Source: a virus (taxonomy: Duplodnaviria > Caudoviricetes). Taken from it: a stretch of 64,000 nt of DNA. A program made the position numbers and the translations under genes. The stretch spans positions 3,050 to 67,049 of IMG/VR virus record IMGVR_UViG_3300021400_000331, one strand, 5' to 3'. This document shows positions 1 through 64,000 of the stretch, piece by piece. A model generated the notes under the pieces. It made no database searches and was not told the origin of the DNA. It was given only the letters and a program-made list of their open reading frames with translations. Position 1 is the stretch's first letter. Every line of letters begins with the position of its first letter.

Positions 1-66
1 ACATTTTGCTTCTATGTTGGATTGCCATTTTCTAATTTCTGCGCGGATCAGTTCTTTCGTTGTCAT
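1..66 (-). CDS. Hypothetical protein, 5' part only (MTTKELIRAEIRKW...), runs off the window edge
   Basis: ATG at 66 after an AT-rich leader; open to the edge; LIRAEI resembles the LIAEIERL start of 866..1255. Confidence 0.5.
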   Translation of the reverse strand, partial: MTTKELIRAEIRKWQSNIEAKC

Positions 67-83
67 ATCATTCAAATTAAAAA

Positions 84-195
84 GGGAGGGCGGGATTCGT
101 CAATCTCGTCACTTTGGTAAACCTACCCCGCGTCCGTGCAATCCGTCGATTGCATAACCTCGGGAAATTCGCAATCTACCTTACGCTGCCCTCCC
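84..195 (-). ncRNA. Structured intergenic element A (long-loop stem + U-tract)
   Basis: GGGAGGGC 84-91 pairs with GCCCTCCC 188-195; internal hairpin TGCAATC-cgtc-GATTGCA 137-154; A-run 79-83 is a U-tract on minus. Confidence 0.4.
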
Positions 196-201
196 AAGTT
201 G

Positions 202-468
202 TCATGCTTCAATCTTTTTAATCAATTCTTGTAATTCCGCCCGTAACGCAGGCTTCGGTTGTGCATCGCCCAGGATCTCGTCAATGCGGGATTGGATGAG
301 AGCGATGAAGTATTGTTGGGCTCCGATGTAACCCCATTTTGCTGCTTCTTGGAGAATACCAACCAACTTTTCCGGAGGAATAACGAAGTTGTTGTCGTAG
401 TCTCGCGGACCAGTAATTATCATATCATCTTTAAATATTTTTTTGGCTGCTTCTTCTGCTTTCGTCAT
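202..468 (-). CDS. Hypothetical protein
   Basis: 88 aa ORF in a tightly packed minus-strand gene run. Confidence 0.7.
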   Translation of the reverse strand: MTKAEEAAKKIFKDDMIITGPRDYDNNFVIPPEKLVGILQEAAKWGYIGAQQYFIALIQSRIDEILGDAQPKPALRAELQELIKKIEA

Positions 469-470
469 GG

Positions 471-737
471 CTATTTCTCCTTTAATTGCTTGATTAGTTC
501 GTCGGCCATTTCAATAGCGTAGGCTATTGTCTTAGGATTAAGCCCAGAACCGGATGAAACGAGCGCGACGGTAAAGTCCTTTGCCGCCTCTCTACGGAAC
601 TTCTCATAATCTGCAAACTCAAAGTCGAGTTCAGGATCAGTGTAGTGCCGTATATGATCTCCAAAGTCTGCGACCCATCCACCCCCTGTCGGAACTACGT
701 TCACAATTTCTCCAGTCTTGATTACTTTTGCTTTCAT
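471..737 (-). CDS. Hypothetical protein (MKAKVIKTGEIV...AIEMADELIKQLKEK)
   Basis: ORF with a purine-rich leader before ATG 737; resembles small Bacteroidota phage proteins. Confidence 0.7.
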   Translation of the reverse strand: MKAKVIKTGEIVNVVPTGGGWVADFGDHIRHYTDPELDFEFADYEKFRREAAKDFTVALVSSGSGLNPKTIAYAIEMADELIKQLKEK

Positions 738-753
738 GGCTATTCCTCCTTTT

Positions 754-864
754 TTAGTTCTTCTTTTCGTGATGTTTTTCAACAAAATAACCAATGAGGA
801 AAGCGAGTAAGGCGACCAAAGCGATGATAAAACAGATGATATCCATTTTAGTAATCCAATCCAT
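754..864 (-). CDS. Small single-TM membrane protein
   Basis: MDWITKMDIICFIIALVALLAFLIGYFVEKHHEKKN; hydrophobic stretch then basic tail. Confidence 0.55.
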   Translation of the reverse strand: MDWITKMDIICFIIALVALLAFLIGYFVEKHHEKKN

Positions 865-865
865 A

Positions 866-1255
866 TTAACTCCTGCTTTTCGCTTTATTGAATCTTCGCA
901 AGACTTCTTCGTATTGCTCGTTCGTAAGACGGGTGAAAGTGAACATCTCTTGCTTGTTGTTCTTGACCGCATAGAGGAACGTGTGTAACTTCTCGATGTC
1001 GGCGATGGTCAATGCATCTTCTCTTTCCAACCTTCTGCCTTCTTGGACGTCTTTTTGGAAAGCCACGGTGTCGAAGACCTCCGGCTGCTCCTGCTGGAGA
1101 GAGTCGATGAAGAAAAGGAGTTGTTTACAACAATCTTCTTCTCCATCATAGAAATTTCGCATATTTGAATTAATAGCATTATTTGACATGCTATTATTAA
1201 ATTTTTGTAGCCTTTCTATCTCGGCAATCAGTTTTTCTGCGTCAATGTATTTCAT
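866..1255 (-). CDS. Hypothetical modular protein (MKYIDAEKLIAEIERL...)
   Basis: 129 aa ORF, closely spaced with neighbours. Confidence 0.7.
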   Translation of the reverse strand: MKYIDAEKLIAEIERLQKFNNSMSNNAINSNMRNFYDGEEDCCKQLLFFIDSLQQEQPEVFDTVAFQKDVQEGRRLEREDALTIADIEKLHTFLYAVKNNKQEMFTFTRLTNEQYEEVLRRFNKAKSRS

Positions 1256-1258
1256 AAT

Positions 1259-1513
1259 CTAAATATCTTCGTCTAAGTCAACGATTAAAGATGTTTGAGT
1301 TGTAAGACCTACTATCTCTATTAGGTCATCCATATTCTGATGAACATAAATTTCAGCACCAAAGAAATAAGAAGTCCTACCACCAACACCCATTGTATCG
1401 AAATTCTTTCTCCACTCCTCTTCGACCATCTTCCAAGCTTCTTCCTTTGTTTCAGCTGATACAAGATAGTGAGGTGTATCTGCTCCCCAAGTTTGTATAT
1501 GCCATACTTTCAT
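1259..1513 (-). CDS. Hypothetical protein
   Basis: Likely start MKVWHIQ at 1513, just past the end of the upstream gene. Confidence 0.6.
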   Translation of the reverse strand: MKVWHIQTWGADTPHYLVSAETKEEAWKMVEEEWRKNFDTMGVGGRTSYFFGAEIYVHQNMDDLIEIVGLTTQTSLIVDLDEDI

Positions 1514-1520
1514 ATCTAAA

Positions 1521-1859
1521 TCAATAAAGTGGTGTATATGGGTCTGCTCCAAGAAGACTTTCAATTTCATCTTCCAAATCATAGTCATAAGAACACTTTC
1601 TTGCTGAATGTGCACATCCTCCCAACACATCCATCGTGGATAGTTTCTTTGATGTTTTTGGCTTTTCTTCTGAAACTACTTTGAAGTAACTGCCAGTGCA
1701 ATGGTTTATGGCCAAACGCTTTCTTTCTTTGTCGTTTTTGGCATCATTGAATATACTAACGATGTCTTCAAAGTCAGAGATTAAAGTTTCTCCAAATATT
1801 TTTATTATTACTTCTTTGCTACTAACAATTACTTCCATATCATTTACTGTTTTTGCCAA
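1521..1859 (-). CDS. Hypothetical protein
   Basis: 112 aa ORF (TTG start; alternative ATG at 1838). Confidence 0.6.
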   Translation of the reverse strand: MAKTVNDMEVIVSSKEVIIKIFGETLISDFEDIVSIFNDAKNDKERKRLAINHCTGSYFKVVSEEKPKTSKKLSTMDVLGGCAHSARKCSYDYDLEDEIESLLGADPYTPLY

Positions 1860-1875
1860 TTAAAGTTTATTAAAA

Positions 1876-1950
1876 GGTGCGGCTCCGTATGCGTTGCAAC
1901 TGACTTAATCCTTATGCCATAAGTTCATCTACGGATTTTCATACCGCACC
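1876..1950 (-). ncRNA. Structured intergenic element B
   Basis: GGTGCGG 1876-82 / CCGCACC 1944-50; inner TCCGTA 1884-89 / TACGGA 1930-35; followed by U4 on minus. Confidence 0.4.
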
Positions 1951-1957
1951 CTATAGG

Positions 1958-3427
1958 TTACATCAGTTTCTTGAGATTGTCATACATGATAGAGAGCCTG
2001 ACAGAATCTGCTACATCTGACTTGGCAAGTTTATTCACCGCTCTTTGTAGTGCTCTCATCTGCTCATCGCTGGGTTTCCAATAAGATTTCGGCTTTAAGC
2101 ATCTCAATCTCGCTAGCATACCGCCATAGTGTTCTCTCCCCGCTAAGTAATCACTTATAATTGGTTCGATTTCTTCTTCGGTCCAATAGTGTATTTTGCT
2201 TTGTGGACGGATGGATTTGAGAAAATTAATTTTAATTTGAATTACCGCTGCGTGGTCTTTGTCAACGGAAAGGCGTCTCTCATATTCTCTAATAATTGAT
2301 TCTAACCATTGTTCATCATCCTCGCTCCACTCTTGCTTGGGCTGGGGATGGAGGGATTTGAACCGATTGTTAAACCATTTTTTACAACTCTTTGCAGTCG
2401 GGTCTGATGATTCGTGATATTCCAAGAACTGATTGACAAAATATGCCATCTTCTCATCCTCATCGCTCCATTCTTGCTTAACTGGATGGACACAATACTT
2501 AAACTTTATTTCTTTGAGCCATTTTTCAGCGGTAACGGCATTTTGGAGTTCTCCCTCATCCTTTGCTGCTCTCTCGGTCTTTGTTACACAAGCGAATGCC
2601 TCATCCCAACCGATATTATCCTCCTCGCTCCACTCTGCTGGCTTTACTGACTCTACACCCTCGTCAAATCCATTTTTGAAACCATCGTCGTAGTATTTAG
2701 CCTTGATTGCATCTAATCCTTCAAGCGGAGGGAATTGCTCGTCTGCAGGTTTCTGCTCTTGTGTAAGGTTATCTTTATCTGCGGGCCAGTTCTTCGGCTC
2801 ATAGAGTTTCTGCTCTTTCTGCAACTCCTCTCTCGCCATATCAAGAATATGTTTGCCATGCTTCTTCACGAATTTGCTTGGCCATTTTTCTTCATCGTCT
2901 TCCCAATAACCAATGAAATTGGTAAGGGCTTGTTCAAATGCAGATAATTCCGGCATATTCATAATGTCATCAACTCTTTTATTTACTTCTTCAACAGTCT
3001 TCGGGTCACAGTTCTCTACACATTTATCAAAAAGAGCATTATGCTTGGTGTAGTTTGGCTCTTTCTGTTCCATTTCCTTCATCGCCTTGTTGTAGCCGGC
3101 AGTACATCCTTCGGTATATCCTTGCTTGTGGCCTTTTTCATATTCTTGACAAGTAAGACAAGGTTTTTTATTCCAGCCCTGCTCTTTCTGCTTTTCGAGG
3201 TAGGCAAGCATATCGTCATACCTGTCTTTGTAATATTGAGAGCAGAGACTTGGATTGCCTTTAAGCCAATATATCAAGTTGATTATATCTTTCCTTATCC
3301 TCTCGTCCTCGCTCTCGGCAAGCTGTGGAAAGACAATCTCCATTTGTTTCTTCGTAAGGGCATTCCCGGCTTCGTGCAAGCCTTTCGCCGCTTCGAATGA
3401 TTCTTTATATGCTTTTTCGTAATCCAT
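1958..3427 (-). CDS. Mosaic hypothetical protein with repeated (K/P)xEWSE(E/D)D modules
   Basis: 489 aa; KPAEWSEED, KQEWSDEDE, KQEWSEDDE, HYWTEEE, YWKPSDEQM modules; one CxxC. Confidence 0.8.
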   Translation of the reverse strand: MDYEKAYKESFEAAKGLHEAGNALTKKQMEIVFPQLAESEDERIRKDIINLIYWLKGNPSLCSQYYKDRYDDMLAYLEKQKEQGWNKKPCLTCQEYEKGHKQGYTEGCTAGYNKAMKEMEQKEPNYTKHNALFDKCVENCDPKTVEEVNKRVDDIMNMPELSAFEQALTNFIGYWEDDEEKWPSKFVKKHGKHILDMAREELQKEQKLYEPKNWPADKDNLTQEQKPADEQFPPLEGLDAIKAKYYDDGFKNGFDEGVESVKPAEWSEEDNIGWDEAFACVTKTERAAKDEGELQNAVTAEKWLKEIKFKYCVHPVKQEWSDEDEKMAYFVNQFLEYHESSDPTAKSCKKWFNNRFKSLHPQPKQEWSEDDEQWLESIIREYERRLSVDKDHAAVIQIKINFLKSIRPQSKIHYWTEEEIEPIISDYLAGREHYGGMLARLRCLKPKSYWKPSDEQMRALQRAVNKLAKSDVADSVRLSIMYDNLKKLM

Positions 3428-3437
3428 GCTTTTGTGT

Positions 3438-3854
3438 TTATTTCTTCATGTAAAATCTCGCGATATCATCCTCGTCAATAACGCCCTTGCCCTCCATCGA
3501 ACGAAGTGTCCGCATAAGGGCATTGGCGTTCTCTGCACTTTCATCGCACTTCTCGAAGTAAAGCAGGAGCAGGCGACAAATCTCGTTAGCTCCAGAGTCC
3601 CAGACATCAAGGTCCCGGTAGTTGGATGCTTTCGCAGAATTCTCGATATCCGGACGGAGTTTCTCGATGTTGTTATATACCTGTTTGATCCCGTTCTGTA
3701 TTGAGCGGAAGTATATTTTCTTCTCTCGTTGGAAAGAGTCTTGGAGAGGTATCATTCTTCTATCCAGATCCATCAATAATCTGTCGATGACTATCGATAG
3801 AGAATAGAGTATATCGGCTTCCTGCTGAATCATTCTGTCATTATGCGTGCTCAT
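3438..3854 (-). CDS. Hypothetical protein
   Basis: 138 aa ORF overlapping the upstream gene end. Confidence 0.75.
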   Translation of the reverse strand: MSTHNDRMIQQEADILYSLSIVIDRLLMDLDRRMIPLQDSFQREKKIYFRSIQNGIKQVYNNIEKLRPDIENSAKASNYRDLDVWDSGANEICRLLLLYFEKCDESAENANALMRTLRSMEGKGVIDEDDIARFYMKK

Positions 3855-4278
3855 TGGTGAAAGAGAATTGTTTCTTTGTGTAATCTATCTTTGCGTTGAT
3901 TTTGTATAACGTATCGCTTCCGATGATTGCCTTGAACTTAAATTCGTCGCCATAGTTCTTGGCAAAGTGTTCTGCGAGCGATTTTAAATCGGCTGTGATC
4001 CCAACAACACCAATACTCTTGTTTTCTCCAAGATCGAGATTGGCGATAACTGGAGAGCAATTGACGGCATACTCGGTCGCCACGCTAATGATGCTATATC
4101 CAGCTTCTTCTGCATTGTAGGACAGATTATGTTCTTCCGCGAACTCTTTGTCGAACATCGTCTGTTCCGATCCGGAATCAACGATGGCAAGGAATTCTCC
4201 GCCATCTTTCAGGCGGAGAGATACAATAGGGATTTCTGATTTACAGTCTATGAAGTTTATCGTTGTTTTATTCTGCAT
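3841..4278 (-). CDS. Retropepsin-like aspartic protease
   Basis: Catalytic motif FLAIVDSGSE and C-terminal IIGSDTL (psi-loop G-x-D) in a 145 aa single-lobe protein. Confidence 0.8.
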   Translation of the reverse strand: MQNKTTINFIDCKSEIPIVSLRLKDGGEFLAIVDSGSEQTMFDKEFAEEHNLSYNAEEAGYSIISVATEYAVNCSPVIANLDLGENKSIGVVGITADLKSLAEHFAKNYGDEFKFKAIIGSDTLYKINAKIDYTKKQFSFTNEHA

Positions 4279-5305
4279 AAGTTGTAGGAATGAGTTTTAC
4301 GATATTGCCGTAGAACAGTTCGAAGATTTCGAGCGGGATGCCTGCCCCATCGAGTTTCTTTATGAGTGTCGATGCTGTCGTAAACTGGGCATTACCGATT
4401 TGTACGAAATTCTCAACAAGCTGTTTCGCCATATCAAAGTCTTTCTTCGACTTGAATTCTGTCGTTGTCTGGAAATTACAAATCTCTTTTACGACCTTGG
4501 ATTGTCGGCTTGTCGACGATTTGATATCAAAAGCAGTAGATCTTCTATCTTTCCAAAGTAGGAAACGGAACAATATCGTCATTGTAACCGGATAATCTCT
4601 CCAGTTGTGCTGATTGAGCGCATTGAGCTGAATAACATAGTTCTCTCGATCTTTTTGGCTCGGGTATCTAATCTTTCCAGTGTTGTAAACAAGTTGAAGC
4701 ATGTCCATCGTGAGCTCATTCGCATTCTCGAACTTTAATTTCTTATAGCTTATCGCTGGGGTCTTGAGCTCTCCCTTGAGAAGCATCGTGTATGCAACTG
4801 GAATCGGAGAAAGAATGAGCCGTCTTTGTTTGTCCTTCTTATACGGATAGAAAAATTTAATGTCCTGGTCCGAAGGATTTCCGATATTAAATGTCATCGA
4901 ATGCAATCTCGTCCCGTAGTCTTTGTTGTAAGACCGCGTCGTTACACCAACGACCAATTTTTCGTGCGGAAAGATTGCATATGCATAAAGCCAGAGGTTC
5001 GCCCATCTTCGATTCCAGGGCCAAGGAGAGAAGACATTGCAGCACCCGGAATCGACATTGCGCTTAATCGTGTAGTTGTTCCTGATATCATCCATCGCAT
5101 AGACACACTGCGGAACGACATGGATTTCCGATCTGGCTTGAGGGATATAATTCTGGTCAAGAAGAGAGTCGATGTCTTCGTCAAAATGTTTCATTACCTC
5201 CATTCCGAAAGCGGCGGTATATTTCTCTGGATCGTTTATTGGCGAATCAAGTATCAAATCATAGTCGTAATACTTGACACCATCTTCTTCCAAATATATT
5301 TTCAT
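4268..5305 (-). CDS. Hypothetical protein, paralogue of 6573..7643
   Basis: Shares NWRDYPVT / NWREYPAT motif and flanking similarity with 6573..7643. Confidence 0.8.
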   Translation of the reverse strand: MKIYLEEDGVKYYDYDLILDSPINDPEKYTAAFGMEVMKHFDEDIDSLLDQNYIPQARSEIHVVPQCVYAMDDIRNNYTIKRNVDSGCCNVFSPWPWNRRWANLWLYAYAIFPHEKLVVGVTTRSYNKDYGTRLHSMTFNIGNPSDQDIKFFYPYKKDKQRRLILSPIPVAYTMLLKGELKTPAISYKKLKFENANELTMDMLQLVYNTGKIRYPSQKDRENYVIQLNALNQHNWRDYPVTMTILFRFLLWKDRRSTAFDIKSSTSRQSKVVKEICNFQTTTEFKSKKDFDMAKQLVENFVQIGNAQFTTASTLIKKLDGAGIPLEIFELFYGNIVKLIPTTYAE

Positions 5306-6333
5306 TTTCTTCTATTCAAAATATCAAGTAAGTCATTCGGGCCGTCGGTCTTGATGTAAGACGGAACGACAGCTTCGGTCTCTTCGTAGTCGATAATCTC
5401 GTCAAGGAGCGTCTTCCAGTTCTTATATGTGTACTGACCGAAAGACAGTCCATTGATCTGGGATTCGCTCATCGGATCATACTCATACGTCACCGGAATC
5501 TTGTCTACGCGGCTTATGTCGGTAAACAGATACGGAAGAATCGTGTAATCCGCATAATCCGGATCGCCATCGAGGACAATCCGAAGTCCTTCCGTGTAGC
5601 TCTGAGCCTGGATATCGTACCTAAACCGGATGAAGTTCTCCGCGAAATCATATCCTGGAACAGAACTCGTTTTCAAATCTACTGGCTGTACGGTCTTGTC
5701 GTCATGATTAACAACGAGGAGATCCGGCATGAACTTAAATTCAACCAGCCTTCCAGACGGAAGCCATACTTTGACGAGGAATTGCGTCTGGTATAGATAC
5801 TCGATTCTGTTATTGCTTGTAGTACCAAACAGGTTGGAAAGATATGGATCCGTCCTGAACCTTGTTGCCATTTCCATCGCATCTTTCCAGTCAGCGGTAG
5901 ACACGACAGTCTTCCCGGAACGACGCATTTCGTAATACGGCTTGGCCTTGGACAATTCTTTGATTCTGGAGTCGAGACTACGGTTGGTGTAGTACGAACA
6001 CTCCATCGTCGCATTGTCGATCATCTCCAGCGGAATCTCATCGAACGGGACGGTAGTGTCTACAAGAAGCCGGTCCATTACCTTCTTCGGCCCTTCCGTC
6101 GGCACGTAATCAGATACAGTGTAGTAATCCATCACCTCTCTTCCGCGAGTGAGGATTGTATCGAATAGGCTTCCAAACTCCATCGACGGAGTCGGCGTCA
6201 TAGGCTCATGCAGTTTGGCGATTGCTGCGAATCCTTTGTCGGCATAACGCGCAATGAGCGAATGAGACCAAGCCGGATATTCATGATACGCTTTCTCGGT
6301 TAGATTGAGAGAGTATTCTTTTAATGATTTCAT
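5302..6333 (-). CDS. PD-(D/E)XK exonuclease (RecE/ExoVIII-like)
   Basis: SMEFGSLFD, MPDLL...VDLKT and YDIQAQSY motifs. Confidence 0.8.
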   Translation of the reverse strand: MKSLKEYSLNLTEKAYHEYPAWSHSLIARYADKGFAAIAKLHEPMTPTPSMEFGSLFDTILTRGREVMDYYTVSDYVPTEGPKKVMDRLLVDTTVPFDEIPLEMIDNATMECSYYTNRSLDSRIKELSKAKPYYEMRRSGKTVVSTADWKDAMEMATRFRTDPYLSNLFGTTSNNRIEYLYQTQFLVKVWLPSGRLVEFKFMPDLLVVNHDDKTVQPVDLKTSSVPGYDFAENFIRFRYDIQAQSYTEGLRIVLDGDPDYADYTILPYLFTDISRVDKIPVTYEYDPMSESQINGLSFGQYTYKNWKTLLDEIIDYEETEAVVPSYIKTDGPNDLLDILNRRK

Positions 6334-6352
6334 GTGTTGTGTTATTAAAGAA

Positions 6353-6473
6353 AAAGGAGGGCAGCGGATAAAAGCAAATTATAGCAAGAGATTGTTGTGA
6401 CGTGAGAGATTGAAGTTTAACCCTGGGCTGAATAACCCAATCCGCCTTCCGATTCACACCGGGGCCCTCCTTT
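6353..6473 (-). ncRNA. Structured leader element C
   Basis: AAAGGAGGGC 6353-62 / GCCCTCCTTT 6464-73 (10 bp); inner GCGGAT 6364-69 / ATCCGC 6440-45; U-tract before the nuclease gene. Confidence 0.45.
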
Positions 6474-6538
6474 CGGTTTATTCTTTATATGGAACGCAAA
6501 CAAAATCATCACATTCGCCGTAAGTGATTTACTAACAG

Positions 6539-6570
6539 CAAATGTAACAAAAATGTTAGAAGAAGTCAAT
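6539..6570 (-). promoter_or_regulatory. Bacteroidota sigma-A-type promoter
   Basis: Minus strand ATTG-N20-TACATTTG; consensus is TTTG-N19-21-TAnnTTTG. Confidence 0.55.
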
Positions 6571-6572
6571 AC

Positions 6573-7643
6573 TTACCTGGAAGAATTCTCCATCGTATCG
6601 ACAAAATTCTCGAAGGTCATATCTGCTGTAATCTGAACGGGAGCGACAGCCACCTTTGCGCGAAGGAATTTCTTGTATTCTTTGGGGAGGTTGTTCCACT
6701 TGTCGATATCGACAAACTGGCCTTTCTCTTCGATTCCACATTTGTAAAGAATCCAACTCTGAAGCATTGCCCAGTCTTTCTTGGAAACGACATAGTTCGG
6801 TAGTGTCTTCTCGCGTTTGTAGTCATAATATCCGATCTTAGCTCGAATCTTTTCAAACGAAATCGTACTTGAATACGGGAGGATATTTTCATTCACGAGC
6901 CAGAAACAAAGTGTCGCTGGATATTCGCGCCAGTTACTATTCACGATTGCGGACTCTACGATATTATCCTCACATTTCGACCAGACAATCAGATTCTCCA
7001 GGTTAATTTCAGCGAGAGGCTTGATCGCAAGGTCGCTGTCGAGAACATACTTCCTGCGCGGATATGTAACAAGATAGATATCCTCCCATTCCTGGCATTT
7101 CGGAAGAAAATATACATTAGCCTTTTTGAGATTGTCCTTGTAGTATGTTATCACCACACTTCCGTCTCCATAATATCCGCAAGCGGCATTGATGGAATGG
7201 TAAATCTTGTTTACCATTTCTGGCGACCACGTCTCTTCACCGGATGAATACCGTCTCTCAACGTCAAACAGAAACAGGATATTCGACTGACTCTGTTGAG
7301 CGACGATATTGCAAATGAGTCGCTGCGGGACCGGCGGCTCCTCGACAACAGTATATTGCGCCTGTTCTGGGTCAAGTTTAATCTTGTATCCGGAATTACG
7401 GATTACATCTCTGGAGAGGCTGCATTTGGGAGAAACGAAAAGTCTTTCTGCCGAAAAACAATACTGTCTTGCATCAGATGTGATATACTTTGACGGCTCA
7501 TCATTACTTCCCGTGTCAAAATATGCGGTTTTCCCGCGAGGGAGACCTACTTGTTCGTAGATCGTCGTCTCGCAGGAGTCGTCCGCATTGACCATCACTT
7601 TCCCGAGATAGATTTTCGGATAGTTGAACGTGTATTTAGGCAT
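6573..7643 (-). CDS. Hypothetical protein with possible BRCT-like N-terminal segment; paralogue of 4268..5305
   Basis: LFVSPKCSLSRDVIRNSGYKIKLDPEQAQYTVV resembles a BRCT core; NWREYP motif; likely start MPKYTF at 7643. Confidence 0.75.
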   Translation of the reverse strand: MPKYTFNYPKIYLGKVMVNADDSCETTIYEQVGLPRGKTAYFDTGSNDEPSKYITSDARQYCFSAERLFVSPKCSLSRDVIRNSGYKIKLDPEQAQYTVVEEPPVPQRLICNIVAQQSQSNILFLFDVERRYSSGEETWSPEMVNKIYHSINAACGYYGDGSVVITYYKDNLKKANVYFLPKCQEWEDIYLVTYPRRKYVLDSDLAIKPLAEINLENLIVWSKCEDNIVESAIVNSNWREYPATLCFWLVNENILPYSSTISFEKIRAKIGYYDYKREKTLPNYVVSKKDWAMLQSWILYKCGIEEKGQFVDIDKWNNLPKEYKKFLRAKVAVAPVQITADMTFENFVDTMENSSR

Positions 7644-8922
7644 TACTGGAAATGATATTTGCAATCTTCGGTTCAAACAGAAGTTTCTGGGTCTGCCTCT
7701 TATGGTCAGACGTGATTGTCTTGATCATATGATAATACAGATCCTGGTTGAAGAACTGCTGGTCGGCATCCTTCTTGTCATGATCGATAAACTCGAGAAT
7801 TCTGTCCTTGACGACAGAGATCGGAGTCTTCTCGTCAGAATCGAGCCAAGCAGCGATATAGTTGCAGAAGCGACGCTCCAGCAGGGAAGCGATATCGCCA
7901 CGATAGTCGCCGTTGGAGTCATACAGAAGGGAAGAAAGCTTGCCTTTGACGGTATCCCAACTCTCGTGCAGCATCTCTTTCGGTTGGATGATGAGGTGCA
8001 TCTTGTTTCTCAGGAACGCGGAGAACATCTGGGAGAAACGGCCTTCTTCGTCTTTGAAGCAGCCCTTGGCGATCGTGGTGATGAACGCAAGATTCTCGTT
8101 ATCATCCCAGTTCTTAATTCCAGAAATCATATTCGCGAACATAACAAAGCTTCTCGGGTTACAGATGCGATTGCCTTCCTCATCGGAGTTAAACAATGCT
8201 TCATAATTGTTCGCGATGAAATTGATGCATCGACCGTCTACGTTTGCTCTCTCTGCCCACTGCATCCAAGAATTAACATCGAAGCCGACCTCGTAGTTCA
8301 TGAATCTGGTCTTCTGGGCCTCATCCATCGAATTGACATTATACTCACCGTTATCCGGATTCGAAGTCAGACAGATGGTACTCTTTTTGGGAAGCTTCCA
8401 GGAAACGTATCCCTGCGTGAGAATGAGCTCCATTACCGCCTGAGAGAGCTGAGAATTACATCTTCCGAAATCATCCAGGATGAACAGGTTCCCGTTCTCG
8501 TTGTACTCCGGAACCCACGCCGGTTTCGCATACGTCATTCGGGTTCTCCCGGTCTGACGATACATGGTATTCTGATCATTGGATTCGAGCTGTTTCGCGT
8601 TGATCCATGCGATTTGCGGAAGAATCTTCCACTTCATGGTCCCGTCTTCCGCCTTATATTTCTTTGCAACCTGCACCTCGTATTCCATCGAAGGATAACC
8701 AATCAAGTCACCAGCCTCATCCAGTTCGTGAAGCGACAACTTCGTGCAAGTCATATTTCTGTCCTTTGCGATTTGCTGGAGAACCGAAGTCTTTCCAATA
8801 CCGGCTTCCGCTTCGAGGCAAATTGCGATCGGAGTGATACCTTTGTCTTCCAACGCGAGATTGTTATCAATAGTATAGTTGACGAGTTTCTTGACCTCGC
8901 CCATGCTTACTGTGTTTGTCAT
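7636..8922 (-). CDS. MoxR-like AAA+ ATPase
   Basis: Walker A AEAGIGKT, Walker B LFILDDFGR, TSNP sensor, ICNPRS. Confidence 0.85.
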   Translation of the reverse strand: MTNTVSMGEVKKLVNYTIDNNLALEDKGITPIAICLEAEAGIGKTSVLQQIAKDRNMTCTKLSLHELDEAGDLIGYPSMEYEVQVAKKYKAEDGTMKWKILPQIAWINAKQLESNDQNTMYRQTGRTRMTYAKPAWVPEYNENGNLFILDDFGRCNSQLSQAVMELILTQGYVSWKLPKKSTICLTSNPDNGEYNVNSMDEAQKTRFMNYEVGFDVNSWMQWAERANVDGRCINFIANNYEALFNSDEEGNRICNPRSFVMFANMISGIKNWDDNENLAFITTIAKGCFKDEEGRFSQMFSAFLRNKMHLIIQPKEMLHESWDTVKGKLSSLLYDSNGDYRGDIASLLERRFCNYIAAWLDSDEKTPISVVKDRILEFIDHDKKDADQQFFNQDLYYHMIKTITSDHKRQTQKLLFEPKIANIISSNA

Positions 8923-8934
8923 GTACTGTTTGAA

Positions 8935-9516
8935 TTAATTATCTATCTGAAACTTTTCGAATGAATAGTAGAAATCCTCATGTGATTCTTCGTAATTGGA
9001 AAGGACATTATTGATTGATTGCTCGTCCGGCTCGACATGAAGACCTTCAATTCCGAGATCATTGATCGCCTCGGCTACTTCCTGGAGCGTCCAATAGTAA
9101 TCCCCATCAAGAATGTCTTCAATATAGAGCATGTACTTCGCATGAAAGTTGCTCCCGTCTTTGTCGTTGGTATAATACTCACACATTCCCGGCTCTTCCG
9201 CGAGATAATAGATGCTGATATCCGGAAACTTATCTTCAAGAAATGCTCTCACTTCATTGCATTCCGCCCATGCCGTCATGGTATAGATGTCGAGGCTTTC
9301 ATCATACCGCATATAGTCGGTTATCTCTCCACGGCAATTGACCTTGTGCCAATCGCCACCGAGATAGTTTACGAGACAGCCAAGCCAAAGTTTACCAAAT
9401 CCGTTCTCAACAAAGGGTTTCGGAAGAGATTTGAGATGTTCGATGGCATTATAAATTTCATTTATCTGATTCTTGTCGCCAAGAATCCTGTAATGTGTAT
9501 GGCACCAGTTGGGCAT
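8935..9516 (-). CDS. YubB/DUF1281-like ferredoxin-fold protein
   Basis: MPNWC N-terminus, TAW and YLAEEPG motifs. Confidence 0.65.
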   Translation of the reverse strand: MPNWCHTHYRILGDKNQINEIYNAIEHLKSLPKPFVENGFGKLWLGCLVNYLGGDWHKVNCRGEITDYMRYDESLDIYTMTAWAECNEVRAFLEDKFPDISIYYLAEEPGMCEYYTNDKDGSNFHAKYMLYIEDILDGDYYWTLQEVAEAINDLGIEGLHVEPDEQSINNVLSNYEESHEDFYYSFEKFQIDN

Positions 9517-9517
9517 A

Positions 9518-10882
9518 TTATTTCTGTTTTGGGATTATTACTACGGACGCACCGTTAACTTTATATCTTCTCCGGTCGTGATTGCCTCTGGATGAGATCA
9601 CCCAGAGCATTTCTTTCGGAGTATTGTTGGGGATCGGAGCGCCACCATCGGTAAAATAAATTATACCTTCGTACTTTCTCCGGTTAGCCAGGAACAGGTC
9701 GATAGGTGGTTGGAAATCGGTTCCACCACCTCCATGTAGTTCCCCATTCGGTCTTGTCTTGAAGTCATATTCATGGACGATCCGCGTATCGCACTCTACA
9801 ACATGGAATGTAGTGTTCTTCGTAAGAGTGGCGATCTGCCCCATGAATTCGCGATATTCCGGCATGGAAACAGAACCGGAAGTATCAATCGCAACGAGGA
9901 TATGGGATTTACGCTTATGTCTCGTTCCTGCCGCATCAGGGAACCTTTTGGACTCGCGCTTCTTGGATTTACGCAGTTCTTCAGAGAATTCATTTCCGAT
10001 ATAACGACGGAAATACCGCTTCCAGTCCGCTACGGGGCGAGGTTTCTTTTTATTCCGGATATCCGTAATCTTACCTTTCAGCTCTCCCGGGACTGTGCCC
10101 CTTCCTTTCTCTACTTCCTCGGCAGCGAAGACCAGCAGATCGTCTATCTGCTGCTGAAGATTAACCTTCATGGCTTCATCCATTTCTTCCGGCCACATAC
10201 TATGGTCATCAAAGCGGGAGACGGAGTCAGCCATTTCCTGCATAATCTTTTCCATCGAAGGAACATTCCCGCTATTGGAAGGCTGTGATTCTTGGGGCTT
10301 ATTTGGATGCCCATTTTGGCTATTCTGCGGGCCCGCTGCGGTATTTTGCTGTTGATTGGATGGATTGTTCTGCTGCTGGGATTGTCCATTCTGACCTCCA
10401 TTGCACGGCTTCTGCGGTGCTTGTGCGGCAGCTTTCTGGCGATCTTCCTGCTCTTTCTCAGCCTTCTGTTTGAGAAGCTGGAAGTACCTTCTGGCTCCGA
10501 GTTTCTTGTCAAATCCCAGGTCTTCCGCGAATGCGCCTCCGGCTTCCTTGACGATCTTACTTCTGTCGAGATAGCAATTGACCTCCAGGTCGGCTGCGAT
10601 ATTGCGAAGCCTGTGAACGGCAGGGGAGACATTGTTGTCGTCCCAGAGCGTGAAATGATTGAACGCAATATGGAGACACTCGTGCTTCAGAAGCTGAAGC
10701 GTAGTATCAATCGGCAGTGATTCTACGAAATCCGGATTGTAGGACAGTTTGAATACATTACCTGACTGCCATACACCGAGAGTTCCCATATTCTTATTGG
10801 GTCGTCTGTCCATTGAGGACAGGATAATACCGTAATACGGTTCCTGCATGGTGAATAGCATGCAGATCTTTTCAAAGTCCAT
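9518..10882 (-). CDS. DUF2201-type metallopeptidase + vWA domain protein (MoxR partner)
   Basis: HECLH zincin motif; MIDAS DTSGS; GGGGTDF; YFTDG; Q/N-rich linker. Confidence 0.85.
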   Translation of the reverse strand: MDFEKICMLFTMQEPYYGIILSSMDRRPNKNMGTLGVWQSGNVFKLSYNPDFVESLPIDTTLQLLKHECLHIAFNHFTLWDDNNVSPAVHRLRNIAADLEVNCYLDRSKIVKEAGGAFAEDLGFDKKLGARRYFQLLKQKAEKEQEDRQKAAAQAPQKPCNGGQNGQSQQQNNPSNQQQNTAAGPQNSQNGHPNKPQESQPSNSGNVPSMEKIMQEMADSVSRFDDHSMWPEEMDEAMKVNLQQQIDDLLVFAAEEVEKGRGTVPGELKGKITDIRNKKKPRPVADWKRYFRRYIGNEFSEELRKSKKRESKRFPDAAGTRHKRKSHILVAIDTSGSVSMPEYREFMGQIATLTKNTTFHVVECDTRIVHEYDFKTRPNGELHGGGGTDFQPPIDLFLANRRKYEGIIYFTDGGAPIPNNTPKEMLWVISSRGNHDRRRYKVNGASVVIIPKQK

Positions 10883-11028
10883 TATTCTTCGTTTTCTTCG
10901 TAATATTCTTTTTCTACAAAACAGTTCCCGTCGCCGTCAGAGACGACAAGGGCGTTATCGAACGCCTCTTGGTCATCCAGCCATTTCTGACTTTCCGGCT
11001 AAGAGATGTAGTAATATAAAGTAGGCAT
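10882..11028 (-). pseudogene. 48-codon ORF interrupted by an in-frame TAG at codon 10
   Basis: MPTLYYYIS*PESQKWLDDQEAFDNALVVSDGDGNCFVEKEYYEENEE; fills the gap exactly between flanking genes. Confidence 0.6.
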
Positions 11029-11029
11029 A

Positions 11030-11278
11030 TTACAATGTGATTAGTGGTTCTTCCTGATGTGTTTCGTCGAATACCGGCACGCCATCGCCATCATCAAGCA
11101 CCATCCAGGTTGGATTGAAATCTCCGATATCGAATCCTCGCTTTTCAAGGATATCTCGTACGAGATCTGCTTCTTGGATATCGAGACCGACGCCTTCCAT
11201 CAGATAAGCAGCCTCATCTTTATCGAGCGTGACTACTTCCAGCGTCTTGCATAAGTGGTTTATAACAAGAATTCTCAT
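11030..11278 (-). CDS. Hypothetical protein
   Basis: 82 aa ORF with ATGA overlap to the primase stop. Confidence 0.7.
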   Translation of the reverse strand: MRILVINHLCKTLEVVTLDKDEAAYLMEGVGLDIQEADLVRDILEKRGFDIGDFNPTWMVLDDGDGVPVFDETHQEEPLITL

Positions 11279-12306
11279 GTTTTACTCTTTAATTTGTTCC
11301 AAAGATTTATGAATTCTTCTTTGCTGTAAAATTTATAGAAATCGCTCGGGTCTTTTGCTTCGTACTCCGCAGGAATACAAATGTTGATGAGCTGCGGATA
11401 CTTTTCGATTAGAGCCCTTGCGTGATCCTGTCCGGGATTGTCATTCGTGTGTTTGAAATCATTGTCATACCACAAATAGACCTTCTTGAACTTGGATAGA
11501 ACTTGTTTCATAACCTGCGGCTTCGGTATATATCCTTCTCCTTGGAGGGACATCGCCGGTATGCCGAGATTATTCCAGATGCACATCGCATCTTTTCTGG
11601 ACGACGTTATGATAACTGCTTCGTTACTCCTCTCGTCTGCCCACTTGAAAGCGTGTTTCCAAAGATCCCAAACGGAACTGTCGTGTTTTGACAGCCATTT
11701 GAGCTCCCTGGAATACGGCTGATACAGTTTGATACTCTGCACTCCATCTTTCCACTCGAAATAGGCATAGGCATATTTGTCCATCGGTGTAGAATAGCTA
11801 AATTTCTGTCCGTCCTTATCCGTCTTTGTAAAGAAAGCGTGTGAGATTGGATAGACGTTACACCATTGGGCGAACTGCTTGGATATCCCAAAGCTTTCCC
11901 AGAACTCTACATCCCAGGATTGCCACGGTCTTGTTTTTACTTCGATTGAGATAGTCTTGGCCAGATGCGTTCGACCATGATAACGGCGCAGGATATCAAA
12001 CTTAGGAAGGGTTGCATCAGTATCAGACTTTATCTTGGAAAGGGTTTCTGTATAGTCCGTATGCCAAAGACGGGACAGGAGGTCTATGGTCGTACCATAT
12101 TCCCCTGTTCCGTAATCCTTCCAATAAATACGCCCGTCCTTCTCCGTTATAGAGAAAGACGGGTTCTTGTCGTCGTCGCGATGAAGAGATGTGCAAGTGC
12201 ATGGAAATGTATCAATACCGAAATAACGCTTGAAGATATCAGTATCTGACATGCTGATATCTTCTCTGCGTATCTCGGCAGGCGATTTCTTTGCTCTTGA
12301 AATCAT
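11275..12306 (-). CDS. DNA primase (crAss-type, TOPRIM)
   Basis: N-terminal HRDDDKNPSFS...WKDYGTG, KLYQPY, TOPRIM ITSSRKD and LWYDND. Confidence 0.85.
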   Translation of the reverse strand: MISRAKKSPAEIRREDISMSDTDIFKRYFGIDTFPCTCTSLHRDDDKNPSFSITEKDGRIYWKDYGTGEYGTTIDLLSRLWHTDYTETLSKIKSDTDATLPKFDILRRYHGRTHLAKTISIEVKTRPWQSWDVEFWESFGISKQFAQWCNVYPISHAFFTKTDKDGQKFSYSTPMDKYAYAYFEWKDGVQSIKLYQPYSRELKWLSKHDSSVWDLWKHAFKWADERSNEAVIITSSRKDAMCIWNNLGIPAMSLQGEGYIPKPQVMKQVLSKFKKVYLWYDNDFKHTNDNPGQDHARALIEKYPQLINICIPAEYEAKDPSDFYKFYSKEEFINLWNKLKSKT

Positions 12307-12321
12307 CTCATTGTTGTTTGA

Positions 12322-13275
12322 CTAAAAAGGGAGATCGTTCTCTTCGTTATCGGAAGATCCGTTATTGAAGATATTCTCTGCGGAGTTGTCAGAGACGCTG
12401 TCCGCTTCAAGCTTCCATTCACGGATAGGCCCGGCAGAGAATTCATACTGTGCAGCAGTCTGTTTCCCGTTGAGGAACCGGTCAATACCTTTTCGTGCAG
12501 TACGGAACTCTCCTGTGGCCGCATCAACGCGCTCGGCATTGGAGATATAGGCATAGTCGCGATGACCGCCCATGAGGAATACCTGATAGGACTTGTTGTC
12601 CTCTTTCGTGCGGACACCGAAGGTGAGCTTGATACGGTTATCCGGCTGAAGCGCGACATAATCTGCGAGCTCCTTGGCGTTGCCAGCACAGAGCGCATTC
12701 CAGTCATCGATGGTGAGGACACCAGGATTCTCGGTTGGTACCCATTCGCCTTCATTGCTGTCCTTGTTCTTGCGAACAAATCTCTGGAACGGAGTAACGT
12801 TGAGATACTTCATCAGGAAACAGACGAGCTCTTCTTCACCGCGGTGACACGGAAGATAATTCTTGCTGATATCTGCCGGACCGTTTTCATACTGAGGAAC
12901 TGAATGATGCTTCACGTCGTCCTTCGTAGCCCACGCCGTGCGACCAAAACCGTCAATGATTTTGCATTTGGTCTCGTCGTTGTTGAGGTGGAATCCCGGG
13001 CGTACCCAGAAATCCAGGGCGACAGTTGGTTTGTTCTCGAGTTCCTGAATCTGAGCAAGGAAGCGCACGCGCGACGCGATGATCTTGCCGCTTTCGTCTT
13101 TGGTAACATACTGCGGTTCCTTGGCGTCTTCTGCGAGATTCCATCCGAACTGACGGAGTTTCGCGTTATCCGGATTGACTGCTACAATATTGACTGTACC
13201 TACGCCGATAAACTTCTTAACATCGACATATTCTCCGGTAGGGGCTTCCTTGGTAACGTTGTAATTCTGAATCAT
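12322..13275 (-). CDS. Putative single-stranded DNA-binding protein
   Basis: Acidic tail ending DLPF; crAss-like GxVNIVAVNP N-terminus; next to primase. Confidence 0.65.
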   Translation of the reverse strand: MIQNYNVTKEAPTGEYVDVKKFIGVGTVNIVAVNPDNAKLRQFGWNLAEDAKEPQYVTKDESGKIIASRVRFLAQIQELENKPTVALDFWVRPGFHLNNDETKCKIIDGFGRTAWATKDDVKHHSVPQYENGPADISKNYLPCHRGEEELVCFLMKYLNVTPFQRFVRKNKDSNEGEWVPTENPGVLTIDDWNALCAGNAKELADYVALQPDNRIKLTFGVRTKEDNKSYQVFLMGGHRDYAYISNAERVDAATGEFRTARKGIDRFLNGKQTAAQYEFSAGPIREWKLEADSVSDNSAENIFNNGSSDNEENDLPF

Positions 13276-13304
13276 GATTATTTTATTTTTATTGGTTTAT
13301 TATT

Positions 13305-13844
13305 TTATTTCCACTCGTCAATGAAATTATTGATATCGGGCCATCCATCGCCATCAGTTGACGGGATCTCAATCCCGCTTGCCGGTTCAGCGTTGGCGAA
13401 AGGATCCTCCGCAGATTCCGCTTTCTCCATTTCTTTCTCCACGTTAATTGTCTCTACGACAACCGACGGATCATTCATCGGATCAAGCTCCGGCAGATTC
13501 TCTTCTTCGTCAGCAGGAACTTCTTCGGGAATCGGATCGACAACCTTGTCTTCCTCCGCGACGATTGGAGTTTCCTGGACGTCCTCAACGGAGGCAGTAG
13601 ACTCTTCCATCTCGTCAATTTCCGTTGCGTCGGAGGTGTAACGAGCAAGAACGCTTTTCTCCCAGAAATCAATCTCCTTCTGGCAGCGCTTAATCATATT
13701 GTTAAGATCTTTCTTCTCTTTTTCGGCGAGCTTGCGATACTTTTCGTCGATCTCGGAGACTTCCTTTTCTGCCTGTTCCTTGTTCTTGCGGAATTTGTCA
13801 ATGAACTTGTTGAGGTCTTTGATGTCTAAATTAAAGTTGGTCAT
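13305..13844 (-). CDS. Acidic coiled-coil hypothetical protein
   Basis: K/E-rich N-terminal coiled coil and E/D/P-rich C-terminus. Confidence 0.7.
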   Translation of the reverse strand: MTNFNLDIKDLNKFIDKFRKNKEQAEKEVSEIDEKYRKLAEKEKKDLNNMIKRCQKEIDFWEKSVLARYTSDATEIDEMEESTASVEDVQETPIVAEEDKVVDPIPEEVPADEEENLPELDPMNDPSVVVETINVEKEMEKAESAEDPFANAEPASGIEIPSTDGDGWPDINNFIDEWK

Positions 13845-13906
13845 AAGTATTTAAGAAAGTTGTTTTAAGTTTTCAATTTATTTCTTAGTCATTCGAAATG
13901 AGCGCC

Positions 13907-14722
13907 TTATGCCGGATTCGGCAAGAAGATCTGCGACATATCGAATTTCAGATGATTCTCTTCATCGGATTCTGCGACTACAAAGCGTTTTCCTCTCAAA
14001 TGAAGAGGGCGAGCCTCCTTGATCGTATCATCTCCACCGATGAAAGATAGGATAGTCTTATTGCCTTCTCGATAGAGATAGCCAACGCCGTCTGCTTCAC
14101 CACAGATGATATCTGCAAGCTTACCTGCAAGGTCAACGGAGAGTTCGGTAGTTTCAACGTCCTTTTCCTTAATCTGGCGGTCTTTCACATGACACACCAA
14201 GATCAAAGACTCGCAAAGCGGCTGGAACATGTGTACCATCTCTTTGAGAGCTTCGCGCAGATACAAATATCCAGCGCCATTAGGAAGTTGTCTTACGTCA
14301 GCCTTGGAATCCGGCACGGGTTTACCTTCTTTCCGGATGATCACTCCGTTTTTGTCCTTCATGTATCCCCAGTTCGCGCCCATCGGAGTCTTGCGATACA
14401 AAGCTGCTGCATACGGAAGAGACATTTCTTCCAAACGAGTTGCATTGTCGATGGTGATAAATCTATACGGGAATTTGCCTTCTTCTTTGATTTTCTTTTC
14501 AAGAGCGGCTTTGATATAGAAAAGTTCCTGTGCGCTTTCGGCCTTGACCCGCATTACACTCAATGCACGATAGCCATCCTCCAAATCAATAATCAAATTA
14601 TTATCCAGGGATGCCATAACGGAACTTTTACCGCTTTTGGGGCGACCATAAATAACCAGCAAACGCGGATTATAGTTCTGAGCTTTCTGCCGCTCAGTAG
14701 GCAAGACAATCTCTTTTGCCAT
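13907..14722 (-). CDS. AAA_24/Sak4-like ATPase (putative recombinase)
   Basis: YGRPKSGKS Walker A, IDLEDG, ITIDN, LVCHVKD. Confidence 0.8.
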   Translation of the reverse strand: MAKEIVLPTERQKAQNYNPRLLVIYGRPKSGKSSVMASLDNNLIIDLEDGYRALSVMRVKAESAQELFYIKAALEKKIKEEGKFPYRFITIDNATRLEEMSLPYAAALYRKTPMGANWGYMKDKNGVIIRKEGKPVPDSKADVRQLPNGAGYLYLREALKEMVHMFQPLCESLILVCHVKDRQIKEKDVETTELSVDLAGKLADIICGEADGVGYLYREGNKTILSFIGGDDTIKEARPLHLRGKRFVVAESDEENHLKFDMSQIFLPNPA

Positions 14723-14723
14723 A

Positions 14724-15122
14724 TTAGTCGTTAATTGTTGAAAGTGATACTGTCTGTTTGATTGTATACTCGAGGGTTCCGGTGTATCCGAAATCTACAA
14801 GTTTCTTCATTAGATCCTTTGGCTTCGGATTTACGAGTACCGTAACGCCTCTTCCACGAAGAGCGTCTACAAGATCAGCTATAGGAACCGTAATGAGATT
14901 GGGTTTTTCTTCCTTTTTGATTCCTTCCGGCATCCTCGTCTTCGGCTGGACTGTTTTATTCTCTTTTCTTGCTTTTCCTTTCAGATACTGCTCTCTCGAG
15001 ATCTCATTCTGGCAAGTCCTGCAATAGTCTGCATGACCATCTTTTTTGGCCCTATTCAATCCAAACTGATCAATGGGCTTGTCCTCTCCGCATCGCGGGC
15101 AATGTTTAGTTTGTGTTTCCAT
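14724..15122 (-). CDS. Zinc-finger protein
   Basis: CPRC...YCRTC; likely start METQTK at 15122. Confidence 0.7.
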   Translation of the reverse strand: METQTKHCPRCGEDKPIDQFGLNRAKKDGHADYCRTCQNEISREQYLKGKARKENKTVQPKTRMPEGIKKEEKPNLITVPIADLVDALRGRGVTVLVNPKPKDLMKKLVDFGYTGTLEYTIKQTVSLSTIND

Positions 15123-15381
15123 GTTTGAGTAATTCGTTAAAATCCGGAACTTCAATTGTATTTTCGTCAATGCGCTGCCTGATATCCGGATTTCCCATAC
15201 CTTCAAATACAGACAACAGAACACCCAGAAAACCAAGGTTGCCTTCTGTAGCCTTATAGATACCGACGGCAATCTTGTAAAGATCATCTATACCTTCGGC
15301 GCGGATCTTTACTCCAAAGCTATTGTTTTCATCATCGCTTGTGATCTCCAATAGAGTCCGGGGTTCAAAACTATCCTTCAT
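15106..15381 (-). CDS. Hypothetical protein
   Basis: 91 aa ORF overlapping both neighbours. Confidence 0.7.
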   Translation of the reverse strand: MKDSFEPRTLLEITSDDENNSFGVKIRAEGIDDLYKIAVGIYKATEGNLGFLGVLLSVFEGMGNPDIRQRIDENTIEVPDFNELLKHGNTN

Positions 15382-16639
15382 TGATTTTGAGATTATTAAA
15401 GAATGACAATAAGACTGATTTACTGATGTGATTTTTGTTTTTGTTTAATTTTAATTCTTTTGCCTTGTCATACCAGTATCTCATATTAAGCTGATCATCC
15501 GGACGCGGCAATTCACTGAACGAACATACAGCGCCATCGAAGAACAGGGGGCATACTCCGCCCATTTCTCCATTTCGATTGGCCAAGACATATAAGAACC
15601 GTCCGTAATTTTGCAAACCGGTTCCATCTGCCTGCTGAATAGAATAGCCAAGCCAAGCTGGAAGGCCGAATTTGGATGGATCGAAAAGTCCAAGGACAAG
15701 ATCGGCATCGCGTGCAGTATATTTGCTGTCTCCGAGACCAGCTGCACTCGGAACCATTCTTTTAGCCTTGATTGCCTCCAATCCTTCCGAGTCAGATGCC
15801 TGCTGCTGAATAGCCACACAAGTGAAGTTGTACCTGTTCCGCAGATACTTCACGAAATACTCGCTGGTTTTGTCCACCGCCTCTTTCGTACCTTTGAAGC
15901 CCTGCTCCTTGTCTACAAGCCCGATATGATCTATGATACAAATCTTGTAATGATTCGGATCATACTGCTTGTAAGACTTGAAGACTTCAACATCCTTTTC
16001 AAAGATGCCTTTAGACTTGATCTTTTCTGACTGATAATCACCAACGCTCTTTGCGTATTCCTCGCAAACACGAAGAATGCCGGTTGGATTCGTGTTTTCA
16101 GTCTCAAATCGTACGCACTCCTCGAAGAACTTAAGCCGTTCCTGATACTTTTCACTCTTCAGTAAGTCAAGCGCTTCTATCGGAACTGGATACTCCGTTG
16201 AGGTAGAACGAAGGTCTGCTGGGGCGAGGCGGTATCCATCTATCTTGTAGAGAAGATAGGACATATATCGCTCGATAATCTTCTGAACAGATTCTTCAAG
16301 CGCGAAATAGATAATGTGAACCGAACATTGGTCTTTATGCTCAAACGCATAATCAAGTGCGTGAAAGACATAAATGAAATTGGCAAAATTAGTCTTACCT
16401 ACCTTTTGATTTGCGGATACGACAACATATTGGCCTTGCTCGATTCCGGGAACTTCATTTCTGAAGCGTGTAAAGGGCAGAGGGATGCAGTTTACTCCTC
16501 CATGAAGGACGTTCTGTCTTCGTTCCTCCAGATTGTTGATCACCGCATTCACACTGTCCGCCCCAATCAGGCCCACAGCGAACCCATCGTATTCCTCCTT
16601 GGATAGCCCCGAGGGAGAATCATTTGTTCCTTTTATCAT
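15371..16639 (-). CDS. DnaB-like replicative helicase (SF4)
   Basis: SANQKVGKT Walker A, YFALEES, IIDHIGL, QQQ, LGDSK, NRNG. Confidence 0.85.
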   Translation of the reverse strand: MIKGTNDSPSGLSKEEYDGFAVGLIGADSVNAVINNLEERRQNVLHGGVNCIPLPFTRFRNEVPGIEQGQYVVVSANQKVGKTNFANFIYVFHALDYAFEHKDQCSVHIIYFALEESVQKIIERYMSYLLYKIDGYRLAPADLRSTSTEYPVPIEALDLLKSEKYQERLKFFEECVRFETENTNPTGILRVCEEYAKSVGDYQSEKIKSKGIFEKDVEVFKSYKQYDPNHYKICIIDHIGLVDKEQGFKGTKEAVDKTSEYFVKYLRNRYNFTCVAIQQQASDSEGLEAIKAKRMVPSAAGLGDSKYTARDADLVLGLFDPSKFGLPAWLGYSIQQADGTGLQNYGRFLYVLANRNGEMGGVCPLFFDGAVCSFSELPRPDDQLNMRYWYDKAKELKLNKNKNHISKSVLLSFFNNLKINEG

Positions 16640-16650
16640 AATGTTTCTAT

Positions 16651-17190
16651 TTAAATGATTGTTCCCTGGTCGAAAGACGATCCACCGAAAAGCGCCTCGA
16701 ACTCATTCTGTTGACGCTGTTCATCCGTGAGAGATTCAAGCATATCTGCCAATACGGATTTGGTTTCATAATCAATCTTACCATCAGAACCAATCGTTGC
16801 CCGCTTCTGCTTACAGATGAAATATGGGAGAGTCTGCATATATGTAGCGTCATTCTCATATTGGGCAAGATATTTCCTGGCGACAGAAAGAACGTCATCG
16901 ACAGTATACTCTTTAAGACCGCGCAAAGCCCAGATATATTTAAGCCTATATGCAAGATTCTTGACGGAATCCCGCCAAGGATATTTGCCGTCTTTGTTGC
17001 CAGAAGGCCAGAGTTCCCGAAGCTTTTCGGCCAACTCTGTATAATAGTCCTTACGAATCCTGACAAGATTAAAATCCACGTCAAGATCGTCAATAAGAGC
17101 TGACAGTTCATCAAGCTTATCTCCTGAAAGGTATCCATTCTCTTTAAGATACTTTGCGCAGAAGATAGCTTCTTTTGTATGCTTCTTCAT
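16651..17190 (-). CDS. Conserved crAss-like protein upstream of the helicase (possible loader/initiator)
   Basis: LAEKLRELWPSGNK...YMQTLPYFICK pattern; role inferred from position only. Confidence 0.65.
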   Translation of the reverse strand: MKKHTKEAIFCAKYLKENGYLSGDKLDELSALIDDLDVDFNLVRIRKDYYTELAEKLRELWPSGNKDGKYPWRDSVKNLAYRLKYIWALRGLKEYTVDDVLSVARKYLAQYENDATYMQTLPYFICKQKRATIGSDGKIDYETKSVLADMLESLTDEQRQQNEFEALFGGSSFDQGTII

Positions 17191-17205
17191 TTGTTATGGT
17201 ATTAA

Positions 17206-17273
17206 AGGGTGCAATTGAGATTCGTGAAACGTGACCCCAAAAAACATAAAACACTATGACCCAACTGCACCCT
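17206..17273 (-). ncRNA. Structured leader element D
   Basis: AGGGTGCA 17206-13 / TGCACCCT 17266-73 extended by TTG/CAA; two GGGTCA copies in the loop on minus. Confidence 0.4.
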
Positions 17274-17282
17274 GCTTCTTCA

Positions 17283-17314
17283 CAAATATAGTGATTATCA
17301 ATTCAAGAAACAAA
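17283..17314 (-). promoter_or_regulatory. Canonical Bacteroidota sigma-A promoter for the replication operon
   Basis: Minus strand TTTG-N20-TATATTTG, a full consensus match. Confidence 0.7.
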
Positions 17315-17320
17315 ATTGTT

Positions 17321-17464
17321 TTATTTATTTTCTTTCTTGTTTTCGGTGGAATTTTCGGATTCATGCGGTCTATTCAAAGACTCAGCAATCATCTTCATGG
17401 ACTCGGAGATGGCTTTCATATAGAGAGGCATTGTCTCCATGTAATGTTGTTCAAGAACAGTCAT
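17321..17464 (-). CDS. Small hypothetical protein (47 aa; below ORF-track cutoff)
   Basis: MTVLEQHYMETMPLYMKAISESMKMIAESLNRPH...; overlaps the upstream gene end. Confidence 0.55.
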   Translation of the reverse strand: MTVLEQHYMETMPLYMKAISESMKMIAESLNRPHESENSTENKKENK

Positions 17465-17594
17465 TGTCGTAATCATTTTCTCGTTCGTATTCTACCCGCT
17501 CTATGCAGGCTTCTTCATAGAGATCGTAAAGCCGCTCCTTCTCTTCGGAAGAAAGCGGCTCATCGTCCCAGTCGTGTTCGTAGTGAAACTTCAT
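17451..17594 (-). CDS. Small acidic protein (47 aa)
   Basis: MKFHYEHDWDDEPLSSEEKERLYDLYEEACIERVEYE...; ATGA overlap with the upstream gene. Confidence 0.6.
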   Translation of the reverse strand: MKFHYEHDWDDEPLSSEEKERLYDLYEEACIERVEYERENDYDNDCS

Positions 17595-17782
17595 GGCTCC
17601 ATGTGTTTATAGGGTTCGTCATGGAGTTTGTAAAATGCCCGTCCCGAAAGACCGCAGATAATCATCCAACCAAGAGACCAGCAAATCTGCTGACCAGCTG
17701 TCATATCAGGACCAAACGAGATTGCACAAAGAAGGCTGACCACAAAGGCCAGCCCTGTAAGGATTTCAAGTATCTTTTTCAT
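17591..17782 (-). CDS. Small two-TM membrane protein
   Basis: MKKILEILTGLAFVVSLLCAISFG...ICWSLGWMIICGLSG. Confidence 0.6.
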   Translation of the reverse strand: MKKILEILTGLAFVVSLLCAISFGPDMTAGQQICWSLGWMIICGLSGRAFYKLHDEPYKHMEP

Positions 17783-17783
17783 G

Positions 17784-18254
17784 TCAAATATGTGCGTCGT
17801 AAACTTCGCCAATTCTGAATGTCTGTCCCGCAAAATACGGAGCATCTTCAACGAACTGCATCGAACTCTTGCCAGCACCAGCGAAGATAAACATCATGTT
17901 GTCGTTCTTGTAATACTCACCAGCAAACCTCAATTCAGAAAACAATTCTGACACGGATGTTGCCGGTGCTGCAAGATTATTGACCAGATTGACATAATAG
18001 TCGTGAAGTGTGCCGACAATGGTCTCTCTCGGAAGAAACGTGATTGTCTCCTTCTCAGGATCCACATTCGCAATGCCCTCAAAGAAAGTTGCAAAGTTAT
18101 CGCTGTTAATCAAATCATCACGTTCAGCCTTACGATATTTCTCTCCAGCATAATCCGTGAAATAGTCGATAGTCGTATCCCCTTCGTCAAAGATATAACT
18201 AAACTGCCCTTTCTTTTCTCCGTCCGAAAGGATTTCAACAATGGGGAAATGCAT
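17784..18254 (-). CDS. Hypothetical protein
   Basis: 156 aa ORF, 1-nt gap to neighbours. Confidence 0.75.
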   Translation of the reverse strand: MHFPIVEILSDGEKKGQFSYIFDEGDTTIDYFTDYAGEKYRKAERDDLINSDNFATFFEGIANVDPEKETITFLPRETIVGTLHDYYVNLVNNLAAPATSVSELFSELRFAGEYYKNDNMMFIFAGAGKSSMQFVEDAPYFAGQTFRIGEVYDAHI

Positions 18255-18255
18255 A

Positions 18256-18555
18256 TTACTTCTTCATTTCTTTCTTGATTTCTTCGGCAACAGCCTTGGG
18301 AAGATAACTCTTGTATGCCTTGCCGGTCTTCTTACTCACGCGGAGAATGTAGCAAGCTCCAGACTTCGTAATCCAGATAGGATGCACTTCGCCCTTTGAA
18401 TCACGCCAAGTATACTCGGTCTTGACATCAGTCAACCCTTTCTCCTTGGGAGCAGACACGGCAGAGAACTCTTTACCGTCACGTTTGTAATCCTGGGAAT
18501 AACCAAGACTAGTTGCTAACATGAATGCGGCTAACAGAATCACAATCTTTTTCAT
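18256..18555 (-). CDS. Secreted hypothetical protein
   Basis: Signal peptide MKKIVILLAAFMLATSLGYS-Q. Confidence 0.7.
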   Translation of the reverse strand: MKKIVILLAAFMLATSLGYSQDYKRDGKEFSAVSAPKEKGLTDVKTEYTWRDSKGEVHPIWITKSGACYILRVSKKTGKAYKSYLPKAVAEEIKKEMKK

Positions 18556-18703
18556 TTTGCTTTTTGATTATTGCCAAGACCGCATCGCAATCCGGCATTT
18601 GTTTGACTTTTTGTTCAGCCTCAACAGAAGAGACGGCCTCAACTGTAATAGTATTACAATCAAAGCCGTCTTTCTGGAGATATGTCACCCTAAATTTCTT
18701 CAT
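18509..18703 (-). CDS. Small hypothetical protein
   Basis: MKKFRVTY...TVEAVSSVEAEQKV, a common small phage beta-beta-alpha pattern. Confidence 0.6.
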   Translation of the reverse strand: MKKFRVTYLQKDGFDCNTITVEAVSSVEAEQKVKQMPDCDAVLAIIKKQNEKDCDSVSRIHVSN

Positions 18704-18923
18704 TTCTGGAGAGCTTCAGAATGTCTTCGTGTACAACATTGATAAATACCGAATCCGCGTATTCAAGACTTGGATATTTGTCAATATCTGAAATGAACTC
18801 GTAAAGTAACTCATTTTCACGAACTACTCTTTCATTTGCAACATAGAGTTTGCCAATGCAAAGGAAAAGTATCGCCTGCAATACTAACGTAGCGATACCC
18901 AGAACAAGTAGTTGCTTATTCAT
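18690..18923 (-). CDS. Small membrane-anchored protein
   Basis: N-terminal TM helix LLVLGIATLVLQAILFLCIG. Confidence 0.65.
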   Translation of the reverse strand: MNKQLLVLGIATLVLQAILFLCIGKLYVANERVVRENELLYEFISDIDKYPSLEYADSVFINVVHEDILKLSRNEEI

Positions 18924-19187
18924 TTTATTTCATATTTAATTCGATCTTTAAAAATGGACTTAGCTTCGGATATAAATCCTACTAGACCCCTGCGCCACGA
19001 TGAGGAAGGTCCAATATGCAGGGGAAAGACGGAAATCCAATAACAGCCCGCTGTTTCGGGATTGAATTTCCGCCGGCTATTAGCCACATAGCAATGACAT
19101 TGTTTACGAGATCTGAAATCACGAGGAGAGCTACAGCAAGGTGCACTCGCGTTTTCTCTGGGTCAACACACTACGGAAAAACCATCG

Positions 19188-19260
19188 TGGTCCCTGCCGG
19201 ATTTGAACCAGCGACCCTCTGATTATGAGTCAGACGCTCTAACCACTGAGCTAAGGGACC
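19188..19260 (-). tRNA. tRNA with CAU anticodon, most likely tRNA-Ile2 (lysidine, reads AUA)
   Basis: GGTCCCT-TAGCTCAGTGGTTAGAGC-G-TCTGA-CTCATAA-TCAGA-GGGTC-GCTGG-TTCAAAT-CCGGC-AGGGACC-A; full cloverleaf closely resembling enterobacterial ileX; no encoded CCA. Confidence 0.9.
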
Positions 19261-19464
19261 AGAAATCCAGGCTGTATCTCACGACAGAGCCTGGATAATG
19301 AATAGTGTTTTGCCACTGCTTATACTCCAGTGGCCAAAGTAGACAACAAATCTCCAGGACCATTTAACGCTTGAATGGTACGTTTACCCTATCTTGAATT
19401 TAAGACTTCCCCGGTAAAACGAGGAAAATGACGGGAAAGGAATAAAAGCGGTAAAGCAACGGAA

Positions 19465-19517
19465 AACGGGATGAGAAGAAGAGGGAGATAGTCCCCCGCT
19501 CACACACTCATCCCGTT
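19465..19517 (-). terminator. Long-loop stem + U-tract (element E)
   Basis: AACGGGATGAG / CTCATCCCGTT, 11 bp, just after the 37 aa ORF stop. Confidence 0.5.
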
Positions 19518-19525
19518 AAACTCTG

Positions 19526-19639
19526 TTATTCCTGGTTCTCGCGTTCTTCTGCTAAGACGGAAGGAACATCAGACTCTGGAACACGGACGATGAAGCCTTT
19601 GATGTTGAGAAGGATAAACTTGGTGTTGTTGGTTTCCAT
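19526..19639 (-). CDS. Small hypothetical protein (37 aa)
   Basis: METNNTKFILLNIKGFIVRVPESDVPSVLAEERENQE; AT-rich leader. Confidence 0.55.
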   Translation of the reverse strand: METNNTKFILLNIKGFIVRVPESDVPSVLAEERENQE

Positions 19640-19731
19640 GATGATTTGGATTATGACTGGTTGAAAGAAAAATCAGATGTTCGTGTTGAGTCGGATCGTT
19701 CAGAGAAATGTCCGAGTTGAGTCAGATGAGC

Positions 19732-19757
19732 AAAAAAGAAAGAGCCCCGAAGGGCTC
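19732..19757 (-). terminator. Intrinsic terminator
   Basis: GAGCCC-TTCG-GGGCTC followed by TTTCTTTTTT on minus. Confidence 0.8.
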
Positions 19758-19761
19758 AGTC

Positions 19762-20151
19762 TTATTCGTCGAACTTGCGCTTGTCGCCGGAGAGATAGAC
19801 CTCCTTGTCGCCGTTGAAGAAGGAAAGCCACTTGGGGGTACCTTCGCGGAGAGTGTGCTCGCCGTTCTCATCGATACCAGCCCAGTAGCCGATTCTGAAC
19901 TTCATGTCGGTAATCTGCTTGGGAAGTTTCTGGATGTCCTCTTCGGTGGCTTCGTTTCTTGGCCACATATCAAGATTCACGACGACGCCGGAAGAGACCT
20001 GGACACCTTCGACGTGAATGAGGATGGTCTTCTTGCCGTCAACTTCTACAACTTTCGGAGAGAAGGAGACATTCTTGACGTTGAGAGCGTTGAAGAACAT
20101 GCTAGCGATGTAATCAACATAGGAATTCTGAGAAAGATTAATGTTTGCCAT
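19762..20151 (-). CDS. Hypothetical protein, first gene of the minus arm
   Basis: 129 aa ORF with strong codon bias and its own terminator. Confidence 0.75.
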   Translation of the reverse strand: MANINLSQNSYVDYIASMFFNALNVKNVSFSPKVVEVDGKKTILIHVEGVQVSSGVVVNLDMWPRNEATEEDIQKLPKQITDMKFRIGYWAGIDENGEHTLREGTPKWLSFFNGDKEVYLSGDKRKFDE

Positions 20152-20175
20152 AGTGCTTTAATAATTAATTGTTAC

Positions 20176-20349
20176 GGGGGATAGCCCCCTGCCTATGAGT
20201 TGGGGGTGGGGGACCAGGGGAGTACCTCTCGTACAAACAAGCATTGTCGATTGTTGAAATTTTGTCTCTTGCGAAACCCACCCGGGGGTATATCCAATCT
20301 TGGAAAGAAGGGGGTGGGGATATATCCAAAACCAGGTTCATATCGGGGG
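20176..20349 (+). other. G-tract cluster in the strand-switch region (origin/packaging/G-quadruplex candidate)
   Basis: Eight runs of G4-G5 on one strand; direct repeat GGGG(G/A)TATATCCAA at 20284 and 20316. Confidence 0.45.
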
Positions 20350-20535
20350 TGTTTTTTACTTCCGTGAAGGCATGAAATATCACCTTAATAATATAATATA
20401 AGGAGAACTTTGTATTTTACTGAACTACAATAGATTACAAAAATTTCTCTTATCACCAGAACAAGAAGAGCTGGACTGTAGTCCAGCAAACTTTGCATAG
20501 AAGCAAGCACTTTTAACAAAAAGTGTTAAAAATAT

Positions 20536-20566
20536 TTTCATGTTATGTGAAATAATGCTATATTTG
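20536..20566 (+). promoter_or_regulatory. Bacteroidota-type promoter for the plus arm
   Basis: TTTC-N19-TATATTTG, 22 nt before ATG 20589. Confidence 0.6.
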
Positions 20567-20588
20567 TGACAAGAAATAGCACCGTATC

Positions 20589-21104
20589 ATGGCGAGGAAA
20601 TATGTAACGCAGAACATTGAGGAGAAGCACGTCGATCGGTTTGGTGGCGTGACTACTCGAACCGGGAGTAAGGTTGTTGAAATTGATGCTGATAATGAGC
20701 CTTTCTTCCAGACTTATCTTAATTACGTCGGATGGATGTATGACATCCGTGGCGGCGTCGCGCTGAATGTGATGGCGAGACTGATGGAGGAGGCTGGATA
20801 CAATACTGGTATTGTGAGCATGTCTCCTGCGATCCGTCGCCGCGTTCGCGATGCTCTGGGTATTTGCGACTCTGCGCTTACTCGTGCAATCAACACTTTG
20901 GTTGAGAAGAAGGCTCTTGCGCGGACGAGCTATGTTGACAAGGAGACTGGAGAGGTAAAGTACAATAAGGGCGAGTATCGCGTCAATCCTGAGATGTTCT
21001 GGAAAGGTGATCGATCAGAACGAAAGAAGTTGATCGTCGAGTTCCGTGCCATTTACGGCGATAGTGAGAAAAAGGAGTTTGTGAGCGATTCAACTTGGGA
21101 TTGA
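20589..21104 (+). CDS. RepL-like winged-helix replication protein
   Basis: HTH-like IRRRVRDALGICDSALTRAINTLVEKK and C-terminal YRVNPEMFWKG typical of RepL-family proteins. Confidence 0.7.
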   Translation: MARKYVTQNIEEKHVDRFGGVTTRTGSKVVEIDADNEPFFQTYLNYVGWMYDIRGGVALNVMARLMEEAGYNTGIVSMSPAIRRRVRDALGICDSALTRAINTLVEKKALARTSYVDKETGEVKYNKGEYRVNPEMFWKGDRSERKKLIVEFRAIYGDSEKKEFVSDSTWD

Positions 21105-21163
21105 ATGACAACATAATAGAGTGTAGCTAAACAACTTCTTTTAAAATAAATCAGTCATTCATT

Positions 21164-21192
21164 TAGCCTTGCGTTTGTCGCAGGGCTATTTT
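21164..21192 (+). terminator. Intrinsic terminator
   Basis: TAGCCTTGCG-tttgt-CGCAGGGCTA-TTTT. Confidence 0.7.
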
Positions 21193-21216
21193 GTTTCTTT
21201 GCGAAAAATTTAACGT

Positions 21217-22392
21217 ATGTCGGATATTCACATTGACCCAAAGAAGAAAGGGACATTCAAGGCTCAGGCCAGTAAGATGGGTATGAGCACTCAGGCGGCT
21301 GCGAGCCACATCTTGGCGCATAAGGAGAATTATTCCCCGGCGATGGTGAAGAAGGCTGTATTCGCGAAAAACTTCGCTCACAGGCACGCTGATGGTGGAT
21401 TCCTTCTGCCTTTCTTCGACAATAACAACGCATCCGTATCTGGTGGGGCTGGATACTCTGGTGGGCAAGAGGTGGGAACGCTGTATGGTGGTGGTGAGAG
21501 AACCGGAAGTGGCAAATATGTGACACTTCTTCCGGCGAAAGATGAGGACGCATTTCAGGAGTGGTTTCAGCGCTATGCCGTCAGTCATCAACTGAATCCA
21601 AATCCGGATGCAAGGGAGCATTACTACGACTATCGTGGTTACTGGAATGCTAATAGGTCAAATCCTGACTTCGATGTGACAACTTCCGACAATCATTTCC
21701 CGGATACATGGAAGACGCCTGGGCATCCGACGTTCTCGGTTGACAGTATCTATGCCAAAGATGCTCCGGAGCTGGCAGGGAAATGGGTTAACGGCGAATA
21801 CGTGAAGCCCGGGATGCTCGACTCCAATACGATGAAGCTTCGTCAGCGTTATGCTGAGAGCTCATTCCGTGATGATCTCAAATCTCCGGCTGGAGCTATC
21901 GGACGTTATCAGATCATGCCAATGACATACCAGGAGTATATCGATCGTACGGGCAATCGAGGCGATCTTCTTGATCCGAAATACAACGAAGCCCTTCGTG
22001 ACTGGTATCTTGAAAAGCGACTTCCCCAGTTTGAGGCAATGAAGCGTGGTAATCCCAGTGACCTCGTGCGTGAATATCGCAGGTACGCGGCATATAATAT
22101 GGGCCCGGGAGGACTGAACAGGGCGCTTACGAAGGCGCAGAAGGACGGCATTGATATCGACAATACGCTTGGTTGGGTGAAATACCTTCCGAAAGAGACT
22201 CGCGACTATGTTGACTTCATCGTTGGAGGAAAAGATATTGCAGATACGAGTAAGACACAGGCTTTGTTCGATGCCGCTTATGCAAAGTATCGGAAGATGC
22301 GCTATGGCGGACTGATCGAAAAAGCAAAGCGTGCGTATGGAGGAGATACCCAAGCGATACTTGATGTCTTGAAGAAGGCAAAGAGAGGTTGA
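21217..22392 (+). CDS. Virion cargo-type protein with C-terminal lytic transglycosylase (SLT) domain
   Basis: YAESS catalytic Glu, GAIGRYQIMP, AAYNMGPG; crAss-like N-terminal module HIDPKKKGTF...KKAVFAKNF. Confidence 0.8.
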   Translation: MSDIHIDPKKKGTFKAQASKMGMSTQAAASHILAHKENYSPAMVKKAVFAKNFAHRHADGGFLLPFFDNNNASVSGGAGYSGGQEVGTLYGGGERTGSGKYVTLLPAKDEDAFQEWFQRYAVSHQLNPNPDAREHYYDYRGYWNANRSNPDFDVTTSDNHFPDTWKTPGHPTFSVDSIYAKDAPELAGKWVNGEYVKPGMLDSNTMKLRQRYAESSFRDDLKSPAGAIGRYQIMPMTYQEYIDRTGNRGDLLDPKYNEALRDWYLEKRLPQFEAMKRGNPSDLVREYRRYAAYNMGPGGLNRALTKAQKDGIDIDNTLGWVKYLPKETRDYVDFIVGGKDIADTSKTQALFDAAYAKYRKMRYGGLIEKAKRAYGGDTQAILDVLKKAKRG

Positions 22393-22410
22393 AATAAACC
22401 TCTCTTTTTG
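22381..22410 (+). terminator. Intrinsic terminator
   Basis: AAGAGAGGTT-gaaata-AACCTCTCTT-TTTG. Confidence 0.7.
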
Positions 22411-22502
22411 TATTTAATCGCCTGACTTACAAACAATGAAACAAAAATGTTTCATTTTTCGAAATAATCTTCTTATCTTAGCATCAAGAAAAATACTTCG
22501 CT

Positions 22503-22652
22503 ATGAAAATGCTCGTATACAGCGCCAATTCGCTTCGGGATCTGAAAGCGAAAGCGGATGAGAAGAGACTCCAAAAAGAAAACATCGTCCAGATCCTCGA
22601 CAACCGGGACGGGACATTCACAATGATTTATTTCGGTGACGAAGATGAATAG
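22503..22652 (+). CDS. Small conserved-looking protein (49 aa)
   Basis: MKMLVYSANSLRDLKAKADEKRLQKENIVQILDNRDGTFTMIYFGDEDE; overlaps the next ATG. Confidence 0.6.
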   Translation: MKMLVYSANSLRDLKAKADEKRLQKENIVQILDNRDGTFTMIYFGDEDE

Positions 22653-22863
22653 TCCGGAAGGAGAAGACCTCGTTTATTATTGCAGGAGCTGTCATTCCCT
22701 CTGCATCGTACAGGATGAATCCCTGTCGACGGAAGGGTGGGACGGATCTTACTGCGGTAAATGCCACTCTACGGACATTGCCCTTTGTCCGATGGAAGAT
22801 TGGCTGGCGGAAGAAGAGAGAAAGCGGAAGAAGCGGGAGGAGATTGAATGGAGCAAATTGTAA
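22645..22863 (+). CDS. Zinc-ribbon protein
   Basis: YYCRSCHSL...YCGKCHSTDI. Confidence 0.75.
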   Translation: MNSPEGEDLVYYCRSCHSLCIVQDESLSTEGWDGSYCGKCHSTDIALCPMEDWLAEEERKRKKREEIEWSKL

Positions 22864-23273
22864 AGAGAGATGGGAAAATCTATTATGGATCAGTGGAGTG
22901 CCTCAACGCTGATGATGCCTACCGGAAATTCCGTGACGACTACAATGTGGCTCTCGGAAAGCGATACTATCAGCGTCTCGGACGACTTGGTGCCAGAAAG
23001 GAGCGCGTGCACGGATTCGGCTTCGTCTACAATGGTGGACCAGATCTTCCTAGAATTACAGGCGGACTGGTGCCCACCAGACTTCTCGGAATCGCCGCAG
23101 GTGCGTATTGCCGAATGCTTGGCTCCTGGGATATACCGGGTGGAATGGACGAAGACGAGTTCTGGCTTTGGTTTCAGTGGGCCTTCCGAAAAAACGGTGG
23201 AGCCGTGAGGCTTGTTGGAAGGAAAGACAAGGCTGGGCGTACGAGCAAGATTCTCAGCAAACGATTCAAGTAA
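22848..23273 (+). CDS. Hypothetical basic protein
   Basis: 141 aa ORF in operon context. Confidence 0.65.
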   Translation: MEQIVKRDGKIYYGSVECLNADDAYRKFRDDYNVALGKRYYQRLGRLGARKERVHGFGFVYNGGPDLPRITGGLVPTRLLGIAAGAYCRMLGSWDIPGGMDEDEFWLWFQWAFRKNGGAVRLVGRKDKAGRTSKILSKRFK

Positions 23274-23288
23274 CATAATTGCATAACT

Positions 23289-23609
23289 ATGGAAGAGAAC
23301 AAAAAGAAGCAGGAGGAGCCGAAAAAGCTCTCCTACGAAGAACTTCAGCGCACCGCCGGTGACCTGTACCAGCACAACCAGCGCCTGCTCCAGCAGGTCC
23401 GCCAGATGCAGGAAGCGCTGGAACGTCGCGACTTTGACTACACTTCCTTCTTCTTGAGCATGCTGTTCAAGGTGATGGAGCATCCTGAGATGTATGAAAC
23501 GAAATTCGTCGAATGGGCTACGAACAACATCCAGAGTGCGCTCTACGCCTTTTCCGCTGCATCACAGAAGCAGGAAGAAAACGAGCCTGTAAAGAATGAA
23601 GCCGAATAA
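23289..23609 (+). CDS. Conserved crAss-like hypothetical protein
   Basis: KKLSYEEL coiled-coil N-terminus, LFKVMEH. Confidence 0.75.
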   Translation: MEENKKKQEEPKKLSYEELQRTAGDLYQHNQRLLQQVRQMQEALERRDFDYTSFFLSMLFKVMEHPEMYETKFVEWATNNIQSALYAFSAASQKQEENEPVKNEAE

Positions 23610-24006
23610 CGTTCTTTACGTCAAGTGCACCAGAGACTCGTTCTATCGTGCGTGGCTTGAAATCCTTACTCCCTGGCACAAGCTTTCGTCCAGGGAGAGG
23701 GATGTGGCCGCGAGGATCATCTCCCAGTATTTCAAACTGAAGGATAACATCAAGGATCCGGAGGTGCTGAAAGAGGTGCTGTGGTCGAATACTTCCAGGA
23801 AAGATATCCGCGAGTCGCTCGGGATGAGTCAGGCGCACTTCCAGATGATACTGGCCAAACTGCGTACGAACGGCGTCCTTGTTGACGGCGATATCAATCC
23901 GAAGTATATTCCGCACAAGGGTGACGATCCGAAGTTCCTTCTGAGTGTGGTCTACGATTGGTCTACGCCGCAGGAACCGATAAACCCGATGTCTGGTGCG
24001 AAATAG
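23596..24006 (+). CDS. Conserved crAss-like wHTH protein
   Basis: RKDIRESLGMSQAHFQMILAKLR helix-turn-helix; INPKYIP. Confidence 0.7.
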   Translation: MKPNNVLYVKCTRDSFYRAWLEILTPWHKLSSRERDVAARIISQYFKLKDNIKDPEVLKEVLWSNTSRKDIRESLGMSQAHFQMILAKLRTNGVLVDGDINPKYIPHKGDDPKFLLSVVYDWSTPQEPINPMSGAK

Positions 24007-24466
24007 GGATGATGAGGCCGAGTGTCGCAGGATTGCCGACGAACTTGGTCTTGATGCTTCGGATGTGAAGCGTGCTGTCGTCTCGTTCTTTGACGTGTTC
24101 GAGATGGAGGCAAGGAAGCTTCCGTTCGACAATTGCCGGAGAATCTATTCCAGGGAGAAGTTCTCCTCGTACTCCAAGGTGAGGAATATACCGAGTGTCG
24201 GTCGCCTTGGGCCTTCGTATTCCCGCTATCTCAAGTGGAGGGCCAATGAAGCGAAGGGGATCGACATGGAGCCAAGGAAGAAGCCAAGGGGAAGAATACC
24301 GAAAGAGGCAATAGAGAAGATGGCTTCCGACATTCTCTCTGGAAAAACTCCGGAACCTGTAAGGAAAATTAAAAGAAACACTGAATTGTATGATCGGGTC
24401 TGGCTTGTCGGGCAGGATGGAAAGAAATTAGCCCGACAGGTTATCCCGAAAAGCAAAAGCGAATAA
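23996..24466 (+). CDS. Basic protein, possible HU/IHF-like N-terminus
   Basis: IADELGLDASDVKRAVVSFF...NIPSVGRL. Confidence 0.6.
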   Translation: MRNRDDEAECRRIADELGLDASDVKRAVVSFFDVFEMEARKLPFDNCRRIYSREKFSSYSKVRNIPSVGRLGPSYSRYLKWRANEAKGIDMEPRKKPRGRIPKEAIEKMASDILSGKTPEPVRKIKRNTELYDRVWLVGQDGKKLARQVIPKSKSE

Positions 24467-24487
24467 CTGCAAAAAACCAAAGTAAAG

Positions 24488-24886
24488 ATGAGTTTCAGAA
24501 TCAAAAAAGTGCGTCCGATGTTCACCGGCGTCGTCACCACAGCACGTCGCTATGTCGGCGCTACCACCACCAAGGGCGGCCTCCTTCTCGACACGACTAA
24601 GATGGAGGGTACGATGAATCCGTTCCAGTGGGTTGTCTCTGTCGGTCCGATGGTGAAGGATCTGAAAGAAGGCGATATTGTCTCCATCAACTTCAAGCGC
24701 TACGCGAAGGCCCAGCATCTTCCGGGTGCTATCGAGAACAACGTCCAGTCCGACAACCTCTCCGTCGTGTATGACATCCCGATGATTAACATTGACGGTG
24801 TTGAGTATCTCTATCTCCAGAACAGTGACATCGAGTTCGTCGTTGAGGAGTACGACGGTATTGACGAAGGCGGTCTTCTCCAGTAG
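24488..24886 (+). CDS. GroES-like co-chaperonin
   Basis: KVRPMFTGV...TKGGLLL...VVSVGPMVKDLKEGDIV...IDGVEYLYLQNSDIEFVV. Confidence 0.7.
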   Translation: MSFRIKKVRPMFTGVVTTARRYVGATTTKGGLLLDTTKMEGTMNPFQWVVSVGPMVKDLKEGDIVSINFKRYAKAQHLPGAIENNVQSDNLSVVYDIPMINIDGVEYLYLQNSDIEFVVEEYDGIDEGGLLQ

Positions 24887-24887
24887 T

Positions 24888-25088
24888 ATGAAAACATTCT
24901 TCAAACGGCTCCGGCTCGCCTGGCGGGTGCTTAAGGCTGACGAGGTTATCGTTGTCGCCTATAATGACGACGGCTTGCACTATCACCATGATGGTGCGAG
25001 CCTTGTCTTTCTCCATGTGTTCATGAAGATTGTCGGTAACGCCAAACTCTGGATGAAGGAATGGACGGACCTGAATGCTATCAATTGA
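24888..25088 (+). CDS. Small hypothetical protein
   Basis: MKTFFKRLRLAWRVLKADEVIVV; ATG 1 nt after the upstream stop. Confidence 0.55.
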   Translation: MKTFFKRLRLAWRVLKADEVIVVAYNDDGLHYHHDGASLVFLHVFMKIVGNAKLWMKEWTDLNAIN

Positions 25089-25252
25089 CGATGGATGTCA
25101 TGCCGGACGAACTCATCATGGACGAGGAGACCTGGATGGCCTACAAGGACGCCGGGTTCATCTTCTATGACAGCGGCCTTAAATCACCGCCTACGGAGCC
25201 GTATACTTTCGAGAAGTGTTATCCGGGTGACGAAGCAAAAGCGGATTTATAG
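25061..25252 (+). CDS. Small hypothetical protein
   Basis: 63 aa ORF (alternative start 25090). Confidence 0.5.
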   Translation: MDGPECYQLTMDVMPDELIMDEETWMAYKDAGFIFYDSGLKSPPTEPYTFEKCYPGDEAKADL

Positions 25253-25254
25253 AT

Positions 25255-25800
25255 ATGAAACTGATAGAATTTGACGGCTTGGAGTTCAAGATTGCTGACG
25301 AAGCCCTTCTCGTTCGTCCAATCCGCGAACTCTTTGAGAAGGACAAGAGCAAGAAGAAGGAGAACTTCTGGAAGCAGATTTCCTATCTCTGGTTCATGGT
25401 TGATCCGAGGAGCACGTACCAGTACCTCGTGGACGAACAGAAACGCTCCGAGGAGATCATTGCCCAGGAGGGACTTGGGAAAGATTGGAAGCCTTCGTTC
25501 GAGCTGCGTGAGGCGATGGAGATCTATCGCAAGAACACGACCACGACCGCATCCCTTCTTCTTGAAGATATGCGAAGAGGCGTCGAGGGCTTGCGTTCCA
25601 TCCTCCGCTCCTTCGAGACAATTACTATCTCCGATGGTAGGGCTGCGTCTCAGATCGCTTCCTCTATTACCGCAACCATCGCCAAGATTCCGGAACTGAT
25701 GAAGGCGATGTCCGATGCGGAGAAGGCACTGGAGAAAGACTTTGCGACGGAAGATAAGGCGAGAGGTACAGCCGAAAAAGCGATCGGGGAAGATGTATAA
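25255..25800 (+). CDS. Conserved crAss-like protein, candidate terminase small subunit
   Basis: YLWFMVDPRSTY motif; helical; just upstream of TerL. Confidence 0.6.
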   Translation: MKLIEFDGLEFKIADEALLVRPIRELFEKDKSKKKENFWKQISYLWFMVDPRSTYQYLVDEQKRSEEIIAQEGLGKDWKPSFELREAMEIYRKNTTTTASLLLEDMRRGVEGLRSILRSFETITISDGRAASQIASSITATIAKIPELMKAMSDAEKALEKDFATEDKARGTAEKAIGEDV

Positions 25801-25820
25801 CTGTAACTCATTGGTAATCA

Positions 25821-26390
25821 ATGCATAAGTCGGTGGAAGAATTTAGCGTTAATACGCTTGAAATCGGAGGACTCGGAGCAGCGTTGCAGGCATTGAGGCT
25901 TCCGTTTGGCAAGGATGTGCGTTCTTCGATACATTCACACATTGAAGATCACGATGAAATCAAGAATGCCTTGCGTTATCGAACAGAGATGTTTGTTGAC
26001 GAGAGTGATTCGAAATTGATTTCGACGCTTGTCAAACGTGGAGATGAGCACGCTAAGGTCTTACGTGGGGTTTGCGTTTGGTGCGAAATCAATGCTCCAA
26101 GATATTGGTGGCAGGAATGCGATCGATATTCTGTGGGCGCATGCTGCCTGTCGAGCAATTCAACCATGCATCAGCAGGGTCAGGGCCTGGACGAAGATGC
26201 CCTTGTAGATATGAAGGAGAATCTTACGGAGGGTACTATGCAGAAAAGAGTCTGGATGTTCTCATATCAGACGCTACGGCGCATTTACTTTCAGCGTAGG
26301 AATCATCGTCTGCCCCAATGGAGAAAGTTCTGTGAGTGGATCAAAACGCTCCCGTTTGCGGAAGAGTTCATTACGATAGAAAACGGATAA
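25821..26390 (+). CDS. ThyX-related phage protein (non-canonical)
   Basis: HAKVLRG...APRYWWQECDRY...SNSTMH...SYQTLRRIYFQRRNHRLPQW. Confidence 0.6.
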   Translation: MHKSVEEFSVNTLEIGGLGAALQALRLPFGKDVRSSIHSHIEDHDEIKNALRYRTEMFVDESDSKLISTLVKRGDEHAKVLRGVCVWCEINAPRYWWQECDRYSVGACCLSSNSTMHQQGQGLDEDALVDMKENLTEGTMQKRVWMFSYQTLRRIYFQRRNHRLPQWRKFCEWIKTLPFAEEFITIENG

Positions 26391-26392
26391 TA

Positions 26393-28645
26393 ATGGATGG
26401 CGTTGTAATAGAAACGAATGAATTCCAGACCCCGGTAACAAAGGAGTGGCTTGAATCTTTCCCCGACGATGTACAGGATCAATTCTTGGATTTCGTCGAC
26501 ACAGTACCTCTCATCAAATACATGATAGGTACGGACCGGAAACGTGCGAAGGATCTGCCGAGGGATGAAAAAGGAAGGATTATCGTCGATATTACGCATC
26601 CGCACATCTTGGAGGACATGGACTACTTTCGTCCTGCCGCCAAGTTCTTCGAGCAGAACGGGTGCTATTCTCTGCTCAAACCTAATTCTAACCCGAATAG
26701 TGAATACGGTAAGTGGTTCAACGAAGAGGTCAGACGATGCCGTGAAGGATACGTGAGGGAATCGGACGGTGAGTGGGTCACAGGGCAGATGTATTGGTAC
26801 CTCAACTATTGTCCGATCATGTTGAACAGGCTTGCTCCCGGATCAAACATCTATGTCCGTGTTGAGGAGTTCCCGGATTTCTGGGAAGGGATTTACTATC
26901 GTTTCCATTACATCCAGCAAGCACGTGACCACGGAAAGCATGGAATGGAACTCGCCCGAAGAGGCTCATCAAAAAGTTAATCGCTCGCCTCTATTATGTC
27001 GCACAACCTTATTCTTGGGGAGAATGCTGTTGCAAATCGGCGAGTAACAACCGTCCTTACCGCATACACGAAGGAATACTTGGCAGACAAGGACGGTACG
27101 TTTACGAAGTTCACTCCGATGATTGACTTTTCTGCCGCCAACACGGAGTTTCCTCGGCTCATGCTCAAGCGTTCCCAGTCGGAAATGGTCTGGAGGATGG
27201 GCTATAAGAACACCAACGGGAACCAGATGGGTTCACTTAACGCCGTTATGGGGCTTTCCGTAAAGGACGACGAGGGTAAGATTCGTGGTAAACGTGGTTA
27301 TATCCTGTTCGAAGAAATGGGCAACTACCCCAACTTCAAGCAGGTCTGGGATAACGTGCGAGATTCCGTCAAGGAGGGCTCTCACGTGTTTTCGCTTCTT
27401 TTTGCCGTGGGAACCGCAGGCGACGATGAGTCTGATTTTGCGGGTGTAAGGACAATTCTCTACAATCCGGACGCCTATGAAGTGTATGCGCTCGAAAATG
27501 TGTTTGACAAGAGAGGGAAAGGGACTAACAAGTTTGCCTATTTCTTCCCGTCGTACATTTCCCGAGCGGGATGCATGGACAAGGATGGAAACTCCGATGT
27601 GACAAAGGCCCTGATTGAGATCCTGATGGAGCGCTGGATGGTTAAGCAGGGAGGCGACGCACAGTCTTATCTCTCTCGCGTCGCCCAGATGCCTATAACT
27701 CCGGCTGAGGCTATCCTGAAAGTGAAGTCTAACTTCTTTCCAGTCGTGATGCTCAATGAGCGTTTGCGTCAGATCGACATTGACCCGCATATTTTCGATG
27801 ATGTTTACGTCGGTACGCTCGTTGATGTGGGTGGAAAGGTTGAATTCAGGGCGACAGATGACGTGCCGATCCATGAATGGCCAGTTGATAACACAGCGAC
27901 TGGTGCATTGGAGATATTCTCGATGCCCCCGAGTGGGACGATACCGAGGAACCGCTACATTATTGGTCATGATCCCGTCGATAATGATCAGGCTGAGTCT
28001 TCCTCTCTTTCGTCGACATTCGTCTTCGATCTCTTTACTGACGAGATTGTTGCGGAGTATACTGGAAGGCGCCCTTTTGCCGAGGATAACTACGAGATGG
28101 TCCGCCTGCTTGGTTTGTTCTATAATGCTTCTATCATGGTTGAGGCGAACAGAAAGGGATACTATGCCTATTTCGCCAAGATGCACGCGACGTGGATGCT
28201 GGCGGACTGTCCTGAATATCTGCGTGACAGACAGCTTGTAAAGTATTCAATGTTCGGCTCTGCACAAAAGGGTATTTCAGTAAACGCTGCGCTCATCTCC
28301 TATGCGAATGATCTTATCCGCGACTGGCTGAACAAGACATATCCGGTTGAGGTTAGGGATGAGAAAGGAGAAATTCATATCCAGTACATTCCTCAACTGT
28401 ATAAACTGCGCAATCGGGCACTTATCCAGGAACTCGTAGGATATGGACCGGAAGTGAATACTGACCGTGTGAGAGCACTGGCCCAGGTGATGTACTATCG
28501 CGAACATTTCAATATCCTTTACGGCGGCTCTCCGGCTGCGAACGACGGAGAAAAGGAAGAAGCTGACGATGACTTCTTCGAAAAAGATTGGCAGCGACAT
28601 CTGCAACGTCTTGGCCCGCAATATAAATCCTCTTTCGAACAATAA
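26393..28645 (+). CDS. terL: Terminase large subunit with one internal in-frame TAA (26978-26980)
   Basis: Two ORFs in one frame: ARRGSSKS*SLASIM; downstream Walker B YILFEEMG, GTAG motif III and nuclease IIGHDPVD...DRVRAL. Confidence 0.9.
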
Positions 28646-28714
28646 AGCGTTTCGCTTATTCACGTTAGACGAGGCGGATCTTTCGTTAGATTCGCTTCGT
28701 AAAACTGTGCCTTT

Positions 28715-31174
28715 ATGGATTATACCGAGCATTTTCCCAGCCAGAAGATTCCTTCAAGACAGAAGACGAAGGAATGGGGAGAGGGCTGTGTGAAGTGGGC
28801 TGACAAGCGGACATATTTCAACTATTCCCCCACGCGACACGATGTGGTACATATGAAGGTCAACTACGATCTTCTCAATGGCCAGGTCCACATGGAGGAT
28901 ATTGCCGCTGTGTTCAATCCGGGTGGTATTTCTACGATGTTCATCCCGGACAAGATTCAGCATTATCCGATTCTGAATTCCAAGATCAATACCCTTCGTG
29001 GCGAGGAGGCGGCTCGTGCCTTCGACTGGAGGGTGATCGTTACCAATCCGTATTCTATTTCCCAGATCGAGGAAGAGAAGCGTGCCCAATTCAACCAGAT
29101 GGTTCAGGGCGTCGTCGAGGATACGGAGCTTGACCCGAATCAGGCAAACCAGCAGATACAGGAAGGAAACGAATTCTTCTCCTACAACTGGCAGGATATG
29201 CGAGAGATCCGCGCAAACGAACTGCTGAAACACTATTCTAAGGAGCAGAATTTCAAGCAGACGTTCAGCGAGGGATTCGTAGATGCGATGGCTGTCGGTC
29301 AGGAAGTGTATCAGTGCGGCATTGTCGGAGGTGAACCGGTTATGCTCAAACTGAATCCAATCAAGCTTCGCGCGTACAAAAACGGCTATTCTTCCCATAT
29401 CGAGGATGCAGATGTCATCATCTATGAGGACTACTGGTCTCCCGGAAGAATCGTGGATACATATTACGATGAGCTTACCGCAAAGGATATCAAGTGGCTC
29501 AGCGACGATCTTCCGGATTTCGGAGGTCAGGCTCCGCTTGGTGCAGCCGGTAATGTGAATGAATCCTATCCGTTTATCCCGAGACACAGCATCTCCGGAG
29601 AAAACGGAATCATGGTGGATAACGCATCCGGTCTTGGATTCGTCTTCGACGAGCTGAGCTGGCTTGACGGCGGTATCGGAAGCAACCTTCTTCCGTATGA
29701 TGTTGCCGGTAATATCCGTGTTCTCCGCGTCTACTGGAAGTCGAAGAGAAAAATTCTCAGCGTGAAATCCTTCGATCCGGAGACCGGCGATGAAGTGTTT
29801 GACTTCTATCCGGAGACTTACATCCCCGACACGGATGCAGGGGAGAAAGCCGATACGCTCTGGGTTAATGAGGCATGGGAAGGAACGATGATCGGAGAGA
29901 ACATCTTCGTCGGTATCCGCCCTTGTATCGTCCAGCACAATACGCTTTCCAATCCGTCAAAGTGCGACTTCGGCATTGTCGGCACGATTTATAATATCAA
30001 CGAATCCAGACCGTTCTCGCTCGTGGATATGATGAAGCCGTACAACTACTTGTACGACGCCGTCCATGCGAAGCTGGTTGATCTTATCGCAACGAACTGG
30101 GGCAAACTACTGGAGATGGACCTCGCCCTGAAACCGAAGAATTGGGAGGTCGAGAAGTGGATGTATTTCGCTCGCGCGAACAAGGTTCTCATCAAAGACT
30201 CCTTCAATGAAGGAAACAAGGGCGCGGCGACTGGCAAGCTCGCTGGTGGCCTGAACAATGCATCCAAGGGCTACATTGACGCCGATTGGGGTAATTCCAT
30301 CCAGAACTACCTGAACATCCTCCAGTGGACGAAAGACTCGATGTCCGATCTCGTCGGTATCAATCGCCAGAGAGAGGGTAATACATACAACAGAGAGACT
30401 GTTGGCGGTATCGAGCGTGCCGTTCTCCAGTCGAGTTACATTACAGATTGGCTTTTCCAGAAGCACGAGGATACGAAGCGTCGCGTTCTTGAGGAGTTCC
30501 TGGAATACTGCAAGGCTGCGCTGAGAGGAAGGAATATGAAGTTCCAGTATATACTCTCCGACGGTTCCCGTAAAATTATGGATATCCCCGGCGATGAGTT
30601 TGCAGAGTCAAGTTATGGTCTTCTTGTCGACAATTCGCAGGACACCCAGAAGCTCGAATCGGCACTTGATTCTCTTGCCCAGGCTGCGGTCCAGAATAAC
30701 TACCGTCTTGCTTCCATCATGCGTCTGTATTCTTCTACTTCCATTCAAGAGAAGATCCGTCTCATCGAGAAGGAAGAGCAGCAGATACAGCAACAGCAGC
30801 AGGAACAGGCCCAGATGGAGCAGCAGATGCAGCAGATGCAGATCCAGGCCCAGCAGCAGACTGCGCAGATGCAGATGCAGCAGCAGGATGCCCTCAACCA
30901 GCGTGACAATGAGACCAAGATCCGGGTCGCCGAAATCAATGCTCAGGCCGAGTACCTCCGTCTTGGTATCTATGCCGAGGAGAACGACGAGCAGATCGTC
31001 CATGAGAAACTCGATCTGGAGCGCGAGAAGCTCCGCCAGGATATTCTTAATTTCGATAAAGAACTTCGCCAGAAGGACAAAGAATTGAACCAGAAGCACG
31101 AGATCGAATTGAAGAAGATTGAGGCGCAGAAGCAGATTGCCAGGATGAAATCAAGTACGTCAACAAAGAAATAA
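28715..31174 (+). CDS. Portal protein
   Basis: 819 aa crAss-type portal (PSQKIP, IQHYPI, VYWKS, GINRQREG); follows TerL; Q/M-rich crown region. Confidence 0.9.
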   Translation: MDYTEHFPSQKIPSRQKTKEWGEGCVKWADKRTYFNYSPTRHDVVHMKVNYDLLNGQVHMEDIAAVFNPGGISTMFIPDKIQHYPILNSKINTLRGEEAARAFDWRVIVTNPYSISQIEEEKRAQFNQMVQGVVEDTELDPNQANQQIQEGNEFFSYNWQDMREIRANELLKHYSKEQNFKQTFSEGFVDAMAVGQEVYQCGIVGGEPVMLKLNPIKLRAYKNGYSSHIEDADVIIYEDYWSPGRIVDTYYDELTAKDIKWLSDDLPDFGGQAPLGAAGNVNESYPFIPRHSISGENGIMVDNASGLGFVFDELSWLDGGIGSNLLPYDVAGNIRVLRVYWKSKRKILSVKSFDPETGDEVFDFYPETYIPDTDAGEKADTLWVNEAWEGTMIGENIFVGIRPCIVQHNTLSNPSKCDFGIVGTIYNINESRPFSLVDMMKPYNYLYDAVHAKLVDLIATNWGKLLEMDLALKPKNWEVEKWMYFARANKVLIKDSFNEGNKGAATGKLAGGLNNASKGYIDADWGNSIQNYLNILQWTKDSMSDLVGINRQREGNTYNRETVGGIERAVLQSSYITDWLFQKHEDTKRRVLEEFLEYCKAALRGRNMKFQYILSDGSRKIMDIPGDEFAESSYGLLVDNSQDTQKLESALDSLAQAAVQNNYRLASIMRLYSSTSIQEKIRLIEKEEQQIQQQQQEQAQMEQQMQQMQIQAQQQTAQMQMQQQDALNQRDNETKIRVAEINAQAEYLRLGIYAEENDEQIVHEKLDLEREKLRQDILNFDKELRQKDKELNQKHEIELKKIEAQKQIARMKSSTSTKK
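30778..30890 (+). repeat. CAG/ATG-rich poly-Q/M tract within the portal
   Basis: QQIQQQQQEQAQMEQQMQQMQIQAQQQTAQMQMQQQ. Confidence 0.7.
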
Positions 31175-31180
31175 TACGAT

Positions 31181-31639
31181 ATGGCCAGATATTTTACAAA
31201 GCAGCAGATCGAAGAGATTGCCCGGAGGCTCGCAACGGAAACGGTGCGCGATACGGACTTTGATAATGCAACTGCCATTACGGGAGACGAGTATGTTCCG
31301 GTTGTTCAGGATGGTCTCAATCGCAAGGTTACTATGGAGGATTTCATCCGTCAGGTTACCGAGAATCTCGTTGTGATTCCCGAAGGAGAAGTTGCATTAT
31401 ATGGTAATACTGGCGATAGTACCACTGGTGGCATGACGCAGAAGGCGATTACGGAGGCTATTGAAGAGATGGGAGATGCCTCTGCAATTGAAGCAGAACT
31501 GCAAGAGTTGTCTGATAGCATTGATACTAGGCTTGAGGATCTTTCTGACGTTGTCGACACAAAACTTGATGCAGATACAATAATAGACGCTTTAGAGAAT
31601 CTGACGCAGAACGAGGTTATCGAATTACTTGATTTGTAA
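31181..31639 (+). CDS. Putative fibre attachment protein
   Basis: Shares LAT..VRD....AT...G.EYV..VQDG.N.K module with 31643..32167. Confidence 0.65.
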   Translation: MARYFTKQQIEEIARRLATETVRDTDFDNATAITGDEYVPVVQDGLNRKVTMEDFIRQVTENLVVIPEGEVALYGNTGDSTTGGMTQKAITEAIEEMGDASAIEAELQELSDSIDTRLEDLSDVVDTKLDADTIIDALENLTQNEVIELLDL

Positions 31640-31642
31640 AGT

Positions 31643-32167
31643 ATGTTGTCAAGAAACAGAGGTTGTGATTGCACGAAAGAACTTGTTGAGCAGGTTGCAC
31701 AACAACTTGCCACTCGTGCCGTAAGGGACTCTGAACTTGAGAATGCGACAGAATTGTCTGGGGAAGAATATGTCGCTATTGTTCAAGATGGTAGAAACAA
31801 AAAGATTCGCGTTTCAGAACTTCTTGAATCCAGCGGCGCATCAGCACGGATCGGCACGACCGAGTATTGGAACAATCAGATTGGTTTTATTCCGAATGAC
31901 GGCGAGATAATTATTTATTCGGATTACGATTATGTCGTAGTTGGAGGCAGGAGAGTGAATGTTCCTGGGATAAAAATCGGTACAGGTAACGCCTATGTGC
32001 AAGATCTTGTATTTGTCGGTGCTGCCGATAGGGAGGATTTGTTGGCGCACATAAACAATACGACAGTTCATGTAACGAATAATGATAAGTTGTTCTGGAA
32101 CAATAAACTTAATGTGACGGACGAACAAGAAGTCATTGGCGAAGTGCTTGTATTTAATAGAAATTAA
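31643..32167 (+). CDS. Putative fibre-associated protein
   Basis: Paralogous N-terminus; GEIIIYSD...GIKIGTGNAYVQDL motif common in phage fibre genes. Confidence 0.65.
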   Translation: MLSRNRGCDCTKELVEQVAQQLATRAVRDSELENATELSGEEYVAIVQDGRNKKIRVSELLESSGASARIGTTEYWNNQIGFIPNDGEIIIYSDYDYVVVGGRRVNVPGIKIGTGNAYVQDLVFVGAADREDLLAHINNTTVHVTNNDKLFWNNKLNVTDEQEVIGEVLVFNRN

Positions 32168-32179
32168 TAAAATAAAGAT

Positions 32180-33310
32180 ATGGCAGACATCAGTAAAATC
32201 ACATTGCCTTCTGGCAATACTTATGACATTAAGGACGCGGTAGCGCGTCAGGCTATTGCCGGTGGCGTGTCCTTTATTGTTGCCTGGAACGGGGCATCTA
32301 CACCGGTCGTCTCTGACATCCCGGATGGGGTTGTCGTAAGATATAATGGTTCGGATTATACAGGTACGCTTGATGCAGACAATTCTCAACCCGGTGCGTT
32401 TTATCTTGTAAAGAGTTCAACGGCAGTTGGCGAACTTGATATTTATGACGAATATGTCGCTATCGGTACTACGGGAAGTAAGAGTTGGGAAAAGCTTGGT
32501 GACACGCAGATTATTCTTTCTTCGCTTGGTGCTCTTGCATATAAAGACAATGTAACAGCAAGCGCGAGTTCGTCTTCCGTAACTTTTACTGGTGGTACTA
32601 CAGATAAGGTCCTTGGTTCAGATGCCACATTTACGACGACCGTTACTCCTTCGACGACGAACATCAAGGCGACAGCAAGCGGTACTGCAGTAGGTGCAAA
32701 TGGAACTGCCGCCGCAATTACTGGCTTCGGCGCACATTCTACTGAGACATTCGTTAAGTCTGTCAGCGCCGATACGACCAAGAAACTTGTTACCACGACG
32801 GTGCCGAATGTTACAGGGAATGCAGATGTGTCTATCCCGAATGTAACAAGTGTTGGTGCCGCATCAACTTGGGCCTTTTCTATGGGCTCCGGTTCGGATT
32901 CTGAAACCCTGATTATTTCTGGTACAAACTCTACAGTTCCAACCCTCGGTACGGCGCTTTCTGCGAGCAAGGTAACCCTTGGGACCGCAAAGACCGTTGC
33001 TACTGGTGCTGCTACCACGGCAGGTACTGGCTCTGCAATAGTCACGAATGTTACAATCGGAGACTCCGCTGCCGCTATTACTGCACTCGGAACGCCGACG
33101 ACGTCCAATTGCCTTACTGGGGTGAAGGTTACGACTCAACCGACCATCTCCCTTGCTACTGGTGCATCCGCGGGAACTGGCGTCATCTCCGTCGCTACTG
33201 GTATTTCCTCTGCAAGCACTACGACAAATAATAAAGACGAAGTTACCGCTGTTACAGGTGTCGGTACCGGTACAGCCGCTGCGCAAACGATTACTGTTAC
33301 CATTTCCTAA
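32180..33310 (+). CDS. Thr/Ala/Ser/Gly-rich fibre-like virion protein
   Basis: MADISKITLPSG...IKD N-module; low-complexity beta-rich shaft. Confidence 0.65.
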   Translation: MADISKITLPSGNTYDIKDAVARQAIAGGVSFIVAWNGASTPVVSDIPDGVVVRYNGSDYTGTLDADNSQPGAFYLVKSSTAVGELDIYDEYVAIGTTGSKSWEKLGDTQIILSSLGALAYKDNVTASASSSSVTFTGGTTDKVLGSDATFTTTVTPSTTNIKATASGTAVGANGTAAAITGFGAHSTETFVKSVSADTTKKLVTTTVPNVTGNADVSIPNVTSVGAASTWAFSMGSGSDSETLIISGTNSTVPTLGTALSASKVTLGTAKTVATGAATTAGTGSAIVTNVTIGDSAAAITALGTPTTSNCLTGVKVTTQPTISLATGASAGTGVISVATGISSASTTTNNKDEVTAVTGVGTGTAAAQTITVTIS

Positions 33311-33325
33311 ATTAGTTGTTAACAC

Positions 33326-34744
33326 ATGGCGGATGTAAGCAAGATAAAATTGCCGGATAATACGGAAGTCAACATAAAAGACTCCCGTATTCCTGGTATT
33401 GATTCTACTCCTACGTCTGGCAGTACGAATCCGGTGACGAGCGGAGGGGTATATTCCGCATTGAACAGCAAGCAGGATGAGTTGATATTTGATTCTACGC
33501 CAACACCTCAAAGTGAGAATCCCGTTACATCTACGGGGATATTCAACTATGTCAATCCTCTTTTTGATCTGGTTAATCCTCCAATAGAGTACATTCCAAC
33601 TTCTTTAACCATAAGGCCATATACAATCCTTGATACTAATAAATATGGAGCCAGTGATCAATACAAGCACGTACTAATTCCGATTGGATCAGGTTATAAA
33701 GTTACGGTTGAATCAAATTCATCGACCAGGGCGCAAATAGCATGGTTTACTTCTGATGCATATCCGACCGGAGGGGGTACGCCGCCGTTCGTTAGTGGCA
33801 CCGGGAAAATACGCACAACATCTGCTGGTTCAACAGAGTCGTTTATCGCGCCAAATGGTGCTAACTATTTATATGTATATCTTGGCCAGTCTTCTGAATA
33901 TTCATACGCGCCTACACTTGTTACAGTCACTGGGAACACGAATATCCAAGTTGATTCTGTTCCAACAGAAAATTCTGATAGATTAGTTAGAAGTGGTGGT
34001 GTATATACTGCAATCAACAACATCCCATCGCTTCCTTCAGTGACATCTTCCGACAATGGCAAGGTGATGCAGGTAATAAGCGGTGCTTGGGCCGCTGACT
34101 CTTTAAGCGGATATTTACCGCTTGCCGGAGGTACTATGACAGGCCCGATTGAATTGACACCGACAACATCTTCTACACAGACATCCGATGGCATTGATTT
34201 CGGGAGTCTCGCACACATAGGGACTGCGACGGGTGGATCTATCGGTATTTATTCTACGAATGCGATTTACCTCCGTCCGGGGAATGGAAGTATATCATCT
34301 TCCTACGGTATTGATATCGGTACGGGGACCTGCACGTTCAAGGCTCCTAATGTGGTTATCGCCGCAGGGACGTCCGGAACTCCTACGCTTGAATTCAGAA
34401 GAGGAACGACATCAGATAATTATGTTGATTGGAAACTGGAAGACAATGGCGGTTCGTTTGTGTTCGTAAGAAGCACAGGTGGGACGGACACGAACTATTA
34501 TCTGTTTTCAGGGACCGCATTGTATCCAATCGGGACTGTAGCAGATAATGTTTCGGCGCTGACTCTTGGTACAAGTTCAAACCAATGGGACACCGTGTAT
34601 GCGAAAGACGTGACTGCTTCAGGGGACATCGCCGCGACAGGGACTGTTACAGGCTCAAACATCCCCACTTATCATACGGGCACGTCGGATCCTTCTTCCT
34701 CCCTTGGCAGCGACGGAGACATTTATCTTAAACTATCTTCGTAA
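33326..34744 (+). CDS. Tail/head fibre protein
   Basis: MADVSKIKLP N-module; three DS(T/V)PT..S...V.SGG repeats; YLPLAGGTMTG; HTGTSDPSSSLGSDGDIYL. Confidence 0.7.
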   Translation: MADVSKIKLPDNTEVNIKDSRIPGIDSTPTSGSTNPVTSGGVYSALNSKQDELIFDSTPTPQSENPVTSTGIFNYVNPLFDLVNPPIEYIPTSLTIRPYTILDTNKYGASDQYKHVLIPIGSGYKVTVESNSSTRAQIAWFTSDAYPTGGGTPPFVSGTGKIRTTSAGSTESFIAPNGANYLYVYLGQSSEYSYAPTLVTVTGNTNIQVDSVPTENSDRLVRSGGVYTAINNIPSLPSVTSSDNGKVMQVISGAWAADSLSGYLPLAGGTMTGPIELTPTTSSTQTSDGIDFGSLAHIGTATGGSIGIYSTNAIYLRPGNGSISSSYGIDIGTGTCTFKAPNVVIAAGTSGTPTLEFRRGTTSDNYVDWKLEDNGGSFVFVRSTGGTDTNYYLFSGTALYPIGTVADNVSALTLGTSSNQWDTVYAKDVTASGDIAATGTVTGSNIPTYHTGTSDPSSSLGSDGDIYLKLSS

Positions 34745-35619
34745 TGAGTCGAGTTGTTCCACATACAGACAGTGTCGCCGTAAATCCGTCGTCATATGAC
34801 AGCGACCACTCTTATTATTCAATAAGTAGCGCGTCGAGCGCATACGACTCCGAGACAAGTACAAATTATTCATCAATCGGACTTACCCGTGGGTCCCAAG
34901 CGATAACTTACATTTATTTCAAGTTTAATTTATCCGCAATCCCGGAAAACGCCACAATTACGTCTGTCACTTGTGTTGCGAAGGCATACTCCAATGCGAA
35001 CAACACCTATGCCACAACGAGGCAGATATGTATGTATAGTGGAACGACGGCAAAGGGATCCTATAAGACACTTACAACGTCTGCAAAAACGTTTACATTT
35101 TCCGGGACGACATGGACAAGAGCAGAATTAAGTGACGCCAGAATCAGATTGTATGCCGTTCGTGGGACAAGTAATACATCTACATCGCGTGCATTGTATT
35201 TTTATGGCGCAACTCTTACTGTTGACTATTCATATAACGAAACTTTCTATACTGTCACCGCATCCAGTGATACTGCTGGAGTAACCGTTTATCCGACAAG
35301 CCAGGAGTATTCAGAAGGAGACGATGCGACAATAACGATTTCCGGTGCTACTACGAATGGGCTTTCGGTAACTGATAACAATGTTGATGTGTCAAGTTCG
35401 ATTGTTGTCAGCGGGTCGAACTTAATTTATACGATTCAGGACATTTCTGCCGACCATACGATTGTTGTGGCCTATACGCCGCCGGTTGGAGGACAGACTA
35501 TTTTCTATAAGCAGAATGGAAGCTGGATAGAGGTGGATAAGGTGTTCTTCAAGGAAAATGGTTCGTGGAAAGAGGTTGAAACTCTCAGTATAAAACAAAA
35601 CGGAAGTTGGGTAAATTAA
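34744..35619 (+). CDS. Fibre tip/receptor-binding-like protein
   Basis: S/T/Y-rich jelly-roll-like region, Ig-like repeat, C-terminal KQNGSW repeats. Confidence 0.6.
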   Translation: MSRVVPHTDSVAVNPSSYDSDHSYYSISSASSAYDSETSTNYSSIGLTRGSQAITYIYFKFNLSAIPENATITSVTCVAKAYSNANNTYATTRQICMYSGTTAKGSYKTLTTSAKTFTFSGTTWTRAELSDARIRLYAVRGTSNTSTSRALYFYGATLTVDYSYNETFYTVTASSDTAGVTVYPTSQEYSEGDDATITISGATTNGLSVTDNNVDVSSSIVVSGSNLIYTIQDISADHTIVVAYTPPVGGQTIFYKQNGSWIEVDKVFFKENGSWKEVETLSIKQNGSWVN

Positions 35620-35631
35620 AAAATTATATAT

Positions 35632-38421
35632 ATGGCAACTGCAAAAGAAGATAAAATTGTAAGAGGTAGAGACCTTGCTACTGTTGGTGCACAGGTTAAA
35701 GCCAAACTTGCCGAAAAGGTGTCAAGTGATAGCGTAAGTGATGTTGTCACTCTTACATCTGCTCAGTATGAGTCATTAGCTATTAAAGACCCTAATACGC
35801 TATATGTCATTACTGATGGTGGAGAAGAATTATATCCACAAGACGGTAAATCAGCATATCAAATCTGGCTCGATGAAGGAAATACAGGCACCGAGGCCGA
35901 TTTCATTGCATCATTGAAAGGTGACACTGGCGTCCAGATTGACGAACAAACATTCATGGGGACAATTGTCAACGATTTGTCAACGGGCGGTGCGGATAAA
36001 GCGTTATCTGCACAGATGGGCAAGCAACTTGGGGTTAACGTGAATCAACTTGTCGCTCAGGTAGAACCGGAAATAATATCATCGACTATTTCTCTTAGTT
36101 CCGATTACGATATTGAAGATGTTTCTATAAATTCGAGTACGCTCAAATGGGAAACTAGAACGAACGGATATAAATATCTGCTTATTCCTGTTATAGCAGG
36201 AAGAACGTATGTCATTGTGACAAGGAGCAACAGGAATTGTAATGCTACAATGTTGTCCGAGGAACCTGGGGCAGCAGGCGATGATGCCCAGTTCGCCACT
36301 GGTTGGAGTGGCATAACTCAGCTCGCAATGAATACGACGACAACATGGGTCGCCTCTGATGATTCGAAGTATCTATATTTGCAAAGAATAAATAACGATA
36401 TCACAGTTACCCCATCTTCTCTTACCCAGCAGTATTTAACATCAAGAGTTGACACCATTGATAAAGACTTGTCAGAACTTGAGGCATTCTGCGTACCAAA
36501 TGTTAATGAACTCAGGCTTGAGCACGCGGAGGTTGTTGACATTACTAATTATGTTATACAGCCATATATTTTGAATGAAGAGACCAATAAGTGGGGAACA
36601 AATGCAAATTATAAGCATATTTGTGTCCCGATTTCGAATGCAAAGAAAGTGAGGTGTACCGCAGCTCCTTTATATGATGCACAGTTGGCTTGGCTTGATT
36701 CCGCAACACTGCTTGATACGGAAAGCGCAACAGACGCCCCAGTCACCCAAGGAACGGATTTTTTAAGAATATCTGCCGGAAAAACAGTTGAGGTCGACGT
36801 CCCGGAGAATGCAAAATTCCTGTATGTGTATTTGGGTGGTTCGCCATATTACTATACTCCTGCGGAACTGTCGTTTATTTATCCTAATACGACGGTTTCC
36901 ATAACGGATGATCGGAATAATTCCTCCCTCTCCGCATCCTCCTCCGTTGATTTGATTAAGGCCGTAAGTGGCTCTTCTGATTTCGATTTTGGTTCTGCGA
37001 CAAAAAGCAATGGATATGTAAATTCCACTGGAGCTGCATGGACTGGCGTAGCGTGGGGTAAACATATTGCAATCCCGTGTAAGGCCGGTCAGAAGATTTT
37101 TGTGAGGGCAAGTTTGTCTTATGCGTCCGTCTTGACTTTTGTATCATCATATTCCGTTCCAAAGGCAAATGGGCAAGCGGTAGCAATTCTTGGAAACAGG
37201 ATTAATCTTGCCGCCGGAACAGGCACGGTGTTGGATGTCCCTTCTGGCGCATCTCATTTGATTGTTAATTGTGGTGATTCTCGGTATTGGGGCAATGACG
37301 GTTTATTACCGACAAAACTTATCTTATTCTCTACAATAGATTACATAGCGAAGAATTCAAGCGGAAGCGATGGAGGCATTCTTTCGCTCAATCCAGATAG
37401 TGAATTTGTCCCTAAGATAATGTCTGCGAAGAAGAGATATTATACTTCAAGCGACAGTTCAAGGCCATATCCTCTTGTAATCGCCCATCTTTCTGACATA
37501 CATGGTAACTGGGGTAATGTTGCGAGATTTCTCGAATTTACTGAACATCACACTCCTAACATTGACCTGCTTCTCAATACCGGAGATCTCGTCTCGTCGT
37601 ACTACTCCGATGGCATTAATGGATATGCGGCAATAAACGGGGCGGAGAAGATCTTAAACGTGATTGGTAATCACGATACAAGAGGAGTAAGTTCCGGTAT
37701 GGCGCAATGGACAGATCATGTCGGCGTAGATGCATATAACTTGTTTATCGAGCCTTTTGTCTCAAATTGGGACGTAGTGCAACCGGATGACGCCGAGACT
37801 AATGGATATTGTTATTATTATAAGGATTTCGCAGAACAACGGATTCGGCTTGTCGTTGTTGATATAATGTCGTATAACTTGACGGAAGATTCGTGGCTTG
37901 CAAGCATTCTTTCTTCTGCATTGGCAAGCGACCTCCATGTTGTAATCGCCGTGCACTACGCCGGCGTGCGTTCATCTTCGGAGAAAACGGAGGCCGTTTT
38001 CACAAAAATCAATGTGAATTACACGACGTTATATTCTGTCGGAGGAAATTCCGAAAATCTTACCGAGTATAACACCGGAGCATATCGAATGATGGACACC
38101 GTCAATTCGTTTATCCAGGAAGGAGGCCATTTTGTTGGGTATCTTCAGGGGCATTACCATGCGGATTTCGTTGCAAAATGCGCTAAATATCCAGATCAGT
38201 TAATATTCTCGATCGGTGCCACTAAAGCTGGTGAAATGAGAGATTACGTTCATACAGAAGGTACAAGGAATCAGGACGAATTCCAAATTATAGCTATAGA
38301 TACAGTCGGAACAATTGTAAAGTTGTTTAAAGTTGGTGCACATATAGATAGATATGGGCGTAGCAAGAGCAGCCTGTGCATTAATTATTCTACTTGCGAA
38401 GTTGTTGGGGAAGGATATTAA
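35632..38421 (+). CDS. Fibre/spike protein with C-terminal calcineurin-like metallophosphoesterase
   Basis: HLSDIHG, NTGDLV, IGNHD, GHYH; three beta-sandwich repeats; DGKSAY...GTEADFIASLKG module. Confidence 0.8.
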   Translation: MATAKEDKIVRGRDLATVGAQVKAKLAEKVSSDSVSDVVTLTSAQYESLAIKDPNTLYVITDGGEELYPQDGKSAYQIWLDEGNTGTEADFIASLKGDTGVQIDEQTFMGTIVNDLSTGGADKALSAQMGKQLGVNVNQLVAQVEPEIISSTISLSSDYDIEDVSINSSTLKWETRTNGYKYLLIPVIAGRTYVIVTRSNRNCNATMLSEEPGAAGDDAQFATGWSGITQLAMNTTTTWVASDDSKYLYLQRINNDITVTPSSLTQQYLTSRVDTIDKDLSELEAFCVPNVNELRLEHAEVVDITNYVIQPYILNEETNKWGTNANYKHICVPISNAKKVRCTAAPLYDAQLAWLDSATLLDTESATDAPVTQGTDFLRISAGKTVEVDVPENAKFLYVYLGGSPYYYTPAELSFIYPNTTVSITDDRNNSSLSASSSVDLIKAVSGSSDFDFGSATKSNGYVNSTGAAWTGVAWGKHIAIPCKAGQKIFVRASLSYASVLTFVSSYSVPKANGQAVAILGNRINLAAGTGTVLDVPSGASHLIVNCGDSRYWGNDGLLPTKLILFSTIDYIAKNSSGSDGGILSLNPDSEFVPKIMSAKKRYYTSSDSSRPYPLVIAHLSDIHGNWGNVARFLEFTEHHTPNIDLLLNTGDLVSSYYSDGINGYAAINGAEKILNVIGNHDTRGVSSGMAQWTDHVGVDAYNLFIEPFVSNWDVVQPDDAETNGYCYYYKDFAEQRIRLVVVDIMSYNLTEDSWLASILSSALASDLHVVIAVHYAGVRSSSEKTEAVFTKINVNYTTLYSVGGNSENLTEYNTGAYRMMDTVNSFIQEGGHFVGYLQGHYHADFVAKCAKYPDQLIFSIGATKAGEMRDYVHTEGTRNQDEFQIIAIDTVGTIVKLFKVGAHIDRYGRSKSSLCINYSTCEVVGEGY

Positions 38422-38423
38422 AA

Positions 38424-38648
38424 TTTGCAAATTATGCCAACACCGGTGTCACTTCTTCTGTCATTTACAGGTGGCCAGGAACTACAACACCGTCTGGCTA
38501 CTTATGTGGCACAAAGATCGGGCAGGGTGGAAGCACGGACAGCATTATCTCTTGGAACTAATTCATCCCAAAAATGGTATGACATTATTGCCAGATACTT
38601 TATTGCACAATTCCGTACAATAGTTGGGAAGATTATAAGTTAATTTAA
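38424..38648 (+). pseudogene. Possible gene relic
   Basis: Start-less frame YANTGVTSSVIYRWPG...KIGQGGSTDSIISWN*FIPKMV*HYCQILYCTIPYNSWEDYKLI looks protein-like and has two stops. Confidence 0.3.
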
Positions 38649-38657
38649 AAATAATAT

Positions 38658-41153
38658 ATGCAAACAGGTAAAATATATAAAGGTTCCACATTAATCAGTG
38701 GCGGAGGATCCAACGGAAAGGATGGTGCATCAGCATATGACATTTGGCTATACGCGGGTAATACAGGAACAGAAGCGGATTTCCTTGCATCATTGAAGGG
38801 CGACTCCGGCTATTCCGGTGCAGTAGGAGAACTTGAAGTTGTGAATGACCTGACTACGGGTGGTGCTAAAAGTGCACTCTCTGCCCAGATGGGCAAGCAG
38901 CTCAACAACAACCTTACCACTACTGCAAATGTTGTTGAGAGTCTGCGATCGGATAATTACACTGAAGAAACCCTTGACTTGGCGTCACTTCCAATTCGGT
39001 CATACTCCATTCAAAATACAGGGCTATACAATGCAACAGATTCCTACAAGCACATTGTCGTTCCAATTGATCCGGGGCAGATTGTGCGCATTGTCGGAAA
39101 TGCTACAAGTCATTCAAGATATTGTTTCTTTAGTGAGTTGACTGCTCCAGCCTCCGGGAAGGCTGCACCATTGATAGGCGAGGTAAACAATATCGCTCTT
39201 GATTCTACGGTGGAAGTGGTTGCTCCGGCAACTGCGCAGGGATTGTATATCTATCTCGGTCAGTTGACAGATGATGCATATCCGTATATACCGAGCAGTG
39301 TGAAGATTTTCACTCCAGTCACATCAACGGTTGCAAAGGAGATTGAGATTACTTCCGATTGGCAGACTCCGAAGATTTATACCGCGAAGAAATACCGCAT
39401 CTCCAGCACCGTCTCCACAATCACAACCGAGAGCGCAATTCTTGTGAAGGTCAAGACTGGTGACACCATTCGTGATGTCAGCACTACCAGCGCGAGTTAC
39501 GAAAGGGTTGGTTTCATCAACCAGCCGATTGCCGACGGCGTTGCTGTTACGGACTATGAGGTGCTTAGCACCGGAACACATACAAAGACAATGGTTGCGC
39601 CGTTCGATGGATTCTTCGTAGCATCCGCAACAAATGCCGGACTGACGTCAAGGACCGTATCAATCAAGAGGAATACCGTTGGAGCGAAAATCGGGTCGAT
39701 TGATACAACTGTCTCCGACCTTAACACGCAGTTCAACAATACAGTTGAGAAAAGGAGCATGAACCTTTCGGACTACGACTATTCAAACTGGTACATTGGC
39801 TCCACATCCGGGAACTACAATTTCAGCACGTCTTACACGGCTAAGTATATTAAGGTTGTTGCCGGATCGAAGTTGTTCGTGAAGGGTTCATCCACCAATG
39901 CCATAAGATATGCCTTCTTGAAAACACTGAATAACAGGTCCAGCGGATCGACGCCGGATTATGCTACCGGATACAGCGGAGTCATTGAGACTACGAATAC
40001 AAATACGAATCTAAATGTTACTGCTCCGTCTGATGCGGGATACCTATATCTTTATTGTGGGTCTGCCGCTACTCACACGTGGGAGCCGCAGTATTTCAAT
40101 GTCGTGACAGGCAGGCTGGACTACATGGACCAGGACATTGCTGAGTTGAAGGCGAAGTATTCTCCAACCGATATCATCCAGATCAACGATCCTATTCTCA
40201 CCAAGAATGTCCTCGCCCAACTCAACCGTCCCTACGGTGCGAGCGGTGGAACGAATTATGTCAAGCAAGCCACCTTCCTGCATTTCTCCGACCTGCACGC
40301 TCAGTGGGATGACCTTGAAAGACTCATTCAGTATTACAACGAATATCGAGTCTTCATTGGAGACGTCATTCATACTGGTGATACCGTGGCACAGGGATAC
40401 AATGGGACATCCATGACAGGATGGGAGACTGCCGGAGCGAGCCGATTCATGAATGTGATAGGCAACCATGATGCGTCTCTAACAACCGATCCTGGTTTCC
40501 CTGGGACATCAAAGACTGCGGAAGAGTGTTATACAAAGTTTATAGGTCCATATATCGACACTTGGGGAGTTACTTACGAAGAGAACAAGTGCTATTACTA
40601 TAAAGATTACGACGAAAGTGATTTGCGTCTTATCGTTCTTGACGAATATCATTATGATGATACGCAGAACGAGTGGCTTGCCGGGCTTCTTGATGAATCT
40701 CTCGGCAACGAACAGCACGTCTTAATGGCAACACATTCAATGAATGGCTCTCTTGGAGAGAGAGTAACGAGTTTCTGCGGAGAAGCCAATGGTTCTGGAC
40801 AGCACACCGACATGGCTGCGATGGGAACTGTGCAGGATTTTATTAATAATGGTGGTCATCTGGTATGTTGGATCTGTGGACACGCTCACTATGATAATGT
40901 AGGATGGTCTGCTACATGGCCAGACCAGCTTCGTATCGTTATATCTTGTGCTTGTCATATTGGTGGAACGAACTACGATGTTGACAGAACTCCAGGAACG
41001 AAGCAGCAGGATTGCTTCAACATCATGTCCATTGACACCAAGCGCGGATATCTGCGTGTATGGAGGGTAGGTGCAGATTATGACAGATGCCTGCGCCATC
41101 GTGGGAGTTTCTGCATTAATTATCTAACAAAAGAACTTATAAGTAACAACTAA
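38658..41153 (+). CDS. Second fibre/spike protein with C-terminal metallophosphoesterase
   Basis: HFSDLH, HTGDTV, IGNHD, ATH, CGHAH; same N-terminal module as 35632. Confidence 0.8.
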   Translation: MQTGKIYKGSTLISGGGSNGKDGASAYDIWLYAGNTGTEADFLASLKGDSGYSGAVGELEVVNDLTTGGAKSALSAQMGKQLNNNLTTTANVVESLRSDNYTEETLDLASLPIRSYSIQNTGLYNATDSYKHIVVPIDPGQIVRIVGNATSHSRYCFFSELTAPASGKAAPLIGEVNNIALDSTVEVVAPATAQGLYIYLGQLTDDAYPYIPSSVKIFTPVTSTVAKEIEITSDWQTPKIYTAKKYRISSTVSTITTESAILVKVKTGDTIRDVSTTSASYERVGFINQPIADGVAVTDYEVLSTGTHTKTMVAPFDGFFVASATNAGLTSRTVSIKRNTVGAKIGSIDTTVSDLNTQFNNTVEKRSMNLSDYDYSNWYIGSTSGNYNFSTSYTAKYIKVVAGSKLFVKGSSTNAIRYAFLKTLNNRSSGSTPDYATGYSGVIETTNTNTNLNVTAPSDAGYLYLYCGSAATHTWEPQYFNVVTGRLDYMDQDIAELKAKYSPTDIIQINDPILTKNVLAQLNRPYGASGGTNYVKQATFLHFSDLHAQWDDLERLIQYYNEYRVFIGDVIHTGDTVAQGYNGTSMTGWETAGASRFMNVIGNHDASLTTDPGFPGTSKTAEECYTKFIGPYIDTWGVTYEENKCYYYKDYDESDLRLIVLDEYHYDDTQNEWLAGLLDESLGNEQHVLMATHSMNGSLGERVTSFCGEANGSGQHTDMAAMGTVQDFINNGGHLVCWICGHAHYDNVGWSATWPDQLRIVISCACHIGGTNYDVDRTPGTKQQDCFNIMSIDTKRGYLRVWRVGADYDRCLRHRGSFCINYLTKELISNN

Positions 41154-41242
41154 CTCATTGAATCATGCCCCCTCGCAAGCCCACCAAGTCTTCGTCTGGC
41201 AAGCAGGTGGTATTGTTTAATTGATTAATAATTAGTATTTTT

Positions 41243-41383
41243 ATGGCACAGAATAAACTAAAAGAAATGGTGAATAGGCTCACAAAGGGCAGACCAAAAC
41301 CGTCTGCGCCAAGAGCCGGATTCAAAGCGAGTGGATCCCGATACGAGAATGGAGGAAAAGTTTCCAGAAAGAAGTCTGTATAA
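41243..41383 (+). CDS. Small basic protein (46 aa) with RYENGGK motif
   Basis: MAQNKLKEMVNRLTKGRPKPSAPRAGFKASGSRYENGGKVSRKKSV; AT-rich leader; below ORF-track cutoff. Confidence 0.6.
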   Translation: MAQNKLKEMVNRLTKGRPKPSAPRAGFKASGSRYENGGKVSRKKSV

Positions 41384-41732
41384 GCTGATGCTTGGGTCGC
41401 TGAAAGTAATTCCAATGCTTTTAGCGGCCCTGGCTATCTTGAATATGCTTTTCGACTTCGCCGGGATCGACAGCTCGTTCTTGTCAATGCTTGGCGGCGT
41501 CTCGATTCTTCCGCTGATATTCATTTACCTCGCTTCGTTTGTCTTCCGCTTTTGCGTGTACCATCGGATGTTCCTGCATTATGTTGTAGCGAACAACGTC
41601 CTTACATACATTGATTATTATTTTGGGCTTCCGGTGAGCAACGCAGTATTATTGATGCTCCATTTGATTTTAATTGGTTTATTCTTGTTTCTGATCCTTT
41701 ATTTCTATCGCAAGGAGAAATGCTGCAAATAA
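41349..41732 (+). CDS. Multi-pass membrane protein
   Basis: About four hydrophobic helices; FRFCVYHRMFLHY. Confidence 0.75.
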   Translation: MEEKFPERSLYKLMLGSLKVIPMLLAALAILNMLFDFAGIDSSFLSMLGGVSILPLIFIYLASFVFRFCVYHRMFLHYVVANNVLTYIDYYFGLPVSNAVLLMLHLILIGLFLFLILYFYRKEKCCK

Positions 41733-42004
41733 TAAAGAAGCTTTTACTTGACATCGTTGACGATATCGATGCTGGTAATTCTTCTCTTGACGAAAACGAG
41801 GAAATCGAAATCATCAAAGCGCTCCGGAAATATACAAGGAAAGATTCTCCAATGAGCAAATACCAAGCGTATTCTTATCTTAATATCAGCCGCGCGACAT
41901 TCGATAATTTCGTACGTGAAGGTAAGATCCCACGTGGTAAGAAGATTCCTGGTTTGAAGGAGTTGGTCTGGTACAAGAAGGATTTGGTTAAGCTCCAGAA
42001 ATAG
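41720..42004 (+). CDS. HTH (excisionase/AlpA-like) DNA-binding protein
   Basis: MSKYQAYSYLNISRATFDNFVREGKIPRG...LVWYK. Confidence 0.75.
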   Translation: MLQIIKKLLLDIVDDIDAGNSSLDENEEIEIIKALRKYTRKDSPMSKYQAYSYLNISRATFDNFVREGKIPRGKKIPGLKELVWYKKDLVKLQK

Positions 42005-42021
42005 AACTACGTTGCTAAGTT

Positions 42022-42056
42022 AAGCCCCTGTAAGATAATGTCTTGCGGGGGCTTTT
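42022..42056 (+). terminator. Intrinsic terminator
   Basis: AAGCCCCTGTAAGA-taatg-TCTTGCGGGGGCTT-TT. Confidence 0.7.
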
Positions 42057-42062
42057 AGCATC

Positions 42063-42095
42063 ATTGTCTTTCGTGCAAATACGTCCATAACTTTG
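42063..42095 (+). promoter_or_regulatory. Bacteroidota-type promoter for the 42-45 kb operon
   Basis: ATTG-N21-TAACTTTG. Confidence 0.6.
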
Positions 42096-42147
42096 AACTG
42101 CTTGCAAGCGGTAGTACAAAGTTAAACAAACTAAAATTATCAAAGTT

Positions 42148-43092
42148 ATGGACGAAACTTCCAAAACTTATGTATTCGATCAGGGCAATTCCGTCCCTGC
42201 TTGGATGGCGATGAATAACGGTGGCCTCTTCGGTAATGGCTCCGGTTGGGGCGGTGGAATCCTCGGTTTCCTTCTTGGTCTGTTCTTCGGAAACGGCTGG
42301 GGTGGATTCGGTGGATTCGGAAACGGCTTCGGCGGTGGTGCTGGTGCTGGGTTCCTTTCCAACCAGATCAACAACGACAATGGCCGCGACCTTCTGATGC
42401 AGGCTATCACCTCCCAGGGTGAAGCAGCTCGTACGGCTACTCAGACCCTGGCGACCGCATTGGGTCAGGATTTCAACCTTGTTAACTCCGGTGTTCAGAC
42501 GATTCAGTCTGCTCTCTCTAACCTTGCTCTCCAGCAGGCTGTGAGTGTCCCGCAGATTATCAATGCGATCCAGAGCGGCGATTCTTCGTTGGCTTCCCAG
42601 CTGGCAAACTGCTGCTGCGAAAATCGTCTCGCCATTTGTCAGCAGACGAATGCGATCCAGGGCGACATCGCCGGTGTCCGCACCGCGATCGAGGCGAAAT
42701 CCGCCGCGGATCAGCTTGCGATGTGCCAGCAGACTTACTCCCTGACCGACACGATGAATCGCAATGCGCTGAATCTTGACAACAAGATCGACGCTCTGGA
42801 GTCCTCTCGCAAGGATCGTGAAATCACTGCTCTCACTGCAAAGGTGGCCCAGCTCGAATCTCAGAACTTCACGACTGGCGTCATTGGCAGCGCTATCGCT
42901 CCGGTGAACGCAGCTCTCGCTTCTCTCGCGAAAGAGGTCGACGATATCAAGTGCAAGCAGCCCAATACTGTAAGTGTCACCTACCCGAACCTTTATGCGG
43001 TGAATGCGACTCCGTATGTGAGTGGCGGTTACTATCAGGGTGGCTTCAACGGTTACTATGGCGCTCCCGGCATCGGTGGCTTTAACTTCTAG
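42148..43092 (+). CDS. Gly/Phe-rich + coiled-coil protein with CCC motif, function unknown
   Basis: GGLFGNG...FFGNGWGGFGGFG N-terminus, NCCCENRLAICQQTN, coiled coil, Y/G-rich tail. Confidence 0.85.
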   Translation: MDETSKTYVFDQGNSVPAWMAMNNGGLFGNGSGWGGGILGFLLGLFFGNGWGGFGGFGNGFGGGAGAGFLSNQINNDNGRDLLMQAITSQGEAARTATQTLATALGQDFNLVNSGVQTIQSALSNLALQQAVSVPQIINAIQSGDSSLASQLANCCCENRLAICQQTNAIQGDIAGVRTAIEAKSAADQLAMCQQTYSLTDTMNRNALNLDNKIDALESSRKDREITALTAKVAQLESQNFTTGVIGSAIAPVNAALASLAKEVDDIKCKQPNTVSVTYPNLYAVNATPYVSGGYYQGGFNGYYGAPGIGGFNF

Positions 43093-43104
43093 GAGGGCTG
43101 CGCT

Positions 43105-43446
43105 ATGATGTTCGGATACAGAATCAACACGAATCGTGATGGTATACCGTATCTGCGGACGACAAGCGTGACGGTAGGAACGGATAGCGTAGACTTTGCT
43201 CTCGGCTTCCGTCCTATCGACCCAATCGGAGATATAACCATCAATGTTGCTAATGCGATCCCTGACGGGACTACCGGGACTCTTCCGGTCAGATTCACCC
43301 TCAACGGATCCACTCGTGCGCTTACGTTCTTCGGCGGCACAGCCGTTACCGCAGCAGACCTTGTCGGCACTGGAGACATCAAAGTCTTCCACAACTTCTA
43401 CAATGGTACGCTGCAACTTGTATCGCCTCTCGCTCCTACCGCGTAG
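43105..43446 (+). CDS. Small beta-sandwich protein, function unknown
   Basis: NTNRDGIPYLRTTSVTV...; T/V-rich strands. Confidence 0.75.
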   Translation: MMFGYRINTNRDGIPYLRTTSVTVGTDSVDFALGFRPIDPIGDITINVANAIPDGTTGTLPVRFTLNGSTRALTFFGGTAVTAADLVGTGDIKVFHNFYNGTLQLVSPLAPTA

Positions 43447-43474
43447 GCATTCACAATCCAATAAGAGTTAAACT

Positions 43475-43987
43475 ATGTTCCAAAATCTTTCCCAGGGCGC
43501 TCCGGTTTACGTGCTCTACAAGAATATTCCTCGCGTCGCGAATGGTAAAGTGCTTTCAGCCAACACCCATATCCCGACATACAATCCCAGCCAGCCAATG
43601 GCTATGCTCAATGGTCCGGTAACAGACCTCTCCGTCCAAGTTGACAACGAAACGATTCCGTTCTCCGCCCTTCCGGCGAATGCGGTTCTAGCCAATTTCG
43701 CGGATAAAGGAGTCCTGATTACCGAAGACAAATCTGTTATCGTGCGCGAAGTGGAAGCGATGGCGCAAGCTTCACGACAGGCGCTTGAACAGGCTCCCAC
43801 CCACGAGAAGATGATTAAGGCATGCGAGGGCCTTCTGGTTGAACTCCAACCCGAAAGGCAGAAGGAGGCGCAGCAGGCACAGCAGATTGCTTCGCTTGAA
43901 TCCAGACTCGCTGAGATGAATGGGAAGTTCGACGAACTCGTCGGAATGCTCGCTGAGAGACTCGGGAACAATCAAAAAGCAGAATAA
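43475..43987 (+). CDS. Beta-barrel + coiled-coil protein, function unknown
   Basis: MFQNLSQGAPVYVL N-terminus; C-terminal coiled coil. Confidence 0.8.
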   Translation: MFQNLSQGAPVYVLYKNIPRVANGKVLSANTHIPTYNPSQPMAMLNGPVTDLSVQVDNETIPFSALPANAVLANFADKGVLITEDKSVIVREVEAMAQASRQALEQAPTHEKMIKACEGLLVELQPERQKEAQQAQQIASLESRLAEMNGKFDELVGMLAERLGNNQKAE

Positions 43988-43989
43988 CT

Positions 43990-44217
43990 ATGAGAATCAG
44001 AGAATTGATTGAACGTGGAGGCGATGATCTCTACGAATTCAAATCCACCCTCAAGTCGGTCAAGAAGGATATTGAAACCCTCTGTGAACTGACCGATGAG
44101 ATGGAGGAGAAATATGGCGAGCGTGGAGGTATGCGTGGTGGAATGCGCGGCAGTTATTCCAGCCGTGACGACTGGGATGAAATGGAAGAGCGCGGAAGCC
44201 GTCGGCGTTATCGCTAA
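43990..44217 (+). CDS. Small RGG-rich protein
   Basis: YGERGGMRGGMRGSYSSR...RGSRRRYR. Confidence 0.75.
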   Translation: MRIRELIERGGDDLYEFKSTLKSVKKDIETLCELTDEMEEKYGERGGMRGGMRGSYSSRDDWDEMEERGSRRRYR

Positions 44218-44226
44218 TTATTCACC

Positions 44227-44252
44227 GGGGAGGGAGGAGACTCCTTCCCCTT
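44227..44252 (+). terminator. Probable terminator hairpin
   Basis: GGGGAGGGAG-gaga-CTCCTTCCCC followed by TTAATTTTT. Confidence 0.6.
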
Positions 44253-44265
44253 AATTTTTCAAGAT

Positions 44266-44667
44266 ATGAACAGGTTGGATTATTACGATATTACACCGAA
44301 GGGTATGGATGCCTACCTCGCTGCGCACGGATTTCATTTCTCCAAGCCTATGCTTGAATGGGCTGTAAGCATGATGGATCATGACGGCAAGCAGCAGAAA
44401 CCGCTCGAGAAGAAAGAGTTTGACGATGTGATGCGAGCTTACGGCATTACGCTAAAACGCAAGGATGGGTTCTACGACGGACCTTATGTCTGGTCAATGG
44501 CCAAATCCGATTATCTCGGCAAATCCATAATCGACGAACAGCATCTTGCGATGTTCGTGCGCGACTACATCGACGATGAGGACGGGAATCCGACCCGTGC
44601 TTTCGATGAGTTTATCGCCAATTGCAATGCAAAAGGCGTGGATATTCCCTGGGCTGATTTGATTTAA
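44266..44667 (+). CDS. Conserved helical hypothetical protein
   Basis: YLAAHGFHFSKPMLEWAVSMM...YIDDEDG pattern. Confidence 0.8.
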   Translation: MNRLDYYDITPKGMDAYLAAHGFHFSKPMLEWAVSMMDHDGKQQKPLEKKEFDDVMRAYGITLKRKDGFYDGPYVWSMAKSDYLGKSIIDEQHLAMFVRDYIDDEDGNPTRAFDEFIANCNAKGVDIPWADLI

Positions 44668-44669
44668 TC

Positions 44670-45074
44670 ATGATACATCGCGTTATTGCTGTCGGCAAAT
44701 GGGTTATTGATGTTCTTATTGCCGAAGAGGATTACGACATCGAAGGTGTCCTGTCCTGCATGTATGAAATAGATGCATCCTACCACTGGATGCGAAGGGC
44801 GAACGAAATCATGAAATCCGGCGGGATGAACAAGGCGTTCACGTACAGCAATGCCGACAGAAGACGCGCTGTTGTTGTGATCGGGCCTACAACATCTGGC
44901 AAGGAATTCCAGGATTCCGTCGTCCACGAACTCCTCCACCTTGCGGTACATATTGTTTCCGCAGAAGGTCTGGACGTAGAGAGCGAAGATCCAGCTTATC
45001 TCGCAGGAGATGGTGCACGGGAACTCGCAGATATAATATGCGAAATGGGTTGTCCGAACTGCAATCCGGATTAG
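44670..45074 (+). CDS. Minimal HExxH metallopeptidase-like protein
   Basis: SVVHELLHLAVH plus downstream EDPAY. Confidence 0.7.
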   Translation: MIHRVIAVGKWVIDVLIAEEDYDIEGVLSCMYEIDASYHWMRRANEIMKSGGMNKAFTYSNADRRRAVVVIGPTTSGKEFQDSVVHELLHLAVHIVSAEGLDVESEDPAYLAGDGARELADIICEMGCPNCNPD

Positions 45075-45144
45075 TATTCCAAGTCTTTTTATTTGAATGA
45101 CAAAGCAGATCGTTTATGCTCGTAGCGCGGTCTGCTTTTTTAGA

Positions 45145-45152
45145 TAGTTTTG
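45145..45152 (+). promoter_or_regulatory. Putative -7 box upstream of the lysis cassette
   Basis: TAGTTTTG preceded by TTTATG-N26. Confidence 0.45.
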
Positions 45153-45202
45153 CTATGAAAGTTACATATAACCAAACGGACAATATATTATACGCTATTG
45201 CC

Positions 45203-45772
45203 ATGACATACCTTTATACCGTTCAGCATATTTGGGATAAGCTTGCAGAGATTGCTAAGTATCCTATCTCTTGGATAGCGGGCTTTTTCCTCTTCTTGAT
45301 GAATGCCGTTACCGGCGGAACAATTATCATCTATGTTATTATTCTTGCGAGCTTCATCGATCTTGGATGTGGAATCGCGGTATCACGCAGGCAGGGTACA
45401 TTTACACGTAGCGACCTGATGCGGCAGACGGTTGAGAAGGTTACGGTGTATGGGCTGGCAATGATCATCTTCCTTTCGCTGGACAAGTACATAATGGATC
45501 GGACCGACTTTACTCTGGCTCTTTCTTCCGGACTCGTCGGTGTAGTCATCGTGCTTGTCGAAACGGTTTCTTTCCTCGCTTCGCTTCTTATCCTTTATCC
45601 CAGCAATGCATTCCTGCGCCTTTTGATGAAGGTACTCAAGAGTGAGATTGCCGCGAAGCTCCATGTCGACGAAACGGAGGTTTCTTCCATCCTTGACTCG
45701 ATGGTGAAGAAACAGCATTCCAAGAAACAGCCGAGAAACAACAAAGGACAATTCACAAAGAAGAATGGGTAA
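45203..45772 (+). CDS. Holin
   Basis: Several TM helices, basic C-tail, directly upstream of the endolysin. Confidence 0.8.
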   Translation: MTYLYTVQHIWDKLAEIAKYPISWIAGFFLFLMNAVTGGTIIIYVIILASFIDLGCGIAVSRRQGTFTRSDLMRQTVEKVTVYGLAMIIFLSLDKYIMDRTDFTLALSSGLVGVVIVLVETVSFLASLLILYPSNAFLRLLMKVLKSEIAAKLHVDETEVSSILDSMVKKQHSKKQPRNNKGQFTKKNG

Positions 45773-46370
45773 GTTCAAGATTCTTATCGATCCGGGTCAT
45801 GGGTCTGATACACCCGGTAAACGTTCTCCCGATGGGCGCCTTCGCGAATACGCTTGGGCAAGGGAGATTGCTGGCAGGGTCGTCGATGAGTTGAAGTCAT
45901 ACGGTTACGATGTGGATCTCGTAACGACGGAAGAAAAGGACGTTTCCTTGAAGGAGAGGGTTGATCGCGTCAATCGCTACTGCTCTCTCTATGGACGGGG
46001 GAACGTCGTTCTTGTTTCTATCCATGTCAATGCTGCTGGAGACGGAAGCAAATGGATGAATGCAAGGGGCTGGAGCGCATACACGACTCCCTCCAGAACC
46101 AAGTCCGATGACCTTGCAGATGACCTCTATTGGGCGGCAAGGCAGGTGTTCGGTGCTCCTCTTACCATCCGCGCAGACTATTCCGACGGAGATCCCGACT
46201 GGGAAGCGAACTTTTACATTTTGAAGAATACACAATGTTGCGCCGTTCTAACCGAGAACTTCTTCCAGGACAACAAGGAAGACGTCGAGTATCTTCTCTC
46301 CAAGAAAGGAAAGGAGGATTGTGTCACCGTGCACGTATCTGGTATCGTAGCTTATTTGCAGACAAGATGA
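45765..46370 (+). CDS. N-acetylmuramoyl-L-alanine amidase (Amidase_3) endolysin
   Basis: ILIDPGHG, REY, VSIHVNA, AVLTENFF zinc-ligand motifs. Confidence 0.9.
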   Translation: MGKFKILIDPGHGSDTPGKRSPDGRLREYAWAREIAGRVVDELKSYGYDVDLVTTEEKDVSLKERVDRVNRYCSLYGRGNVVLVSIHVNAAGDGSKWMNARGWSAYTTPSRTKSDDLADDLYWAARQVFGAPLTIRADYSDGDPDWEANFYILKNTQCCAVLTENFFQDNKEDVEYLLSKKGKEDCVTVHVSGIVAYLQTR

Positions 46371-46489
46371 GGTGGATTGTAGAGTTGAACTCCGGCGAGA
46401 AATGGAAGTTCGATGAGTATGCGGAAGCCTATTTCTTTGCCACTATTAACTTCGGATTCATGGGTTATGTGATATATGAAAAAGATTGA
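46367..46489 (+). CDS. Small hypothetical protein (40 aa)
   Basis: ATGA overlap with the amidase stop; overlaps the next gene start. Confidence 0.45.
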   Translation: MRWIVELNSGEKWKFDEYAEAYFFATINFGFMGYVIYEKD

Positions 46490-47069
46490 TTTACTCGTTC
46501 TCGCTGGTGCAATCATCCTCGTCGCCCTCGGTTTCATGGGGGGATATAGGGTCGCACGCGCTGGCTATCCCGAGATAGAAGAGCGTACTGATACGATACG
46601 CATCTGGGATACCGTTAAAGTGGATAATCCCGTTCCTGTTGAGGTTGTTAAGTGGAAAACCGTCCCAGAGTATCTTGCCGTCCACGACACCACGTTCATG
46701 GTTGATTCTATCCTTGTAGATGTCCCGATGGAGAAGAAGGTGTATCAGGAAGACTCCGTGTACTATGCTGTTGTCACGGGATTCCATCCGAGCCTTGATA
46801 CGCTTAAAGTCTATCGTGAGACGGTAACGATTGAGACTACCAAGAAGGTTACGGAATACAAGCCTTACAAGTGGACCATTGGCCCGTTCGTATCCCAGGA
46901 AGTCGGGCTGAATGATTTCTATCTCGCGAAGGCTGGTATTGCTGGCGATTTCCAGATTAAAGGTGGATTCCGTTTCCAGCCGGAGATTGGACATTACTGG
47001 TTCGACATCAACAAGCATGACTGGTACGCAGGCGCAAAATTTAAGTTTGATCTAATCAGAAAGAAATAG
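46476..47069 (+). CDS. Spanin-like lysis protein
   Basis: N-terminal TM, DT-rich stalk, C-terminal amphipathic beta strands; in the lysis cassette. Confidence 0.6.
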   Translation: MKKIDLLVLAGAIILVALGFMGGYRVARAGYPEIEERTDTIRIWDTVKVDNPVPVEVVKWKTVPEYLAVHDTTFMVDSILVDVPMEKKVYQEDSVYYAVVTGFHPSLDTLKVYRETVTIETTKKVTEYKPYKWTIGPFVSQEVGLNDFYLAKAGIAGDFQIKGGFRFQPEIGHYWFDINKHDWYAGAKFKFDLIRKK

Positions 47070-47071
47070 CT

Positions 47072-47215
47072 ATGGAGTATAAGGTAACATTTGTCTTCAA
47101 CGACATGGACGTCTCCAAGTCGGAGATGCGTAAGGAGATTGAATACTTTGAAGAACATCTAGCAGATAAATATGATGCAGACTTGTATCGTGTTTCAATT
47201 GAACCGGTGGATTAA
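47072..47215 (+). CDS. Small hypothetical protein (47 aa)
   Basis: MEYKVTFVFNDMDVSKSEMRKEIEYFEEHL... Confidence 0.5.
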   Translation: MEYKVTFVFNDMDVSKSEMRKEIEYFEEHLADKYDADLYRVSIEPVD

Positions 47216-47256
47216 TGCTTTTCATTTTGTTTTTGTTTTGTGTAATGTTTGACATG

Positions 47257-47289
47257 CCGGAGATGGTCGTGAGGCCCTCTCCGGTTTTT
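47257..47289 (+). terminator. Intrinsic terminator
   Basis: CCGGAGA...TCTCCGG-TTTTT. Confidence 0.65.
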
Positions 47290-47386
47290 CTTATCTCGCC
47301 AATACAATTTCTTTTGAAAATCAATAAATGATTTTGTTTGGGCTAAGCGAATCATTTATGATTGCAAGCTCAGGCATCCCTTTCCA

Positions 47387-47394
47387 TATTTTTG
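47387..47394 (+). promoter_or_regulatory. Putative -7 box for the capsid operon
   Basis: TATTTTTG preceded by TTTATG-N26. Confidence 0.5.
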
Positions 47395-47415
47395 CGTAAA
47401 CAAAACGGAGAAAAT

Positions 47416-48546
47416 ATGGAAGATTACGCATTCGATGTAAGCGGTATTCTCTCGGAAGAGGAAGCCGCAAAGCTCTTTGAAGAAAATGAGACCACTACTC
47501 CTCCCGCACAGGAAGATCCTGTAAAGGAGGAAGCAAATGAAACTGAAACCCAAGCCGAGGAGAAGAACGACTCTCCGGAGAAAGTAGGCGAGGAAGAAGT
47601 TGAAATTGAGGAAAACGCCGTCAGTCAGAGCGACGGTTCTTCTCCATCAGTTTATTCTTCCATAGCCAATGCTTTGAAGAATGACGGCGTCTTTCCCGAT
47701 TTCGAAGATAGCGACATTCAGGCGCTGAAGACTCCGGAAGATTTCGCGGAGCTGTTTGAGAAGGCAGTGACGAATCGTCTGGATGAACGTCAGAAGCGAA
47801 TTGATATGGCGCTTGGAAATGGAGTCGAGCCTGATACCATCAGGATGTACGAACAGACCCTCCAGTATCTTGGTTCTATCAACGAGGAAGCACTTTCCTC
47901 CGAGAAGGAAGAAGGCGAGAACTTACGAAAGCAGCTTATCTACAATGACCTCATCAATAAGGGTTATTCGCAGGAGCGGGCAAACAGAGAAATTGAGAAA
48001 TCCTTCAAGTCTGGTAGCGATATCGACGACGCGAAAGACGCACTCGAGGCTCTGAACAAGTTCTACAAGGATGGTTACGAAAAAGTACAAAACGAAGCAA
48101 AGGCTCGTGTAGAAGCGCAGAAGGAAGCCCGCAAAAAGGATTCCGAAAAGTTCCGCAAGATGATCCTCGAAGACGAGGTGAAGATCGGCGATACTCCGCT
48201 TGATAAACGTACGCGTCAGCAGGTATTTGACGCTGTATCCAAGCCGGTATACAAAGATCCAGATACGGGACAGCTTCTCACCCAGGTCCAGAAGTTCCAG
48301 AAAGAGAATCCACTGGAGTTCTTGAAACAGCTCGGCATGTGGTATGTCTTGACCAACGGCGGCAAAGATGCCAGCGGTCTCGTAAAGAAACAGGCAAGGG
48401 TTGAAAAGAACAAGAACATCCGGGAGCTCGAGCGGAAGATTAATTCTTCTTCGTTCGGCGCAGACGGTTCTCTGAGATACATGTCCGGCACAAGCGGAGA
48501 TTCAGATCCGCTCCTGTCCGATGGATGGAAGGTCGACCTGGGTTAA
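47416..48546 (+). CDS. Acidic capsid assembly (scaffold-like) protein
   Basis: Very acidic N-terminus; SSIANALKNDGVFPD crAss pattern; upstream of MCP. Confidence 0.7.
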   Translation: MEDYAFDVSGILSEEEAAKLFEENETTTPPAQEDPVKEEANETETQAEEKNDSPEKVGEEEVEIEENAVSQSDGSSPSVYSSIANALKNDGVFPDFEDSDIQALKTPEDFAELFEKAVTNRLDERQKRIDMALGNGVEPDTIRMYEQTLQYLGSINEEALSSEKEEGENLRKQLIYNDLINKGYSQERANREIEKSFKSGSDIDDAKDALEALNKFYKDGYEKVQNEAKARVEAQKEARKKDSEKFRKMILEDEVKIGDTPLDKRTRQQVFDAVSKPVYKDPDTGQLLTQVQKFQKENPLEFLKQLGMWYVLTNGGKDASGLVKKQARVEKNKNIRELERKINSSSFGADGSLRYMSGTSGDSDPLLSDGWKVDLG

Positions 48547-48601
48547 TATAAAGTAAGTATTCACCTGAAATACTTTTGTTTAACCAAAACCTAATAGTAT
48601 T

Positions 48602-50134
48602 ATGCCTGGTAGCATCATGAATTCTCAGATGGTTGGCGTAACTGCTTGGCGCGGTACCGTTACGAAGGACAATCACCTTTATAGCCTGTTCCGCACCAAT
48701 CCGCAGATGGCCAGCGATGTCATGACCGTTCTCATGAGCAGCATGCGTCTCCCTACCCTCAATACCTACCTCTCCCGTGAGGTTCCGGTCCGTGAGTATG
48801 AGGATGATTCCGAACTGTTCTGGGACGTTGTTACTTCTTCCCGCCGCAACATTCCGCTGATTGAGGCACGTCGTGCTGATGGTTCCGCCGTCACCTCCGG
48901 TGGTGCGAATGTCGGTGTCGGCTTCGAGCCGTTCTACCTTGTTTTCCCGACCGATTGGTTCGCTCTTGGTGAAGTCCTGTGGGGCAACCTGAACGAAGTC
49001 TATCCGATGATCGTCAAGGAGGAAGGCAAGGTCGAAGGTACCAACACCGTTTACAAGGTCGAACTCTTCGGCGCTAACGGTGCAGCCGGTATTCCCGCAG
49101 ATCGCCTTCTCGCCGGTGAGCGTTTCTCCTGGGGCTATGCTCCTATCGAGGACAACTTCTCCCGCAAGGTTGGTGATGTCCGTTTCTCCAGCCCGGTTAC
49201 GATGCGTGCCGATTGGCAGCGTGTCCGTCTCCAGCACAAGATCGGTGGTCGCGAACTCGGCAAACGCCTCGCCTGCCACATCCCGATCTCCAAGGAGGTC
49301 AACGGCAAGATGCAGCACACCACCGTGGATCGCTGGATCTACAATGTCACCTGGCAGATCGAACAGACCTGGGAAGACTACAAGAACAACGCTCTCGAGC
49401 GCGGTGTCAGCACCCGCATGGAGAACGGCGAGTATTCCAACTTCGGTCTGAGTGGTCTCCCGAACCGTCAGGGTTCCGGTTTCCGCGAGCTGCTTTCCCT
49501 CGGTAACCAGCAGTATTATACCAAGTTCTCCATCGGTATGATTGAGGACGCTCTGTACGGTATCAGCGCTGGCAAGGTTGACTTCAAGAAGCGTAAGTTC
49601 GTTGTCCGCACCGGTGAGCGTGGAGCTATCCTGTTCTCCCGTGAGGCTAAGAAGGAAATGTCCGGTTGGCTCCCGCTGTATGGCGGCACCTCCAATGTCC
49701 CGTACATGAGCAAGGGCCCCGAGACTAACTTCACCAATGGAAATGCTACGACCATCGCCAACCCGCAGGTCACCAAGTGGATCTCCGCCAATGGCCTCGA
49801 AGTTACCCTGATGATCGATTCCAGCAAGGATGACGTCCAGACCAACAAGGTCATGCACCCGCTTGGTGGTACCGCCGAATCCTATCGTTTCGACATTTTC
49901 TATGCCGCCGACGAGGATCAGCCGAATGTGCAGAAGTGCGTTGTCAAGGGTCAGCCCGAGCTTCGTGGCTACCAGTGGGGTCCATTCGCGAATCCGTTCA
50001 CTGGCGAGTTCAACAACAGCTCCGCTTCCTACGACGAAGATTCCGCCGTTGTCCACTACAAGGCCACCCTGGGTATCGTGATGTACGATCCGACCCGCGT
50101 CGTTTCCTTCATCCCGGATATCCTTCAGGCTTAA
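48602..50134 (+). CDS. Major capsid protein
   Basis: 510 aa with strong codon bias; crAss MCP motifs (TKDNHL, FSSPVTMR, NRQGSG, HPLGGTAESYR). Confidence 0.9.
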   Translation: MPGSIMNSQMVGVTAWRGTVTKDNHLYSLFRTNPQMASDVMTVLMSSMRLPTLNTYLSREVPVREYEDDSELFWDVVTSSRRNIPLIEARRADGSAVTSGGANVGVGFEPFYLVFPTDWFALGEVLWGNLNEVYPMIVKEEGKVEGTNTVYKVELFGANGAAGIPADRLLAGERFSWGYAPIEDNFSRKVGDVRFSSPVTMRADWQRVRLQHKIGGRELGKRLACHIPISKEVNGKMQHTTVDRWIYNVTWQIEQTWEDYKNNALERGVSTRMENGEYSNFGLSGLPNRQGSGFRELLSLGNQQYYTKFSIGMIEDALYGISAGKVDFKKRKFVVRTGERGAILFSREAKKEMSGWLPLYGGTSNVPYMSKGPETNFTNGNATTIANPQVTKWISANGLEVTLMIDSSKDDVQTNKVMHPLGGTAESYRFDIFYAADEDQPNVQKCVVKGQPELRGYQWGPFANPFTGEFNNSSASYDEDSAVVHYKATLGIVMYDPTRVVSFIPDILQA

Positions 50135-50161
50135 CATATAACTAAATAGGAGAAGATAATT

Positions 50162-51076
50162 ATGGAAGAACAGACTGCTAAAACAAAGAAAGGAAAAGTA
50201 GAGATGGAAGCCGTTAAGGTTAATCCTCTGAGAAAGGAAAGGATCTATGTCCGCTTCGTTCCAACGAAGTTCTTGGACCTCCCGAAAAATCATCCCGCAT
50301 GGGGTGGTATGATGGACGGTGCAACGGATAAGATCTGCGTCCCTGTACTTCGTTCCACGGGCAAATACAAAAATGTCCTGACGAATGAGGAGAAGGACTT
50401 CCTCGAAGAGATACTTGGCCTTGACTACAATGCCCTCTCTGTTTACAAGACAGATCACAACTATTGGGACAACTACAGTGTTATCCTCAACAAAGAAGGC
50501 ATTCACCTGGACCTGTCCAATCCGGAGGATTATATCAAGTACAAGGTTCTCCTTGCAAACTCTGATATCATTGCTCCGTCAGTGCAGGAAAGGGTTGAGC
50601 GCCCGAAGCAGACCTACCGGTACGAACTTGTCCGTGAGGATGAAGAGTCCAATATGGAAAGCATGAAGATGGATAACATGATGAAGTGCTACCGCGAGTT
50701 CGGTAAGATCGAAAGCGATTTCGACACGATGCGCGTTCTCGTTGAGCTGATGGATGGACGTCCGTATGATATTCATACGAAGACTGAGTTCTTCAAGTCG
50801 AGAATCAATGCGCTCATCCAGCAGAATCCGAGAGAAGCACTTCGCCAGATGACCGATCCGCTTCTTCACGCGAAGGTTCTTATCCGTCGTGGTGTAGAGC
50901 TCGGTAAGGTAAGCACCCGTGGTGATTACTACTATCTGAAATCCGATAGTTCCCCGCTTTGCGATCAGGGAGAAGATCCTACTCTTTCCATCGCTGCAAG
51001 GTATATCAGCCAGCCTTCGCACCAGGATATCAAGTTTATCCTCGAAAGCGAACTGGATAACAATAGGAAGAAGTAA
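50162..51076 (+). CDS. Conserved crAss-like protein downstream of MCP
   Basis: NPLRKERIYVRFVP, LDLSNPEDYIKYKVLLAN. Confidence 0.75.
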   Translation: MEEQTAKTKKGKVEMEAVKVNPLRKERIYVRFVPTKFLDLPKNHPAWGGMMDGATDKICVPVLRSTGKYKNVLTNEEKDFLEEILGLDYNALSVYKTDHNYWDNYSVILNKEGIHLDLSNPEDYIKYKVLLANSDIIAPSVQERVERPKQTYRYELVREDEESNMESMKMDNMMKCYREFGKIESDFDTMRVLVELMDGRPYDIHTKTEFFKSRINALIQQNPREALRQMTDPLLHAKVLIRRGVELGKVSTRGDYYYLKSDSSPLCDQGEDPTLSIAARYISQPSHQDIKFILESELDNNRKK

Positions 51077-51768
51077 TGAAGAACTGTGAGGAATGGTCGC
51101 TTGAATTCGACCTCATGTATCAGAACATAACGAGCAATCAGGCTCCTGGTCTTACTCCGTACGAGAAGAGCGTCTTTCTCACTCGTGCACAGGAAGCAGT
51201 AGTCGTGATGCTCTACAATGGTACGCTCTCCAAATCCTTTGAAGAGACCGAGGAGATTACCGCGTATCTCGCCCCGCTGGTGAAGCAGGTTGAGTGTGCG
51301 AAGAATACAAGCTCCGCCCTTCCTCACGTTGTTTCTTCTTCCGAGATTTACTCTTTGCCGCAGGATCTGCTTTTCCGGACGCTCGAGACTTGCACTGTCA
51401 ACGTTGACAATTGCGGAGATCTTCTTGCCGTCGTTGTCCCCGTGACTCAGGATGAGTTCTGGCGCACGATGCGTAATCCCTTCAAGGGAGCGAACAAGAG
51501 ACGTGTACTTCGTCTTGCCTATTCCAACGCAAGCGCTGATGAGAATTTGACTGAGCAGGGATACTCCGAGCTTGTGAGCGACTATCCGATTTCCTCCTAT
51601 GTCGTAAGATATATCAAGAGACCGGATCCGATCATTCTCACGGACTTGGCGAACGGCTTGAGCATCAATGGTGAGAGCAACGCGACAACCTGCAAGCTTA
51701 ACGAAGCGCTTCATCAGACTATTCTGACGGAAGCCGTGAAAGCGGCAAAGGCAGTCTGGGCTTCATAA
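51076..51768 (+). CDS. Head-tail adaptor/ring protein
   Basis: EFDLMYQNITSNQAPGL..YEKSVFLT.AQ; LHQTIL..AV. Confidence 0.7.
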   Translation: MKNCEEWSLEFDLMYQNITSNQAPGLTPYEKSVFLTRAQEAVVVMLYNGTLSKSFEETEEITAYLAPLVKQVECAKNTSSALPHVVSSSEIYSLPQDLLFRTLETCTVNVDNCGDLLAVVVPVTQDEFWRTMRNPFKGANKRRVLRLAYSNASADENLTEQGYSELVSDYPISSYVVRYIKRPDPIILTDLANGLSINGESNATTCKLNEALHQTILTEAVKAAKAVWAS

Positions 51769-51795
51769 TAACCGAATAATAAACACCAATTAGTT

Positions 51796-52758
51796 ATGGC
51801 AAATTTCAATACCAATCAGGCTCGCCACTTCTATGTGGCCAAGACTGCGGCTGTTATCGACGGTGTTGTTACTCCTGCGATCATCGAAGGCATGTCCGTC
51901 GGCGATCTCAAGGTTGTCAAAGACCTGGAAGGTAACCTCGCATTCCTCTACAAGAACGCCGATGGCATCATCACCCGTTCTGACACTATCGAAGCTGGTA
52001 AGATCCAGTATTATACTAGAAAGACTGCTGCCGAACTTGCCCTTCCGTTGATGGCACATACCATCACCCTGGATACCAACAACTATGCTATTGCTGATCT
52101 GGCTGGAAAGACTGTTGTTGCCACGATTACCGTCCGGGAAATCTTGAGCTACGACGCCGCTGACTCCATCTCCTACGCTGCCGTTGTCAAGGTTACCAAT
52201 GGTATGACTGCTGCTCAGTTCTATGCAGCCCTCAAGACCGCGATTGAGAAGGCCATGCCGAAGCGCGAGTATCCTTACTTCACTGTTACTGGCGGTTCCT
52301 CTAACGTTGTCTTGACGATGGCGCCGCAGAAGTATCGTCGTGGTCTCATGTCCAATGAGTCTGTCGATCTGGTCGTGTCCTTCAATATCCGTGGCACCGA
52401 CGACAATGTCGAATCCTGGGGTAAGGACGATGTCGCAAAGAGCGCATCTGCAACCATTCCGGCTGTTTATGCACTTGCCGATCTTGAGTATTTTAGCCTT
52501 GGCGAGCGCGGCGATATCTATCGTGGCAGCACCTGGCCGAACAACTACGAACCAACTTATATGATCAACCCTGCTGACAATACTTTTGCCAATTATGGTG
52601 TGCTTAGCATCCAGTATTTCTGGCAGGGTAATGCTGAGAACATCCAGAAGTCACCTCGTACCATTCAGGTTGCTGGTCCCGCTGCTGCTCTTACCACCCT
52701 TGAGGGTGCCGTCAAGGAAGCAATGGGCGAATCGGAACAGACCGCTCCGACTTCGTAA
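51796..52758 (+). CDS. Abundant virion structural protein (auxiliary capsid-like)
   Basis: FNTNQARHFYVA, ADLEYFSLGERGD motifs; highly biased codons. Confidence 0.65.
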   Translation: MANFNTNQARHFYVAKTAAVIDGVVTPAIIEGMSVGDLKVVKDLEGNLAFLYKNADGIITRSDTIEAGKIQYYTRKTAAELALPLMAHTITLDTNNYAIADLAGKTVVATITVREILSYDAADSISYAAVVKVTNGMTAAQFYAALKTAIEKAMPKREYPYFTVTGGSSNVVLTMAPQKYRRGLMSNESVDLVVSFNIRGTDDNVESWGKDDVAKSASATIPAVYALADLEYFSLGERGDIYRGSTWPNNYEPTYMINPADNTFANYGVLSIQYFWQGNAENIQKSPRTIQVAGPAAALTTLEGAVKEAMGESEQTAPTS

Positions 52759-52783
52759 GGAAGTCTTTTAGTTCTTTATAAGT

Positions 52784-52820
52784 AAAGAGGTTTGGATTGA
52801 AATCCGAGCCTCTTTTCTTT
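52784..52820 (+). terminator. Intrinsic terminator overlapping a TACTTTTG -7 box (52822-52829)
   Basis: AAAGAGGTTTGGATT-ga-AATCCGAGCCTCTTT-TCTTT. Confidence 0.65.
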
Positions 52821-52845
52821 TTACTTTTGAGCAAACGATTGTATT

Positions 52846-53493
52846 ATGGTTATTTTCAATGACCTCCGTATTTCGGAAGACCGTAAGTATCTTATCGTAG
52901 ACTGTCAGATCGAGGATGTCGACGGCTACGACGGTCTCTATATCGACAGGGTTGATGTGATGCATTATTCCAAGGTGACTGATTTCAGCTGCATTGGATA
53001 TGATGCGGATGCCTATGCATATACCATGTACCAGAAGGATGAAGATGACGACGAGGATACTGCGCGTTCCGTCCGTCTTTCCGTCACGATTGATGAAATC
53101 TTGGAAGACCAGCCCAACTTCGGCGTTAACACATTCGAAAATGGGTTGTTCTATGTCGCTGTAACTTGCGGTGGAACTCCTACAAACGGTCTTACTCTTG
53201 ATGGATACGGTTGCGGCGCAGACAAGATGATGGATGTTGGCGTTATCCTCGATTGGTACGCTGTTTATCAGAACGGTATGGCATATGCCTCCAAGCTTGC
53301 ATTCTCTTGTGGTAACTCCTGCGACGATCCTTCCGGTTACGAGCAGTTCATCCTTCACTGGTATGGACTCCAGCTTGCTATCGCCACTTGTGACTGGATC
53401 CAGGTCGCTAAGTTCTGGCCCAAGTTCCTGCGGATGTTCGCGAATGGCGTCGGCAAGGGAACGATCTCCGGAGGTTGTGGTTGTCGTGGATAA
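52846..53493 (+). CDS. Tail hub/ring-associated protein
   Basis: FNDLRISED...LIVD N-terminus; C-terminal GGCGCRG. Confidence 0.65.
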   Translation: MVIFNDLRISEDRKYLIVDCQIEDVDGYDGLYIDRVDVMHYSKVTDFSCIGYDADAYAYTMYQKDEDDDEDTARSVRLSVTIDEILEDQPNFGVNTFENGLFYVAVTCGGTPTNGLTLDGYGCGADKMMDVGVILDWYAVYQNGMAYASKLAFSCGNSCDDPSGYEQFILHWYGLQLAIATCDWIQVAKFWPKFLRMFANGVGKGTISGGCGCRG

Positions 53494-53505
53494 AACGAGT
53501 GGATT

Positions 53506-53874
53506 ATGCTCCAGGTAATTGCAGAGAAAAAAGCGCTGAATACGCTGAAAAGATATTTCAATACGGTCCAGAAAACTGGATACGTAAAGCATGAGATGCT
53601 GTGCCGGTACATGAAATATCTCTTCCTGATTGATTTGGTGGAATACACGCACGACTTTTTCACGCAGAAGGATTACGATACTGTGGCGGAAGCGCTGGCG
53701 AAGTTGTTCAGCGATGGAGGATGCATGCTTCCTTATCCTGTCCTCTGCGCCAATCGTGCCACTCTTGGTCGTGCCCACTATATGGGTACATTCAAACTTC
53801 GCGTCACAGAAGGCGAGAGACTCGTTGACCGCGATAAGAGGATTACGGAAGACGAACATTTAAGAACGGTGTAG
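53506..53874 (+). CDS. Conserved tail-region protein
   Basis: LKRYFNTVQKTGY pattern; operon context. Confidence 0.65.
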   Translation: MLQVIAEKKALNTLKRYFNTVQKTGYVKHEMLCRYMKYLFLIDLVEYTHDFFTQKDYDTVAEALAKLFSDGGCMLPYPVLCANRATLGRAHYMGTFKLRVTEGERLVDRDKRITEDEHLRTV

Positions 53875-53875
53875 T

Positions 53876-54625
53876 ATGGCAACATTCGGAGAGATAATCT
53901 ATTCTGTATTGGATATTTTGAAAGAGAGGTCTGATGATGCATACTACACTGAGGAGCACATCATCTTCCTTGCTTCCAAGATTCGGGCGTTCCTTCTGGA
54001 GCGTAAATACTCTGCATCCAGGAACAAGGCGTTTGAGTCGGTGTCAGATGAGAACAAGCAGACCATCTGCCTCAATCTCGAACCGACAGAGTTGATTCCC
54101 GACGGATGTGCCGGATTGTGGCTCAAGTCTACCGAGAAGATTCCTTCTATTCTTGGCGATGCCGAGCCGAAGCTCTACACGGTAAGTGATGCAATGCATA
54201 CGATGCTCACGTTTATTCCGATTGAGCGTATGCCTTATGTCGGATACAATAAGTGGCTCAAAAACATCATCTATGCCGCCAAGAGTGCTGATGACTACCT
54301 GTATGTGACGAGCAACAATCCACAGTTCATCTATCTTGAAAATGCAAGGATGGAAGCGGTGTTCTCTGATGTGGAGGAGGCGGCTGAGCTTGCTTGTGAC
54401 AGCGAGGATGGAGCGAAGTGTGATATCCTTCAGCAGACGTTCCCGCTCGAGGCTGCACTCATTCCCTCCTGTATTGAGTTGATTGTCCAGGAACTCTCCG
54501 GTTCCAGATACGCTCCGGAAGATAAGGAAAACAATGCGAAGGATGACTTCTCCGAGGCGGCTGTTACGCAGAGACCTTCCCGTCCGGCGGAGAATGCTTC
54601 ACGCCAGAGACAGGAGGCTGAATAA
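53876..54625 (+). CDS. Tail ring protein
   Basis: TFGEIIYSVLD...DD.YYTEEHIIFL; YVGYNKWLKNIIYA. Confidence 0.7.
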   Translation: MATFGEIIYSVLDILKERSDDAYYTEEHIIFLASKIRAFLLERKYSASRNKAFESVSDENKQTICLNLEPTELIPDGCAGLWLKSTEKIPSILGDAEPKLYTVSDAMHTMLTFIPIERMPYVGYNKWLKNIIYAAKSADDYLYVTSNNPQFIYLENARMEAVFSDVEEAAELACDSEDGAKCDILQQTFPLEAALIPSCIELIVQELSGSRYAPEDKENNAKDDFSEAAVTQRPSRPAENASRQRQEAE

Positions 54626-55083
54626 TGAAACTTGCCTTTTCCGGTGAAGCGAGGTATCCCGATTTCAATGACGGATACGAACTGTACAAGAAAAGGACGC
54701 GGTCCAGGGACTGTATGGACCTAAAGACATACAAGAAAGTTGTAAGGATGTTTTGCAGCGGGATGGAAGACAAGTTACTAACCAACGGGCTGGTTGATTT
54801 TCCAAATAGAATTGGCTTCATCTCCGCTGCCATCTTTACAAGGAAAGCCAAATATCGCGACGGTAAGATGGTCGGTTTTGGCAAGATGGATTGGGAAGCC
54901 GGTCATTACGACGGATCGATGAAGGCGTTTGGTCTGGCTTTCTTCCCGAGAAGGGACATTACCGCGAACATGAGATGTTACGGATTTGTCTGCAACCGGG
55001 AACTTTATAAGAAGATGGCGGAATTATACAACGGCTATGATTGCCCTTGGGTTCCACTCGAGTTTAGCGATGATATGATTTAG
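54625..55083 (+). CDS. HU/IHF-like protein of the tail operon
   Basis: YKKVVRMF...VDFPNRIGFISA...DW pattern. Confidence 0.55.
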   Translation: MKLAFSGEARYPDFNDGYELYKKRTRSRDCMDLKTYKKVVRMFCSGMEDKLLTNGLVDFPNRIGFISAAIFTRKAKYRDGKMVGFGKMDWEAGHYDGSMKAFGLAFFPRRDITANMRCYGFVCNRELYKKMAELYNGYDCPWVPLEFSDDMI

Positions 55084-55085
55084 TT

Positions 55086-55817
55086 ATGAATCAGACTACC
55101 AACATACGAAGGATCCTTGATCGGGTGATGCGGCATCCGATGCTTCGCGATATCCCGTTCGAGACCGCAGTTGAATATGCCGTGGACTTCATCTCCCTGA
55201 TGGGAACGCCGGGGCTCTATACAGAGAAGACTGCAATCATCAAGATTGAGAATTGGCGCGGTGCTCTTCCGTGCGACTTTGAGCATATGATCCAGGTACG
55301 TGTTACAAGCCAGCAGCACAGCCGTAGATGGATTGACTGCCACTTCGGTCCGGTTCCGCTGACGTATCGTGTTTCTGGTCACTCTTTCCATATGTCGGAT
55401 ATCAAGCCGAATTCCGGACTTACAGGAGAACTGACATACAAGATTCAGGGAATGGTGATCTTTACCTCAACGAAGGACGTAGACGTTGAGATCGCGTATC
55501 GTGCATTTGCTACGGACGATGAGGGTTATCCTCTCCTTCCCGACAATACGAGCTTTCTTCGTGGTCTGGAGAACTACATCAAGCTTCAATGGTTCACCGT
55601 AATGTTCGACATGGGCAAGATATCCCAGGCGGTATTGCAGAATGCTCAGCAGGAATATGCTTGGGCTGCGGGTGATGCCCAGAGTGAATTCTCCCGCCTG
55701 ACTCTTGATGAAGCGGAGACCCTGTTCAATTCGTTCAAGACTCTGCTTCCGCGCAACCATGAACACTGGAAGGCATTCTTCGATAACGGAGCAAAGGAAA
55801 TTTGGAAAAGACATTAG
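55086..55817 (+). CDS. Tail ring protein
   Basis: RRILDRVMRHPML, IENWRGALPCD, DDEGYPLLPDN. Confidence 0.75.
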   Translation: MNQTTNIRRILDRVMRHPMLRDIPFETAVEYAVDFISLMGTPGLYTEKTAIIKIENWRGALPCDFEHMIQVRVTSQQHSRRWIDCHFGPVPLTYRVSGHSFHMSDIKPNSGLTGELTYKIQGMVIFTSTKDVDVEIAYRAFATDDEGYPLLPDNTSFLRGLENYIKLQWFTVMFDMGKISQAVLQNAQQEYAWAAGDAQSEFSRLTLDEAETLFNSFKTLLPRNHEHWKAFFDNGAKEIWKRH

Positions 55818-55820
55818 GAT

Positions 55821-58800
55821 ATGCAGCAGAAAGCTTTTACTCTTCAAAACAAAGGCATGAACCGAGACCTCTCCATCTCCAAGGCTGGGGAGTCTTCTGC
55901 ATATGAGAACCACAACATCCGTATTACCGCCACCGATCACGATACGCTCCTGTCCGTCACAAATGAGCGTGGTACGAAGGAGGTTGTTCTCAACTCCACG
56001 ATTGAGGGCACGCTGATTGGGTGGAACGTACTGAATAAACACATCATTCTTTTCACTCACGAAGATCCGAACGTTGATCGCATCTATCGTGTAGACTATG
56101 ATGGTGAGAATTTCCGTGTTGTATATGGCGCTGCCGACTACGATTCGAACAACATCAATACAGACGTCCTCGTTCTTGATGCTCCAATCTTCCAGGGCGA
56201 TCTTGGCTTCAACGTTAAAAATCCGATTGAGTCTGTTGTCTATTTTGAAACAGAAGCTATCCAGAAAATCTATTGGGTAGATGGGCTTCACGTCCTGCGC
56301 TTCATGAACTTCATGGCTTCGAGAACCGAAGTGGAGAGTTGGGATAAATACACATTCGACTCTAATCGCTTTGCAGACTTCGATGTCAATGTCGAAATAT
56401 CCAAAGACTATTCTGGTAACACAAGAGCCAACGGCGTCGTCCAGTATCTTTTGACATACTATAATAAGCATGGTCAGGAAACCGGATATGTCTGGATTTC
56501 CGATCTGGTTTATCTGTCTCCAAAGAATATCGGCGGAGCTGCTGACGGGACGAATAATTGTCGTGTAACGCTCTCTATTACTTTTGATAAGAATAATACA
56601 TTCGACAGCTATCGTGTCTATTCTATTTTCAGAAGCGCACTTAATGGAGAAGCTATTGCCTATCTTGTAGGCGAAGGTAGTATTGGTTCCGAAGTTACAG
56701 TTATCGACGATGGAGCTCATCTTACGACAGAGGACGTTGGAAGAATGCTTTATCTCGGAAGCCAGAATCTGATTGCGTCTACTCTTGCCCACAAGGACCA
56801 GACGTTGTTCCTCGGAGGACTTGAATCTACTGGGCAGGACTATAGTGCAATCAAGCAGGCCATTTCTGATTCAGGTATGTATGACCACGATACTGGTCTT
56901 ACGTCGGCCACACCTGATAGAACAAAGAATTGGATTTATTTCGAGTATTCGAGCGATATTCCATATACGATCCCTTCTACCCAGTATGAATATAACAGCC
57001 AGCTTGAATATGGTTCTTCGAAAGTTCTGACGTTCAAGGGCGGTGAGAAGTATCGTTTCGGCGTAGTATTCAAGAAATCCGACGGTTCTGACACATCCGC
57101 ATTCTGGATTGGAGACGCCATCAATACGCTTTATCCCGTTATAGATGCTAACAATAATGTAATTAAGCGTGTTGTCGCCCGGTGTACTTTGCCTGTGGCA
57201 ATCTACGATTTGATGCCACAGTACGAATTCGTTTCTGCTCAAGTTGTGATAGCCGAAGCGACTTATGCTGATCGTTCTGTCAAAGCGCAGGGCATTATCA
57301 ACCCGACTGTATTCAATGTTTGGGATCGGTTCAATAACAGGCTGTATGGAATGTCGTCCTGGATCTCTCGTCCGAGGGGTTCCGGGTTCGCTTTCAAGCA
57401 CTTCGCTCCGATAAACAACTCCACGGAGTCTTCTGGGGAAATCGACTGTAACTATTGGACGAGCACAACAGATCCTGCTCCTTATTACCAGCTCGTAGAC
57501 TATAACGCACAGACGCCGTCTTACGATGCTGTCTATGATGGGATGCCGAATTACGACAAGATAATGGTCGTATATGAAATCAGTTGTTATAAGAACTGGA
57601 CCGGATTCGTTAACAAATATCGCTCTTCCGTGTTCGTGCTTATGGCAAAGGTTGATAGCGGTAACGAATCTAAGCTGGAGGAGTATGTGTTTCCGTCTGA
57701 CTTCTTTGCTAGGGAAAACGAGACACGAAACAGCTCGATTGATTATATTCGAAGATTCGATAAAGTCGAAACCGTAAATAGCGAGAATCAGATTGTCTTC
57801 TCTATTTTCGGATATGAGACGGATTGGTTTGAGAATAACACGACGGGCGACCCGAGCAAAAAGAAGGCATATAACGATGTCGTTGATTATTTACAGAATG
57901 ATCTTGGCCTAACCAATTCAAATCTGATTGTAGATTATGAAACTTTTTACCAGTGGTGTGAAAAAACGCCGGTAAAAGACAAACGGTACTTTAACCTTCA
58001 AGCGACGAATGGTAATAGTGGATTCTCTGAACTTCAACAGGCATTGAACGGAGTCGAATCCACCGGACAAGATTTCCGCAATCGGACTTGGATTAGTGAG
58101 AATTTCAGTAAGGCGTCAAAGGATATTTCCTACACTCCGGCATATTACAAGAAACATCTCATGTTCGTTGACGAGAATCTTATTACGTTGGACTCTCCTG
58201 AACTTGCATATGAGGCTATTTCGTTTGACAAAGCAGATGGGTATAAACTACGAATTGTAGGCGCCGCAAAGATTACCGGTGGGATCAGCGACTATGTCGT
58301 CGATGCCCAGCATAGCAAACTCTCTGGCGAGAACTTGATTAAAGAGAACTTCGGCAGTACCGTTACATCCGGTAATTTGGATGGCCTGATTTCTTGGCCA
58401 CTCTGGGCGGAGAAAGACCTTGATGTTACCGATGACGGTGAGAAGAAAGAACTTGAAGATAGAACCTCATCTGACTACACGTGGGGGCCTGGCATTACTA
58501 GCTATTGGCTTCACATGTGGAACCATGCAGGGAAGATTAGTGGCTTTACCGATGAAGACGGGAGCGACTATTCTCTACTCCATTCTAAGATCTTTGCCAA
58601 TCTTCGTTTTGCCGGCACGACTGTTTATGATCGTAATGCTATCAATGCGTTCGTTTTTGACGAGACGAACGGGTATCTCGGTATTGACTCTCTTCGCGTA
58701 TTCAATAGTGTCGGCAGTCAATATTACAATATCAATATCAGCAATGAAACGAGATACTATAACGGATCGGCGGATATTTCATTATCCATGCCAGGCAGTC

Positions 58801-60794
58801 ACAGATATCCCGTCCTTAATAGTGGCTATAATCCAGACCCAACGAAGCCCACGTCGGAGGGCAATGCATATCTTTATTTGAAAGATCCAGTGCAGATTGC
58901 CTATCTCTCCTCTCTGCATGCCGTTATCGCTCTTCATACGAGTTCAAATCAGACTATTAACGGACTGAATTATCCTGTGTATATGCAAGACATCCTTCCT
59001 CGGATGTTTGATAGCGAGACGTATGATAACGTTGGTCACAATCCTTCGATTTCCGGTCCGCTGGTTCCCTGGATAAACGTCAAGACCGATGCTGTCGGAT
59101 ATCCGTATAAGGACTATTATGCATTCCAGAAGCAATTTGAACTGCATCCGGATTCAGATTCTGCCACAATAGAAGACGGAGATCGGTATTTGTTTATCGG
59201 CGAGATTTACCAGGAATTTACTGGCAGTGAGTACGGCGGAATCACGGATTCCGATATCGAAAAGAATAGATTCATTTCCGCAGGCGCATTCATCCGCAAG
59301 AAAGATATGCAAATTGAATCCGCCTCAATATCTCACGGCGCCGTACAGACATATGGTTATTCCATTCTCGCTGATCAGGGAGACACCTATTTCCAGCGTT
59401 GGGATTGTCTCAAGACGAAGCCTACCTCAAATGCCCCGGTGAATGGAGTTATCGACATTACGTCTGTAATGCTTGAATCGCATATCAATCTTGATGGTCG
59501 TACTGATCTCCAGAGGGGAATCAGTGCGCTTGCATCTATCAACACGGAGCAATTTGGTAGCCTCAATCCTGTCTATTCCCAGACGAATAATTTCTTTGCA
59601 AAGAGAAATCTTGACGAAGATTTTGACCAGGATACGTACAAGTCCTCTATTACTTGGACGCTGGACAAATCTGATTCTGCCGAGGTAGACGAATGGACGC
59701 ACATCACTCTTGCGAATACGCTCAAGCTCGATGGAGACAAAGGAGCCTGTCGTGCGATACGGAGATTCCAGAACAGTCTCATTGCATTCCAGGACAGGGC
59801 GATCTCCGAGATACTGTTCAATTCTCGCACGCAGATTGCGACTACCGATGGGGTTCCGATTGAGATTGCGAACTCCGGTAAGGTTGATGGCAAGCGCTAT
59901 ATTTCCAATAAGTACGGCTGTACGAACAAATGGTCTATCGTTGAGGGAAAGGCGGCTCTCTACTTTGTCGACAATATCAATAAGGCATTCTGCGCGTTTA
60001 ACGGAAACATCAATGCGTTGTCTACCGAGAAGGGCTTCAATGCTTGGTTCCGTAGAAGGAATAATACTGAGGCTTGGACTCCGGATCTGTTTAACAACTT
60101 CGTTTCCTTCTACGATAGGGTTAACTCTGATGTCTATCTCGTCGGGAAGGAAGACGAAGAAGGGAGACCGACGCTTGTCTACAACGAACTTCTCGGTGAA
60201 TTTACGAGCTTCTACGATTACGATTCCGTTCCGATGATGGCCAATGTCGAGGACAGATTCGTCTCGTTCAAAAACAATAAACTCTGGCTCCAGAATGAAG
60301 GGCTTTATTGTAATTTCTTCGGTTCACAGTATGATTACTGGATCCAGTATCGCGTGACTCCTAATCCGTACACCGATAAGATTTGGTCCGGTATCGACTA
60401 CCGAGCAGACTTCTATCGTGTTCTCGATGAAGACGGAACCAATCTCTATCCGGAATCCGAGATGATTCGTGGTGATTACTTTGACGATAACGAGGGAGTC
60501 TACCAGGAGAACACGACGTTCGATAATCTGGAGATCACTAACGAGTACCAGAAGGCCAATATTGATTTCGGGAAGGATTATTACAGCCAGGATCCCGCGA
60601 GGAAGAAGTTCCGTATTTGGAGACTGACCATCCCGAGAGCACAGGCTACCGAGTCGAACAAGTATGGACTTGATCGGATCCGCAATCCTTGGATCAATCT
60701 GACGTTCAAGAAGAAGCTTTCCGAATCGAACGACGCTGACGCCAACAAGGATTTGATGCAGTTACATGATATGATTGTAAGATATTTCGAGTAG
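55821..60794 (+). CDS. Tail muzzle/stabilisation protein (P22 gp10-like beta-propeller)
   Basis: 1657 aa; GMNRDLS...N.RI, TNERG, VPIEIANSGKVDG, KKFRIWR, RIRNPW. Confidence 0.85.
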   Translation: MQQKAFTLQNKGMNRDLSISKAGESSAYENHNIRITATDHDTLLSVTNERGTKEVVLNSTIEGTLIGWNVLNKHIILFTHEDPNVDRIYRVDYDGENFRVVYGAADYDSNNINTDVLVLDAPIFQGDLGFNVKNPIESVVYFETEAIQKIYWVDGLHVLRFMNFMASRTEVESWDKYTFDSNRFADFDVNVEISKDYSGNTRANGVVQYLLTYYNKHGQETGYVWISDLVYLSPKNIGGAADGTNNCRVTLSITFDKNNTFDSYRVYSIFRSALNGEAIAYLVGEGSIGSEVTVIDDGAHLTTEDVGRMLYLGSQNLIASTLAHKDQTLFLGGLESTGQDYSAIKQAISDSGMYDHDTGLTSATPDRTKNWIYFEYSSDIPYTIPSTQYEYNSQLEYGSSKVLTFKGGEKYRFGVVFKKSDGSDTSAFWIGDAINTLYPVIDANNNVIKRVVARCTLPVAIYDLMPQYEFVSAQVVIAEATYADRSVKAQGIINPTVFNVWDRFNNRLYGMSSWISRPRGSGFAFKHFAPINNSTESSGEIDCNYWTSTTDPAPYYQLVDYNAQTPSYDAVYDGMPNYDKIMVVYEISCYKNWTGFVNKYRSSVFVLMAKVDSGNESKLEEYVFPSDFFARENETRNSSIDYIRRFDKVETVNSENQIVFSIFGYETDWFENNTTGDPSKKKAYNDVVDYLQNDLGLTNSNLIVDYETFYQWCEKTPVKDKRYFNLQATNGNSGFSELQQALNGVESTGQDFRNRTWISENFSKASKDISYTPAYYKKHLMFVDENLITLDSPELAYEAISFDKADGYKLRIVGAAKITGGISDYVVDAQHSKLSGENLIKENFGSTVTSGNLDGLISWPLWAEKDLDVTDDGEKKELEDRTSSDYTWGPGITSYWLHMWNHAGKISGFTDEDGSDYSLLHSKIFANLRFAGTTVYDRNAINAFVFDETNGYLGIDSLRVFNSVGSQYYNINISNETRYYNGSADISLSMPGSHRYPVLNSGYNPDPTKPTSEGNAYLYLKDPVQIAYLSSLHAVIALHTSSNQTINGLNYPVYMQDILPRMFDSETYDNVGHNPSISGPLVPWINVKTDAVGYPYKDYYAFQKQFELHPDSDSATIEDGDRYLFIGEIYQEFTGSEYGGITDSDIEKNRFISAGAFIRKKDMQIESASISHGAVQTYGYSILADQGDTYFQRWDCLKTKPTSNAPVNGVIDITSVMLESHINLDGRTDLQRGISALASINTEQFGSLNPVYSQTNNFFAKRNLDEDFDQDTYKSSITWTLDKSDSAEVDEWTHITLANTLKLDGDKGACRAIRRFQNSLIAFQDRAISEILFNSRTQIATTDGVPIEIANSGKVDGKRYISNKYGCTNKWSIVEGKAALYFVDNINKAFCAFNGNINALSTEKGFNAWFRRRNNTEAWTPDLFNNFVSFYDRVNSDVYLVGKEDEEGRPTLVYNELLGEFTSFYDYDSVPMMANVEDRFVSFKNNKLWLQNEGLYCNFFGSQYDYWIQYRVTPNPYTDKIWSGIDYRADFYRVLDEDGTNLYPESEMIRGDYFDDNEGVYQENTTFDNLEITNEYQKANIDFGKDYYSQDPARKKFRIWRLTIPRAQATESNKYGLDRIRNPWINLTFKKKLSESNDADANKDLMQLHDMIVRYFE

Positions 60795-60795
60795 T

Positions 60796-61668
60796 ATGGA
60801 TTACAGTGAATATGTGAAACAGGTTCAGAATGCTCTTGGTACATACCGGGGGAGTTCTATCTTCGGGCAATCATTCCTTGATCAGTATCGAAATGCCAAT
60901 GCTGGTTTAACCAGTGCACAAGACAATTTTAATCAGCTTAATGACGCGGGGAAAGCTCAGGCGAAAGGTTTGCAATCTGGATTAAAATCCATGAAGGGGA
61001 GTGCGATTGCCGGTGGTGCCATCGCTGGATTAAGCGGGGTGTCTAATATTCTCAATACTTCTCTTAACGCCGCAAAGATTCAAGATACATCCAAGTACCA
61101 GAACCAGATTAACGATCTGAGTCGCGCCGGAGCATTCAACTACAATAATTTTGACCAACTCGCCAACGACATGTCAATGACCGATTTCAATGTCGGGATT
61201 GACTATGACGATATCCGAGGCATGGGCGGCAGCGGTGTGACGAAAGAGAAGGTCGGCGCCGTTGGCGGTTCTGCTCTATCTGGCGCTGCCACTGGATTGC
61301 AGATTGCCGGGCCTTGGGGCGCTTTAGTTGGCGGAGTTATTGGTGCAGGTGCCGGATTAGCTGGAGTTCTTGGCGGAGATCAGAAGGCAAGAATACAGGA
61401 AGATTATCTCAACCTTCAGGCGCAGAGAGCACAGAACGCAGCACAAGAGAATTTTGCCGCCGCGCATGAGCGGATCTCAGAGAATAACAATCGTTATAAC
61501 ATGGTAAATGCTGTTGCGAAAGGTGGGCAGATTCAGCGCCGTAGACAGAGCATTCTTGAATATGCAAATAAAGTTACGCGAACTCCAATTCAGAGAGAAC
61601 GTAGAGCATCCGGCATAGTCAGTATGAAATGCAACGGAGGAGTAATGGTAAGATTAAAAGCTAAATAA
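60796..61668 (+). CDS. Putative ejected cargo protein with Gly/Ala-rich TM segments
   Basis: GAVGGSALSGAATG...GALVGGVIGAGAGLAG; A.GG motifs. Confidence 0.65.
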   Translation: MDYSEYVKQVQNALGTYRGSSIFGQSFLDQYRNANAGLTSAQDNFNQLNDAGKAQAKGLQSGLKSMKGSAIAGGAIAGLSGVSNILNTSLNAAKIQDTSKYQNQINDLSRAGAFNYNNFDQLANDMSMTDFNVGIDYDDIRGMGGSGVTKEKVGAVGGSALSGAATGLQIAGPWGALVGGVIGAGAGLAGVLGGDQKARIQEDYLNLQAQRAQNAAQENFAAAHERISENNNRYNMVNAVAKGGQIQRRRQSILEYANKVTRTPIQRERRASGIVSMKCNGGVMVRLKAK

Positions 61669-61671
61669 CAT

Positions 61672-63546
61672 ATGAGCGAATTCAATACACATGGGGGCTA
61701 CTTCGCTCCCGCAGGATACATGAAAGTCGAGACCGGTGGATCTCACGAGGAGAATCCCAACGGCGGCGTTCAGATTGGCGTTGATCCCCAGGGCGTACCG
61801 AATATGCTCGAGGAAGGAGAGCCGGTATACAACGACTACGTCTTCTCAGATAATATAAAAGTTACGGAAGATATGGTCGAAAAATATAAACTTCCAAAGC
61901 AGGTTAAAGATAAGCTTTACTCTGACGCCGTTCAGTATTTTATGAACGAGGCGGAGCAGAGACCCTTCGACGCAACTTCAAGGAATGGGCTCGAAGCGAT
62001 GTTGATGCGTCTCGCGGATGCCCAGGAGGAGCAGAAACAAGCCGATGCCGCAAAAGAATTTAAAGACGCGATTGATGACATGAGCGCAGATGAACTTACC
62101 GAGCTTGCTTCAATGCTTTCTCAGCCAGAAGAATCCATATCAATTGCTCCGGAACAGGATGCGGTTATTGATATGCAAGTTCCAGTTGCGGAGGAACAAT
62201 CCATTCCTGCGCAGACTCCTATGGCAGAAGGAGGTTTTATTCGCAAATATTGGCCAGGTGGTCCGGTGTATTTTGGATATAATAATAGCCAGGCTTTTAG
62301 AAACGCATTTCCCCGGATCTTCGGACAGACAAAACTTCCGGATTATCTTCATTATGATTTAAATATTCCGGGCGGCGAAATCCAGCATTCGCTTATTTCG
62401 AGTTCTCGTCCCGATATGTCGACCAATGCCGAATTGTATGGTCCTACTGCTTTCGGATATAACAATATCGAAGCATATCGTAATGCATTCCCTGAAATAT
62501 TTGGCGGTCAGCGATTGCCGGATTTTTTGCATTATAGCAATGATCCGACAGTATTGAATTTTAATGACGAGCCGAATACTCCCGGCGTTTTGAATGTTGT
62601 CAGCCCGAGAAGTGAAAATTCCGTACCACGAGCTCCGAGTCAAAGCGCTCGTCCAGGTTGGGGCGCCATGCTCTCTAACCCCGGAATTAAGACTCCGACT
62701 AACGAACAGTCTTTATATCTTAGAGAAGTCCCGATTGTTCTCACAGACGATACGCCTTCAGATAGCATCCATGATTTAGCGAATGAGCTTGTTGCTCAGA
62801 AGCAACAGACCCCTACGTCTGAACCTGTACCCGATGAGAGTGAGGTTACGGTCGATGCGGCTAATGCTCTCCCAACCGGAGCAATGTATGCTGGAGCCGT
62901 CGGGAGCGGACTGCTTGCGCTTCAGTCTGCGTTGCAATCGCCTGATCGTTATACGATGCCTCGTGTCCAACCGTACGTTCCTGAAGGAAGAATTAATTTG
63001 CAGAATCAGAGGTATAATCCACTCGATCAGAACATGATTGCGAATACTATGCTTGCGCAGGGTAATGCCGCAGCAAGAGGTCTGCGCAATTCTGGTCTTG
63101 GGGCATCTTCTGCCGCAGCTCAACTCGCCGCGGATTATAATCTTGGCCGAAATCTCGGGACTGGTTTTATACGGGCATTGGATGCAAACAATCAGCAGCG
63201 GAATAATGTAATTGCCGCGAATAACCAAGCCGAGGCTCAACGTGCTCAATTCGATTATGGCGTTGATGCGGCAAGAAAGAATGCTTTGGCTCGAGCCGCA
63301 TATCAAAATGCCCAGTACGATGTAATGGGCCAGAGACTGAATAATCAAGCCGAGTCTGAAAAGTATGCTGCCGTAAGTCAGAATCTTAGCAATGCACTCC
63401 AAGGGCTGTCGAACATTGGGCGGCAGAATTTTATTCTAAATCAGGTTAATTCTAACCGTGCTCTTTATGACAGAGCGCTCCCGAACGGCTGGGCTTATTA
63501 CAATCCGAACTCTTATGGCGGATTCATTAAAACAATCAAGAAATAG
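61672..63546 (+). CDS. Putative ejected cargo protein
   Basis: GGSHEENPNGGVQIG...LEEGE crAss motif; N/Q/A-rich helical C-terminus; internal duplication. Confidence 0.75.
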   Translation: MSEFNTHGGYFAPAGYMKVETGGSHEENPNGGVQIGVDPQGVPNMLEEGEPVYNDYVFSDNIKVTEDMVEKYKLPKQVKDKLYSDAVQYFMNEAEQRPFDATSRNGLEAMLMRLADAQEEQKQADAAKEFKDAIDDMSADELTELASMLSQPEESISIAPEQDAVIDMQVPVAEEQSIPAQTPMAEGGFIRKYWPGGPVYFGYNNSQAFRNAFPRIFGQTKLPDYLHYDLNIPGGEIQHSLISSSRPDMSTNAELYGPTAFGYNNIEAYRNAFPEIFGGQRLPDFLHYSNDPTVLNFNDEPNTPGVLNVVSPRSENSVPRAPSQSARPGWGAMLSNPGIKTPTNEQSLYLREVPIVLTDDTPSDSIHDLANELVAQKQQTPTSEPVPDESEVTVDAANALPTGAMYAGAVGSGLLALQSALQSPDRYTMPRVQPYVPEGRINLQNQRYNPLDQNMIANTMLAQGNAAARGLRNSGLGASSAAAQLAADYNLGRNLGTGFIRALDANNQQRNNVIAANNQAEAQRAQFDYGVDAARKNALARAAYQNAQYDVMGQRLNNQAESEKYAAVSQNLSNALQGLSNIGRQNFILNQVNSNRALYDRALPNGWAYYNPNSYGGFIKTIKK

Positions 63547-63549
63547 CAT

Positions 63550-64000
63550 ATGGCGAAGTTTGTAGTTACAAGTGGTTCTTATTTCGAACCGTTCTCATAT
63601 GACGAAGTCGTCCGTCCATTGCAGCAAATGGCGGATGCTCAAAATGCGGCGGCAGACACCTACGATCAGCTTGGAATGGAAACCGAGGCGCTTCGTCGTT
63701 ACATTTCCGAGAACGAAGGCGATACTGAGGCTCGTGCTCTTTATGATAATTATGTCAATAAGCTTAATACGCTTCAAGACAATCTTTGGAAGAACGGCTA
63801 TAACGCAACAACTCGTCGTGATTTGGCCGCTGCACGTTCCGCATATGCAAGTGACATTTCCCGCATCGGAGCTGCTGTAAAGGCAAGACAGGAGCGAAGC
63901 AAGGAATACTGGGATGCCAAACATAAGAATCCTGATCTTGTTATGGGGTACGATCCCGGACAAAGCGGGCTTGATAATTATCTCCATGATGATATGTATG
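63550..64000 (+). CDS. Large cargo protein, 5' part only
   Basis: MAKFVVTSGSYFEPFSYDEVVRPL...; open to the window end. Confidence 0.75.
   Translation, partial: MAKFVVTSGSYFEPFSYDEVVRPLQQMADAQNAAADTYDQLGMETEALRRYISENEGDTEARALYDNYVNKLNTLQDNLWKNGYNATTRRDLAAARSAYASDISRIGAAVKARQERSKEYWDAKHKNPDLVMGYDPGQSGLDNYLHDDMY

Follow-up and report, generated by a model that had tools for sequence, protein, structure and literature searches.

The terminase gene and its in-frame stop

The DNA analysed here, hereafter the window, is a stretch of 64,000 nucleotides corresponding to positions 3050-67049 of a linear 67-kb IMG/VR virus record, whose completeness is estimated at 69%, with about 31% of the genome missing. 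It carries a gene for the large terminase (TerL) of a crAss-like phage, in which the Walker A, Walker B and acidic nuclease motifs of TerL are all present, but the reading frame is closed by a TAA codon right after Walker A. The gene consists of the following parts:

26393-28645, plus strand: crAss-like phage large terminase gene (terL), with the internal stop
26393-26977, plus strand: 5' part of terL, 195 codons; comprises the crAss-specific N-terminal region and the first portion of the ATPase domain, ending with the Lys-Ser of Walker A
26954-26977, plus strand: Walker A motif (P-loop), ARRGSSKS (A207-S214 in the numbering of the protein P0001, used throughout), before the stop
26978-26980, plus strand: in-frame TAA in place of Tyr215; the nearest alleles have TAT, a difference of one base (T to A at 26980)
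26981-28645, plus strand: 3' part of terL, 554 codons and the terminator TAA (28643-28645); remainder of the ATPase domain and nuclease domain
26996-26998, plus strand: ATG (Met221), a conserved internal Met and the earliest possible restart after the stop; the listing of open reading frames opens a 549-aa frame here
27299-27322, plus strand: Walker B motif, YILFEEMG, 3' of the stop
27962-27991, plus strand: nuclease motif, IGHDPVDNDQ, 3' of the stop

The TAA is in frame with both flanking open reading frames, 195 codons standing before it and 555 after it (terminator included), which fits the approximately 550 codons counted in an earlier reading made from the letters alone (the sequence-only reading). 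The motif coordinates also bear out the statement of that reading that the stop parts Walker A from Walker B and the nuclease. The ATG at 26393 is the start common to the 751-aa TerL proteins of relatives, and the listing of open reading frames opens the 5' part upstream, at GTG 26336. Both parts belong to the same family: compared with PHROG 6681 (terminase large subunit), the 5' part alone matched with an E-value of 6.4e-11, the 3' part alone with 5.7e-70, and the read-through product with 1.4e-87 over residues 119-737. Moreover, a tblastn search with the read-through product matched 148 phage records, the best of which (57.7% identity) is annotated as a large terminase. The assignment came from the PHROG library, as a Pfam search of TerL gave no match. 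A profile search of PDB sequences found nothing, and near-identical DNA was not found among phage GenBank records. The AlphaFold2 model of an intact close relative (P0002), built with 28 close homologues, reached a mean pLDDT of only 45, too low for a structure search.

Among characterized phages, the gene resembles gp19 of Bacteroides phage crAss001 (Steigviridae, Kehishuvirus) and of its Steigviridae relatives; to crAss001 gp19 it aligns as one unbroken tblastn piece with 57% amino acid identity over 93% of the length. The Walker A, Walker B and nuclease motifs all match, and in both genomes terL is followed by the portal gene. Where the window has TAA, crAss001 and all other relatives, cultured or assembled, have Tyr or Phe. 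The alignment is free of gaps at the stop, in agreement with the earlier remark that there is no intervening sequence, and the statement of that reading that crAss TerL proteins contain KSY, so that the TAA occupies a Tyr (TAY) position, proved right for both crAss001 and cr106_1. Judged from its sequence, terL as written is a pseudogene-like allele of the crAss-like (Crassvirales) TerL family, PHROG 6681.

Two other genes of the window deserve a mention. Just upstream of terL lies a 189-aa gene (25821-26390) that matched only PHROG 6721 (unknown function) and had no Pfam match; a crAss001 gene of similar size in the position upstream of terL is annotated as an endonuclease, and a small gene adjoining terL has been considered a possible small terminase (Yutin et al. 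2021, PMC7886860). A DnaB-like helicase of 422 aa (15371-16639, minus strand; PHROG 19) aligns only to residues 1-80 and about 360/415-750 of its 745-753-aa homologues in the complete genomes G001 and G002. Its smaller size reflects either an insert of about 300 residues in the relatives, possibly an intein, or a deletion in the window.

The stop codon in the nearest alleles and across the family

A search of 5.8 billion proteins yielded two intact 751-aa TerL proteins from independent Logan assemblies, P0002 (locus L014) and P0003 (loci L015 and L016), both of which are 99% identical in amino acid sequence to the part of the window protein after the stop. As whole alleles they share 97-98% amino acid and about 90.5% nucleotide identity with the window. 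Over positions 26813-26994, L015 and L016 equal the window except for two bases: at 26966, where they have G and the window T (GCA for Ala211 versus TCA for Ser), and at 26980, where they have T and the window A (TAT versus TAA). Hence, as read from this comparison, a single T-to-A transversion accounts for the stop in an allele that is intact in all other respects. The change to Ser211 is probably ordinary polymorphism, since serine occurs at this residue in other TerL proteins as well (C 159, A 35, K 7 and S 3 among 204 distinct TerL), while K213 and S214 are invariant in the same set. The window differs from both close relatives at 109 terL positions, and 99 of these differences are synonymous; the gene has therefore been under strong purifying selection along nearly all of its lineage, until very recently. 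A defect at the tip of the lineage, or an error, would be expected to show such a ratio, and the stop would be either very recent or tolerated.

To place the stop within the family, TerL loci were pooled from IMG/VR, public metagenome contigs (JGI, ENA and NCBI records), ENA and Logan, which gave 206 distinct sequences. The codons at the Tyr215 site were distributed as follows:

TAT: 121
TAC: 32
TTC: 28
TTT: 22
CAT: 2
TAA: 1 (the window)
TAG: 1 (locus L017)

With the window and L017 set aside, the site thus encodes Tyr, Phe or His in all 205 loci. None of the 206 TerL sequences has an internal TAA elsewhere; the other internal stops of this census are nearly all TAG, with a single TGA (L297, a short fragment) as the exception. 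The TAG codons sit mostly in lineages with 2-15 TAG per terL, which are the known amber-recoded crAss-like phages, and none of them falls on the Tyr215 site. These phages, which are reported to carry suppressor tRNAs (PMC7886860; Borges et al. preprint 10.1101/2021.08.26.457843), have in-frame stops in terL, as the window does, and in other late genes. They differ in that their stops are numerous, stand mostly at Gln, Glu and Lys positions and are common to related genomes, whereas the window has a lone, unique TAA at an aromatic position and a record that yielded no suppressor tRNA. The window allele itself had no match in exact-pattern scans of IMG/VR and JGI metagenomes. Degenerate motif scans for a stop at the Tyr215 codon in IMG/VR and GTDB genomes gave none either, although the Tyr/Phe form was present on at least 97 contigs of IMG/VR. 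Neither of the two terL fragments was found in an exact look-up among 15 billion proteins.

The single TAG at this codon comes from a 1.6-kb scaffold (ENA ERZ914845 scaffold_82027, L017), whose product P0123 ends at ...ELARRGCSKS and whose frame goes on after the stop as SLASMMTHN. It was found via N-terminal fragments of similar length, in a search biased towards such fragments. The scaffold is only about 75% identical to the window in DNA and the event is therefore independent of that in the window. The relatives of L017 (P0043 and P0045; 96% DNA identity) encode an intact 750-aa TerL with TAT at the codon, and one of these 96%-identical relatives stems from a sibling sample, as its accession suggests. 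On this comparison, TAT became a stop in two lineages, as TAA in one and as TAG in the other, and both changes are singletons at the tips. A scan of IMG/VR for the L017 allele gave no match. Four further stop-truncated fragments were checked, and they end at codons 206, 223, 227 and 269. We estimate the chance of a coincidence at the Tyr215 codon at roughly 0.02-0.06, which hints at a site-specific cause but is not compelling; the L017 scaffold probably has low coverage, at which errors of single reads can persist. Other crAss-like terL contigs also have one in-frame stop within the 30 codons that follow the P-loop (TAG at codon 227 in L292 and L293, TAG at 223 in L294 and TGA at 206 in L297). 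The L292 allele, with its TAG at a Gln position, occurs in at least two samples and may represent early amber recoding.

Inteins and a diverged patch at the P-loop

The sequence-only reading had regarded terL as a target of mobile elements. Relatives of the window do carry elements at this place, but these are in-frame LAGLIDADG inteins and not group I introns. In L013, an in-frame insert of 1,038 nt (L013:3613-4650), with Hint blocks, interrupts the P-loop as ELARRG-AHPY...VQTHN-CGKSY (hyphens mark the insert boundaries). An Rfam search of the window locus and of L013 gave no intron family and chance microRNA matches only. Two neighbouring insertion sites can be distinguished, and the inserts at both match Pfam Hom_end and LAGLIDADG_3 above the cut-offs. 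Their equivalents in the window are both empty:

26965-26966, plus strand: equivalent of intein site a, between Gly210 and residue 211; 4 codons upstream of the Tyr codon
26974-26975, plus strand: equivalent of intein site b, the classic P-loop site at the Lys213/Ser214 junction; 1 codon before the TAA

Site a is occupied in L013, L140, P0243, P0245, P0249, P0250 and P0261, in the form ELARRG-AHPY...THN-C(G/S/A)KS(Y/F), and site b in P0258, in the form ELARRGCSK-AHPY...VVTHN-SYSLA. Counted to the third base of the Tyr215 codon, the distance is 15 nt for site a and 6 nt for site b. Inteins in the P-loop of phage TerL are known (Kelley et al. 2016, PMC5050341), including at the Lys-Ser site that relatives of the window use within Walker A, and mycobacteriophage TerL1 likewise has two close insertion points in the P-loop (PMC5050341). 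Unlike all of these, the window itself contains no intein, and only empty homing sites flank its stop.

The TerL inteins of this clade occupy further sites besides the two in the P-loop (between G and C and between K and S), namely T360 (THN-TAGD), D546 (VHN-CDPVDNDQ) and N605 (THN-CN(R/K)KG), and some TerL genes of the clade bear two or three inteins. Besides L013:3613-4650, inserts of this clade lie at L013:5641-6834 (the second insert of L013), L140:1174-2187 and L177:2488-3492. In addition, many N-terminal TerL frames on long contigs stop at RFHY(L/I)(D/E)(QAR), about 18 codons before the P-loop, and others at the EEF of Walker B (fragments with these two ends are P0150, P0172, P0173, P0182, P0183, P0190, P0193, P0196, P0199, P0221-P0223 and P0234), while P0021 begins just past the RFHY end point. 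These two end points are probably hot spots for introns or other interruptions.

When L014 (L014:7598-7642) is set against L015 or the window, no stretch of terL is as diverged as positions 26950-26989, around both intein sites: 19-20 bases differ in these 40 nt, against a mean of 3.7 per 40 nt, in alleles that are otherwise 90% identical. All differences within the patch are synonymous, TCN/AGY serine codon switches among them, and the encoded peptide is identical. The patch has the appearance of a conversion tract, or of an escape from endonuclease cleavage, at contested intein homing sites; a donor for the recoded patch of L014 was not found among the 280 loci. The suggestion that the codons TCA TCA AAA AGT before the stop are a co-conversion tract was not supported: the intact L015 allele has the same bases except one. 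A likeness of the window sequence GCTCATC...AAAAAGT to the 5' end of the L013 intein was judged to be due to chance.

Origin of the stop and its meaning

Our collective results make it probable (roughly 0.72) that the TAA is an unprogrammed single-base nonsense change, either a dead variant of recent origin or an erroneous base in a single assembled genome. As far as the alignments go, the stop stands one base from Tyr and is unique to this contig, in a gene and a genome that otherwise look intact and under selection. Among the three options offered by the sequence-only reading, an error or dead variant is thus the best supported, given that the nearest alleles read TAT and that the TAA allele was found nowhere else. 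The change could be either a real, very recent loss-of-function variant captured by the assembler or an erroneous consensus base. The contig is otherwise clean, with neither a frameshift nor another nonsense codon in 64 kb, which argues against a generally error-prone assembly. Provided that the stop is not decoded, translation would end after the Lys-Ser of Walker A and release a 195-residue fragment with no packaging activity, so that a phage with only this allele could not package its DNA; the allele would then be non-viable or artefactual.

It is possible, but in our opinion unlikely, that the cause is site-specific and still non-functional: lying beside two intein homing sites, the Tyr215 codon might be a mutation hot spot at which nonsense alleles recur and are soon lost. 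The changes would arise either from repeated double-strand breaks by the LAGLIDADG endonucleases or from selection, in mixed infections, for base changes that block cleavage. Two independent tip-level changes at one codon (TAT to TAA and TAT to TAG), the inteins at G210/C211 and K213/S214 in close relatives of both lineages, and the divergence pattern of 26950-26989, which is as expected at a contested homing site, are all consistent with this. Moreover, since Tyr codons are only TAY, a purine at the third base must make a stop. However, there are only two cases, the second of which came from a length-biased search, and the endonuclease target is putative. Break repair usually leads to indels or conversion tracts and not to single transversions, and a cost-free escape exists in the change from Tyr to Phe, which 49 of the 204 TerL proteins already have.

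We regard it as still more doubtful that the stop is decoded, either by a near-cognate tRNA-Tyr or by an ochre suppressor with a UUA anticodon, whose gene would lie in the unseen third of the phage genome or in the host, and that such decoding throttles or gates packaging. A single tRNA with a UUA anticodon could read both stops, which are UAR codons at a Tyr position; about 31% of the genome is unseen, and the 99 synonymous changes of 109 are also compatible with a gene still under selection. In addition, Yutin et al. describe a novel TAA-suppressor tRNA in one crAss genome of the alpha group and, in one of the beta group, the first accumulation of TAG codons in terL (PMC7886860). Yet the stop is conserved in neither lineage, the relatives at 96-99% identity reading TAT, and the amber-recoded crAss lineages never have TAG at this site. 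No suppressor tRNA was found in the 67-kb record (about 69% of the complete genome), where the window encodes tRNA-Met only and the other 3 kb contain no tRNA gene, nor in the 96-100% complete relatives G001-G003, which encode only tRNA-Met and tRNA-Thr; the flanks of the closest contigs are without tRNA genes too. In the window, TAA terminates 36 of 63 open reading frames, including terL itself and all late genes adjoining it, and its commonest form (15 of 36) has a T as the next base, as at the internal stop. UAA-U is the strongest termination context in E. coli. With TAA-T as the normal terminator, an efficient suppressor would cause read-through at most late genes. In comparisons with two complete relatives and L014, the remaining conserved genes of the window were all free of internal stops, and TAA is therefore not recoded genome-wide.

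The specific forms of recoding fare no better. Reassignment of the codon does not agree with an internal TAA that stands alone, is absent from relatives and is not avoided as a terminator, and a genome-wide code with TAA for Tyr was discarded because TAA terminates most genes. For programmed ochre read-through, another option of the sequence-only reading, the comparison with close relatives, which that reading had named as a check, gave no support: they read TAT, so the stop is not conserved. To this are added the TAA-T context, the lack of a suppressor tRNA and of any other internal TAA, and the lack of a 3' structure, the 120 nt across the stop (26960-27080) folding no better than shuffled sequences (z +0.5). 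Translational bypassing, as in T4 gene 60 and in g6/g7 of Streptomyces phage phiHau3 (PMC10732093), is a comparable situation in that a stop lies near a mobile-element site in the ATPase part of an essential packaging gene. In those systems, however, extra untranslated bases are present and conserved in relatives, whereas the window has no insert, its stop is unconserved, and the flanking codons AGT and TCG, which are read by different tRNAs, form no take-off and landing pair; a frameshift or hop round the stop was rejected on the same grounds. A-to-I editing was dismissed as well, given that one step cannot turn UAA into a sense codon.

A further reading seems very improbable to us: the Tyr codon would have become a stop twice independently (TAA here and TAG in L017) because it lies inside the homing endonuclease target of the P-loop inteins, a purine at the wobble position would block cleavage, and the phage would survive by rare read-through of UAR by tRNA-Tyr or by a terminase supplied in trans in mixed infections. 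The stop of an essential gene would then be an anti-homing device.

There is scarcely any likelihood that the 195-residue fragment and a 549-residue fragment restarted at ATG 26996 join non-covalently into an active two-piece terminase. The ATG is indeed close, 16 nt past the stop in the window and 9-12 nt past it in L017, and split functional phage enzymes exist, such as the NrdA of Aeh1, which is split by a homing endonuclease gene. However, residue 221 is M in 192 of 204 TerL proteins and L in the other 12, and is not specific to the window genome; since Met221 is present in nearly all intact TerL, the restart Met is not an adaptation. The split persists in no clade, and in P-loop ATPases a cut between the P-loop and the following helix is an unlikely place for reassembly.

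An assembly chimera of element-plus and element-minus alleles, proposed by the sequence-only reading with an intron and considered here with an intein instead, deserves just as little credence: intein-bearing alleles do circulate within the clade, but the window is colinear with intact alleles, there is no gap at the site, no intron was detected by Rfam, group I or other, the inteins occur in relatives only, and neither the two substitutions that separate the window from L015 nor a TAA absent from both parents can be created by mixing two alleles.

An unprogrammed nonsense change, a single base in one metagenome-assembled contig, amounts to an annotation caveat: the record needs a flag that marks its terL as disrupted, and no new biology is implied. 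As by-products, the analysis maps two intein sites in the P-loop of a rumen and gut crAss-like clade and reveals a heavily recoded synonymous patch exactly over both of them. If the recurrence of stops at the Tyr215 codon is real, it would mean that the contest between inteins and their terminase target shapes, or breaks, an essential phage gene.
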